A stretch of DNA of 64,000 nt from Trichoplax adhaerens (taxonomy: Eukaryota > Animalia > Placozoa), in the NCBI RefSeq assembly GCF_000150275.1, contig NW_002060955.1, positions 1,284,287 to 1,348,286 on the forward strand, given 5' to 3'. The notes under the pieces are model-generated. The model saw only the letters and a program-made list of their open reading frames with translations. It was not told where the DNA came from and ran no database searches. Positions 1-64,000 of this stretch are shown here, in pieces. Made by a program: the position numbers and the translations under genes. The number at the start of each line of letters is the position of its first letter. Position 1 is the first letter of the stretch.

Positions 1-822
1 CGTTGGTGTTGCTATCTGGAAGTTAGGATTACTGCAATTGCATTTCGATTGGCATGACAGTGACAGCTTGTTCGATAACAAGATTAAATTAATACTGATA
101 ATTTACAAATTAAAGTATACGCGTATATGCCGTTAGATTAGATCATCGTTCCGCTGCCGGCTAACAAGCTTCAAAGTAATGTTGTTTAAACATGTACACA
201 GTTCTGTGTACAATAATATTTGCATTCTGTTATTATAACTTGATCAGTTTGAAATAGATTTTACCTTAAAATCTGCCTATAATACAACGAAGTACCGAAA
301 TTTGGACTATCATTTAGTTATCTATAGTAGAGCACTCGCGTTGATTAAGATAGCAAGACAACAAGCAAGTCCATGTGAAATTCAATCATTATATCTCTTT
401 TATCTATTCCTGATGAAATCGATCATTAAGATAGTGAAATAGATAACTACGTAACTGTTTATTTACTCGATTAAGTTGACATTGATAATATTTGGTAATA
501 GTAGAAATAATTTTTTGAACTGGTGATGAAATTGATTGTCGGCAAAAATAAGTTTGTTTCAATGATAAATGATTACTGTTTGAATAAAGGCCATTCATAT
601 ATCATCAGCAATATCAATTATCCATGTCTAGCTGTTTATATTGACTGACTGTAATCCATTTCTAGTTTACTTATCAAGTTGATTTGTTCTGGTGTGATAT
701 GATGAAATTGAAAATGCAATTTTTATAGTTGATAAATTATCATAGTCAAATTTCGCTTATTAAGTAAGAGCGATATCAGTCTGTACGTTCATCTAGCCAT
801 GACATCATGCATTGCATCTTAC

Positions 823-895
823 CATATTCAATTCCTCCTAAGAGAAAGAAGACGCCAATAGACACATTGGTGGAGATTACCTTCCACCGTTTCAT
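823..895 (-). CDS. First coding exon of an MFSD8/CLN7-like MFS transporter; the gene continues off the left edge of the window
   Basis: ATG at 895 reads MKRWKVISTNVSIGVFFLLGGIEY, then a phase-1 GTAAG donor at 822. The 'xxFFLxGIEY(A)' TM1 pattern resembles invertebrate MFSD8-like proteins. No convincing second exon in 1-820. Confidence 0.6.
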
Positions 896-1344
896 CTCTG
901 CGGTAGATGAACCGGTTACTTGGTAATGTTGATACGATAAACTTGAAGGATGAAGGCAGAAGAATATCTCTCCCTAATCAAGGAGAGAAATGCCTGCACT
1001 TGGATGCTATCGCAAGTAGGATCTTCTTCTATCGACTAGCAGCTTAGCTTGATCAAATCGTCTTCCAACAAGTTATATTGAAGGAAATGCTTTTCTACCG
1101 AATGGAAGAGTATTCAAAGTATGCCAACTCTGTCTACCCAATAGTAGATGGCACTAGTATCAACGTTTTCTGATGAGTGTTTTGATTATATCATGGATAG
1201 CTCAAATTGTTCCAATCTTATATTATCGAGTGATCTAATAAACTATCCAAATTCAATATGGAGCTAAGACACTATTTAGAATAGACAGCCGGGCGAAATT
1301 GCCATGACATCATAGCCATGATTGCAAATCACCCCATCAAGCTA

Positions 1345-1670
1345 TGACGTACCGCACCGTACCGTACCGTACCGATGCCAAAGACTCTGTGTACAGAAAT
1401 GGAGAAGTACGACTATACTGTACGATACAGTACTGTACAGTACCGTATGTACAACATAAAGTACACTGACCACACTGCAGACTATGGACCGACGTTTTGC
1501 AGTACAGTAGAGTACAGTACAGTACCGTACAGTACAAAGCACGGTAACCGGCTTGGCCGGGCTGTACACTGTACACTGTACGTATCGGACAGACAGCCTG
1601 AAGCCATAAAAGAACTCTTTCATGTACAGTTTTATAGTCGATGGCACAGTTGTCCCCGGTACAGGAGTAC
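1345..1670. repeat. Low-complexity TACAGTA/TACTGTA (GTAC-rich) array upstream of the MFSD8-like start
   Basis: Dense runs of gtacagtac/gtactgtac/accgtaccgt. The overlapping Tyr/Cys/Thr/Val-rich ORFs are translations of this repeat. Confidence 0.85.
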
Positions 1671-1789
1671 TCCAATGCATGTTTACAACCGCCGATGAAT
1701 GTGGTGGGGGTGGGTGGCCAGTCCATCACATGATACTGACAGTAGTGTAGTATAAAAGATGGAAAGAAAAGAGGAAGAAAACACGCCAT

Positions 1790-2850
1790 GATGAAAGCAC
1801 TTTCAAAATGGCGATCATATCACCCTATCTAAACCCCAAATTACTCTGTAATTGGTTCTATCATTGTTGGATGCTGCATGAAAGCACTTTGCAAAATTGC
1901 CATCACACCACCCAGTCTAAACCCCATATTACTCTACTGTATACTAGGCTCTAACATTGTTGGATGCTGCGTGAAAGCACTCTGAAAAATTGAGATCACA
2001 CCACCCAATCTAAACCCCATGAAAGCACATTAAAAATTACGATCACACCACCTAATCTAAACCCCATATTACTGTACTGTTGTAGTGATGCACCCTATAT
2101 TTGCTTGTAGCGATAGCTATATTTGATTGTGTTGTGTACTATATTTAGAATAGTTAAGTTTCTAAAAATAGATATTCTTGTGCTGCTAGATTTAGGTGAC
2201 TGGTAACTACTATATTAGAAAGTGTTATTCACTAATATAGCTGTTAACTAATTATGGTACAGGACGTTATACGACTTGAAATACTAAGATTGTAAAGATG
2301 CCCAATACCTTACTGTGTTGGACATTAATGGTAAAGTAATAATATTGTAAGCAGTTTGATTAATACTGTAAAATGTAGTGATGATTCATGTCTGATTGTA
2401 GACGATGTTATTGCCTTAAATAGATTCAGAGAAAAGTATATAAGGTGTACAAATCTGAGCGTAAAGGAGGAGAAAAGATTTGATATCTAATTGAGCTCAG
2501 ATTACTTTAGACTAGATTCTTGTGAGTAATTAATTATTGCTGTACTATTCTTTAGAACCTTGTAATAAAAAGCTTTTATAGTACTGGATTCCTCTGTGGA
2601 CTAAAATTACTGTGGAAACGATATTACAATTGCCATCACACCACCCAGTCTAAACCCCATATTACTCTACTGTATACTAGGCTCTAACATTGTTGGATGC
2701 TGCGTGAAAGCACTCTGAAAAATTGAGATCACACCACCCAATCTAAACCCCATGAAAGCACTTTAAAAATTACGATCACACCACCTAATCTAAACCCCAT
2801 ATTACTGTACTGTATACTTGGCTCTACCATTGTTGGATGCTGCATAAAAA
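1790..2850. repeat. ~90-bp minisatellite (gaaagcact...atcacaccac...tctaaacccc...cattgttggatgctgc) interrupted by an insert; 1896-2080 is duplicated at 2629-2813
   Basis: gaaagcac recurs at ~1793, 1880, 1973, 2021 and again at ~2706, 2754. The two 185-bp blocks differ at one visible base. Confidence 0.9.
2081..2628 (+). mobile_element. Putative solo LTR (548 bp)
   Basis: Unique insert inside the minisatellite. Begins TGTAGT and ends ATTACA (TG...CA with short imperfect inverted ends). TATATAA at 2437 and AATAAA at 2564 are in U3-R order. No 4-6 bp TSD. Confidence 0.5.
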
Positions 2851-3181
2851 GATGATGGTTTACTGCATAGACTGAGCGAGTATTCAATCCATTTCAGATT
2901 TGCTATCGTATGGTTGGATGAATTGGATATGACCTGAGGTTCTAATGGAGTAGGTTGCAAACTTACTCTTTGCATCAAGATAAGAATTCATGGAGATTGA
3001 TTCTCATTGCAATGATATTAATTAACGTTGAGAGTAGAATGTACTGTGTAGTACGAACCTTGAAAGGCGATGTACAATGTACATAAAGTGTCGACCAGAG
3101 GTAAAAGAAACGCATCATTAGTTGGTCATTTCCGACTTGTATTAAAGGTTTACCTCGATGCGTTAAGCTAATTGATTATGC

Positions 3182-3226
3182 CATGGACGACGAGAAAGAA
3201 ATCTGATTTCTTTCTCGTCATCCATG
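3182..3226. repeat. 45-bp near-perfect palindrome (22-bp arms, 1-nt spacer)
   Basis: catggacgacgagaaagaaatc-t-gatttctttctcgtcatccatg; one mismatch between arms. Confidence 0.9.
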
Positions 3227-3911
3227 ATTAAGTAAACAATCACAGAAATAGAAGAGATTAAGCTGGCAGTCCAAGAAATGAGTAAAACAAAAGAAAATCC
3301 ACTTTTAGTCATATTGCAAGCGTCCAGTCATTTACTACCACATGCACCTACATCATGGAGTAGTCCATGGCTGACATGGGACAATTGTATGACAGATATC
3401 CATCAGCTAGTACAGCCAAGAGTAGAATCATACGCCGATTTATTCAAGGTTGTGGAAGTATTCTTGTAATCATTCCAACTTAACGAATTAATGATGCACT
3501 GATACACAAAGGCACCTGCCGGCGTCATCACCTAACCACAAAGGGATCATGGAAACTGCAGCGGAAAGGCATACTCCATTGTTCATGGCTCCTCCTCAGC
3601 ATAAAATTTCTGTTAGCCATTTCGACCAACTACTGTACCATGAAGCAGTAGAAGACCTATTCAGCAAATCGATTCTTTTAGTAGCCCTCGATATGATCTA
3701 GTTAGTCAATGACTGCAGATTGAGTAGCAATCGATTGCTGGACAGACATCTTTGAGGAGTGATTGACGTTGGCCATCAGTACTGCAGCCATTTCAGATAC
3801 GATAGCCCCCCGTAGTCGAGTTGATTTATTACAGTCTTACAGAACAGACTAAAGTCATTAAATCCTTGTTGGCTCTGTGGTGACTAAAGTCAAGCCAATG
3901 CATGATTGAAG

Positions 3912-6900
3912 ATGGCTGATGAATATCAACCTTTGGTTGGCCATGATGGTCAGGAATCGGTCTCCGTCATCTCTCGTCGCAATAAATTAGTAGTCATGGT
4001 GCTGATGTCCACTGTTTACTTCTTAATCTCATCAGTCTATGCTCTGCTCTCGCCCTTTTTTCCACAAGTGGTATGCATAACCCTATGTTGATGATACTTT
4101 AACTGTCAGTAAAATAGTCATACAAAATCAGCTCATAGTCAAATAAGTAGATAACTCGATAGCCACAGTACTAGCAACAACTATCCGGTCAATAGTAGTT
4201 CGTCAAAGCAAAATTTGAATATTGGCTGATGATTCATGACCGCAGTCGATCAATTCGATACTGTAGGCAGTTGATGGAAAATGCCGTACGTTCAAAGTAA
4301 AGTCTGAATGCTGTACCATGGACTCTTATAATACACGTAGACAGATGCATGGATGCGTCCATTTGTAGTCCACGGTTATGTAATGATTTACTACAATAAT
4401 TAATTAATGATAGTACTCTATTCATGTAGGGTTGCCTAGAAGGAATTCGAGAATTAATGGGAAATGTTAATATTTACTGAGTTTGAGTGTCACTGTAGAG
4501 TGTATCAACTCATTACTAGTTACTTTAGAAGGATAGAAATGAAGTTGTTAGGCTTGATAGTAACAAGACTATAATCTTCTTATTATATTCTGCGTCCGAT
4601 AAAAATAAGTTAATGTTCACTAACAGCTTTGCAACAAGATAATGTAATGTACGATCAATAAGTCAATTCCTTGAACCACAAATCAAGGAACGATATCTGC
4701 ACTATCAGGAACACTTTTGCTCTACTAGTAGACTACACAAAGACTTAGATGCCTCATATTTTACGTTAAACACTAAGTTCAAGAATTAATTTTATTATAC
4801 GATATACTGCAATTATATACTCTTCCTTAATATAGCTATTAATTTCATTACATGCATATGTCACAGCCACAAAAAGCCAGTGCTATATTAAAATGCAGTA
4901 TATCCAAATTAGAAGTTAACTAAATAAGGATAGGCTAACAAAATTATCCTAACATAGATATTTTTACTCTAATACTGTATGTAACACTGTCACAGATAGC
5001 TAATAGATGGAGTGCAGAACATCGGTCAAAGATGGTCATTGACTATGACTGTATCTTATGGGTTAAAGGAAAGTGTTTGTATATTGTGCAGTGAGTTATG
5101 ATCATGATACGTAGTCGAGTGGGATAGATTCTAGTCAGAAATTTCAATGTACATCACAGTACTTGATACAGTACATTGGTCCAACATTGGCATCGACTTG
5201 GACTATGTCTTATAGATTAAAGCTAAATGTTTCTATGTTGTACAATGATTTACGATCAGGATACGTAGTCGAGTGGGCTAGATTCTAGTCAGATAATTCA
5301 ATGTACAGACAGTACTTGATGGAGTACATTGGCCAAACATTAACATTGACTTGGACTATGCCTTATAAATTCAAGCAAAGTATTTCTATGTTTTGCAATG
5401 ATTTATGATCATGATACGTAATTGTGTAAGCTAGATTCTAGTCAGATAATTAAATGTACGGTACAGTGCTTGATGGAATGCATTGGTCAAACATCGATAC
5501 TTGGACTGTATTTTGTACGTTAAAGATAGATGGAGTTCAATCGTCAAGATGTCATGAAATGGATTATATTGCAATAAACGAGGAAGGCTAGACGTAGAAA
5601 TGGAGTCACGGCTTTAGTGGAGTTTTATTAAATGAATTAGTAGTGTCGTTCTAATGTAGTGGAAATTAGCTAATAATTAACATATATAATGATAAGATAA
5701 CAGGAAAATACAAATATAGGCCAACAGGTTAATGTTAATCTTTAATAAATCCATAAATCAGTCCAACTTGGCTAATTGTTGACGTCCTCTACCGAGTTTG
5801 TGCTGGATCTTGTTATGTTTTATAATACAGTATAACTAGAATTTTACACAACAAAATTTAAGGATCGAGTAAATATATTACACAATTTCAAATCATTTAT
5901 TATTCTGTTCATTCAAGTAATCTATGGATAATTATTCCCATATAGGCTAAAAGCAGAGGTGTCTCTCATACTGAAATTGGTCTTATTTTCGCTGTATATC
6001 CAATATTTACTCTACTTACTTCCCCCATATGTGGAATTTTGGTAAGGTGTTACTTATTGACACCGTGCAATCATGACATACATTGATGACGAAGATATAT
6101 AAACTATACCATTGCAGAATACAAAATTAATGAATTGATATATTGTATCTTTTAAGCAATACTAAATAAAAATATTGCTGATAATTTTAGCCATACTTTC
6201 CCTTACTCCAAGTCATGCAAACATTTGATAAAGTAAATTTTTTTGGTGTACAACTTGTAGAAGATCAGTATCCTAGCAGTTAATGCAGTGTGTTAAGACA
6301 ATCAGTTATTGTTAATTATAAAAACTAAAACTATACACAGTTTGTAGATATAACAATAATAACATTATGCCTATTGCGATAAAGTAGGTGACCTACTAAC
6401 TATATACATCATAGTTACCTCGCATAGGTGTCGTCTTTGCGTTATGGGCTGGAATAGCCATCGAAGCAGGCTGTAATATTCTTTTTGGGTAAGACAACTG
6501 CGTCTAGAACAATATATACTTAAAATATTATTATGACACTGATTAATTATAGTAATCAGCCTATTCCTACACTACACTGACTATATGACATACACGTGCA
6601 TATTTGTAGGATAACCGTGTCATAATAGATGAACGTTACTAAATTAAACTAAAAATGCTTTTCTTACCTTTTGTAATTTTTCATAGATTTCTACCTAGTG
6701 TGCTAGATCGTGGACTGTTTGTGGCGTTTTGTTTAATTATTAGATCAATTCAAGGCGTTGCGTCTGCTTGTTCTTTAATTGCTGCCTTAGCCATCGTATC
6801 ATCCGTCTTTGCTGACAACGTTGCAACTGCCACGGTTAGTGATTAAGTGCAGTAATTTCTCATCCATGTCTATCTGATAGCCTTAGTTTAGTCTCGATAA

Positions 6901-9152
6901 TTTTACTGGAATGTGTCTAATGTTATTCATATATCGATCCAAGATGTATGGTTTAATTCGTAATTATGTTGATGCATATCACAAGCCTTTTCAAATGTCA
7001 GCGAGACATTTGGTAACCATTTCAGGATAATCTGCAATTGTAATATTCTATTTTTTCTTCGTATTCTTACATAGAGCACATTAGAAACATTTAGTGCTTT
7101 AGGATTAATGGCTGGACCCCCTATTGGTGGCCTACTATATCAGGTATTATACACAAATCAGTATCTATGCCAATTGCAAGGAAGTTATTTTATGATCATC
7201 TTATTCAGGCTGGCGGCTTTAAACTGCCATTCATAGTGCTGGGGTCAGTTTCGCTGGTCATTGGATGTATTTCCATCTTCTTCATCCCTCGAATAGCATG
7301 TAATAGACTTTATTAAGAGAATACTCTCAATTTTTGTTAATCATTTTCGCCTTATTGTCATCTCCGTAGAATCAGCATAATATACGAGTATTTCTTAATC
7401 TTAAGTTGAATTATGTAACCTGTAGATGCTACCAGCTCACCTCCGTGGCGCTTAATGAAGCAACTAATTGTACATCCTAGAGTTATGATAATAAGTAAGA
7501 TAGAAAACGGAAGCTTCTGCAATTTTAAACCTTTATTTTATTTATTCAGGAGTATTCTGAATATTTAGACAGAATGATTTTATTACATTCTCTTTCATAT
7601 TTTGCCATACCATTAAACAACTAGCGATCCAGAAATCAACAATATTGAAAAGTAAAGTCACTAATTGACACCTTTAAATTATTTAATTTTTATAGGTTTT
7701 GGGGTAGCTTTACAAATGCTTGTTATAGGTTTCCTTGATCCGACACTATCGCTCCATCTAAAACCGGTCAGAACAAACTTTCTTTTTTAGTTTTTCTTAT
7801 AATGGCGTAAATTGATTCCAAATTATATTCATTTGCAATGTCGTTCCATCTTGTCTATAGCTTAACCTAACAACATCACAAATTGGCTTTATATTTCTTG
7901 CTCTACCTGCTGGTTATGGATTATTCAGTCCAGTATTTGGATACTTATCCGACCGTTTTGTTAGTTCAAAAAAGCAATTAAATATTTCATATCTTCATAC
8001 TTTATTACATTGAATAATGATAAATGTAAGATATTCCTAGATAATAGGAGAGCTTACTCAGTTTTAGTACGTTTGAGGATAATCTATACGTTTTACGGTA
8101 ACAGGGATACCGACCATTTATAATCTTTGGCTCTATCGGAATGGGTATATCTCTACTATTTGTTGGACCAGCTCCATTTATTCGGATTAAGTTGTACGTT
8201 CTCAATTTTTTATTAGCATGATGAGGTACCGTAGTACCTAACTGATAGAACTTTATCCTCTATTTAGATCTATAGGTCAATCTGTTCCATCTCTACTAGC
8301 ACTAGGAATTGCAGGCGCTGCTGCTATTACGACATCATTTGCCGATATCCTAGAAGTTGCAATGAAGGATTTGACGTATGGTCAACAATGATTAGAATTC
8401 AGTTTCAATGTTCAGGTGTTCATGGCATTGGCGGTATATTAAGACGTATTGCTACTATCTTTAGGAATGATAATCCTGATGAAAGTAGTGATTTTGTAAT
8501 TCATTCCGTAGTTTCTGGACTTTTTACGACGGCTCTTTCTCTCGGGTATGCCTTCTGTTTGTGCATTAATCATAATTATCAAGAAATGTAATCTTACTTC
8601 ATTAGAACCTAGAATTACACTTTAACAATTAATAGTTTCAGAAATTAACAACTGTTGTAATGAATCACTACTAGCCAAGTTGTAGGACCCATCGTAGGAG
8701 GGATTTTCACTTCCTTATCTCAAACATCATTTGACCGAACAGCTATGGTGAGATTCATCTTATTCATTCCGCAACTATTTCAATGCTAAGATCTAAAAGC
8801 TCATTAGACTGAATGAGTAGTTATCATCCTTGATTTAATTAATATACATTTTTAAACTGCAATGCGCTTATATAGGGAATAGGCTTTGCTATCATGACCC
8901 AGGTAAGTGTAATCTTCTATTAACTATTGATTTTTCACCGCAAATATATGTTCTACAATTTTGTAAGATTTGTGTAATCAAGCTCGTACCTTAATTTTCA
9001 CGATTAAATAATATAAAAATTGAACAAGCGGTCCAATAACTTAGTATAAAGAAAACTTACTGATGCCTATTTTACATTTAAATTGATAATGGTACTACTT
9101 CTAGGGATTAATAGTACTCATTTTAACTGTTTCTGAAAAATTTTCACGCTGA
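3912..9152 (+). CDS. SLC18B1: MFS-type transporter, SLC18B1-like, 15 coding exons
   Basis: Hand-spliced GT-AG exons: 3912-4070, 5946-6041, 6415-6488, 6687-6834, 7075-7143, 7209-7299, 7426-7494, 7696-7766, 7861-7959, 8105-8193, 8268-8375, 8465-8545, 8675-8747, 8876-8902, 9105-9152. They give a continuous frame with SLC18B1-type motifs (LSPFFP, IRSIQGV, LETFSALGLMAGPPIGGLLY, GGFKLPF, GFLDPTLSLHL, GYLSDR, VSGLF, GQVVGPIVGG). Confidence 0.9.
5045..5520. repeat. ~155-bp tandem repeat, about 3 copies, in intron 1 of the SLC18B1-like gene
   Basis: gatacgta...tagattctagtcaga...aatgtac...acagt(a/g)cttgat...cattgg...acttggact recurs three times. Confidence 0.85.
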
Positions 9153-12100
9153 AACTCAAGGTAAATTGGTTACAGCTAACGAATCGACATTTAAATTTTT
9201 ACTAAAAATATTACAGTTACTTGCATGGAGATTCTACTACTCTTTCGATAAGTCTATATGTTCATTAAATTGTCATATCTACTTCTTTTCTAGGAATAAT
9301 CACTTATAGACAAACTCGAATATTGGTAACAATTAAGGTTATTTTATTATACTAGATAATAAGTGAATAAAACTTGTATGGAATGTTTCTCCACCTTTTA
9401 TTTATCCTACCGACATTTGTAGAAATGGAATTATTTTATTTATAATATCCTGCATAGGACTCAAAACTCAATTTTAAGCTATCTACTGTGTCTGTGCGCT
9501 GTGTCTGTACAACATAATATTCATGATGCTTTACCTTTTAGTTAATAGATTTGAAGGTTCTAAGTGCCCTTTAACGGAAACGATCATGAAGACAAAATTG
9601 TTACTTTATGCCAAAGTTAAATTGGCTTTGGCATACTAGGAGATATTTGAGGCTCTGAACGGTTAATCCATCTTCGATTACTAAAAGGCTGCCATATATT
9701 TATTCGGATAGTTGGATTTAAGCATTCTCTGAAGACCTGCGAATGATACCGTCTGATGATTTTAAACAGCTAATTCTATTGCACTCTATCTTGTAAGTTT
9801 TAAACTTTGTTATTATCGCTAAATTACTATCAATCATATTTATAAGGATTCTAATAAGTCACAATTCATTTCCTTTGTGCTGGGAGTGAAAATAACTTAG
9901 AAGATTATATCATATAAAAATCGTTTATAATACAAACTTATGTCTACTGGTGTGGATAAACAGTTTTAAATTAAACGACTTGTGTGAAACTTATAAAGTG
10001 TACACAATAATAGAAGTTTATTAGATTGTACTTTTTGATAAGTTGCAATAATTAATTAGTTTAAGCCGAAAGTGTGAAGGCAAATCTAGTGCTACGAAAT
10101 TCAAAAATTGATCAGAAAAGAGCAAAATAAAAGCTGGGTTCAACGGAATATTCGTATTTCTGATAGTTCATCAGAGATTTTGATGCTAGATTATTTATCA
10201 AATTTTTTACATATTGTATTGTTCCACGTAGATAATTAAGTTAGATTGCTGTATTTTAACAACAGCTATAATGTAACAAAATTATACTTGTCACAATCAA
10301 TGCAAACGATCGCATTATTTTATCAGCTTTCTTCTACTACGTAAATTAATTAATATAATGCATGCTGCAGTGATTTGCGCATCCCATGTAGTATCTGGAA
10401 GATAGACGCTTCATAGTTATCAATAATATTTATGTGCAATCAAATTGCATATCCTAGTAATTCTTGCCTCTGAATATATATCGGAAATCCAGGAGTCCAG
10501 TTACCGTTAAATTGCAAATAAATCCATATCATAGCTGTATCTATTAATGATAATTATTTCATTCACTTGCACACTGCAAAACAGCTCGCGCAGCAAAGTG
10601 CAATAGTCTTTTAAAGAGAAATTTCTTGACAGCAGCGTATTCATGAGTTCGTACTATTACAGCATCAATGAAAGGCTTCTTACCTGTTAAAATCTGACAT
10701 GTATGTCTAATACAATTCATTTTTGTAACAAGTGCACGACATAAAAACCTTAAGATTTTCAAAGAAAACTATTTGGTCTAATTTATTTTGATGTACTAAC
10801 ACGTATAAAGGGAAAGTTCATTTATTTAAAATTCGAAAAAAAAGTCTGAAAAATAGTTTGTCTGCAGCAGTAGCTCAATACTGTGTCTTCACTTATATGG
10901 TTTCTACTCAAATGAAAGTAATGGTTGGGTACTTGTTTTATGTAGTAGATTTGATCTTAAAGAGCATAAAGTCAAGAAAATTGAACAGATGAACTAGCAT
11001 TTAATATCGATTTAATCGCAGTAGGATAGTTAACAACTTTAAATAACTATATCAACATTTAATCTCAATTTTGATAGATAGTTGTGTAGCTATTGCCAGT
11101 ACTAAAGCTAAAATCTGCTAATTCATCAACCTTAGTCACATCGTTATTATAATCATTTTACATAAATTTTCGTGGCGATCATATTATTTATCGATATCTT
11201 CATTTTCTGAATTAGCTAACGTACTATTTGAATTTGCTACTGTCACAATTTCACTTCTGCGACAAGGTAACGTACAGTAAAAGTCTATAAGTAGCTACTG
11301 ACTTAAACGACCTTTTACTTAACGTTAAATACACACAGCAAAAGACTGTAAAGATGAAGCTTTTATTAGCAAAGATACGTCTACAACTTTTTACCACCCT
11401 CTCAACTTAAATGTTCCCGTTTATATAGGAACCGTCTAATTTGTAAACAACAACAGTATTATTATTATACCTTACTAGGAGAATCATCTCGAACTAAGAT
11501 GCTCCTTACGTAGCTTTTCTATCAGTAAATATTTTGAATCTCTTACTCATACTTAATCTTAATCTAAGCTCGTAGGTTGTCTAATTCAACTATCATCAAC
11601 TAGAACTTGAATCATCCTACTGCTATCTATCACACAATAACAATCAATATCAAATATGTAATGAACTATTACAAACAACATCCACGTTAAGGTATTACTT
11701 ATCTTACCTAGCACTACAAATATGGATATTCTCCATACTAGCTACTACTGTACTTATTAAACTATCCTAATGACAAGGCAACACCATAACAGCTACTCAG
11801 TATCTTGTCATCTACTGTATGATAGTTGCAAGTTGGCCCAACCATTCGAAACTGATCATCGATGCATAAAAGACTGATGTCTATCTTCTATCGGAGCCCT
11901 TACTAAGCTATCTAGTGGATGCACTGTATCTATATATTGGTACTGTGTCAGTAACTTCATTTAGTTTCCTTCAAAGTCTCCCGCTAAAGGAACGAATAAA
12001 TTAATTTAGGTGAAACTTATTAGCTGTCTTTATTTTGAAAAAAAGTTAAAGTTGATTACACGGCACACATTATTCCGTTTACTACGTACTAGATTAGCTT

Positions 12101-12859
12101 ACACTAAATATCACGGGAAATTGTATTTTGAACCTATTGACTGCTCTATTAAGATACACAGTAAAATTGGTTCATAAAATTTAATACAGATTAATGGAAC
12201 TACACTAAAAGATACAGTATTTGTTCCAAATAGATTCATCAGCAGCATTGTTGATTTAATTTATAATATAATAATAAAACAAACAGTTTAATAAAGTTGC
12301 GGTGAACAAAAGACCATTTCTCATGGAATAATTCGAAAATTGGATATAGAAGCTCAGCAAAATATGTAGATAACAACTAGTTGTGAACCAGGTAAGATGT
12401 AGTAGAACCAGAAATGTCATAGATAGTAATTGTAATCAGAGCTCAGTTATTATGAATACATTTAGTCGGATATAGGATTGAGAACATAATGGTAATTTAA
12501 TAGTTAACAACTAAAGCCACATAACAATTTTGTACGAGCCTTAGTCAAAGCCATCCTGATTCTTAAAATGTGAAACACTTTTCAAAATGTAGCGACATCA
12601 ACTATTGTTTGTACTACGCTTCATCAATGTCTTAAATTATTACTAACTTCCTCCGAAAAATATACTTTGATTGGTAAGAAGGATAGTTACTACAGTACAG
12701 TAGTACTCGCATTTATCATATTTTGTTATCCTGATATCAAAGATATTATATTATCTACTTATTTTGAAATATTTTTGATAGATATGTTATATTAATAGCT
12801 AAAAATTTTAATTGCTTACTCTAACAATGCAGTTTTATTGACAGCAAGCGCATCCAAGT

Positions 12860-13330
12860 ATTCTCTATTAGTGATATTAATGATACTCATTACAAATATT
12901 TAATTTTTTCAAGTTATAGAGCAGTCTAAAACTATTATCTATATGCTCCGAAATACAGTTTATTTGATAATGAAAACTCTTGTATACAAGTATTCTACTG
13001 CATTGACCTATATTGTCTCCTAAACTATTATCTGTTTGTTTCTGAAATACAATTTAAGAGATAATAAACGTTTGTAAGTATTTTACCCTATGATGCTCTA
13101 TCGATATCGAAAATTTTTATCTACTTCTCTTCAAATATGGCTTAAGTGATAGTTAAGACGCTCGGACACAAGTACTCTACCGTATTACGATAAGCTGATA
13201 TCTAAACCATTATTTATTTGTTCTGAAAATATTGCTTAATTTCTAATATGAATGTACAAGAATTCTGCTGTATTATCATAAGCTAATATCAAAAACTATT
13301 ATCTACCTATTCTAAAAATAAAGTTTGATT
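12860..13330. repeat. Degenerate ~85-90-bp tandem repeat, about 5 copies
   Basis: aaactattat...gaaata...caagtattct motifs recur periodically. Confidence 0.6.
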
Positions 13331-14841
13331 GATTTTGGGATAGAAAAAAACGTAGATAAGCTTACTTTAATTTATACATATAAATGCTGCGTGTCTATGT
13401 TTGGTGCATTCATCTCTATCAAAGTGGGGCTAGTTTTTATCGTTGTAATAAATTTATTCAATGTAACTTTTCAGCAAAAAAATAATTTATACATTCAGTC
13501 AATGATTAAGGAAATCGACTAATAGCAGATATCATGTAACCACAATAGAACCTTTTATCCAGAGATAGGCAAAGAATCAAATTGCGTACAATTTTTATTA
13601 TAGAAACAATAGCATTTTTTTTAATACTATTTAGGAGTAATGAAGAAATACTAGATTTATGGGCGGCAAGTATTAAGTGAAGAGACTAAAATTATTGAAT
13701 ACTGGCACGAATTCTCTGTGATAAGAGCTATAAGAATAGTAACATAATTGATTTTAGAGAATTGCTTAAGAAATGCATAATGGAACATTTCAAATTTTAT
13801 TTTCTAGGTACGATATAATTTATTCTGTGTGTGATATATCCTACTTTGGAAAAAGAAATTTGAAACACGAATAGATGAGTATATAAACTTTTTAAGATAC
13901 TAGTACGAATATTTCAATCCAAGATGAATTCTAAGACAGCCAAATGAAATACGAATAAACCATTTATTGAACATATCTGGAGTTTGGCGGTCTCGAATAA
14001 AAAATTTGATAACTATTGTAATTTTAACTGTATTTTAAGATAAAATTAAATCTTCATTTAGGATTAACAAAATTTTATCATTAACTTTTATTGAATACGA
14101 TTGAATTAAATTAAATCTCATTAATTAATAGATAGACTTCCTTCGATCTAAATTACGATTAAAGCCTAGGAGGTAAATTGAGAATGACGATATTGATTGA
14201 TTAGGATTGGTTACTTTCAAAATATAATAAGACGATTAATCTTAATGGAATTGATATTTTATCACTGAAGATTACGTTAAACGATTTATATTGTAGTTTA
14301 GAAGTGAAAGCAAAAAGCACTATTTACTTGTTCATGCAAGGTTAGCTTGATACCTATTGTTTGTGTTTTAGCCAGCAAACACATATAATGTCCAAAAAGT
14401 TCTACGTTAGAGCTTTAAATGATATGGGTGAATGTAGACGCAAAACACAATGGAAAATTTTATTTTAATGGAATAACTATAATTAAAGAAGCTCTTCTAA
14501 TTGCATTTTACATTTAATAGAGCGTCCAAAAATCAAGAAAAGCATCCAATTAAGTATGTCATAAATCGATCAATACGATACTAATGATTTGATGAGAAGT
14601 AGCATGATTATTACAAATTGGCCTTATATGGCACTCTTATATAAAATCCATGCATTAGAATTCGTTATTTACGCATGAAAAATATCATATGTTTCGATTA
14701 GGTAGGTATCCCAATTATACCCAGGAGGTTATAGCCGCGAAATCCTTTCATGTATGAAAAACAAAAGTTAACCTTTGCTGTCATTTTCTAGATTATATGG
14801 ACGACCATTGAAAATAAAGGAATGGAATCGAGTTGATATCT

Positions 14842-15858
14842 TTAGGAATATTCTGGGTAGATAGATCGAGAGCTCTTGTATGAATTTTGGCAAATTCTAC
14901 TAGTTAATTTTTTATAGATCTCTGACCGTAAAGTTGGGGTAAAATAAGCGTATAGTAGTGGACTGATTGCAGGATAAGCTAAACTCAAATAACGAAAAAT
15001 CTCCCCTAACTGGATATTTAATTTATCTAAACCTAAATGGACTGTAGGAAAGAGGACAGCATACTGAATTAAAGCGGGCAACCAAAATGCCATAAAAAAT
15101 CCAATTAAAATAGCTGTATAAGTAATGGCACGCAAATTACGTCTTATCACAGACGCGGGCATAAAATTAGACTGTGCTAAAATTTCATTACGACGTTGAG
15201 TATGGATATTAACAATCCATAATATCCTTGAATAAACGACGCATAACATAAATAATGGTAGGTAGAAGAGCATGATAAAAGCAACAAGAGTATAAATATG
15301 AAAAGAACGGGTATTAAGCTGATCGCTGCATTTGCCGATAACGGGAACCAAAAAGGTACAAAGTGGCATGAAAGCGATAATAAAGCTAATAACCCATGCA
15401 GCAAGTATTGAGGTTCGAACTATGATTGGCGCTTGAGGCATATTATAATGAAATGGGAAGATGACGCAGCAGTATCGATCTAAACTAACTAATACTAAAT
15501 GTAAGTTGAAATTAATAATTAAAGCAGAACCAACTAGGGGCAGAATTTGGCAAGCATAGCTATTAAATAACCGCCAAGGTACAAACATAACCCAACGCGG
15601 AAATAAATACACTAAAGCATAAACGATTCCAACGCAGAACATGCTAGCCAAGATCCAATTCGACATAGTATGCAATTTACGTTCAAAAATTATGAAGCAT
15701 AGCATGACAGTGTTAGTAAGAGTAGTTGTAGCAGTAATAGCACCGTAAACATAAATTGTACCGAAGTAAGCCTGTCGTATGGTACCATTTCCAGTTTGGT
15801 TTCCATCACTAGGTGGCAATGTTGTCACATTAATTGCAGTTGTTGTTAAAGCATCCAT
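14842..15858 (-). CDS. Intronless class A (rhodopsin-like) orphan GPCR, 338 aa
   Basis: Seven hydrophobic segments, N-terminal N-glycosylation sequons (NVT, NQT, NGT), SLDRY in TM3, FYLP in TM5, FWLP in TM6, SPLLY (NPxxY variant) in TM7. Confidence 0.93.
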   Translation of the reverse strand: MDALTTTAINVTTLPPSDGNQTGNGTIRQAYFGTIYVYGAITATTTLTNTVMLCFIIFERKLHTMSNWILASMFCVGIVYALVYLFPRWVMFVPWRLFNSYACQILPLVGSALIINFNLHLVLVSLDRYCCVIFPFHYNMPQAPIIVRTSILAAWVISFIIAFMPLCTFLVPVIGKCSDQLNTRSFHIYTLVAFIMLFYLPLFMLCVVYSRILWIVNIHTQRRNEILAQSNFMPASVIRRNLRAITYTAILIGFFMAFWLPALIQYAVLFPTVHLGLDKLNIQLGEIFRYLSLAYPAISPLLYAYFTPTLRSEIYKKLTSRICQNSYKSSRSIYPEYS

Positions 15859-18800
15859 TTTAAGGTTTGCAATTAGACTAAAACTTTCTCGAAAATATTT
15901 CTTTTTTCCTTATTTCTTACGTTTATGGTGACCGTTTGATTACGAAATCTCTTTGGGTAATCAGATCGCGGGAGTTCGGGAACTGAAACCAAATATCTGT
16001 ATGGGTAATTATAATATTGCTTCTTTTAGAGTATTGACGTATATGAAATAATTTTATTGGCTAATGTTAAGTAATTATTTATAACCAAATGTTGATAGTT
16101 AATTAGCAATAGTGTCAATACATCCTGAGATAGTTCATGATCATTAATATCATGAATTTTTAATTATAGTGAATACAAATTTGACCCAGCAAATCTAGTT
16201 TAATGATAAATAGGAAATTACTCTCTGTATTTTTTGGCTAAGATAGCGATTACGAATTGTAGGATAACTCATAGAAATAGCCTATTTACAAATATTCGCT
16301 TGTAAGTAATTCATAGATTCATGCTAACCACTAATATATTTGTAGAGGGAGTAAATAGATTCTACTGAAGTAAGTAAAAACGAACATTCTGACATTTTGC
16401 AGTATTAATATTTATCATAATGAGTAAAGATTCAATTTCATCAATAACAGAGAAAGCCGGTATCTAACATGTGTTCATTTAACCGATTTTCGGTAAGATC
16501 AAGGCTATCAGTTAACGCAATATATTCTTTAAAGCATTGAATTGAATGAAAAAGGAATTTTAATTATTTACGTAATTCATTACAATAATTCAAATTGCTA
16601 TGCTATCAATGTAGTTGCTGTGGATACCAATCATTCATATCCAAATTTCCACGTAACTGAGCGCAGAATATCATCATTGTACAAGTTTCCTACGCATCGG
16701 TGCATTCATTGTGAATTACTTAAAGATTAATAGTACTATAAATCGTTTGAATGGCCGTATTTGTGATGAGACCTGAAGTAAAGCTAAAAGCTGTAATGTA
16801 CAGGATGCACAGCTGTCTAGAATAAACTTAAAACACTAAATGTTATTAAAGTAGACGAAACAGTAAATATACATTTACTAGGTCATTTTTCATCTTACTT
16901 AGCCACGAATCAGGATAAAATGCTATAAGAAACGCTAATAGGCTTCTGATAATGGATTATAAATTGAATCTAGCCGATCGATATAATGACATTTACTATA
17001 ATAAACTACAGTATGTGAATTTGCATGAATCGCACTAGAAGTTGAAGAAATATTAAAAAGGCTGATCACGTAGACTATACGTATAAATGGAATGGCCGAT
17101 GTGATTAGGTTATGATTAATTATTGATTAAATCTATGAATTAGACATAGAACAATGCTAGCAGAAAAATGAGTAAATCGCTTACGACATGGCGAAAACTT
17201 CAGCTTACGTTCAAAAGTGAATACTACACTTTTATCCGGTATGATAGTCAACGACCCTTGGCTCAGTTTGATAATAATTAATTATTTTACGCGGTAAGAA
17301 TTTATAACATATGCCTTATAAACACGATCATTTTGTCAATATTTTTGCCTGATAGTAACAGGTAATTAGGATTTATTGAAATTGTTATCTAGAGTTGGGT
17401 TGAAAGAAAATTTTGTACCTAGAGCATTTTCGCGACATTATATTAAAGAAAATCTTAATCTAAAATTGAAATCTATATACATTGATTAAACTAGTTTAAA
17501 ATGAAATGTTCAATGTATATATCCATTTTAAAAATAATCCGTTTCTGAACATCACAACAGGTCAGAAAGGACATGCAACCAGCTAAAAAGCAGGAATATA
17601 CGGTAATTACAATGAGCATAAATTATAGATAGTGGTATGATTTATAATTGATATGAACCCTATTATTTTGTTTCTTCGGTCGTAATACCTATTAAAGCAA
17701 TATTAGGGAAGATTTCGGTTTACGCATTAACAGCAATAAATTTTTTATCATCATTTAATAATGGAACAAAATAGAGTAGTATCTTATTGTATACTACGGG
17801 TAATAGCTTTAAAAATTTTCTCATCATCAATTAATGATCTAATAGCATAAAATGTGAGATTGTAAATTAATCGGCAAATACAATATGTTAAAAGAAAATA
17901 GGAGGGAAATGATTTTAACCGTATTTATGAAATAAATATAATCGTATTTAAAATTGATTAAGTGGCTATAGATATGACGTAAATATATAATTATCATGAA
18001 ATGGCAATTATCTAGTTGAGGAAATGATTTTGTGACGATATCAATTAATAGAATTAACCATCAAATCGCTATAATATTGAATATTTACGAATATCGTTAA
18101 TCGTATTAATGAATGTCCACCTAGTGTAGCATTTTAAAGTCTAACCTACCAATTGTATTATTTGCCGTTAACGTTACGACCGTTATGAAACCATTTGAAC
18201 AGTATGATGCCACGAACTAAGTTAGACACCCTTCTAAACACCCAAAGCAATCTTATTTATCCGAATCTAGATATTACTTTTAAAAATCTAACCAATTCCT
18301 TACGTAAAATTGTTATAATTATTATATCCAGATGATCGTATTAAAGTAAAAGCGCTTTTCTAAATTACTCTCATGAAAATAAGATATATAAATTTATCTC
18401 TTACAGTTTCAAGTAATTGGACAATAAATTTACACAGTGCAAACAGTCTTTCAAATAGACATTACTAATGGCTTTACAGTTAAAAATAAAATGTTCAACC
18501 AGATTGAGGCATAGTCAATATCTAAGCAGTAATGCGATGAAGCATTATGGGATCTTTTGCATCTAGCATTTTAGTTCATGAAATCGTCTGTTATTAACAA
18601 GATTCGTCATCATTTTATATTATAAAATTGTAGATCCGTATACATATATATTGGTATAAAGTAGGAATAACATGCAAGCCATAACTTGAGGTAGTAGAAC
18701 ATTTTGCTCAAAACTTTCTTTTGATCATTTCATTTGTTTACAAGATTTATTCATACATGCTAACATTAACACCAGCTGTAGCGATTTGTATTTTTTTCCT

Positions 18801-21029
18801 TTCTCAAGAATCATATCTTAAATCAAATACCAATAGTAGGAGAACTATACGGATACAATATAAAAGTCTTCTGCTCTGATTGAATTCAACAATATTGAGT
18901 ATTAACTTACAGTTTTATTTCTTCCATAAACTATATTAAGATAATTATAATAATAAATGATCATAAATGCAATTGCTGACGCTTTTTCTTATTGTGATGA
19001 TTACAGTAAGACCAATTAATAAATCCATCAAACGGTTACAGTATGTTTATATAGTTCGTTATCTCGATTAAGTGTAAATTAAAAAGAAATGCGATTATGA
19101 GTATCGTAATGGAATAACTATATATTCGTGTCAACCCTGATTGCGGAGATTGGGCTTCGCTAACAGTTTCATCATAGTATGACTTCCAATTTAGTCTTAT
19201 TTATTAACTTATTATATTGGCTGCCATTTAACTTTGTCGTATCTTCTTCCGTGTTATTAAAGATAGTAAAGAATAGCAATATAGTTGTTGTAAGATTAAT
19301 AGTATGGTATGCAGACACTAACACAGCATGGTTCAACATTTGACCTTGTTGTTAAGGCGATTTAGATGCATCAAAATTTATCAGCTAAATTAAAATACTT
19401 TTGTATTTTTTCTCAATGCTTATGTCACACATTATGGCCGATACATTGCCCATTTTGCAAAGCATCAATTCTATTCCTGCAGTAATATTATGACATGATA
19501 ATTCTAAAATCGCTTTCCGTTATTGATATCTTTTACGTCTTGTCTTCTTTGTCAGGTTATCTACCAGTACATATAGAAATGTTCGCCTAGGTATGTATTC
19601 TTGCACTGGTTGGTGCACACTAATTATTGCAGATTTTCGTATTGAATATGAGCAATATTTTATTCATTAGCATTTGTAGCTGTTCATCCTAAACATAAAG
19701 TGTTGTGCAAACAAAGCATGAAGAACAAGTATAAATACTGCTACCCCTTAGCACAACTTCAAAAAGTAATTGAACATAAATAAAATCAATACAGCTGTCA
19801 GATTTAATTTAGGAGCAAATGATAAGACAAATTCCAACAACGTTGACCGTCAGTTCCGAGAAATAGGAATTATAAACTCACTATCACTATTACGAAGGAG
19901 ATCTACTATACAATCTTTATTCTACTACACAAGTAGATGAAGTATAGATTAATAATTGCTTGTTCAGCCCTCCCTTCGAGATATGCATTACAGCAGTTTA
20001 GAATCAATATTTCCCTTAGAAATTTCATCTATAACATTTTTTCTAGTGTTTTTAACGATTATTCTATAAATAGATACCCCCGCAAAAAAAGGTTAAAGGA
20101 AAATGGTATCTGTGTACAATAAGATATCGCCCATGTTGACTGACAGATATTGTTCGTTACAGCGAGTGCGGATATATGGCAAAGTGGATAAAGGTAGGAT
20201 ATAGGGTGCTTGAAATAAAAGTAATGTGGTGATTGTAAAAATCTTCTCGTAGATAAAAGATAAATTCAATCTTCCTGAAGAATTGGACTAAATTATTGCA
20301 TATGGAAGGTCAGTTATAGTACTCTCCTACATTCTTTCACATTGTAAAGTAAGTTACAATTTTAAAAAGTTTCATCCATTAATTGTGTCCCCATACTGTT
20401 GGGCTTGCGTTCAATCAGCCATATATTAAAGGAGAAACGTCTACAACCTTTCTTGATATTATAGATATACGGGCAATATGGGATACAATACAGTACAAGA
20501 TATGAATGAAACCATGATGGACTGGGAATGACACGTGCACTATTCGAATATACGAGAATAATGTCCAAAAGAATAGCTATCCAATCGCTGAAGTATCGTA
20601 TTGCAGGTTATTCTTAGATAGGATTATCATCACCTAATATATACTAGATTCCTATCTACTGCAATATTGAACTAATTGTAATAGAGGGCGAATATAGTCT
20701 TTCTAAAAGTCAGATTGCGTAAAATTGTACGGATATCGATGAATTCCGCGTGAGACTGTATAACGGGAAATATGACCCAGCTCACTGCGGTCATTGTACA
20801 GTACTAGTCTAGAAATAGTCGTTGATAGTGTTGAAACGAACCTTACTTAGATAACAAAGTGAAGATGACAAGAAACTGTAGCTGTTGTTTTATTTTTGAC
20901 AGCTACTTATCGCACCAAGTCAATAGGAAGTGCGATAATTTGAATGTCTTGGAACAGAAAGCAAAATGAATCCATAATTTGTTCCTTGCTCATCCTATTT
21001 TGCTGTTGCTGTCTATCAGATGGTCAACT

Positions 21030-21245
21030 ACTGTACCTAGTGTACTGTACAGTACTACAGTATAGCCATGTACGTACGGACAGCCTGACGCACAGTACTG
21101 TACTGTACTGTACAGTGTACAGTATGGCTGCAAATCCTTCACGTGAATCCTTTTACACTACACTACTGTACTGTACACTGTACAGTATGGTACGGTACAG
21201 TGTACAGTATATTAACTGTGTGTACTGTACACTGTACAGTAGCGA
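21030..21245. repeat. TACAGTA/TACTGTA array immediately upstream of the selenoprotein H start
   Basis: Dense tactgtac/tacagtac runs, the same repeat type as 1345-1670. Confidence 0.85.
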
Positions 21246-21335
21246 CGATATTGATGAATATCAGCAAAGCAAATGAGAGCACAAGAGCTGCTCGTTTGCA
21301 AACCTTTGCAAATTGGTTAGGGCTAGACTACCAAG

Positions 21336-22688
21336 ATGGCACCACGAGGGAAAAAAGGCAAAAATTCAGCCCTTCGCAAAGCAACTAATGGTGGTAGTAC
21401 TACCAAGAAACTTAAAGCCAAGAGAGCAAAAGCTCAAGCTGTGCGAAAATTTGTTATTGAAAGAAGGTACGTACGTAAAGGATGAGATCGCTGATGCGCT
21501 ATCTCTGCAATCTCGCTATGCTAGTCATGATTGAATGAAAGTCAACTGGCTGGAATATAGGCGAGTAATAGTAATGTTTATGTTAAATACCTCCAATAAC
21601 TAGCACGGCTAGATAGAAATGATAAGCAAAATTGAATTTTACACCAGTTGCAAGGAGCTAAAGCTCCGTCATTAAACTACAGTACGTACTGCACTAGCTG
21701 TGATAAATTTTAGTAAAAAGATTAGCCGACGCAATAATGAATCAGCTCACTAAATCGTAATTGTTAGTTGCCCAGGTCATTTTACTACAATGCGATAGGA
21801 TCCCAATTCTTGATCCAGGTACAATGGTTATACCTGCAACGCAGATATGCTTTTTCTCAGACTATGGTATTAGATCATACATCGGCTGCACAATGTACGT
21901 ACTGTATGATCGTATATACTAGATTTATTGACAGCTTACCATGAACTGGATTTCGTGCATGTATTTCATTGACTGTGCTGATACGAGTATTCTTATTAAC
22001 TCTAAAATTCAATTTCTACTATGAATGGACTTTGTAAGTGTTGTATCTATACTAACGTCGCCAATCTACTATCACAATAATTGAAATAGACCACTATCGC
22101 TAGCAATGAAGGCAGGCCAAATGCATATTTTGCTATCAATCTCAGCGAAATCGAGCCTGTTGATACTATACGAGTATATATGTATATGTTATATACATGT
22201 GGGTAGCAAGAGATTTTAGTACTCTTTGCTATGGCCAAAGCTTACAGCTGCTCTATCGATTTCCATTAGTATGACTTGACGTATATATAGGCGTAAAGCT
22301 GAAGAACTTACGCAAGCGTTGCAAGAAACATTTCCCAACGTAGAAGTAAGTATTAACCCTGAGAAAGCTCGGCCTGCAAGTTTCGAATGTCAAATGGTGA
22401 CTGAGGAAGGCAACGGTATGTAGAGCTGAAGTTCTTGATGTTTCGACTACAACGATTAGTTGATTTGCAGATTCTTTACTACCCAAATTAAGATCTTGTA
22501 TCAGCTATATTATGACCCTTTGTATCGAACATCGTACATCTTGTTCCTTTTACTTTTTAATTGACAAATCTAATTTTATGCTCGTGCGTATATTAGAGAT
22601 TCTGTTATGGACTGGCATTAAACGATTAAAGAAAGTCAAGTTTCCTGAACCCAAAGAAGTAATTGATGCTGCCAAAACGGCTTTGTAA
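21336..22688 (+). CDS. SELENOH: Selenoprotein H (Rdx/thioredoxin-like family), 122 aa, Sec encoded by TGA at 22277-22279
   Basis: Exons 21336-21466, 22270-22415 and 22597-22688 (GT-AG, phases 2 and 1) give MAPRGKKGKNSALRK...KFVIER-S-M-T-U-RIYRRKAEELTQALQETFPNVEVSINPEKARPASFECQMVTEEGNEILLWTGIKRLKKVKFPEPKEVIDAAKTAL. This matches SelH hallmarks: MAPRG basic N-terminus, VIExCxxU position, NPxKxR, SFE, LWTGIK, KFPEP. A SECIS lies downstream. Confidence 0.93.
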
Positions 22689-22877
22689 TCTAAGCATTGC
22701 CAATTAGTTTATTCTCAATTTTTCGAGTAAACAATAGTAATGTTAACTTTATCCGCTAGTAATTGTTATTTAAGATCTGTAATTATGATGTGTAGCCAAA
22801 CTCGATTATCAATAACTTGCCCAATTTACTGTTTTTGCATAAGCTCAAATGGCTATTCTATCGTACGGCGCGTCCAT

Positions 22878-22961
22878 TCAGCGAGTGTAGTTCCATGACA
22901 ATGATTGGTGAAACGGATTTTAGTCTGTCCATGATTTTGATACATAAACTGTGTTCACTGA
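22878..22961 (+). promoter_or_regulatory. Eukaryotic SECIS element (type II) in the SELENOH 3'UTR
   Basis: Helix I: tcag/gagtgtagtt pairs with aactgtgttc/ctga. Core ATGAC (22895) opposite TGAT (22938). AAA at 22911, 11 nt after the core. Apical mini-stem cggatt/agtctg. Confidence 0.85.
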
Positions 22962-22963
22962 GT

Positions 22964-22969
22964 AATAAA
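22964..22969 (+). terminator. Polyadenylation signal AATAAA of SELENOH
   Basis: AATAAA immediately 3' of the SECIS. Confidence 0.6.
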
Positions 22970-24339
22970 AAGTGCCATGTATACATCTATTATATCCTTA
23001 TATTAGCCGAACGTGTACCCTACTGTATGTACTTACAAACTCATTTCTAACATATACGTACTTATGCAGATATGTTAAAACGTGATAAATTTGATGGTAA
23101 TCACGAATATATTACTATAGGTATATTACAGTAAGACAAAACCGTGCATTAATAGAATCCATTACAAAAGGAGATTGGATCGTCGGCAATAGCAAATCTA
23201 GAAATTTAATATTGGCATCATAACACGATAAAATCAAGTTGGTTGCCATTACGGTACAAAAGTAAGATAGGTTTGAGTAAAAGTATAGGAATAGCTGAAA
23301 TAGCACAGGAATGCATGATGTAGTGAAATTTTCGCTGCAAATTTATGATTGTATTGTATAACATGCATAACTGAAATATTGTACTCTTGGTAACATCTAC
23401 AACTGATTCAATTACTTTACACGATACTAATGACAAAAACGATTCTAATTACTTACTTATTCATAGTTGATACAGCTTAAAACAGAAGTTTATTAGTGTA
23501 TGAGTGTAGTTTTGTATTTATTATTGTTTCTTACTAATCTACTAGTAATATTTTTTTATGACACTAGCACGATTGTAATTTAAAAAACTCTTCCAAGTTA
23601 AAAATTTGTCATAAATCGTTTCTAGACCCTAACTTGTAAAAATAATCTCTTTGCTACCCTTTAATACACTGAGGGCATGCATGGGCCAGCAAGTAGCGAA
23701 ATCTGAAAATCTAACTATGGTACTGCTAATTACTGAAGGTACTCCGACTAAAGCACTATGGTACACTTACGATTCGATTTCTTCACTTAGTTGCAGTAAT
23801 CAACTGCTATAGAATATCAATTATAATTACAGCGAGTATCATCTTACACGTATGCTATTTCTGCTACTTGGTTCTCTCAAACTTACTAAAGCTACACTGA
23901 GGCTAACAACTACAATTTCGGTGATATGCTAACTAAGCAGCTTCAGTATAACAAATATAAAATCATAACACTCTTGATTTCGTTTTTATAATCAGCTGTA
24001 TAAATTCATTTGTAACCATCTTCTTGACGTACTCGCTAGAAGAAAACTTTCCTACAATAGTATATCATAACTCGAGAATTCTCTAATATTTATTGCATTC
24101 GGCTTTGATCATAGTTTCGTTTACATTTATTTAACAGAACTCTACATGCAGTTTAAAAATTGCTTTCTTAAGATTCATTAAAAGAATTAAATTGAAAAAG
24201 TTTAAAATTTAGAACGATCGCCGCACTACAAATAAACGTTGCGATAACTAGCAATGAATTATTCTTGTACTAGTGCAATAATATCCTCATAGTTGACACC
24301 TATTCAATAATCACTTGGAGGTGTAATGTTGTTATTGCT

Positions 24340-26766
24340 TTACGCATCAGAGAAGTAGAATTTTTTAGAAAGAGAACTTTCAAACAATGGTTGCTGCACA
24401 CAAGACTTGCTTTCTTTGTCAAGTACATAATTTTGTAGCCTACGGTTTACATTAGTTAGCATATCCAATAAACCGAAACTTTTATAATTCGATTCCAGTT
24501 CTCTTACGAATTCCTGAATGAACCACGATCCATTTTCTGTATCCCTTAAGGACTGAAAATCCTGTACGGTCAAGTAAGCCATTAGAAAATCACTGTAGGG
24601 GTGCCTCAAATTACCAGGTTTATCGGAATTACTGATATTATCCGTCGCATATAAAGTGTCTGAAGGATTTGGAACGGGGATACCTTCACCCTGATCGTTA
24701 CCACGGCAAGCCTACAGTAGACCCGAAAAATATAAATAATTAAATAATAGATAATTAAGATATCAAATATGATACTATATCTCGCTCTTTAGATCTGTTC
24801 AATTTCTATAGATAATTTGAAGAGAACGGTACCCTTAATTACAACATGAAGGTAAACTAGAAATTATATGTAAATCATTCACAGTAAGTACGGCATTGAA
24901 AAAATAAATAATTTCCAATTTCCACGATTACTTTCCATGCCGGTATATGTACGGGCACGTTAAATTCATCTGTCAAAAATAGATGCACCTGTGTAATAAA
25001 AATCTTTGGCTTTCCCACCAATGACGGGCATTTATGGCCGGAAAATTGATCATATACATCTTGTAGATAAATTTCACCTCTGTCTTTCGCAATTATACAA
25101 TCTACAACATCTTTTTTGTCGTTCTTGTCAGTTATAAGTTTTCTGTTACCATGGCTAAGAAAAACGCAGATAAAGCTATCGTAGTTGACGTGTGCACCAG
25201 TAGCAGAATACTCTTGGATTTTCTGTTCAATTTCTGCCTTAAGCAAAGAGTAGTTACAGTGACTAAAATTAATATATAATTCACAATGAGAAACAAAAAT
25301 ATGTGTACTTTAAATAAAGTTGAAGAAAGTTGTATTCATAATAAGCATACAAGTATCTACTTTCGCCGCTTAGATTATCTCAACATAATAATAAAATTAC
25401 TTTTATTTTTACCCACATTTCGCGACAGAGAATAAATCGATTTCAAATAATTTACTTATTTTTAATCATACATAACGTACTCACACTTGGTTAAATATCA
25501 CAGCAATTCCATGAGGTTTTTTATTCATTAAATAACAAGGCATCTTCGTCAACTTTTGAGGACTTGTTGCAGGACCGCTCAAACAATTGCCTAGAATTTT
25601 GATCAGACGAAAGTATATACTAATTTACGCAAACATGTCGGTAGGAATTAAAATAAAGAATATTACAGACACTGAAGGATAGATGAATAGATATTGATGT
25701 AACATAATTATATAAATATTCTTAATCGTATTTGTGATCACATAATTAATTTTAATTTGATAATAGATATTTATCTGATAACGGTTGCTAATATTTATAA
25801 TCATCTTCCTGTCCTTACCATCTCCTGCGTAAGATCTGTCTTCTCTTTGAGCAGTGGTAAATAAACCTGGCTTAGCCTGACGAAGGAGATAACCAAAGAT
25901 TTTAACATACTCTTCCCCTTTTTTTGAAATTTCTTCCCAAGTGTCATTTATCATTCTGTTTCAGAAATTAACGAGCTTAAACTTTCATACATATTCTAAT
26001 GTTAACTGAACGAGAAAGAGAAACTTAATTCTTGATCAATTTACGTTAATGATATCATCTAGCATATTCTCAAATTACTACAAACGATGAAGTAGTAGTT
26101 TAAGATAGGTATTATTACACCAATGGAGAGATGAACTATGAATTTCGTTTTCAATCCGACTTAAATTTCTAAAAATTTCCAAAGCATCTTATGATCCAAA
26201 GTTTCGAGCACCGATCTATAGCTATAAGTACCGTAGTAATTCTGTATCTGTAATATTGCTAGTACCAATGCTGGCTAAATTAGTAATATATGAGACATAT
26301 CTTGAATAATTATCCTGTGCATCTGTGGTCTATAAAATTACTTTTGAAGGTTAACAGAAGATACCAATAAGAATTTCTTTTAAACCTCAATATTTGTATA
26401 TCAAATAGTTAACTGAAATTAAATTCTATACAATTCTGAAGATTGAACATGCGATTCTTGTACCATCCTTTAAAAAGCAGGGGGAAGTTTATATCATCGC
26501 ACATATCACATCATATTGTATGGTAAATAAAGGCCAGTAAAATTTTTGGACCACAGTTATTCTAAGTAAAAGAAGAGAATAACATACTTGTAACGGTTGC
26601 TTTCGCCCTGAAATTGGTAATATTTAGTTTTACTTATGATCTTCTTTTGGTAAAGCTGGTGGTGAATCTGATTTAATTCTTGCTTGGTCAGACCATAGAG
26701 TGTGCGAAGATCTACTCCAAGTATCTCGCTCATTTTATCATCACTTAATCTATCTTCCCAACTCAT
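24340..26766 (-). CDS. Caspase with N-terminal CARD-like prodomain (initiator-type architecture)
   Basis: Exons 26766-26588, 25955-25819, 25590-25485, 25262 (or 25237)-24989 and 24711-24340. N-terminus fits a CARD pattern (LYQKKIISK..Y.....EEISKKGEEYVKIFGYLLRQAKPGL). Catalytic domain motifs: MNKKPHGIAVIFNQ, FLSHG, KPKIFITQ|ACRG, DFLMAY, GSWFIQ, QQP. The RxGSxxD segment is not found. Confidence 0.85.
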
Positions 26767-28649
26767 TTCTTCAGCCTGAAATGCAATCACCACTATTTAA
26801 TGAATCATAATTACATAATCATCATTCTTTCCAATTTAGTACTATATGAACAGTAATTTACTTTTGATTGAATTAACAAGTATCATTTTAATTATTAACA
26901 AATACTAGAATTAAAAAAGCCGTTAGTAAAATTGGTTGATATTATTACATAGGTGATTACAAGTTATATTTTCATATTGTTATATACGGTGCATCTAACA
27001 AGATAGAACAGCTGACTCATTGATTTTATTGTCAAACTCATATCAGAATTATGGATGATACATTGCGAAGATAGATGTTATTCTTCTACTGCCTGCGATT
27101 GTTGTAATTAGGTATTATTTACAGTATCAGTTGTATTCTCTAACTTATTACTGTTACGAATAGGCGCGGATATCATCCTGCGGTACAGAATAAAATAGGA
27201 TAACTGTATTGGTACTTGTTATCATAAGGGAACTATATCCAGTTAAGTGATCTGAGATATCTGTAACCAAACAGTAGCTGAAAGACTACATACTTATAAC
27301 TGTGCACATCGTCCAACCAGTCATTCAAGGATTCTAGTGTCCAGAGATACTCTCTGAATAACAAAGCTTTCTGAGATATTTATTGTGGAAAACATTAGTG
27401 GTGTATAACCTCTTACATTGCTAAGAGTAATTCTAATTCTTTTTGGATAGAAGGTAATAAACGTAACTTGTAAAGATTACAGAAGCACTACTTTATCTCT
27501 GTGTCTTTACAGGAGTACCTCGACGTTAAGTGATATATAACATATACGCATATATTCATTAAGGGCTACAATTACAACAGCGATTCATCACAGAATTTAA
27601 CTACAGATAATCTAACAGAGTATAATTTAAAATGAAACGATAATTTAAAAGAAGTCATCTAGAAATTGAGCGTGAAACATGAAGTAATGATTAACGAAAT
27701 TAACTACAATAAAAACGTTTGACGAATATTTATTCAATTTCAGTAGATCATTTTGTACATTAGATATCAGTAATTAGGACGCAGATCTTTTACAGTTACT
27801 AGCAAAGCTCCCCTTCAAATGAATATGTATTTATTCTAGATAAAGCAAGACATTTTAAAGAAATGCACGGCCAGACTATTTCTTATAACTGCATATATGA
27901 TTCCTCTAAAGCAATGCCACGTGCTTGTGTATCTATCGTGAGAGGCTTTAAGAATATGATAAGATATGCTACAATAATAGCTGATGATGAAGGAGTTTTA
28001 CGAAATGTTATCGATTAGAATAATTGCAGTACAATATCGGCGATGATTATTTCAAGGATAGAAAATCGGCTAAGTATCTCCAAATTCAAACTTCTAACCT
28101 ACGATTGTGTTTGCTTGTGATAATTACAAAAACAGGAAGATGTGTCAATGTTCTTCGTGTTGGTAGAGTTCTTTCTACAACGAATGCAACGTTAGAGGAT
28201 AACAACTATATAAATAACATTCCTTACTTCACTATAGTTCTATTAAGTTGATAGTTTTGTTAGTCATAATAGAAGCGGATGCGGATAGAATTATTATGCA
28301 AATCTAATATTATGTAAATAGTATGTATTTTATTCATGTTATCGTTAATTGGCTGTAAAATCTTGCCTCTACAGTGATATTAAATGAATATATTTAATAA
28401 TATCCGATCGAAAGTAATGTAGCGGTAGTTAATAATAGAAAAAAGCATTGTTTATGTCAGCCTATTGTATACCCAGCAGAATCAGCTAGTTCATTAAGCA
28501 ATCAGCAATGAAATTGTTACCAGCTATTATACGCTACTGTATATTAAATATTAGATTATGTGATTTCCCATTAGCAATCATTTATAGCATATTACTGCAA
28601 TAAATTTACTGAAGTTGTGATTTCACATAACTTTAGTATTAGTTCTTTA

Positions 28650-29540
28650 TAGCACGCTATGATGTGGCTAGCTGGTTTATTTTTAATCGATATATTTGAT
28701 ATTTCTACGATTTATGTTTGCAATTAATTTATAACGGGTAAGTATAGACATCATTATTACGTATTTTTTAGTAGGCATACGTCACAAATAAGATTATAAC
28801 TAACATTTTGTTGTAAAAATTTACATAATCAAAAATATTTAAAGAGATAATTCTAACGGATTTATGCTTATCATCATTCCGTATAGTTTTCAGCTTCAAA
28901 TGTTACACAGAATTCCTTGTTACACTATCGCACATATAATGACTTCCTATTCTTGCTATGAAATTTACGCATATTGAAATATTAATAATGTTCTTACATA
29001 CTACACTCTGATAACTCGAAATTAAGCGCTATTATCAAATATTCACGCTATATGTTGATTTACTATCGATAGTTTTACAGCGAATTTACTAATAGTGTGA
29101 TCTTAGATAACTTATGTATTAGTTTTCATATCATGCTTCTACGATGTGATGTGATAATCTTATTTTATTTCTAGTAGACACATTTGCTATTTCTACAATC
29201 TATACTTAACAATAATTTATAACAGGCAACACATTTCTAATAGGCATATGTTATAAATAACATTATAGCTGACGCTTTATTGTAAAAATTTTGTATAAAC
29301 AAAAATGTATAAAACAGATAATTGCATTGGATTTATTACTATCCTTATTCTTTAATTTTCGGCTTCAGACGTCATGTAGAGTTTCATATTATACTAATGC
29401 ACATATAACGACTTCCTAGTGTAACTATAAAATTTTCCCATATTAAAATATTAATACAGTTCTTATATTCTGCTCTACATGATAACGCGATATCGAACAC
29501 TATCAAGCACTCACCCTACACGTTGATTTACAATCCAAAG
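28650..29540. repeat. Degenerate tandem duplication, period ~470 bp, between the caspase genes
   Basis: taggcata...aaataa.attata.ct at ~28771 and ~29241; gcacatataa.gacttccta at ~28930 and ~29399. Confidence 0.7.
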
Positions 29541-30067
29541 TGTTACCATATAAATACGGATAAGGCTGCATAAATTCAATTTACACACCGTTCCACAATT
29601 CTTAAATTGTTACAATGTCATCATGTACATTACATTCAATTTTCGCTATCTTCTAGAAGAACATTATCCACAAAATTAATTTTAAACGCTCATTGTCGAT
29701 CTTGCCCGGGCTATATGGAACCTTCGTAGTGTTTATATGGATTCTTATTGAGTACAGCAGCCTTAGCATAAAGCTTAAAAATTAGGTTTCTAAATTTGTC
29801 TCAAGCCATAGATAGGTATAAAGCAATAAAGTGAATTTGTAGCGCTTGTATCATGGTAAAAGGGACAACGGAAGAGTGTCCAGCTGTAAATCAAGTACCT
29901 TTATAATTACTTTGGTCATTTACTTATCTTAGAAGCAAGAAATAAATCTACACATACAAATGATGCGTCATTCAAGAAGGCAAGTATCAAAAGTATATAA
30001 AAGGACTTACAACGCGAGCAGAGGTAATAAATTATGGGAGTATAATGATATTTACGGAGTGAAATTT

Positions 30068-32110
30068 TTATTGCGCTGAAGATGTAGTTGAAGGCTTAGC
30101 ATAATATGCTCCTCCAATAATTGCAGCTTCTGGTGAGAAATAGACATCTCGGCGAAGTCTACATACAATCGATGGTGATTGCTTCCTCACTTTTCTATCA
30201 TTACCGATACCTGGTGATTCTCGCCTAGCCATCAGGTCATTAACACGAGTAAACATTCGCAATAAATCCATACGAGAATGATATTTAGTGAGGATGGTCA
30301 CTAAATCCTGAATAAACCAGGATCCAAGATCCATATTTCGAAACGCTTTATAATTATTTGTTGTGGCGTAAGCTAAAAGGAAATCACTCTCAGATGGTAG
30401 TTTATATCCAAATTTGTCGACAGCTGAGTTATTTTCTTCACTATGGGGTGAATCAACAATATCTACTCCAAGGTCGTATTTTTTACCTCGACAAGCCTAG
30501 AAATAGGATAAAATATATATCTGTTTACCTTCGACTGTAGCATTTCATACTATATTTTACTGTACTATATAGCACTAGTTATGTTGATCATCTTGCACAA
30601 ATGACAAGTTAGTTCAATATAACAACTGGATTTATTTTCCAATATTTACAGTTCCATAAAGATAGAACAGTTAATTTACCAAGTTATTAATTTTGACCTC
30701 ACCTGAATGATAAAAATTTTAGGTTTACCAGCTAATGTTGGACATTCATGACCTTGAAACTGAGCAAAGATCTTTTCAAGATCAACAGCGCCATCGCTTC
30801 CACATATATAACGATATATTCCATGGCTAAGAAAGATGCAAACAAAGCTATCATAATTTCCATGATCGATTTGTTTGGAATAATAATTAATTTTATCTTC
30901 AATCTGTTGCGTAGTAAAATCGTTAAATATTTCAACGATATAATCAAGACTTCGAAATAAAGTGTCCAGCTTTTCAACATCAACATGGCTGCCACTTCTG
31001 TCTTCCAAATTTGAGTCTGGTAAAAATTTCCTGTCATAAAGAATTTAATAATATTGGTTATAATCGTCTCATTCGTTTAGTAAAATTAAAATCGAATAAA
31101 ACGCATGGAATTACATGTATCACCTTAGCTTTATGAGTGATTAAATACTGCATCAATAATCAATCTTAGCAGAGATATTCATTTGGAGTAATGGATGAAA
31201 TTTATAAATCTAGCACTGCGCAGTTTGTTATTTGAAATTAAAATCTAACAGAATGCATGGAATACACGTATGGTCAGATATATTCATTTAAAGTAATAGG
31301 TGAGATTTGCAGATCTAATATAAAGAGGTTTATAATTTGTAACTTAATTGTCGTGAAGTGGGTTTTCCTACAAAATACTTATCTTGTTTTTGTCAGATAA
31401 CATAGTATTATCTATGACGTTAATTATATTTTTAATGGATAACTGCATAGTTTATAATATTATCCATAAACTGATAATTAATATTTATGTCAATTTACTA
31501 TAAATTGAATAATTTTTAAAGAAAGTTTGAGTTCAGTTATGTCTAAGAGAGAATAGTGTTGTACTACTGTTCCTCCTGATGATAGGAGATCGTTAGTGCT
31601 TATAATAGTACTGCATGTTAATGTAAGGAAGAACAAACCTGACGGTAGACTCATAGTGTAATTCTGTAATAGGTTTATCTTTTTCCTCGTTACAAATTTC
31701 CATTTTTAACACTGATCTAAACTACGAAGATATTTACTACAGTATATTCTGCAACGTGTAGCTATAAAGTATTACCTCATCAACACTAATAGAAGAATAG
31801 CAAGATTTAAAATAGGAACTATCGTTCATAATCATAACGTGAGAAAATTCTTAAAGTCATGAAAATGATACTAGTACATCCCATCATCATCAAAAATGGC
31901 GTTTAATAACTAACATAGGAATGAAGATAGTATTTAATATTTCTTAACAGTATTTTAGTACACTTACTCTTGATTGAACACAGCTGCATAACCATGTGGC
32001 TTTTTATCCATAGTATAAACGCAATTATCTGACTGTATTACCTTTTGCTCCAAAATTTGTTGCACATTTAAATCTTGGACTGAATTTTCCTTTTCATCAT
32101 AGCTATCCAT
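30068..32110 (-). CDS. Short-prodomain caspase (caspase-3/7-like, effector-type architecture)
   Basis: Exons 32110-31968, 31030-30703 and 30496-30068. Motifs: YTMDKKPHGYAAVFNQ, RSGSHVD, FLSHG, KPKIFIIQ|ACRG, linker DIVD/SAVD, DFLLAY, AFRN, GSWFIQ, KQSP. An in-frame TAA lies upstream of the ATG. Confidence 0.92.
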
Positions 32111-34189
32111 GGCAAATATCGGTATAATTTTATGTCCTTGATTTCGTTGAAAATGGAATTAACTGTAAATTGTAAGTTAAATCACACAAAATTGTTGGTT
32201 AAATACGTGAAGACAGACTTATTAACCCTGTATAAAAGTAAAGTTTACTGACTCCATTATGGATATCTTGCGAATACTACCCAACAGAATAATGCATGAT
32301 ACTCCTGAATATAATGAAAGGAATAACAGGAACATAAAGTATTAAGGGAATAGCCTTGCTCAGTAGAAGTACTGCATTTAATTTAGGATATTAATTTAAT
32401 TACAGTAAGAAATTGTTAGAGATTTTTCATGTTAAAAGTATATTGCGAACAGACTAACACTATCACTGTTCATAGTAGCTAAGCTTCGGTTCCTACGTTA
32501 ATAAATAATGACTTATTCGAAGATCCTTTCTAAAATAGATTTTTATTACAAGAATCTGGTTTATAATTTTGTTAGCAGTCTATTCAGTAGGATTTATACG
32601 TAGTAGCACAATGATATAATCGGTTTGAAACTGTTACCAAAAACCTCTTATGCTTGCAATGAGACATTTTAGTACTATTAATAATGACTGTTTTATTAAA
32701 TACTACAACGAAATTTATTAAAGCAATTTATAGTGAACAGAATACAACGTTCAATTATCGTAAATTCATGGAAAAATTCCGAATAAAGGAACCACTATAA
32801 AAGTAAGTATTAACGTATTCCATTGAGTTACTACTTCAAATATTCTGAAAAAATTATATGTAGTTAGTCACCAAGTACTATCAATAATTATAGCTACAGT
32901 AGAAAATTTTTTGTATCTACAAAAGTATATGAAAATTTTTTTCTTACTCTAAGTATAAGAAAGTCGAAATTGTAAGTTATGGTGGTGGTTTGTGACTGAA
33001 AGAAAGAAATTTTTAATTTCTAGTGTTTAATATCATGTGTACCTACTGGTATTAATGGTTATCCATTTTACCTGATCAAAAATTGAAGTTATATAACCAG
33101 AGTGGAGAGTAAGCCACTACAACTTAAAACAAATATTAAATTACTTGGATTGCACAGAATTAAAATTATTCTGCTCTATATCTGTAGAATGTCTACAATT
33201 TTTTTTAATAGCAGTCTATAAGATAAGATCCCTTGATCGTGTTTTCATGTTACTGATGAAATGCTAGTTCGTATGAATTGCTAATCTAGGGCGTCATGTT
33301 TTGATTACTTTAATGAATGATGGCATGCATACGTTTAGCCAATGAGATATTTATTCCCTGCTGTTATTTGAGTCTCTCCAATATTTATTCTATTCCATTT
33401 GTTACTACCTTAATCATCGTTATAGGTCTTTGAAATTATTTTTGTTTTGTATCTATCCTTCGTAGAATATCCCATTCTCCATGTATTAAGATTATCTTGA
33501 AGGCTTCATTCGCTTTTTAGATATATTTGCTTTACTGTCATAATCATTTTCTGCTAACGGAGGTGCAAGCCATACTCTGTTTTAAATGAATGATTCAAAT
33601 CCCAACATAACTCCTAACTTCGTGGAGGGATATTTTCATATTTTCCTATTCATAATCCTAGCAATATACGGTTGTATCACTACGAAAATTCGATCAATTA
33701 CAATGATTTCGCATATTAGAAATTCAGCTATTACTAGTAGTAATCGTGGGTAACAAGAAGACTAGTAAATCATAGTTTAATAGTGAAGGTATTGTTCTGC
33801 CATAATTCAGTTCTAATGTGTATCATAGTGACCAATAAAATTCATTCTGTCACATAATTTTAAGATCTAATGGCGGAGAGCTAATTCAGCAATTGGGCTT
33901 ATACAATTTATCAGCTTATTACACTGCGATCGTTTAATCGTGTATTTTATATCAAGTTCTCTCTGGCAATCGTGGTAAACTGATATGAGGCGTTAAAAGT
34001 TAGGAACAGTCCTACTATTAGATAAGGTTTAGTGATGTTTTATTGATAATGCCTTATATGCGTTAGTTTACAATTAAGACGACATGAAGCAAAGTAAATA
34101 TAAGAATTTTAAAGGCGACAGATTTTAAGAAATTAAAAATAACAACCAATGAATAGAATAATGTCATTATGAAATGACAAATTGACCGT

Positions 34190-34860
34190 TGCCAACAAAG
34201 CATAAGTCTTGAAAGGCAATCTTTTGCCCAAGCTAGATTTTAGGAAATAATTTCGATAAAGCTACTTTATACCATATGACCGCAGGTAGTGCTATCCATT
34301 GAGCTAACGGCGACATCGCATTATAGGATGAGATTATATGCAATTAAAAAGATCTTCTCTTCGAAAGGCAGTTTTCTGTCTAGCTAAACTTATGAAATAA
34401 TATCGTTAATGCTACTTTACACCATCTGATCACAGATAGTGCTGTCCCTTAAGCTGATAGATAGCCATTTTAATAGTGAATAGCCGCTAATAGCGTAATA
34501 ATCCTAGTTAATAGTAACCTTGTGTTTAGGATGAGATTATATGCTAGTAATAATGATCTTCTAGTATTATGTAAATATTAGACGATAGATGCTATGGAAA
34601 TCTGTAAGCTATTTGTATAATTTACGTCCACAACATACCTTTGCCAACTATAAATGATCTTCAAATATTATGTAAATAATGGACGATAGATACTGTAGAA
34701 ATCTGTAAGCTATTTGTATAATTTACGCTTACAGCATACCTTTGCTAAGCAAAAACGATCTTCTAGCCTTATGTAAATATTGGACGATAGACTCTATAAA
34801 ACTTTGTTTTACTATTTGTGTTGTTTCTGCCCACGACATACCTTTGCTGCTAGGATAGCA
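34190..34860. repeat. Nested degenerate tandem repeats (~155-bp duplication followed by ~100-bp x3)
   Basis: gaaaggca.t.ttt...aagct...aaataat twice; gatctt...tatgtaaata...gacgataga...ctatttgt...cataccttt three times. Confidence 0.75.
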
Positions 34861-35689
34861 ATACAGAAAACAAAAAAATTCGGAGTAGGATTGCTCGCTG
34901 TGGCACTAATCAATCACTTACTTTCATAGCAAATCATAATCCATGCGATATACATATATATCCGTTGATGTATTTATTACATGATGTGCGATAGTTATAA
35001 TCCTGTACAGTATTTAAATCTCGAAATTGAATACTTCATGTCGGAGTAACAAGATTTGTAATGAAGACAAAAATTTTATTTATGCTCTGATAGTCAATAT
35101 AAGCAGTTTAACTGCATGGCAGCAAAGGAACATCGTTGTGAAGCCAAGGCCTTGGTTCTCTACTTTGCCATTTAAAGGTTTATGAACTCTAAAATGAGCG
35201 TTAAATAATTTTAGCTCGGCACTTTTTATATAACATGACAAAGTCGAGCCTTGACTAAAAGCTTAGTGGAATCATAAAGCCTGATACTACTAGAATTTAG
35301 CATATCAAAGCAAACTCAAGCTTGAATAATGGTAGCAAGGATAACATAAGCTTACCGAAAGCGTAGAATAAAAAATGTTCTTTTCCAGAATTATCTTGTC
35401 TTCAATTTCTACCAATAACGATCAATATTTGCTTTTATATTGGGCAAGCAAAGCGAGAATAATTATCCATTATGTAACCCTAACAATTTAGTTTCGACAT
35501 GGATGTTATATACATACCATGTTAATATATTTACGTAATACTTTATCTTGATACTTTGGTATGATATCGTAGATTATAGGTGTATAAGTATAGAGGTCAC
35601 TGTTGTAACTATTCGCGAATTGACAACCAATTTTGGCTGTATAATAAATACCGCTAAAAGCTATTTGCCATAGATGGCCAATATTAATG

Positions 35690-36125
35690 TCTCCTACTGA
35701 GAAATCTATTTAACTCTGAAAAATTTTCCACATGGAAATATAATCGCAATTTGTAATTTGTTATATGGAGATTACCAAAAATTTCACTAACTTGGAAATG
35801 TAAAACCGTCATTAATTTCTCATCTGGAGATTAGTGGCAATTAAGCTCACATACAAGTATAAAATCATTCGTAGTTTCGCGTCTGGAGATTAACGGTAAT
35901 TTAGCCGTATAGAAACACCACGCCATTCGTAATTTCTCATCTGGAGATTAGCGAAAACTTAACTTATACAGAATTATAAAACCATCCGTAATTTCTCATC
36001 TGGCGATTAGCGAAAATTTTGCCTATACAGAAGCATAAAACCAACCGTAATTTCTCACATGGAGATTAGCGAAAATTTAGCTCACACAGAAATACAAAAC
36101 CATCGGTAATTTTTCATCTGCAGAT
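35690..36125. repeat. 59-bp tandem repeat, about 7 copies, downstream of the second GPCR
   Basis: taatttctcatctggagattag-like motif at ~59-bp spacing (35823, 35882, 35940, 35999, 36058, 36117). Confidence 0.88.
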
Positions 36126-36441
36126 TGCTTTCCGTAAAAGAATTTCTAAATGAGAACGTATTCATTATTGAATAGATTAATGGATTAGCTTCTACTTTAT
36201 ATTGCGATGTTTTTTTGAAAGATCAGCTTTCGTTGATTCTTGCTTCAAAAATAAGTGTGTCATGTTTGCGAAAATGTTCTATGGATACTATTGACTAGAA
36301 TAGATTTTATAAAACATTTATTACAATATTCCTACGCTCTTGATCATCAATGCAACGTAGAATTTTAAATCTATTTGTATTTTTCAATGGGAATAAATCA
36401 TTCATCACTTTGAATATGTCATTAATCAGTTTTGATATTTC

Positions 36442-37446
36442 TTATGCTATGTTGGATAATATTTGAGCTATAGATTGAATTGACCTAGATAACTTTTTTT
36501 TCATAACATGGCGCATACATGGTGTGAAATAAACATACAAGATTGGGTTGACAGCTGGATAGGAAAAGGCCAAGTATTGAAAATTGCGAATAAGTATTAA
36601 TGTGTGAACACTGGCAATGGATGTTGCATAGTAAACTAGGAAGAGGATGATGTAAGGTAACCAAAAGAGAATAAATAAACCGATTAAAGCTATCATATAT
36701 TTGATCGCTCGAAGATTACGGTGAAATGCGGAAATCGTCACTGAATTTGAGCGTACGATGCCTTCTTGGCGTCTTTGGGTATGATTATTAACAATCCATA
36801 ATATTCTTGAATAAGTAACGATTAAAACAGCTAAAGGCAAGAAAAAGAGGATGACAAAGACTGTACATAAATAATTATAATAGATTTCACTACGTTGTTG
36901 GGCTGCACATTTTCCTGGTGATGGAATAAGGAAAGTAAAGAGTGGTATGTAAGCTGTGAAAGAACTTAAAACCCAGACAGAAGCTATGGCTAACTTGGCT
37001 ATAACACGTGATTGTGGTCTTTGATACGTAAAGGGCGAAGTAAAACAGAAATAGCGATCTAAACTTACTAACGCCAAGTGCAAATTGAAATTAATGATTA
37101 ACCCTGAGCCAGTCATGGGTAAAATTAAGCACGCAAAGGAATGATACAGGTTCCACTTGAAGAATATTACCCAACGAGGTAATAAATAAGCAATTGCAAA
37201 AGCAATGCCTGCACAAAACATACTTGCTAATATCCAATTCGACATGGTATGTAGTTTTCGTTCTTTAATGACGAGACATAACATGCTAACATTGGTTAAG
37301 AGAGTTAAACCAGTAATGATAGCATAAATATTACTATCGGGCAAGAGTGATATATAGATTGTAGAATTGATGGTATAATTACTAACTGCAACTAGCGGTG
37401 AAGTCGGTTTTATATCATTCATCTTTAATGTTGCTAGTTCTTCCAT
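36442..37446 (-). CDS. Intronless class A orphan GPCR, 334 aa, paralogue of 14842-15858
   Basis: Shares ERKLHTMSNWILASMFC, LIINFNLHL.LVSLDRY, YSRILWIVN.HTQRR and RNLRAI with the first GPCR; FWLP in TM6, NPILY in TM7. Confidence 0.93.
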   Translation of the reverse strand: MEELATLKMNDIKPTSPLVAVSNYTINSTIYISLLPDSNIYAIITGLTLLTNVSMLCLVIKERKLHTMSNWILASMFCAGIAFAIAYLLPRWVIFFKWNLYHSFACLILPMTGSGLIINFNLHLALVSLDRYFCFTSPFTYQRPQSRVIAKLAIASVWVLSSFTAYIPLFTFLIPSPGKCAAQQRSEIYYNYLCTVFVILFFLPLAVLIVTYSRILWIVNNHTQRRQEGIVRSNSVTISAFHRNLRAIKYMIALIGLFILFWLPYIILFLVYYATSIASVHTLILIRNFQYLAFSYPAVNPILYVYFTPCMRHVMKKKLSRSIQSIAQILSNIA

Positions 37447-38109
37447 CTCTTCAAAGTAATTTTCTTTTCGATTTCGGTTATATGAGGCAAAAGAATTTGA
37501 TGATTTTCTCGTTAATTTTCTACATTAAAGAACATAAAATTAAAATTATTCTTTCTTGGCAAATATTTCATGAAGAACTAATTTAGCTAAACAATAATTA
37601 AATTTTAGAATATAGTAGAATGGATAGCAAATGAAGATAGGTTTTTTAATATTGAAGACTGAGGAATTCTTTATTTTGTAAATATCAAACCAATACCGGA
37701 TCAAACTGGTATATTTGTAAATGGTGTTGACAAATTTTAGGGATGAAAACAGATTTTGGTAGAGTAATTTACGCTAGCTTTCACTTCCGATGTTATTAAT
37801 AACTGTTATATGGACGACAAAGTTGATAGAAATAAGCTTTCAAGTCGTTGTCACCGTAAATAAAAATATCCAGCTTCAATCAATTTCTAATTAGAGCGAC
37901 ACCAAACATCATATTTAAGAGATTGAGCAGTTTAATATAGAAGTCCGTGATTTACTAATAATATGGTATAAGCACCGATATTCTGAGACGTTAATATATC
38001 GCCACGCTCAATCAATTTAAACCACTATACGCTTACCTCGTGTTCAAATTTATAATGTATGGATCTACAACTTTTTAACACCCCCAATGATAAAATAGAG
38101 AAAAGAATG

Positions 38110-38881
38110 NNNNNNNNNNNNNNNNNNNNNNNNNNNNNNNNNNNNNNNNNNNNNNNNNNNNNNNNNNNNNNNNNNNNNNNNNNNNNNNNNNNNNNNNNNN
38201 NNNNNNNNNNNNNNNNNNNNNNNNNNNNNNNNNNNNNNNNNNNNNNNNNNNNNNNNNNNNNNNNNNNNNNNNNNNNNNNNNNNNNNNNNNNNNNNNNNNN
38301 NNNNNNNNNNNNNNNNNNNNNNNNNNNNNNNNNNNNNNNNNNNNNNNNNNNNNNNNNNNNNNNNNNNNNNNNNNNNNNNNNNNNNNNNNNNNNNNNNNNN
38401 NNNNNNNNNNNNNNNNNNNNNNNNNNNNNNNNNNNNNNNNNNNNNNNNNNNNNNNNNNNNNNNNNNNNNNNNNNNNNNNNNNNNNNNNNNNNNNNNNNNN
38501 NNNNNNNNNNNNNNNNNNNNNNNNNNNNNNNNNNNNNNNNNNNNNNNNNNNNNNNNNNNNNNNNNNNNNNNNNNNNNNNNNNNNNNNNNNNNNNNNNNNN
38601 NNNNNNNNNNNNNNNNNNNNNNNNNNNNNNNNNNNNNNNNNNNNNNNNNNNNNNNNNNNNNNNNNNNNNNNNNNNNNNNNNNNNNNNNNNNNNNNNNNNN
38701 NNNNNNNNNNNNNNNNNNNNNNNNNNNNNNNNNNNNNNNNNNNNNNNNNNNNNNNNNNNNNNNNNNNNNNNNNNNNNNNNNNNNNNNNNNNNNNNNNNNN
38801 NNNNNNNNNNNNNNNNNNNNNNNNNNNNNNNNNNNNNNNNNNNNNNNNNNNNNNNNNNNNNNNNNNNNNNNNNNNNNNNNN
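38110..38881. other. Assembly gap (772 N)
   Basis: Run of N. Confidence 1.
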
Positions 38882-41369
38882 TCCTTGATAAAGATAATAA
38901 TATCAATCAAAGTCAGTCGGTACCACAGATATCTCAATATCTTCCATCGTTATCGGATGGTAATTCATGCTTGCCTATGATGGCTTTGATTTAAAAATGA
39001 TCAAAATATCTTAATAGGTTAACAATATTATTCAAGTCATTGCTGTGATAGTAAAGTAATGAATAACAAGAGTGCAACCTAGTTATAATAGGTGAGAACT
39101 CAATAATATTATCGGATATTAAAGGATGTTCTTTTATTCTCCGATGCTATACAAATTTGAAATTGGTAAAGGTATCCAATTCTTATACCAACAGTTACTG
39201 CACGTCTTCAAAAATTACCAGTAGCAAAATTACTGCATTATTTCGTAAAGAACAAATAATTTAAAGCTCTGGCTCTATAAATCCAATTCACATGCAAAGT
39301 AATTTACGATGACTTATTTTGACATATGGGAATGATAAAACGATAGTTCTGTCATTCTCGAGAGTAACATAAATTTGTAGCCTTAAAAAATTTTTAAATT
39401 TCTACCAATTCAATTCTATGACAAAGCGATCATTGCATTCGGCAACCGTCTAATTTTGCCATATGGTGATAATAAAAAATAAATGATATCCTTTTCTATC
39501 CAGTAGATCGTTGACCCTTCGTGGCATCTGGATAGAATATTTTACTATAGCTTTACAAGTCAATATTCAAATTTACTTAGTATTGACATCAATCTTTCAT
39601 TAAGTCGTGAATAAAATAGGTAGGTAATAAATATTTAAATAGAAATATAGAACAAAGGAATAAAAATCTTTCATCATTGCGTGATAATAGCATCGACTGA
39701 TTCTTTCCTATCCAATCAATATCTAGACGAAAGCAACGACAGAAAAAATATACAAGTTTTCTCTGCCGAAAGGGTAACATTCGCCAATTGAATATTTACA
39801 TTAAAATGGAAAAAAATTCCGAAAAATTCTGAAAAATTCTGAAAAATTCTTTATTTCAGCGTTAACAATAAGTCTCTAAATGTTTATATTAGTGTTCTTC
39901 TTTATTGTCGCAAAGTTGACGGACAAAAATTAGTTTACCTTCGAACTAGTTCAAACTATTTGTTCATTTTCAGTAAGAAAATATGTAGACTAGAGTGAAT
40001 TGAAGGAGCACATAGCTAAAGATAGACATTTATTAAAGACTAATTTCTTGCTTGTGTATAGCTCTTCCTTCTTACAGTGAGTTTACAAAGTTCATCACAA
40101 TTGAGATGCTAAGTATGTCTACATAGTCTAGTCTGGTCTATTTCGCAAAATGTCTCTACATCATTTCTAAACAAACTTCTACCATGTGTGGTAATATAGA
40201 TAGTCATCTCCTTTACAATTTGATTAAATAAGCATCTAGGCGATATAGACTTAACTTGTCTCTAAATTTTACTTTGAATCCAGACCGGATGAATCGATAA
40301 TTTAGATACCTATCTGTTAAGACTGATTTCCTGTTCTCGCAATTCATGTTCAATCTTTTACGTATTGGATTTTTAAACTAATCAGCTTAAAATACTGTAA
40401 AAATATTCTTAGCTGGATTTTTTCTGCTCTTTAATAATTTTCACGCTTTTGATGCCTTGATTGATATCATTTACTATAGATAAATGTATTTGTGGGGTTT
40501 GAATAATAGATGGACCGAAAAGCTAATATTAGAATTATAATTTGTCTATACTAAAGATCTACATCGGTTTATTTCATTTATTCCATTATAATGGCCGTTT
40601 GCTAATTAAACTAAGAAAGCATAAAGTTTGGATCGTCATTAATTGAAAAATTAGTTAAAATCAGATTAATACATCTATATCAATTTATGAGAGGATAAAA
40701 CCATTTAAAAAAGGCAGAAACAAGAAACTATGTTATGCACGGGGCATTTAGTAATAAATTTCGTCAACATTTGAGTGTAATCTAGTCGCACACGGTACTT
40801 TTGGCTTAGATGTATTTCCTACTTGTAAACATTATCCAGTGAAGTTAAAGGTTTTTACTTCTTTATCAATAGTAAGCATAAGTATCTATTAGATAGTCAT
40901 TAACCCCTGATAAATTGGGTAGTGGACCAGGTGACAGGATAACAGGTTTTAGCCATGATGACCTAATTTTAGCCAATTTGAGTTCTTCCAGTCTACCATA
41001 ATATTTCATTTTTTAATGCATGATTAGTTAAACGGATTAAAAAAATTAGTAGCTAAAAATAATCTATTTTAGTTGCATGGCTAAGTATTCATTTTTGGCT
41101 TTATTTTTAAAGCCAGTCGAATAACAATTGAATAATGCTAATTTAGGGTGGATTAAAGATAGCCTTTCAATTGAATTTAAACGCAAATGATAATAAATTA
41201 AATGGGTAAGATTGTATTTGGATTGATTATATCGTGTTTTTGTATACTCTGGAATTCAAGGTCTTAAAGTCATCAAAGAAGTAAATTACTTTATTGTATT
41301 CTGCTGAGTTCAAAGTTTGTTTTATTTTAATGGTAAATCTAATGAATAAAATTGAACTTTGATTATTAA

Positions 41370-42350
41370 TATTTGTTTTTTCTCCATATTAAACTTTAGC
41401 CAAAGCTTTAAACCATATCAGAAATAATTTATTTACAAGTCTACTACCGAACTCAAATTTCAATTAATTTTAGCCTTGATGATGAGTCAAACGAGCAAGA
41501 TTCTATATAGAATATTAATGTCATCATTTTATCTATATTAGCAGCTCAGGCATAGTATATATATAATCACACAAGAATTCATATTTTTAGTATCCATTAT
41601 TGAACTCAAATTCCAATTAATTTCAAACTTGACTACGAATTAAATGATCAAGGTTGTATTTCTATTACTGACAATATTATGCATGTTTAAAGCTCAGAAC
41701 TTCAAATCATATTAGAACGAATTTATTTTAGAAGCCATTCTTAAATTCAAATTTCAGTCAATTTTAAACCTGAATAGGAATCAAATAACTAACGTTGTAC
41801 TTAAATTATTCATATTAATCTTTTATCCTCGTTTGAAGCTCACAACTTTAAATGCGATACGAACTAATTCATTTTGGAGGCCATTTTCAATTCAAATTTC
41901 AATGAATTTTAAGGATCAACAATTACGATTCAGATAAACAAAGTTGTCTATAAATTAATTATATAGTTTTTTATCCATGTTTGAGTTTAGGCGTTCAAGT
42001 TATCTAATGGCCAATTTATTTTAGAGTACACTATTTTGTTTGAATTTCAATTCATTTTATTTTAAAGCCTAAATTATTCTAAATAAGCTAAAAATGATTG
42101 TTATAAGTTTATTACATCATCCTTCTATCCAGGTATTAAACTAAAAGTTTCCAGTTGTTGTCCATAAGCTAACGTAAAGAATGGTTATGCTCGACTGTCA
42201 ATTGATTTTAAGGCTGAAAATTATGAGTAACTTAGACATGACTGTCATTAAATTAATTATAAGCTAACCTATTCTAATCCATATCTTAAGCTAAAGTAAT
42301 CAAATCGTCATCTTTAGATACATTTAGAAGATATTAAAATTTGAACCTCT
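41370..42350. repeat. Highly degenerate ~120-bp tandem repeat
   Basis: tcaaatt(t/c)caat(t/g)aatttt-like motif recurs at ~41455, 41607, 41747, 41893, with weaker copies beyond. Confidence 0.55.
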
Positions 42351-43059
42351 ATTGATTATAGGCCTAAGTAATTATGAATAAAATGAAATACGATTGTATT
42401 CAAAATCATTCTTTTACTGAATTACAAAGAATATCTTGTATCGTTCTAGACGGGTCTTTTCACCTTCCTTCTCTCTATGTATTCAAAATATGACAATACA
42501 AAATTGAAAAGTTTTTCCTATTTTACTACAATCGGAACACTTTAGTTGTATATAGCTATTCCTTGTTTATGTTTTAGATTCATGCCGCGTCTTCGATGAC
42601 ATAAAGATTTCTTCTCAGTATCATATAATCAATAACAACATCAAGTTAAAAAATAATTCAAGTGGATGCATCTCAAGTCCAACCTCCTAATTGACTCCAT
42701 TGGATAGTTAGGCGTGGGTGAAAATTAGAGAAAAGTACATTCCTGCTATTGACTATTTTCCAAACAGTGACTCAGTTTTGTTATTTCTACATTGAAGCAG
42801 ATGTTTTCTATGGTAAAAGTATTGAATGGAGATTGATAAATTGGATTCTACGATAGAAGCCTAATTGGATAATATATAATGTGATAATGCGTATTTTGTA
42901 ATATTTCATAGCTTCCTGTCAACAATTCCACGTAGCTGAGTGATAAACAATGATGCTATCGAAAAATTTTAATACAGCACAGACACCTTTCTTAAGGATG
43001 GTGGTCAGTTTACCATCTATACCGTGTCATATATTATTCTAAAAGTCTCAATAACTAGC

Positions 43060-43340
43060 AATTATGCATAATAGCTAGTCGTATAAAATAGATTAAAAGT
43101 TTTCTTAGTTTGCTTAATAGAATCTTAACAACACCACGTCTAGGCTGAAGTATAAAATAGATTAAAAGGTCTCTTATTCTGCTTAATAGTCCTTAGCAAA
43201 AGTATATCGAGGCTGAAGTATAAAGTAGATTAAATGTTTACTTAGTCTGCTTAACAGATCCTTAACAATAATATATTGAGACCGAAGTATAAAATAGATT
43301 AAAATTATTGTTAGTCTGCTAAATATACTCTTAACAACAA
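43060..43340. repeat. ~70-bp tandem repeat, about 4 copies
   Basis: gtataaa(a/g)tagattaaa...tgct(t/a)aa...cttaacaa at ~43081, 43149, 43218, 43287. Confidence 0.8.
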
Positions 43341-43569
43341 CAATGTGTCGAGACTGGAGATCAATTCTAAATACAGACAAGCCATTGCAAATAGAATAAC
43401 TCAATTAACTACTACAATTTTTTTCCAATATACACTTCTACGTCATAATACCAAGAGAGTTCTCTGATATTAAAGGATTTAAGTGTAACTAAACAGTTAA
43501 GATATTCTTTTATAGCACTATAAGAATAGCTTTTCGTTATATTGGTAATCTTGGTTCCAATAATTATCT

Positions 43570-43950
43570 TGGAAAATGTCATCTGCAGAATATTGACATC
43601 TATACTTTCCAATTTGCTACAATCTCCGATTTCATAAGTTTTTAACAACCGTGTTCAAGGATTAAAACCATCCTGATTGAACTTCAACTTTGGACCATGC
43701 GATAGCAATCCGTTGGAATATCTAATCTTTAAATTGCCGACGTCTATAACCTTCCAATTTGCTACAATCTCTCTGACCACATAACCTTTTAACGACCCTG
43801 TTGAAGGATTAAAAACTATTCTGATTTAATTCCAACAGTAAATCATTGAATGGAAATCCGCTGTAAAATGTAACCTTCAAAAGATGGATATCTGTACTTT
43901 CCAATTCGATATAATCTCTTCGACCACTTCATCTATAAATACTCTATTAG
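43570..43950. repeat. ~145-bp degenerate tandem repeat, about 2.5 copies
   Basis: cttccaatt.g.ta.aatctc at ~43605, 43750, 43897; gtt.aaggattaaaa...ctgatt twice. Confidence 0.7.
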
Positions 43951-45054
43951 GTTTAACCGATATTTGTACCATATCTATAGCTTATATTCATATTAATATG
44001 TTACTTTCAAAACACTACTACTGCAATTCGTTACAATCACTTTAATCTTATATGCAATTCAGTTATTAGAAAATAATTTATTTTAATGAAATCGTTTAGG
44101 TGTAAGGAATTAAAAAAGTTTTTAAAATTTGTTCATGTTAGCACTGCATTAAATCATTTGTAATAGTATTATTTTAATTGATTTATAATTGTTGTATTAG
44201 TTACCATAAGGAAAAATTGGGGCGCTACTAAAGTTTCGATTACGTTCGGCTAAAAGGTCAATCAATGAGTGACTAAGGATTTAAAATAAATTTAAAGCTA
44301 TGTGTTTTAATTCTGTTCATGCCTAGAGTTTATCCAACATTTGAGGCTAGCACTAAATTACGGGATAAATTACAAGAGTTGCAAGAAGACAACCTGTATG
44401 TATGTAAATGACTACAATCAAAATGGCCATTTAGCTGAAAATGCCGCTAAAGTATTCATTTCTCTACGAACCGTATTAAAGAATTCTATGCCTCAAGCTA
44501 TCGACCGGGATACCTGTTGTTTCTTTAGTTTATTAATTTTTTAACACTATAATTTATGATGGCGTGAATCACAGTAAATGTAATTAGAGGTAGCTGAGAT
44601 ACTTGTTTTTGCCTTAATTGCTCATTTTTCTAGTACTATATTTTGCGATGGCTTACATCGCGAAGAATGTATAGTACTTTAATTAAAGGTGCCTGGATAT
44701 TTGCTTTCATAGTTTTTAATTTTTCGAATAATATAATTTGTAATGGCATGAATATCATTAGAGGTGTACAAAAATACTTCCAAATTCATGACTAACCATT
44801 TTCAAAAAAGATTAGTATCATCTTTTGTTCTATAGACTCTACTATTCAAGCAAATCAAGGTTGACTCTGTTTCTAACATTTCTTATATAGGTAAAATATT
44901 TTTGAAATATTAAATATTTACTATGTATTGCTTCAACAGAAACGATCATACAGCACATCATTTTTATTTCGTCAATAAACATAATTTTACAATATTTCTG
45001 TACTTGATCATATTGAATAAAAATTGAATACCAGCAGGAAAAAGAAGACGATCA

Positions 45055-46530
45055 ATTGAAAAGCAAGGATCTGAACATAAGCTCATATAACTGGAGCAAA
45101 TACAGTAGTATGGACGGTATGGCTAAAGAATTCTATGCCTGATGCCATTAATTGGAATGCTTGCTATTTCCATAGTTATAGATTTTTCGAACTCTTTAGT
45201 TTACTCCTAGAATAGCGTAAATGCATTGAGAGGTATTTGAAATGCCTCCCAATTCATAACCATCATATTCAATGAAGATTCGTACCATCTTTTTAACTTT
45301 AAATTGTCGTATTCAAGCGAATCAAAATTTCTAAGATTTTCAAATAGGTAAAATATTTCGACGTATTGAATGTTTATTATGCTTAGGTTCAACTGAAACG
45401 ATCGTATAGCACATCATTTTATTTCATCAATAAACATAATTTACAATATTTTACTGTACTAGATCGCATTGGATGAACTGAGTAGTAGTAAGGCAAAGAA
45501 CGCGACTAGTTCGAAAGCAATGATTTTAACATAAGCTCTTATCACTGGGACAAACGGAACAAATGGTAACAACATATTCTACTAGACCATAGATTCAACA
45601 AGCAAGTTTTGAGTATCAGTGCCATATAGGACGTTAATTACTCATTGTCAAAGCCAAAAGTATGGAAGGACCGAAAGTAAGGATACACACGTATAGCTAA
45701 TATCACTTGGAAAAACGAAACAAGTACAGTAGTATGTAGACATATTTATGTCTCTTTCCTACGTACATTCTACTAGCCGATTCCGAATAGTACTGTCGGA
45801 TAAAAGTTTACATTATATCACTCAAAACAGTATGAAAATGTCGAAAGCAAAGGTATAAACCTACATTAATATTGTTTAGACAAACTGTCCAAGCAAGGTA
45901 ATTTGGATACATTTCAATGCATCTTTCCTATATATAGCTAAGATCGCTTGATCAAGCTGAATAAACACAGCAGTATGAGCATAATTATATTTCTTTCCTA
46001 CCGCAGACTCCACAAGCCAATTTCGAATTGAACTACTGCATAAAACTCTGAGTTAAATCATCCAAAAAAGTACGAAAATGTCGAAAGCAAGAATATCGTT
46101 ATATTGTTTTAGACAAACTGGACAAGCAAACTAATAAAGACGCATTTCAACATAGCTTTCCAACTACAGATCCTACAAGCAAATCTGGAGTTTGAACTGC
46201 TATATAAAACTATTAATTAATCAATTCCAAAAGTCCAAAACGGTATGATAAGTGTAAAGTAAGGATGTAAGTATCAGCTAATATTATTTCAACAAATTGA
46301 ATAAATAATGTTGCCAACATCTTTTAATATGCCTTTTCTACTGAAGACTCTACAAGCTAATTTGAACTATTTAATTTCGATATGGAAAAATGGTATAAAA
46401 AGGTCGAAAAGAAGCGGCTAAAGCCTAATCCATAATTGTTTGGACAAACTGAAGAATCTAAATTGGTATATTTCAATATTACTTTCATATTGCAGATTTA
46501 CAAGCCAATTTGAAATTTGAAGTCTTACAC
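45055..46530 (-). pseudogene. Array of about 7 decayed copies of the terminal Cys-rich-domain coding segment of the piggyBac-derived gene
   Basis: The last exon's plus-strand signature cgaaaacaaggatccaaacataagccaatatc...catatttcaat...ctttccta.agcagactctacaagcaaa recurs in diverged, frameshifted form at ~46404, 46255, 46081, 45841, 45671, 45511, 45058. Confidence 0.75.
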
Positions 46531-46536
46531 AGGTAT

Positions 46537-49002
46537 TCACTCCCAATAGCGCAAAATAGTATGAAATAGTCGAAAACAAGGATCCAAACATAAGCCAATA
46601 TCATTGGGGCATATAGAGCAAATAGTATAGACATATTTCAATGTACCTTTCCTACAGCAGACTCTACAAGCAAACTTGGACGGTTTTAAATGCTGTATAA
46701 AATGACGACCTGTCAAACGAATAGTAGCCTCTTTCTTTTCCATTTCCATTTTTTCTTCGCAAAATAGTAGGTCAGTAATCACCTAATAAACAAAGGCAAA
46801 TAAATACAGTTACTAATGCTGTTATATCTTCATTTCCAGTTGATCGGAAGGTACAGCATGTAAGTTGAGTTTGTTCTTCGTCTACACTAGCAGATATTGT
46901 TGAATTATTGCGCATACGACGGAATCATTTTATAGCCGATTAATGATACAATGAAGAAGCGAAACTATACAACCAGAGACTAGTGCAACTATGGTATCAT
47001 CAATAAATTATGGAAAATTTTAAATTCTATAAGTACAGGCATTGCAATCTCATAGTATCTTGTGCCTGTTGGTAATTATTTCCATTAAATTAAAATATTA
47101 TTATTTTTTATTAAATTAATATTCAATTGGATCGCTATATTCTACAAGGGAATGTCGAATAGCTGATCGGAACTTTTTATCCTTTTAGCAGCTAGACGAT
47201 GAACTGGGTATTAAAACCATGTTCATTCATGTATATGTGAATTTTTAAAATATATCCTAAGCCAAAGACAGAAATTCTATTTGGTTTTCTTACCATAATG
47301 CTATTATTTACAAGGCAACTAGGGCAGACTCACAATAACTACATATTGGTTTTATAAATTCACAACCCCAAAAATAACCTTACATCATGTTGAAATTGTA
47401 GAAAAGATTTGCCAAGGTAAGATCTATCATTCTGAAAGATAATGAAGGCGTTTCGCATGCAAACTTGGAGCAATTGGATGCCCAATTTCTTGCCTAATTT
47501 AACAGCTTTTCCAGACACGTGTTGTAATTTCATACTCTAAAATAGAATGGAATTGACGACAGATGATGCTACGACAAATGGAAAATACTGCTCTAAATTA
47601 AACTAGTCAAGATTTATATGTGAAATAATTCAGCAATATCTGACTGAAAATTAGGTTACAAAAATACTCTCAAGTATGCTGAACTAACCAGATCTTGTTT
47701 GGAAGCATTATCCATGTTTTGATCATAGCGAAGAAGTGCCGTAATTTTCTTCTTATTCAAATCATGATTGGGCATATCGTTGGATTTTTTAGGCTGATCT
47801 TGATGATTAACTTGTTGTGTAGTTAGATCACTATGAAGGCTAGAAAGAATACATAATGGCTCTTCTTTTCTCCACTTGAGACAAAGTAAGGGACCAGAAC
47901 GATAAGCGATCATTTCTTCTTGACTTTGATTCAAAAGATTTTCAATTGTAGGCGGTAGATTTTGAGGTAAAATGATACCGCAAGCATTGGTTTTACGTCG
48001 ATAAAGATAATCAAAAAGCGGAATGGAAGTAAAATGTTGATCCATATAAACGTTGTAGCCCTGATCGAGAAAGGGTTTCAGAAGAGATAAAGCTAATTTC
48101 TCCTTAAAATTCCATTTCTCGGTTTCCGTAGGTATAGAGAAAACCTTTCTAGTACAAGTTTTACTATCGTCATTGCATACTTGAAATTGAAACATATAGC
48201 CTGATTTACTTTCACGTAAATAATGCAATTTTATATTGACTAACGTTTCGTGAGATGCTGTTTCTTCACAAATATGCTTTCTTTTAACCTTAATAGTTAA
48301 TGTATGAAGAGCAATATCCTGTTCGGCATCATAGACATATCTAAATTTTTGATTAAAATAATCAAGTAAGGGCCTGATGTTACATAACCGATCGCATAGT
48401 ATTTCGTCTTTATCATTTCGATGCTGATCATCATTAAAGCGTAGACATCGCAATAAAAGTATAAAGCGTTTCTTAGTCATGATCGATTGGAATAGCGGTG
48501 TTTCGTAAAGCGGATCAAGAGACCAGTAATGAAAAACATTTGGTTTCTCAATGATACCCATTAAAAGTAGCAAGCCAATAAATTTCTTCATTTCGATCAT
48601 CGTTGTTGGGACCCATAACTGCTTTAATTGCTTAATAGTTTCTCCATTGCCATTTTGCTGTTCAAGTAATTGAAACACAAACTGATTCGTAGCCATAACG
48701 AATTGATCAAATAGACTGTTGGGCACAAATAATTGAAAGTAATGGACTGCATCATAAAAAGTAGTATCGTATTTTATCCCAGGATACCCTTTAAACGGAT
48801 GTGGCAAGGCTTCAGACCAATTTGCTGGTAGCCATTCATCGTATCGCCAAGGTAAGTGTGGTGATATGGAAAGAAGATCATGATTAAGGCTTTTCTCGTG
48901 AACACAATGATTCTCATTACTTTTCATAATTTTGATCTGTTTACTATCAGGATAGGCGTCTTCATACTGACTTTCTCCTTGGCTGCTATCACTATCTGCC
49001 AT
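46537..49002 (-). CDS. piggyBac transposable element-derived protein (PGBD-like), ~570 aa, 3 exons, catalytic triad degenerate
   Basis: Exons 49002-47689, 47536-47384 and 46782-46537 (phase-0 GT-AG). piggyBac DDE_Tnp_1_7-type motifs: YFQLF, TN, EMKKFIGLLLLMG, YWS, MTKKRF, DRL..IRPL, YMDQHFTS, ACG, NAFII. C-terminal CxxC...CxxC...LC..PCF..FH domain. Confidence 0.88.
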
Positions 49003-50962
49003 TTTACTTTATAGCCCTAATCTATCACAATGAAAGTCCCAGTGATAGAGAATAGTTGACTTTATTTTATGGATGTTAAGATTGCATGATTTTAATTTTA
49101 ATTCTGCTCAGCATTGATCAATTTTTGAATGAATACTGATTTAGGTGCATTTCAACTATCTAAATTAGTCAAAAATTTCCAATTCTAATTTGTGATTAAT
49201 GCGTAGCTATAAAATAGATGGGCCATTTTAAAATGCTATTGCTAATTTTATTTTGGAGCCATTAATATGTGATTTCTAGCAAGTCCTACTCATGATATTG
49301 ACAGAGGAATCGATTTTTTAGACTTTTCTTTTACGAATGTATAGGCAGATATATTGGCAACTAAATTAGAACAACGGGAATAATAATAGAAATACATCTT
49401 TAACAAATTTATTCTACGACTATCACTTGGATAATACTAGTGCAATGGACTATTTTTGGTGCAATATAGTGACCCATTATATTAAATTTTAATTATCGAA
49501 ATTCTCTTAATATCAAGTCGTCACTTGTCAGTATCGTAATTCATCTCAACATAAGACAACTACCTTACTTTATATGTGGAAATGAAAGATATGGGAAGTA
49601 ATCCAAGAAATCAGCTACCCTGGGTATTAAATAACTCTGAAGTTGGCTACCTCTACTTAAACGCCGGAGCCTGTATTTGCAGTTTATTAGAGATTTTATT
49701 TACTTCTGTCTAGTTTTCATACTTATTCGTAATTGGTCTACGCAGCAATGAGATTACGAGGCGATCAAATAAATAATTACTGTTATGCCACTGTTTGCTT
49801 GATTTGGCTGTATGGTGTCCAAATTATTAGCGTATTGTCATATTGAATTGAAATATTAAAGGAACAGCAAAATGCCTTGTAAAATATCAATATCTCTAGT
49901 ATAGACTAATGTTACACAAATTTTAAAACCTAAAATCAACCGTACTGATGGCTTACATCCATCCATAAATGGAATACGAGCACAACGTAGTATAGAAGAC
50001 TTTTAGTAGTAAGAACTTTTTCCTTAGTCTTTGGTGTGAAATTACAGGCCATCTATTGCATTTAATAATCGACTGAACAGCATGCAAACAGCGGATTACA
50101 GAGCTGCAAGTTTTAGTCTAGAAGTTAGTGGTAATTTTCCAGTCCGGAAGTAAAAATTTATATTTCATTCCAATCGTAAAAGATATTAAATATATTGATC
50201 ATGGATATCCAATTGTAACTAGCTTTCTTTTCTTGCAGAATATGTTTTAAACATACTATCAACAGTTCTATCATCGTATAAATTGTAAAGGATTGCAGTA
50301 ATAATCAGGAACTTAAAATGATGCATCTAATAACGCTAATACTACCGCTTTAGTCACAGTTTAATTTAATCACATATTCAGTGTATTAGAAAAGAAGTGG
50401 TATAGATTAAATTAATACGAATAAGTGCTTACGATGTCTCGACTTCTTATATTATGAAGTATGCATAGGATCTTTGAAAAGTTGATTAAGACAAGTTTCA
50501 AATTTCCTTTCTAAATTAATTTAACACGAATAGGTTAAATTGCAGCAATACAATAGTTTCACTTAATTTGGCATCGCAACGGTATGATAAAATTATATCG
50601 TGTATCGATTGATGCTTGAAACCGTTATGGACTAAAGCGATGCGTGCATTAACAGCAAATAATTTTTCTAATGCAGGCGTTTTTGCTCGTCTTTTAACTC
50701 TCCATTACCAGTAATATTGGAATGATGCAAAGAAATAATATGAACAAATAGATTGTAAATGATAGCATTCGTGCTGGCCCATATACTGGCAAAGGTGAAA
50801 TACAAGTATTTGTGTTGAAGATTAATACATGCAAGTTCAGTATTAAAACCAGTTAAGACCAAGACCAAAGCTAAAATCATATTTAAAAACAATATTATCA
50901 CTACTTAAGGCTATACACACAATTTGTATCCGTTAAATAATAACGTCGGACTAAAATAAAGT

Positions 50963-51829
50963 CTATCCTAGTTCCGCACTTGCAAATGCAAAAATATTGG
51001 ATAAAGGTAGTTTGGGTATAACACCAGTATACATTCTCCCACTCTCTCCAAAATATTGCAAATTTAATCTTTCAGCTAGAAGTATACCGTCAGAATTAGG
51101 TTCAGGAATATCGAAATCAACTTTAGTATCGCTTTCCGAAGGACACAAAGCGTAAAGTAAGTTTTCTGCGATTTCGGGTGTCTCAGCAAATAGTGGTCCT
51201 ACCCTATAACCATCGACACCAAGGCGAATACCTCCAAGGCCTTTGATAGTGCCATCGTCCTCGATATAAACTAAACATTGATCAGTTCCTACATGTATCC
51301 ATGACGCTAAGAAATGTGTCCTTTGACAAGGAAAATGGCGAGCATCATATTCTATCAACTTATCCATTGAGATATCTTTGGCGCGTCGTATATTTTTACA
51401 AATTTGGGCTTTTCTTTGTATGACGCCAATATACCTTTTAACAGCAGTAGCATATTGAAATCCAAATTTCTTGTAATTTTTCTGCTGAGAAGGAACAGCA
51501 TCCAGTCCAATACAACATCCAGTTAAATGTTCCATGGCGTGTTTAAATATACGTAAGCCATAACCTTTGCCGCGATGGTTTTCCTCAACTATATAACGCC
51601 CGATATATCCGCAAGTAGTATTAGGATACTTGACAGCAGCGATACAACACACCGGTTTACCATTCAATAAACCAATGAAGAAACCATTTGGATCCACTAG
51701 TTGAAATGCGATTGCGTCTTTCAATCCAGGATTCCATTTCTCACGTTCGGACATTGTCGACATCCAGTTCACATCTTCCGCTGATGCTGTCACGATTTGA
51801 AAGTCAGAATTTGTGTTATTCGTTTCCAT
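50963..51829 (-). CDS. GNAT N-acetyltransferase, two-domain YitH/HolE-like, copy 1 (288 aa, intronless)
   Basis: WNPGLKDA..F..VDPNGFFIG, YIVEENHRGKGYG (acetyl-CoA motif A), IGLDAV..QQKNYKKFGF, YDARHFPCQR..FL..W, YRVGPLFAE, DIPEPN, RMY, ELG. Confidence 0.92.
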   Translation of the reverse strand: METNNTNSDFQIVTASAEDVNWMSTMSEREKWNPGLKDAIAFQLVDPNGFFIGLLNGKPVCCIAAVKYPNTTCGYIGRYIVEENHRGKGYGLRIFKHAMEHLTGCCIGLDAVPSQQKNYKKFGFQYATAVKRYIGVIQRKAQICKNIRRAKDISMDKLIEYDARHFPCQRTHFLASWIHVGTDQCLVYIEDDGTIKGLGGIRLGVDGYRVGPLFAETPEIAENLLYALCPSESDTKVDFDIPEPNSDGILLAERLNLQYFGESGRMYTGVIPKLPLSNIFAFASAELG

Positions 51830-51939
51830 GTCTCTATTTATTTTTTACGCCAAGCTCTATTACAGCAAGATCAAACCAGATTCCCTTTTACTACTTCACT
51901 GATTACAATATCTACAATTAGTGGGCACAAAGCGAAGTG

Positions 51940-52760
51940 GTTGTAGTTACTTTGGTTTAGAAGCTTTTTCTACTTTCAATCTACTCTGTATCAAGGACTA
52001 GTCTAGTTGGTTTCTTTGGTATTACCCTGGTTTAGAAACTTCTTCCTGCTTTCAATCTAATGAATTTTATCAGTGGGTCTCGCTGACTTTATTTGTTGTT
52101 GCCTTGGTAAAGAAGCTCTTTCTGTTTTTCAATTTATTCTATATTTGGTAATAGTCTGTTTGGGTTTCCTTGCAGTTACCTTAGCATAGAAACTTCTTTT
52201 ACTTTCAATCTACTAAATATCCAGTAGCTCTAGTATAGCTTGTTTGCGATTGCATATAATTGCAAGCCTCCTTCTGCTTTTAATGTAACATATAGCAGGT
52301 AATAGTCCAGATGGGTTTCCTTGGGTTGTCTTGGCTTAGAAGCTTGTGCTTTCAATCTACTGCACTTCTAGCAATTTTAGCTTGGCTTCTTTACGCTCTT
52401 CCTACTTTCAATCTACTAGATTACCTGCACTATAGTAGACTAGTAGGGCTTGTTTGAAGTTGCCTTGGATTAGAAGCCCCTTGCTACCTTTGATCTACTC
52501 TATTTTAAGCAATGCCTGTTTCTTTGCAGATTGACTTGTTTTGAAGCCTCTTTCTGCTTTAAATCGAATGAAAATTTACCTCGCTAGATTTCCTGGAGGT
52601 TGCCTTGGTTCCAGAAGCCTTTTTGCCTTAAATTGACTCTATTCCAACAACGATTTTAGCTGGATTTCCTTGCTTTAGAAGTTTCTTTCAGCTGTCAATC
52701 TACCGAATACTTAGCAATAGTCTAACTTGTCTTCCTGGAGGTTGCCTTGGTTTCAAGAGG
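51940..52760. repeat. ~60-65-bp degenerate tandem array upstream of GNAT copy 1
   Basis: gttgccttgg.ttagaagc...ctttcaatcta unit repeated more than 10 times. Confidence 0.85.
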
Positions 52761-53649
52761 GTAGATGAATCAAGGAGTGTCGAAGCGTTTTAGACTTGCT
52801 ATCAACTAGCAAGCCAGAGACTACTAGTACCAGCCTCTAATGGCGTTATACGAAGAGTCCAAAATACTAGATCAGCCCTCTCTCCCAACGTCCGCGAACA
52901 CCTATCTTTCTAGAGCAGCGCTAGGATTAAAATACGCCAATGAAATAATACAATATTGTTGATGTAGATTCGTTACTATTTAGTACTAGAATGAGGCCAA
53001 TTCCAACCTTTTCCATATGCTATGCATTACTGAACTTCATTCAGCGTTGTAGAGGTCCATAGTCCATTATATTTTACTGCATGAATATTCAGCGACGATG
53101 ATATAGCCATACAGTAACAAAATAAAATAGTGTTCAGTCAGTATAGGGAATGTAAATTAACCAGGATGTCCAGCAGTATCCATCACTATGGTGATGCAGC
53201 ATATTGCACATCTTCATCCATTGTCACACCCACCACTTGCTGGACAAAATAATCAATTTAGCCAATTAACCAATATCATCGTGTAGTGCTTGGATTTTAC
53301 AACCCCTTAGCGTTATATTCTCTCGTACGACACTAGGTCAATCACCCAATAATTTCTAGGCATTACCAGTCTATCATACATAACCCTTAGGTTCGCAATT
53401 GTCGAACTCCAAATCTGAGATATAAAATTAAGCAAATCTCTAATGTGATACGAATAGTAAAAGTAAACTATTTCATCGTCAGCAATTATGAAATTACCTT
53501 ATAAGTATAGTAGACTATTCTACACCTTAATGCTACCGTACTTCAATTACTACTGTAATTAGCTGAAACTACGACACATTGCATGCATACGCATAATACT
53601 TTCATTCATTTTATCACCAAGGTCTTCCGAATGAGTGAAGAGATAGTTC

Positions 53650-53812
53650 TGCCTTTATACTGGCTTTTTTATCGGATGCTTATAATCATGCTCTCATTAC
53701 TTTGTAGCCTGATATATCACAATGAAAGTCATAATGATAGAAAACAGTTGATTTATGAGTACTGCGATTGCTTGATTTTAATTGTTTTTATTCTGCTCAA
53801 CATTGATCAACT
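53650..53812 (-). pseudogene. Remnant copy of the 5' end and leader of the piggyBac-derived gene
   Basis: tagcc...tatcacaatgaaagtc...tgataga.aa.agttga...gattg..tgattttaatt...ttctgctca.cattgatcaa matches 49012-49120; weaker similarity extends into the first codons. Confidence 0.7.
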
Positions 53813-54079
53813 TGTTAAACACGTTTGTTAGTATACACAGGCGATAAAGATATACAGCGTAAAGTATCAGCAAAATCATGGTGATTGATATTCCTTCAGC
53901 TCCTCAGGAATTCTTTAGAAATCCCCCTACTGCATTCCCATACTAAGTATACTACTTTATATCCCAAACAAGATTTTAATTTCATGCTGTTTATATATAG
54001 TATTATCACTACTTACGGCCATAATAGCTTTCCATATATTTTATATTCGTCACATAAAAACGGCGAATTAAAATATAGT

Positions 54080-54946
54080 CTATCCTAGTTCCGTGCATGC
54101 GAATGCAAAAATATTGGGTAATGGAAGTTTGGTCCTAGCGCCAGTATACATTCTTCTACTCTCTTCAATATGCTGTAAATTTAGTCTTTCGGCTAGACAT
54201 ATACCGTCAGAATTAGGCTCAGGGACATCGAAATCAACTTTAGTATCGCTTTCCGAAGGACACAAAGCATAAAGTAAGTTTTCTGCGATTTCGGGTGTCT
54301 CAGCAAATAGTGGTCCTACTCTATAACCATCGACAGCGAGACGAATACCTCCGAGGCCTCTGATAGTGCCATCGTCCTCGATATAAACTAAACATTGATC
54401 AGTTCCTACATGTATCCATGACGCTAAGAAATGTGTCCTTTGACAAAAAGAATGGCGAGCATCATATTCTACTATCTTATCCATTGAGATATCTTTGGCA
54501 TATCGTATATTTTTACAAATTTGGCTTTTTCTTTGTATGATGCCAATGTACCTTCTTACAGCATGAGCAAATTGAAATCCGGATTTCTCGTAATTTTTTT
54601 GCTGAGAAATGACAGCATCCAGTCCAATATAGCATCCCGTTAAATAATCCATGGCGTGTTTAAATATACGTAACCCATAACCTTTGCCTCGATAGTTTTC
54701 CTCAACTATATAGCACCCGATATATCCGTAAGTAGTGTTAGGATACTTGACAGCAGAAATACAGCACATCGGTTTGTCATTCAATAAACCAATAAAGAAA
54801 CCGTTTGGATCCACCAGATGAAACGCAACTGCGTCTTTCAATCCAGGATTCCATTTCTGAAGTTTGGTCATTGTCGATATCCAATTCATATCTTTCGCCG
54901 ACGCTGTCACAATTCGAAAGTCAGAATTTGTGTTATTCGTTTCCAT
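54080..54946 (-). CDS. GNAT N-acetyltransferase, YitH/HolE-like, copy 2 (288 aa, intronless)
   Basis: Same length as copy 1, colinear, and retains all the same motifs. Confidence 0.92.
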   Translation of the reverse strand: METNNTNSDFRIVTASAKDMNWISTMTKLQKWNPGLKDAVAFHLVDPNGFFIGLLNDKPMCCISAVKYPNTTYGYIGCYIVEENYRGKGYGLRIFKHAMDYLTGCYIGLDAVISQQKNYEKSGFQFAHAVRRYIGIIQRKSQICKNIRYAKDISMDKIVEYDARHSFCQRTHFLASWIHVGTDQCLVYIEDDGTIRGLGGIRLAVDGYRVGPLFAETPEIAENLLYALCPSESDTKVDFDVPEPNSDGICLAERLNLQHIEESRRMYTGARTKLPLPNIFAFACTELG

Positions 54947-55054
54947 GTCTATATTTTTACGCCAAGCTCTATTACAACAAGATCAAACCTGATTCTCTTT
55001 AGATGCTTTACTAAGTACAGAATCTAAAAATTATTCAATATAAATAAAAGTGTT

Positions 55055-55880
55055 TGTCGTTGCCTTGCTTTCAATGCTTTTTCTACTTCCAATCTACTGT
55101 GTAGCAAGCGCTAGTCTAGTTGAGTTTCTTTGTTGCTGCCCTGGCTTGCAAACTTCTTCCTGCTTTCAGTCTACCGAATTTATAGGTGGATTTCGCTGAG
55201 TTTTGTTTGCAGTTGCTTTGGTTTAGAAGCTTTCTCCACTTTCAATCTATTCTATATCTAGTAACAGTTGCTTAAGTTTCCTTGCAGATGCCGTAGCATA
55301 AATGCTTCTTTTCGCTTTTAATCTACTGAATAAGTAGCAGGTCAAGTTGGAATTGTTTGCGGCTGTATGCATTAGAAGGCTCCTTCGGCTTTCAATCTAT
55401 TGTATATCCGGTAATAGTCCAGATAAGTTTCTTGAGGTTGTCCTGGCTTGAAAGCTACCGCTTTCAATCTGCTGAACTTTGCAGTAAGTCTTGCTATGCT
55501 TCTTTACTTCCTTCCCACTTTCAATCTACTGCATTTCCTGCAATACAGTAAAGTCGTTAAGCTTGTTTTTGCTTGCCTTGGATTAGAAGCCTCTTGCTAC
55601 CTTTAATCTACTCTATTTTCAGCAATACTGATTTCATTGCGGATTGGTTTGTTTTAAAGGCTCTTGCTACTTTTAAATTAATTAATCTACTAAACATTTA
55701 CCTCAGTAGATTTCCTGAAGATTGCCTTGGTTCTAGAAGCCTCTTTGCTTTTAAGCTACTGTATTCCCAACAATGGATTCACCTGGATTCCTTGCTTTAA
55801 AGGTCTCTTTTAGTTTTCAATCTCCGAATACTCAGTTATAGTCTAGGTTAGCTTCCTGGAGGTTGCCTTGGTTTCGAGAA
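55055..55880. repeat. ~60-65-bp tandem array upstream of GNAT copy 2, paralogous to 51940-52760
   Basis: Same unit and the same unit order, ending cctggaggttgccttggtttc..ga.g.agatgaatc in both copies. Confidence 0.85.
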
Positions 55881-56391
55881 GGCAGATGAATCGAGGAATT
55901 CTAAAGCATTTTAGACTTTCTATCAACTAGCAGCCCAGAGACTGTTAAATCACTATACAGTAAGTCTAGAGGGCCTCCGCCCACAAAAACGTTTAAATGC
56001 CCACTTTGTACCTTGAGCACCTAACTATGAGCTAGCTGTAGAATCTAGTGAGTAGAGTCCAGTAGACATCCAAGTACAGGATCTAAAAATTCATGATTAG
56101 CATGAAAGCTGAGCTACGAGATGAGCATAGTATGAGCATAATATGAGCATAGTATGAGCAATTTTATGAAACTGCCAATAGACCCTCCCAAGGAAAATCT
56201 ATCGCCATGGTGATACAGCATGCTGTACATCTTCGTCACATGTGGGTGTATATGTAGTAAGCATAGCTGTATATAACTCTACAAGATAATTCATTAAATC
56301 AATTAACCAATATCATTCCATCTATTATAAGCTTCAACTCTTATTATCAAGGTCTACTGAGTGAGTGAAGAGAAAAGAAGTGAAAAAGAGT

Positions 56392-58503
56392 ATGGCTTGT
56401 TATTTTAATAAGCAACGCATTCATTGCCTTAAATCCATCACTGCCAATCAATGCTTTAAGGGAAATTTAAACAAGTCTACGGATTCTTTTCAAATGGTTC
56501 TCAACTACATATGAGCAAATTTGTGGAAGAGACGAATAGACAAGATACCATCAATGAGCTCAATTCAGCGGCCAATTCACTTCGAATAAAAAAACATATG
56601 TACGCTATGTTATCACCACAAAGCGCAAAGGATGGCTTTCGAGATTTGGATGATAAATTATTATTAGCTGATTGCTTGGACTACGAAAACGATATCAAGC
56701 AAGATCAAGGTGATCATATTGCCGCTCAACAATGCTATGAACTAGTGATGCAATTAAGAATGAAAGTAGCAGATGAAGATAGCCAAGTCATGGCTTAATC
56801 TTATCTCAAAATGAGTGTTGTATTGGTTTACAATGGAGATTTAGATCGTGCTATAATCAATTTAAAAAAGTATATCGAAATTGAATTACGACAGAATGAA
56901 AGTGGCCAATAATATTGTTGTAGCGAGATGCTATCATAACCTTGGTAAGCAATATTCGTTAAAGGAAAACTTTGAAGAATCGTTGCAAGCCTTTAAGAAA
57001 TTGTTAGAAATATATATTCCTTTGCGCGGAGAAAGGCCTTTGAGTGCCGCTGCTAAAATAAACTACAATGGAAGCGCTTATAACGGATTAAATCGATACG
57101 ATGAAGCCATTGCTGTCTAGAAGCAAGCTTTAGACACACAAGTTGAAACATTGGGAAAATATTACGATGATGTTGCGTGTAGTTACAGCGATATAAGCGA
57201 TGCACATGAATTTATCGGCAAATATGATCAGGCACAAGAAGCGATGCAACTGCGACTCAGGATAGAAAAACAAGATTATGGTCATGCCAACGCCACCGTA
57301 GCTAATGCTTTGAATAATATGGGTGTATGTTATAATAAGCAATTTAAATTCCAAGATGCAAAGAAAAATCTGATACGAGCTACTAGAATGCAAGGAGTAT
57401 ATGGTAATATTTCAGATGTAGCTTAGCACAATAAATCTAGTTGATTCTGAGATTGCATTGGATCGATATGAAGCTGCGGAAAATGTGCTATTCAAGTGCT
57501 TAAGTATCCGTATGCGAACACGAGGCGGAGATAGTTCTAGCTATGCAGATCTAAAACACAAGTTTACTAAAGTTTACGCCTATATGGATAAAAATAGTAA
57601 TAAAATTGACAATGCCTTGGATGTAGAGAAGAACTATTAAACACTTGAAAGAATTGCATGTGGCGAAGATCAAAATGTTACCGATGCTTACGATTATTAT
57701 GATAGTCTACTTTGTAGGAAAGGATTATACGATCTAGCACAATCTCAATTTACGATAGTAATGATAATTTACAGACTATATATGAGCATCTAACGCTATC
57801 GGCTTCCAAACATATAATCATTTTGGCGCACTATATTATGCAATTGGTAAATCGAATGAATGCGTCGATATGTTTATCAAGTCTTACCAATTTCAGCTAT
57901 ACAAACTAGGCCAATGTCATTTACTTGTGGCTGCTGCTCAATTCACTTTAGCCTTTGTCTATATGTTGAGGCAGGAATTTGAAAACGCCTTGAGTGAATT
58001 TTATAAATTGTCGATGGTATGCATGATTGTCTTAGAAGAGCAAAGTTTATTAGCAGTTGCATGCTACAGCAATATCGGATATCTATATCAGCAACTAGGA
58101 CTAGAAGGCAAAGCGATAGAAGCATTTGAGAAGGCTGCTGCAATTGAAAAACAATTATTAGGAGATGATCTATATCCTATACCATATTATCTAATACAAT
58201 TAAATGAAAAATAATGGCTCAAATCCAGTATCTACCGAAATGTATGAGACTATCATCTGGATTTTAATAAAGTGGCTAGAAGATCGAAATACTCAGGAAG
58301 GCAAAGATAATGCAATTACATATCAAAATATAGCTTATTACCGAATATTAGCATCAGAATATTGCGAAGTAGAAAGGATGTATAAGGAATATTATCTAAT
58401 AATATTGAAGCTTGAAGCAATGAAATCTAATAAGAGAAATAGCAAAAATTCTGCGCAAGTCGATAAAGGAAATTGTGAATGGAATAGGTCTGCCACATGT
58501 TAA
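56392..58503 (+). pseudogene. Disrupted TPR-repeat gene (kinesin light chain/nephrocystin-3-type 42-aa TPRs)
   Basis: Consecutive plus-strand fragments with TPR patterns (VARCYHNLG..Y....NFEESLQAF; VANALNNMGVCY; VACYSNIGYLYQQLG..GKAIEAFEKA) separated by in-frame stops and frameshifts rather than introns. Confidence 0.8.
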
Positions 58504-59970
58504 AGTATAAGCTGTTCATTAGCTTCAAATACAAGATAATCATATAGCTTTTTTGATCCTATTTACGTGTTATAACTTGAAATATCAATATTTTATTTCT
58601 GTTGATATTGTACCCATTAGAGAATTGAATATTGCATTGATATCCACTTATTTTAGCCGATGTAAGCATTCGAATATTTTAAGCATTACTATTTTTGCTA
58701 TAATAGGGTACAGCTGTTAATGTTAAAGTAAGAAAACTTTTGCTTTCCTGCAATACTGTAGAACATGAATTGCAACACAAAAAGAATATTTTATTAAATA
58801 AATTATCAAACTGTCCATTAGTTATATATCCTGATTTATTCTATTAGCTGACATAACTTTCATATCATTTTAAATCGTTTTCTGTAATCTATCTATTGAC
58901 AGTTATTACTCGCAGAATAACGACATTGATTATCACTTCAATCGCATTAAAAGAGTACTAATTGAAAATAAGATGACCGTGTTATTTACCCTATCATGAA
59001 AAGTTAGCACAGTAGCAGCCTAATAAAAGAATTGGGCATTATGGATAAGCATTAAAAATACCAAGCATCATTGCAACTTAGCATTATACTAACTTTACAT
59101 CTAGGTAGCAGAATATTTTGATGTTTATTTTGCATCCTATTAAATTATTAGGAGTGACAGTGGCGTCTATTTGATAACGTCAAATTAACATTTATCTGTA
59201 ATGCTCATTCTATTTCCCTAAGAAAGTGTAAGAACACATAATAATTTTATCAACTAATGAAACGGCTTAATAAACGTTGAATACAAAATGGTTAAATTTA
59301 ACTACATGCACCTAAATTTTTACGACAGTAGCGACAATCGTTTTGCAATAACAATTACTAAATGAGCAATAAAATCGAAAGCATCCCCTTCCATGATATA
59401 CTAACCAATTATGCTAGGAAATTCTATTTGTACAATCTACACTTACTAGATTCAATAACCAGACTCAGTTCATTTACTTTACTCGTAAACTATGATTTGA
59501 TTAACTGCTCCTACTTTCAGAGAATATTACAATGCTTGACATCGGATAGTCCTATTTTCGAATTAGAACTTTTTATGGTTGATTGGGTAGTTGACTCTTT
59601 AATTCTAGTCGGTGCTAGAGAGCTTTACTTCAACTTCTTTGGGGCTCTGAATATTGACGTACTAAAGTTTTATATATTTATTCTAACGGTAGCAAATTAA
59701 ACTATAAAATGCTAGAGTTCTGTATTATAATTTTTTCTTACATGCTTGTTGCAGTTGTCGAAATACAATTTCGATAAAAAGTACGTCATCCCCGTCGATG
59801 TATCCAAATTGATTATAACATTCGATGATGAATCAACTTTCATCGAAGAAATCATCATACACGTAAGTCTAAGTATTACGATATCAAAAGATGGGTTCTA
59901 TGTCGAAAATGGTTAGCCAAGTGAGATTTTCGCAATGACACTACTTTATCACCTAGATTATCTATCCCAA

Positions 59971-60600
59971 ATACTTATGCATTAGCGCTGAATGTTGATG
60001 ATGCCCTCTTAAAGTTTAGACACAAGTATAGCCTCTAATGAAAATCTTGATGCTAATCGTCTTGCTTCAAATTAGTCTTATGGATCTCCACTTTAACGCT
60101 AACTAATCCATAGGAATAATTTGGTGAGGTAATGTTCTAGCAATCCTATCAAGTTACCACATAGAACATCACCAAGGAAAATACTTATGCATTAGCGTTG
60201 AATACTGCCGGTGCCCTCTTAAAGCTTCTGCACGAGTATAATCTCCAATGCAAATCTTGATTTTAATCGTTTTGCTTCAAATTAGTATTATTGATCTCCA
60301 CTTTAACGCTAACTAATCCATAGGAATGATTTGGTGAGGTAATGTTCTAGCAATCCTGTCAAGTTACCACATAGAATATCGCCAAGGAAAATATTTGTGC
60401 ATTAGCGTTGAATACTGCTAATACCCTCTTAAAGCTTCTGCACAAGTATAACCTCCAATGCAAATCTTGATGCTAATCGTCTTGTTTCAAATTATTATTA
60501 TTGATCTCCACTTTAACGCTAACTAATCCATAGGAATGATTTGGTGAAGTAATGTTCTAGTAATCCTATCAAGTTACCACATAGAACATCGCCAAGGAAA
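59971..60600 (-). repeat. Three 210-bp tandem units, each made of the last ~26 codons, the stop codon and ~128 nt of 3'UTR of the minus-strand PAP2 gene
   Basis: ctttaacgctaactaatccataggaat at 60091, 60301 and 60511; the last unit overlaps the real CDS end. Confidence 0.93.
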
Positions 60601-61214
60601 TGTCTTCCAGCTAACGTACGTGACAAAGAGACAATAATAACCCATGCTAATACATAAATTTTATAACCGTTGTGTAGAACTGGATGGTGCAGTAATATAC
60701 ATGCTAAGGCTGTTATTCTACTTGCATGCCCAGATGGAAAAGAATAGTGATCTACCGACGCTAGAACATACATATCGATCTTATTTGCTTCGGGTCTTCG
60801 CCTTTGAAATAACATTTTCAAGCAGACAACAATGATAATATCTAAAACGAAAGCTATGGCAAGATTCAAATTGAAAGATAATGAAACAGGATCATGACGG
60901 TATAACCATAGCGAAAGAGATATCATCATAAACCACAGGATTTCATGGCCGGAATATTCACACCAAAGCAGAAATTTTCTTATCAGACTTCCTGAAAGAA
61001 ATCCAATGTCTTTTCCAGAAGAAATAAACAATTTATTGGATAATTGCTCATCAAGTGAGATGATTGAGCTGACAATTACTCCTAATAGGCTATTGCTTGC
61101 TCCATCTCTAGTGGCAGAGTGGGAACGGTTGGCTGACTTCGATATCGTGGACGGATTCTGTAACTTTACATTGGATTGAGCATTCCCTCGTGTAGATCTG
61201 TTGCTCTTTCTCAT
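60519..61214 (-). CDS. PAP2-family phospholipid phosphatase, PLPP6/PLPP7-like (polyisoprenoid diphosphate phosphatase-like), 231 aa
   Basis: C1 KMLFQRRRP, C2 SFPSGH, C3 SRTLAGRHFLGD; EYSGH and VDHYSFPSGHASR are typical of the PLPP6 group. Confidence 0.9.
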   Translation of the reverse strand: MRKSNRSTRGNAQSNVKLQNPSTISKSANRSHSATRDGASNSLLGVIVSSIISLDEQLSNKLFISSGKDIGFLSGSLIRKFLLWCEYSGHEILWFMMISLSLWLYRHDPVSLSFNLNLAIAFVLDIIIVVCLKMLFQRRRPEANKIDMYVLASVDHYSFPSGHASRITALACILLHHPVLHNGYKIYVLAWVIIVSLSRTLAGRHFLGDVLCGNLIGLLEHYFTKSFLWIS

Positions 61215-62726
61215 GGCAATCTTACAAGCTATTCTTCACTCTATGGACAACTTGATGAAATGCATCAAAAGGAAGATAAATTAGGAATGCTGATTGGTCT
61301 AAGATGGACTTCAAGTAAGCTTTGCAATCGCTGGTATAACGTCAAGAAATAACTTTGTGAAGTATGACAATAAAACGATGAAATATATCTAATTCGCTGT
61401 CTCTAAGCTAGAGTAGGCAAAGGGATTTCCAATCTAGAAAGCTTGTGTTGATACGGCTTCTTATATGACTGGTGTCACAAAACCGCTTTCGTGATCGTTC
61501 CTGAACTAAACTATCTACTCTTCAGGTTCCCGACTAACTCCGGAGATCCTCAGTAAAGGAAAACTAACTTATTCCTATAATATAGAAATGGAGTCCAGCG
61601 ATAAGTTTAGGTTATTAAATATTTTATTAATAACTGTTACAACTTAGTACTAGTGAACTCTAGCGTAGCTTCAGTGGAAATGCGATTAAAAATTAATAAT
61701 CATCAGCAACTGTACTACTAGCCACTTATCACAGTGCATCAAGCTTCGTAACACTGGATATTTAATCCTGCCTCAGCTTGACGGTGATTTCTTTAGCAAG
61801 GAGAAATAAGCACGCAATGATTGCAGTTTGTAGATCAAAGTTTTATTCAATATCCTACAGTAATTTTAATATGGTAGTAATAGTGGAATGTTTACTGCAG
61901 TTTTCGTAGCCAAAATATAACGAGTTGCTAAAAGCAAGAATCTCATTATAAAGACATAAAGATGTTTTATTCTCCTTCAAACTTTACCTTTCTATTCTCG
62001 AACTGCTCACCTTGAAGAAAATATTCAGCCCTCTCGAATCAAATTACGATTTATTTCTCAGATCAGCAATAGATAGCATGCCTCGGAAATGGATAAAGTC
62101 AACGTCAACTTTCTATCCAAAACCAAGATATATGTGTTTAAAGTCGTTACAGCCTGGTAATATAAGAGCAGCTTCTGTGTAGTCTTTACATCCGTTGTTA
62201 TGCATAGAAATGCTTTGGAAACCTTAACTGCCTATAGGCAATTATGTAAATAAGATCTCATGAATTAATTGATTTAGTTTTGAGTATGCGTTGTAGAGGG
62301 TACTGCCATCGAGATCCAATTTGAACGGTCTAGTCCTGGCTGATTTAAGAGTAGAGTAAAAGCTTCAAGGAGATGCTGATTGGAAACCATAATTTCAGGT
62401 TATAGTGAAGAGATTGGCCATGTCCACTTCAAATTAAAGTAGTCCTAAAGTGTAGACTTAGCAAAGTAATAGACTCAGGAAAGCTAGTTAGTCTTTATCC
62501 TATGGTGTACAAGCTATGATATCAACATTGTCTTACTTCAGTGGAGTGATAGGTTGACATTGATAGAGCTTTTGAAGTTGCTGATCAGGGATTAATTTCT
62601 TAGCCAATTTTGATATCATTTTAACATTATTGAACCCCACGTTTACACGTAGATCATTAACAAGTTAAGAAAGCCTTACTGAAATTTTAAACATCGGTAA
62701 AGCAAGCTGTATTGTAATACGCCAAC

Positions 62727-63338
62727 ATGGCGAAAACTCCCTCCGAATCAAAGATGAAGGGAAATAGCCAAAATTCAATCTTTCATCAGATTATTGATTA
62801 TGATCGTCAATTTTCCAAGAAATTATGTATTTGCTCAGAAAGGGATGTTGGATTTTTCACCGGTAGCCATACTAGAAAGGTGTTACTACTGTGGGAATAT
62901 TCTGGGCATGGCGTGCTCTGGCTGCTGGCTGTAACTGCTCTCCTCTATCATTCTTGGCATGATCCAATCATGAAACCATTCTATCAGAATATTATGACTG
63001 CTTGGTGGGTCGATATTTTAGTCATTATTGTCTTGAAGGCAACATTTCGCCGTAGTAGACCAGCTACCAATAGGAATGATATGTACCTAACTGGTTATGT
63101 CGATCGACATTCATTTCCTTCTGGTCATGCTACAAGAGCATCGCTTATGGCTTGTATATTCCTTCAATATTCGTTTATTACTGTCATGAACAAGGTGATG
63201 ATTGTTTTATGGGCACTTTTACTCTCTGTTTCACGTATACTATCAGGAAGACATCATATTAGTGATGTGATCTGTGGAATAATTATTGGAATTTTACAAT
63301 TTTATTTTATAAAAGCTTACGTGTGGTTTATTTCATGA
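62727..63338 (+). CDS. PAP2-family phospholipid phosphatase, PLPP6/PLPP7-like paralogue, 203 aa
   Basis: C1 KATFRRSRP, C2 SFPSGH, C3 SRILSGRHHISD; colinear with the divergent neighbour. Confidence 0.9.
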   Translation: MAKTPSESKMKGNSQNSIFHQIIDYDRQFSKKLCICSERDVGFFTGSHTRKVLLLWEYSGHGVLWLLAVTALLYHSWHDPIMKPFYQNIMTAWWVDILVIIVLKATFRRSRPATNRNDMYLTGYVDRHSFPSGHATRASLMACIFLQYSFITVMNKVMIVLWALLLSVSRILSGRHHISDVICGIIIGILQFYFIKAYVWFIS

Positions 63339-64000
63339 TCGATAAGAGATAGAGTTTAATTTCCTTTCTGTAACCTATCCTTGAACGCTTTTTACATGGA
63401 ATGGCACGATGAAATTCATGTTCAGGAATCATCCATCAAGCTAACTGGTAAAATTGATCAAGTAGTCGCGGTCCCATGTAGAGGCTGTATAATCTCTTAC
63501 TAGCTAAGAGATGGGAGTTATTAAAATTCCTTGTCTATTAAAGTGTAGCTAATTACTCAAATTGTACTTAAAAGTAAATTAGACATAGGTTTTAAGACAA
63601 TCTAACGCTATAAACTACTAAATATTAAAGAAATCAATACTTTAGGTATATAAATTTATATGAAGCTCAGTAACAAGAATTTGTGTCGTTCCATTTAGCT
63701 ATCTTACTTACAATAGTAAATGTTAAACCAGGTAAAAAGAGACAAAGTTAATAAATAAAACGAGCAATTATTGCGTTCTTATGCACAAGAAATTATTTTA
63801 TATTTCAAGAAATCAGTAAGATACAGAACAACACAATAAACCATTTTACTGCCATCCTTTTTGCAGTAAGTTGCTCAGTAAATGCCGTTAAGCTTTCTAA
63901 TCGTTATATAAATCTCGTGGAAAAGTAGTTATAAGCTAATAAACGTTATGTAGGATTTTAAAACTAAATGGCCACGTTTAAATAGCATAAAGGCATCTGG

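What the first reader, a model, noticed from the sequence alone, without database searches (positions are those of the whole stretch)
21336..22961. Hidden selenoprotein H gene with UGA recoding and a non-canonical SxxU redox motif
Seen: three exons absent from the ORF track splice into a 122-aa SelH with an in-frame TGA at the Sec position, plus a SECIS and AATAAA in the 3'UTR. The motif reads E-R-S-M-T-U, so the partner Cys of the usual CxxU motif is Ser. Established: SelH and other Rdx proteins normally use CxxU/CxxC. Inference: this is a selenoenzyme without the adjacent Cys, which would need an external reductant or the only Cys in the predicted protein (SFEC) to resolve. The Ser codon is split AG|T across intron 1, one base from TG|T (Cys), and that A creates the consensus AG|GT donor. 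Standard annotation would probably truncate or miss this gene.
Basis: partly seen in the sequence, partly recalled or inferred. Interest (0 to 1): 0.85.

Follow-up and report, generated by a model that had tools for sequence, protein, structure and literature searches.

The report
Trichoplax selenoprotein H paralogue with SxxU
This is a real three-exon selenoprotein H gene of the placozoan Trichoplax adhaerens, already catalogued in 2012 and present in databases as a mis-spliced model. Its only unusual point is that the cysteine found next to the selenocysteine in every other family member I could read is a serine here.

Summary
Exons 21336-21466, 22270-22415 and 22597-22688 (+) read as a 122-aa selenoprotein H (SelH) homologue. 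There is an in-frame TGA at 22277-22279, a SECIS-like hairpin at 22876-22963 and AATAAA at 22964-22969.

The gene is not new. By scaffold and strand it is Ta.SelH_b of Jiang et al. 2012 (PMC3473315). Databases hold it as TRIADDRAFT_60064 / UniRef B3S771 "Selenoprotein H". That 115-aa model uses an AG 21 nt downstream and so deletes S-M-T-U-R-I-Y.

The serine is real at the DNA level. Exon 1 ends ...GAA AGA AG|GT and exon 2 starts T ATG ACT TGA. The paralogue Ta.SelH_a has its intron at the same place and phase and reads TG|C ATG TCC TGA, which gives C-M-S-U. Two Trichoplax sp. H2 models show Arg (AG|G or CG|G) at this split codon, so the non-Cys state is not an error of one assembly. Every other SelH where this position is visible has Cys.

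I found no paper that describes SxxU in SelH. Rfam does not detect the SECIS, but it finds only two weak SECIS matches in this whole genome.

My reading is a divergent SelH paralogue that works as a single-selenol enzyme. The interest is modest.

The parts
21336..21466 (+). Exon 1 coding part. It runs from the ATG through a basic N-terminus (MAPRGKKGK...) to F-V-I-E-R plus the first two bases (AG) of the split -3 codon. The donor is AG|GTACGT.
   Evidence: The public model P0004 maps at 100% to 21336-21467.
21465..21466 (+). The AG that, with T22270, forms the Ser codon at position -3 from Sec. The paralogue has TG at the same place.
   Evidence: The H1 and H2 models read Arg (AG|G) when this AG is joined to the wrong acceptor.
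21467..22269 (+). Intron 1 (803 nt), phase 2, inside the -3 codon. The position is conserved in the paralogue and in unrelated SelH genes.
   Evidence: One search shows L018, L028 and L033 with yAG|Y NNN NNN TGA.
22270..22415 (+). Exon 2. It encodes (S)-M-T-U-R-I-Y-R-R-K... through N-P-E-K-A-R-P-A-S-F-E-C... The donor is G|GTATGT.
   Evidence: Pfam Rdx gives E=8.7e-4. The paralogue matches at E=3.9e-10. Gorilla SelH aligns across the stop.
22277..22279 (+). In-frame TGA at the family's selenocysteine position.
   Evidence: The same column is TGA in L011-L015, L020, L027 and L030.
22289..22290 (+). Downstream AG, inside the Arg codon AGG. The public gene models use it as the acceptor, which removes 21 nt including the TGA.
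   Evidence: The P0004 HSP starts at 22289/22291.
22416..22596 (+). Intron 2 (181 nt), phase 1.
22597..22688 (+). Exon 3 coding part. It encodes (E)-I-L-L-W-T-G-I-K-R-L-K-K-V-K-F-P-E-P... and ends in TAA at 22686-22688.
22876..22963 (+). Candidate form-2 SECIS. Helix I pairs 22876-22892 with 22947-22963. ATGA is at 22895-22898, the unpaired AAA at 22911-22913, a mini-stem at 22913-22928 and TGAT at 22938-22941.
   Evidence: Its layout matches the Rfam SECIS_1 consensus spacing shown. Rfam itself gives no hit.
22964..22969 (+). AATAAA polyadenylation signal, directly after the SECIS stem.

Best explanation
The locus is Ta.SelH_b, one of two selenoprotein H genes of Trichoplax adhaerens. It encodes a 122-aa, probably nuclear, Rdx-fold protein.

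Shown:
- The reading frame crosses a UGA at the family's Sec position.
- A SECIS-like hairpin lies 188 nt after the stop codon, just before the poly(A) signal.
- The residue three positions before Sec, Cys in every other SelH examined, is encoded as Ser. The cause is A instead of T as the first base of a codon split by a conserved phase-2 intron.

Inferred:
- The UGA is decoded as Sec.
- The protein cannot form the intramolecular Cys-Sec selenenylsulfide of the CxxU redox box. It therefore cycles as a single-selenol enzyme: Sec is oxidised or forms a mixed Se-S bond with a substrate, and an external thiol such as glutathione or thioredoxin regenerates it.
- This resembles glutathione peroxidases, 1-Cys or T/SxxU peroxiredoxins and monothiol glutaredoxins.
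- The Ser hydroxyl may help to stabilise the selenolate.

The gene is the more divergent paralogue. It has also lost the family-invariant GPP of GPPRKLKFP and has ARPASFE where the family has PRRGSFE.
For: - Gene structure and Ser codon: read directly, with exon pieces translated.
- Independent support for all three exons and two of the four splice sites: the public 115-aa model maps at 100%.
- Family membership: Pfam Rdx on exon 2, precomputed PF10262 on the model, and vertebrate and environmental SelH proteins recovered by profile search.
- Coding constraint on the 21 nt that the public model skips: the window has S-M-T-U-R-I-Y, the old paralogue has C-M-S-U-R-V-Y and mammals have C-T-S-(U)-R-V-Y. 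The paralogue shows synonymous differences and no intron similarity.
- Same intron position and phase in the paralogue (TG|C) and in three unrelated SelH loci.
- Ser is not an assembly error: the identical model exists in H1 and H2, and a 90%-identical H2 protein also reads Arg at the mis-joined split codon, which needs AG or CG and not TG.
- Cys at -3 everywhere else.
- SECIS: its 16-bp helix I is the longest among 2,889 NTGA..AA..GA pattern instances on both strands of the window. Its crude score is 24, against 14-17 for the two Rfam-supported Trichoplax SECIS elements. Its spacing is identical to the SECIS_1 consensus.
- The gene is listed as a selenoprotein with matching scaffold and strand.
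- The TXXU motif in Sec-peroxiredoxins is a known redox motif.
Against:
- Rfam SECIS_1 gives no hit on the 3' UTR.
- Helix II of the candidate SECIS has only 5 Watson-Crick pairs in 10. The middle is U.U, G.A, A.G, U.U.
- The hairpin region as a whole does not fold better than shuffled sequence (z = +1.07).
- The extra losses of invariant motifs are also what relaxed selection would produce.
- The single-selenol mechanism is pure inference. No activity is known even for canonical SelH substrates.
Confidence: 0.72

Rival explanations
1. The duplicate is decaying. After duplication of SelH, this copy lost the resolving Cys and other invariant motifs under relaxed selection. It has little or no redox function, whether or not Sec is still inserted.
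For: Three family-invariant features are changed together: Cys at -3, PRRGSFE and GPPRK. The H2 relative differs at 11 of 115 residues. A canonical CxxU paralogue exists that could cover the ancestral function. Helix II of the SECIS is weak.
Against: The frame is intact over three exons and the splice sites are good. The in-frame TGA and its flanks (M-x-U-R-I/V-Y) are kept, although the paralogues are only about 46-48% identical. A SECIS-like element with a 16-bp stem sits in the right place. The H1/H2 differences are denser in the basic N-terminus (6 of 43) than in the domain (5 of 72). A dying selenoprotein gene would be expected to lose the UGA or the SECIS early.
Confidence: 0.14
2. The annotated 115-aa isoform is the real or main product. 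Splicing to the AG at 22289-22290 bypasses the UGA and yields a selenium-independent protein without any redox motif.
For: Both public annotations (H1 and H2) predict this junction, and it is in frame.
Against: Gene predictors avoid in-frame stops, so the models are not evidence. The same artefact appears in the paralogue model and in fish and bird models, where W comes from TG|G. The upstream AG comes first and has the better pyrimidine tract: about 71% against 48% pyrimidines in the preceding 21 nt. The 21 skipped bases are conserved as coding sequence between old paralogues. A SECIS would be pointless for this isoform.
Confidence: 0.08
3. The serine is a sequencing error or a private polymorphism of the sequenced strain, and the species normally has CxxU.
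For: It is a single-base difference (A for T at 21465). No reads could be inspected.
Against: The H1 and H2 assemblies give identical models, and a divergent H2 copy also requires AG or CG at the exon end.
Confidence: 0.03

Closest known systems
Ta.SelH_a (TRIADDRAFT_56553, UniRef B3RYG8), the second SelH gene of the same genome (L002, minus strand)
   Same: It has three exons. The intron lies at the same position and phase inside the -3 codon. The TGA is followed by C. It shares F-[VI]-I-E-R before the motif, R-[VI]-Y after it, the S-F-E-C cysteine and a basic N-terminus.
   Different: It has the canonical C-M-S-U motif (TG|C) and keeps PRRGSFE and GPPRKLKFP. The proteins are only about 46-48% identical. 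I could not securely identify its SECIS. The best guess has a UUGA core 247 nt after the stop.
Vertebrate selenoprotein H (SELENOH), a nucleolar Rdx-fold protein with a CXXU redox box
   Same: The N-terminus MAPRG(R/K)K is shared. Sec is at the same position and is followed by R-V/I-Y. The motifs NPxK...SFE, LWTGIK and KFPEP are shared, and the size is similar at about 120 aa. The CXXU box of SELENOH is described in PMC13088273.
   Different: Vertebrates have C-T-S-U and the window gene has S-M-T-U. Vertebrates have Val where Trichoplax has the S-F-E-C cysteine. The window protein lacks GPP.
Sec-containing peroxiredoxins (TXXU). From my own knowledge: iodothyronine deiodinases (S-C-T-U) and glutathione peroxidases
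   Same: They are thioredoxin-fold selenoenzymes in which a hydroxyl residue, not Cys, stands three positions before Sec. Sec acts alone as the nucleophile, and another thiol resolves the oxidised selenium (TXXU: PMC1088965; the deiodinase cycle is discussed in PMC9141512).
   Different: They belong to other families of the fold, with a different substrate pocket. No homology beyond the fold was tested. For SelH_b no substrate and no peroxidase activity are known.
Fep15, the fish paralogue of Sep15 (from my own knowledge, not checked here)
   Same: It is a lineage-restricted duplicate of a thioredoxin-like selenoprotein that kept Sec but lost the neighbouring Cys of the redox motif.
   Different: It belongs to a different family (Sep15/SelM), resides in the ER and occurs in a different lineage.

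Membership tests
Selenoprotein H (homology family within Pfam Rdx, PF10262) | Sequence homology of the Rdx domain to SelH proteins | tested here: met
   Exon 2 alone scores Rdx E=8.7e-4, 19.9 bits, just under the 22.6-bit cut-off for a fragment. PF10262 is precomputed on the 115-aa model. The profile search recovers named SelH proteins of vertebrates and molluscs. Gorilla SelH aligns to exons 2 and 3.
Selenoprotein H (homology family within Pfam Rdx, PF10262) | In-frame UGA at the family's Sec column | tested here: met
   TGA 22277-22279 aligns with TGA in 8 contiguous environmental SelH loci and with the U position of vertebrate SelH.
Selenoprotein H (homology family within Pfam Rdx, PF10262) | SECIS element in the 3' UTR | tested here: inconclusive
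   A hairpin at 22876-22963 has ATGA / AAA / TGAT in consensus spacing and a 16-bp helix I. There is no Rfam hit, and half of helix II is non-Watson-Crick. The Rfam blank is uninformative: the model finds only 2 sub-threshold hits in a genome with 28 listed selenoprotein genes. SECISearch3 is not available here.
Selenoprotein H (homology family within Pfam Rdx, PF10262) | SelH signature motifs NPxKPRRGSFE and GPPRKLKFP(D/E)P | tested here: inconclusive
   The motifs are partly kept. The window protein has NPEKARPASFE and KR--LKKVKFPEP. GPP and the RRG are otherwise (nearly) invariant in 14 aligned sequences.
Selenoprotein H (homology family within Pfam Rdx, PF10262) | Conserved phase-2 intron inside the codon three positions before Sec | tested here: met
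   The window has AG|T and the paralogue TG|C. L018, L028 and L033 have AG|C or AG|T acceptors directly before NNN NNN TGA.
Selenoprotein H (homology family within Pfam Rdx, PF10262) | Transcription, correct splicing and Sec insertion | not testable with these tools
CxxU 'redox box' selenoproteins (functional class: SelH, SelW, SelT, SelV, SelM) | Cys three residues before Sec, able to form an intramolecular selenenylsulfide | tested here: not met
   The codon is AG|T, which is Ser. Cys stands there in all other SelH sequences examined. The protein is a SelH homologue but not a CxxU protein.
T/SxxU single-selenol thioredoxin-fold enzymes (Sec-peroxiredoxin-like chemistry) | A hydroxyl residue at -3 of Sec in the loop between strand 1 and helix 1 | tested here: met
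   The S-M-T-U motif follows directly on the strand F-V-I-E-R. TXXU is described as a redox motif in PMC1088965.
T/SxxU single-selenol thioredoxin-fold enzymes (Sec-peroxiredoxin-like chemistry) | Peroxidase or related activity with an external or distal resolving thiol | not testable with these tools
   This needs biochemistry.

The most novel reading that the evidence does not exclude
SelH_b is a naturally occurring Rdx-family selenoprotein whose active site has switched from the dithiol-like CxxU box to a peroxiredoxin/deiodinase-like SxxU site. It would be a nuclear single-selenol enzyme with chemistry different from canonical SelH. It is kept alongside a CxxU paralogue, so one animal carries both versions for direct comparison.
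Probability: 0.3. Interest if true: 0.55.

Novelty: new variant of a known kind. Interest (0 to 1): 0.33.

Why it matters
The biochemical function of selenoprotein H is still poorly defined, and so is the role of the Cys in its CxxU box. Trichoplax carries a CxxU copy and an SxxU copy side by side. That gives a ready-made comparison of what the partner Cys contributes. It also gives a possible example of a thioredoxin-fold selenoprotein moving toward single-selenol chemistry.

There is a practical point too. The public models of both Trichoplax SelH genes, and of several vertebrate SelH genes, splice around the UGA and need correcting. In addition, a naive read-through of the conserved acceptor (yAG|Y) produces a false 'Ser' at this very position in other species. 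Claims of SxxU in SelH must therefore be checked against the true exon 1 end, as was done here.

Tried and rejected
- Rfam on the locus and on the 3' UTR alone gave no SECIS. I judge this uninformative after the whole-genome control and after the two known SECIS elements scored only 32.5 and 27.7 bits.
- The miRNA-like Rfam hits at 21088-21209 are palindromic GTAC repeats, not miRNAs.
The DNA of the H2 copies, and hence their -3 codon and SECIS, could not be fetched.
- The search for homologous proteins with exon 1 found nothing. With the 115-aa model it found only its own cluster.
- The 45-aa exon-2 search of 1.84 billion representatives gave only the two Trichoplax clusters and P0002. P0002 is a repetitive 826-aa protein that I regard as a chance or low-complexity match.
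- Alignment A2 was too diverse for the search for related loci. A3 worked.
- A family tree of the domain (17 rows, 77 columns) was unresolved. I therefore make no claim that the duplication is placozoan-specific.
- The paralogue's SECIS gave no convincing canonical element within 6 kb downstream.
- The alternative donors at +4 and +8, and the alternative upstream acceptor, were checked by eye. All run into stops or lose the conserved residues.
- The spliced (joined) protein or mRNA was not built, searched or folded. The exons were searched separately by reference. For that reason no structure with the SxxU loop was predicted, and the distance from Sec to the S-F-E-C cysteine was not measured.

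Full report
WHAT IS THERE

The window is AT-rich eukaryotic DNA. Earlier scan notes name the genome as Trichoplax adhaerens. I confirmed this independently: the protein encoded here is identical, exon by exon, to TRIADDRAFT_60064 of T. adhaerens.

Reading directly gives this structure:
- The ATG is at 21336. Exon 1 ends ...TTT GTT ATT GAA AGA AG at 21466 and is followed by the strong donor GTACGT.
- Intron 1 ends ttccattAG at 22269. Exon 2 begins T ATG ACT TGA CGT ATA TAT AGG and ends AAC G at 22415, before GTATGT.
- Intron 2 ends tattAG at 22596. Exon 3 runs to TAA at 22686-22688.
- The three coding parts sum to 369 nt, which is 122 codons plus the stop.
The split codon AG|T is Ser, then come M, T and TGA.
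- The only cysteine is in S-F-E-C.

The joined spliced sequence was not built or submitted to any tool. The exons were handled separately by reference.

IS IT SELENOPROTEIN H?

Yes, by homology.
- Exon 2 alone hits Pfam Rdx (E=8.7e-4).
- A profile of the Trichoplax proteins recovers named SelH proteins from mammals, birds, frogs, fish and molluscs.
- Gorilla SelH aligns to exon 2 across the stop codon, and to exon 3.
- The N-terminus MAPRGKKGK matches the vertebrate MAPRGRKRK.
- In eight contiguous environmental SelH loci the same column is TGA.

IS IT HIDDEN?

No.
- Jiang, Ni and Liu 2012 (PMC3473315) list two SelH genes in Trichoplax: Ta.SelH_a on (-)scaffold_5 and Ta.SelH_b on (+)scaffold_13.
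- The window lies on contig C1402, plus strand. The only paralogue in the genome lies on C1410, minus strand.
- The contigs appear to be numbered in reverse order of size: C1414 is 13.26 Mb and C1410 is 8.57 Mb, while C1403 (1.94 Mb) and the window's contig C1402 (about 1.92 Mb) are far smaller. On that numbering C1410 is scaffold_5 and C1402 is scaffold_13, and both strands agree. The window gene is therefore Ta.SelH_b.
- Databases hold it as EDV21433.1 / XP_002116033.1 / UniRef B3S771 'Selenoprotein H'. An identical protein is RDD37868.1 in Trichoplax sp. H2.
- That 115-aa model maps at 100% to 21336-21466, 22291-22415 and 22597-22685. It joins exon 1 to an AG at 22289-22290, inside the Arg codon AGG. 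That deletes exactly S-M-T-U-R-I-Y.
- Standard annotation therefore neither missed nor truncated the gene. It spliced around the UGA.
- The same artefact is visible in the paralogue's model and in fish and bird SelH models, which show W (TG|G) at this point.

IS THE SERINE REAL?

At the DNA level it is.
- The paralogue (L002, minus strand) has the same three-exon structure, with its first intron at the same position and phase. Its exon 1 ends ...ATT GAA AGA TG|GTAAGG and its exon 2 starts ttattAG|C ATG TCC TGA CGC GTA TAT. That gives F-I-I-E-R-C-M-S-U-R-V-Y. The window gene gives F-V-I-E-R-S-M-T-U-R-I-Y.
- Other donors (+4, +8) or acceptors give stops or remove conserved residues.
- Three unrelated genomic SelH loci from metagenomes have an acceptor directly before Y NNN NNN TGA, so this intron position is ancient.
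- This also sets a trap. Reading through such an acceptor (yAG|Y) yields a false 'Ser' (L018, L028, L033). In the window the Ser does not come from that artefact. It comes from the AG at the end of exon 1, which follows the conserved F-V-I-E-R.
- An assembly error is unlikely. The H1 and H2 assemblies give the same model. A second H2 protein (RDD36509.1, 90% identical, on a 35.6-kb contig) also reads Arg at the mis-joined split codon, which requires AG or CG, not TG.

HOW UNUSUAL IS IT?

The -3 residue is Cys in every other sequence where it is visible:
- at least nine mammalian entries, where the U is dropped in UniRef;
- three JGI proteins that print Sec as W;
- 8 of 8 contiguous metagenome loci;
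- the Trichoplax paralogue.

A full-text search found no paper with both 'selenoprotein H' and 'SxxU'. The 2012 paper's main text does not mention SxxU and does not discuss the CxxU redox motif of SelH.

The window protein also departs from two other nearly invariant motifs. It has ARPASFE for PRRGSFE and KR--LKKVKFP for KGPPRKLKFP. It is the divergent copy.

A domain tree was unresolved, so I cannot date the duplication.

SECIS

Rfam finds nothing. This blank carries little weight. SECIS_1 finds only two sub-threshold matches in the whole genome, although 28 selenoprotein genes are listed.

The candidate at 22876-22963 has these features:
- a 16-bp helix I, the longest among 2,889 NTGA..AA..GA pattern instances on both strands of the window;
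- ATGA at 22895-22898;
- one unpaired base followed by ten helix II positions;
- G-AAA at 22910-22913;
- a 6-bp mini-stem with a 4-nt loop;
- ten return positions, then TGAT at 22938-22941.

This is the exact spacing of the Rfam consensus, as seen on the two Trichoplax controls. On my crude pair count it scores 24, against 14-17 for those controls.

Its weaknesses are real. Helix II has only five Watson-Crick pairs, and the middle four positions are U.U, G.A, A.G, U.U. The region as a whole is no more stable than shuffled sequence.

AATAAA follows directly at 22964-22969. I rate the SECIS as probable, not proven.

MECHANISM

Shown: a Sec-position UGA, a probable SECIS, Ser at -3, and a single Cys elsewhere in the protein.

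Inferred:
- Without the partner Cys, the protein cannot close the intramolecular selenenylsulfide of the CxxU box (described for SELENOH in PMC13088273).
- The selenol must act alone and be regenerated by an external thiol. TXXU Sec-peroxiredoxins work this way (PMC1088965). From my own knowledge, so do glutathione peroxidases, and deiodinases have a hydroxyl residue at -3.
I consider this less likely. That Cys is shared with the CxxU paralogue and with other invertebrate SelH proteins, and the column alternates C/V/I. This is the pattern of a buried strand residue, not of a newly recruited catalytic one. It was not tested structurally.

RIVALS
- Relaxed selection in a redundant duplicate remains possible (three invariant features lost). 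Against it stand the intact frame, the conserved UGA flanks between copies only about 46-48% identical, and the SECIS-like element.
- The UGA-bypassing isoform of the public model cannot be excluded without reads. It rests only on gene predictors, uses the second and weaker AG, and would make the conserved 21 nt and the SECIS pointless.

WHAT COULD NOT BE DONE
- Hence there is no RNA evidence and no DNA of the H2 or other placozoan orthologues.

VERDICT

This is a real, already catalogued selenoprotein H gene with a mis-spliced public model. The SxxU motif is genuine at the genome level and, as far as I could search, undescribed. It is unique among the SelH sequences I examined. It is a modest new variant of a known kind, and its function is untested.

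Noticed in passing
window 21038-21214 and 1416-1536: Clusters of palindromic GTAC-based repeats (TGTACAGTACAGTA and variants) lie directly upstream of the SelH start, with a second cluster near 1.4-1.5 kb. There are 31 matches with up to 2 mismatches, against 0.73 expected. Rfam scores them as weak miRNA-like hairpins. They may be a promoter-proximal repeat or a mobile-element remnant.
   Followed up: partly
L002 (G000:C1410:4235059-4238190, minus strand): The public model of the paralogue Ta.SelH_a (TRIADDRAFT_56553, B3RYG8, 122 aa) also splices around its UGA and omits M-S-U-R-V-Y-Q-R-K-S. The true protein would be about 132 aa with C-M-S-U.
   Followed up: partly
L002 minus strand, about 247 nt after the stop (locus about 1019-972): The best SECIS candidate of the paralogue has a non-canonical UUGA core, a good 9-of-10 helix II and an AA bulge plus mini-stem. 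No canonical ATGA-type SECIS was found within 6 kb downstream.
   Followed up: partly
protein P0001 (RDD36509.1, Trichoplax sp. H2, 35.6-kb contig): H2 carries two SelH_b-type proteins. One is identical to the H1 model and one is only 90% identical. The second could be a divergent haplotype or an extra copy. The H1 assembly has only one.
   Followed up: no
L018:583, L028:75, L033:190: The phase-2 intron inside the codon three positions before Sec is conserved in unrelated SelH genes. Reading through the acceptor (AG|C or AG|T) gives a spurious Ser. Mis-spliced vertebrate models show Trp (TG|G) at the same point.
   Followed up: yes
whole genome G000; L009, L010: Rfam SECIS_1 finds only two sub-threshold matches (32.5 and 27.7 bits) in a genome with 28 published selenoprotein genes. 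An Rfam blank is therefore not evidence against a placozoan SECIS.
   Followed up: yes
window 24340-25246 (-): ORF fragments of a caspase-like gene (…FLSHGN…) lie downstream on the opposite strand. This is the subject of another first-stage note (s1-801487).
   Followed up: no
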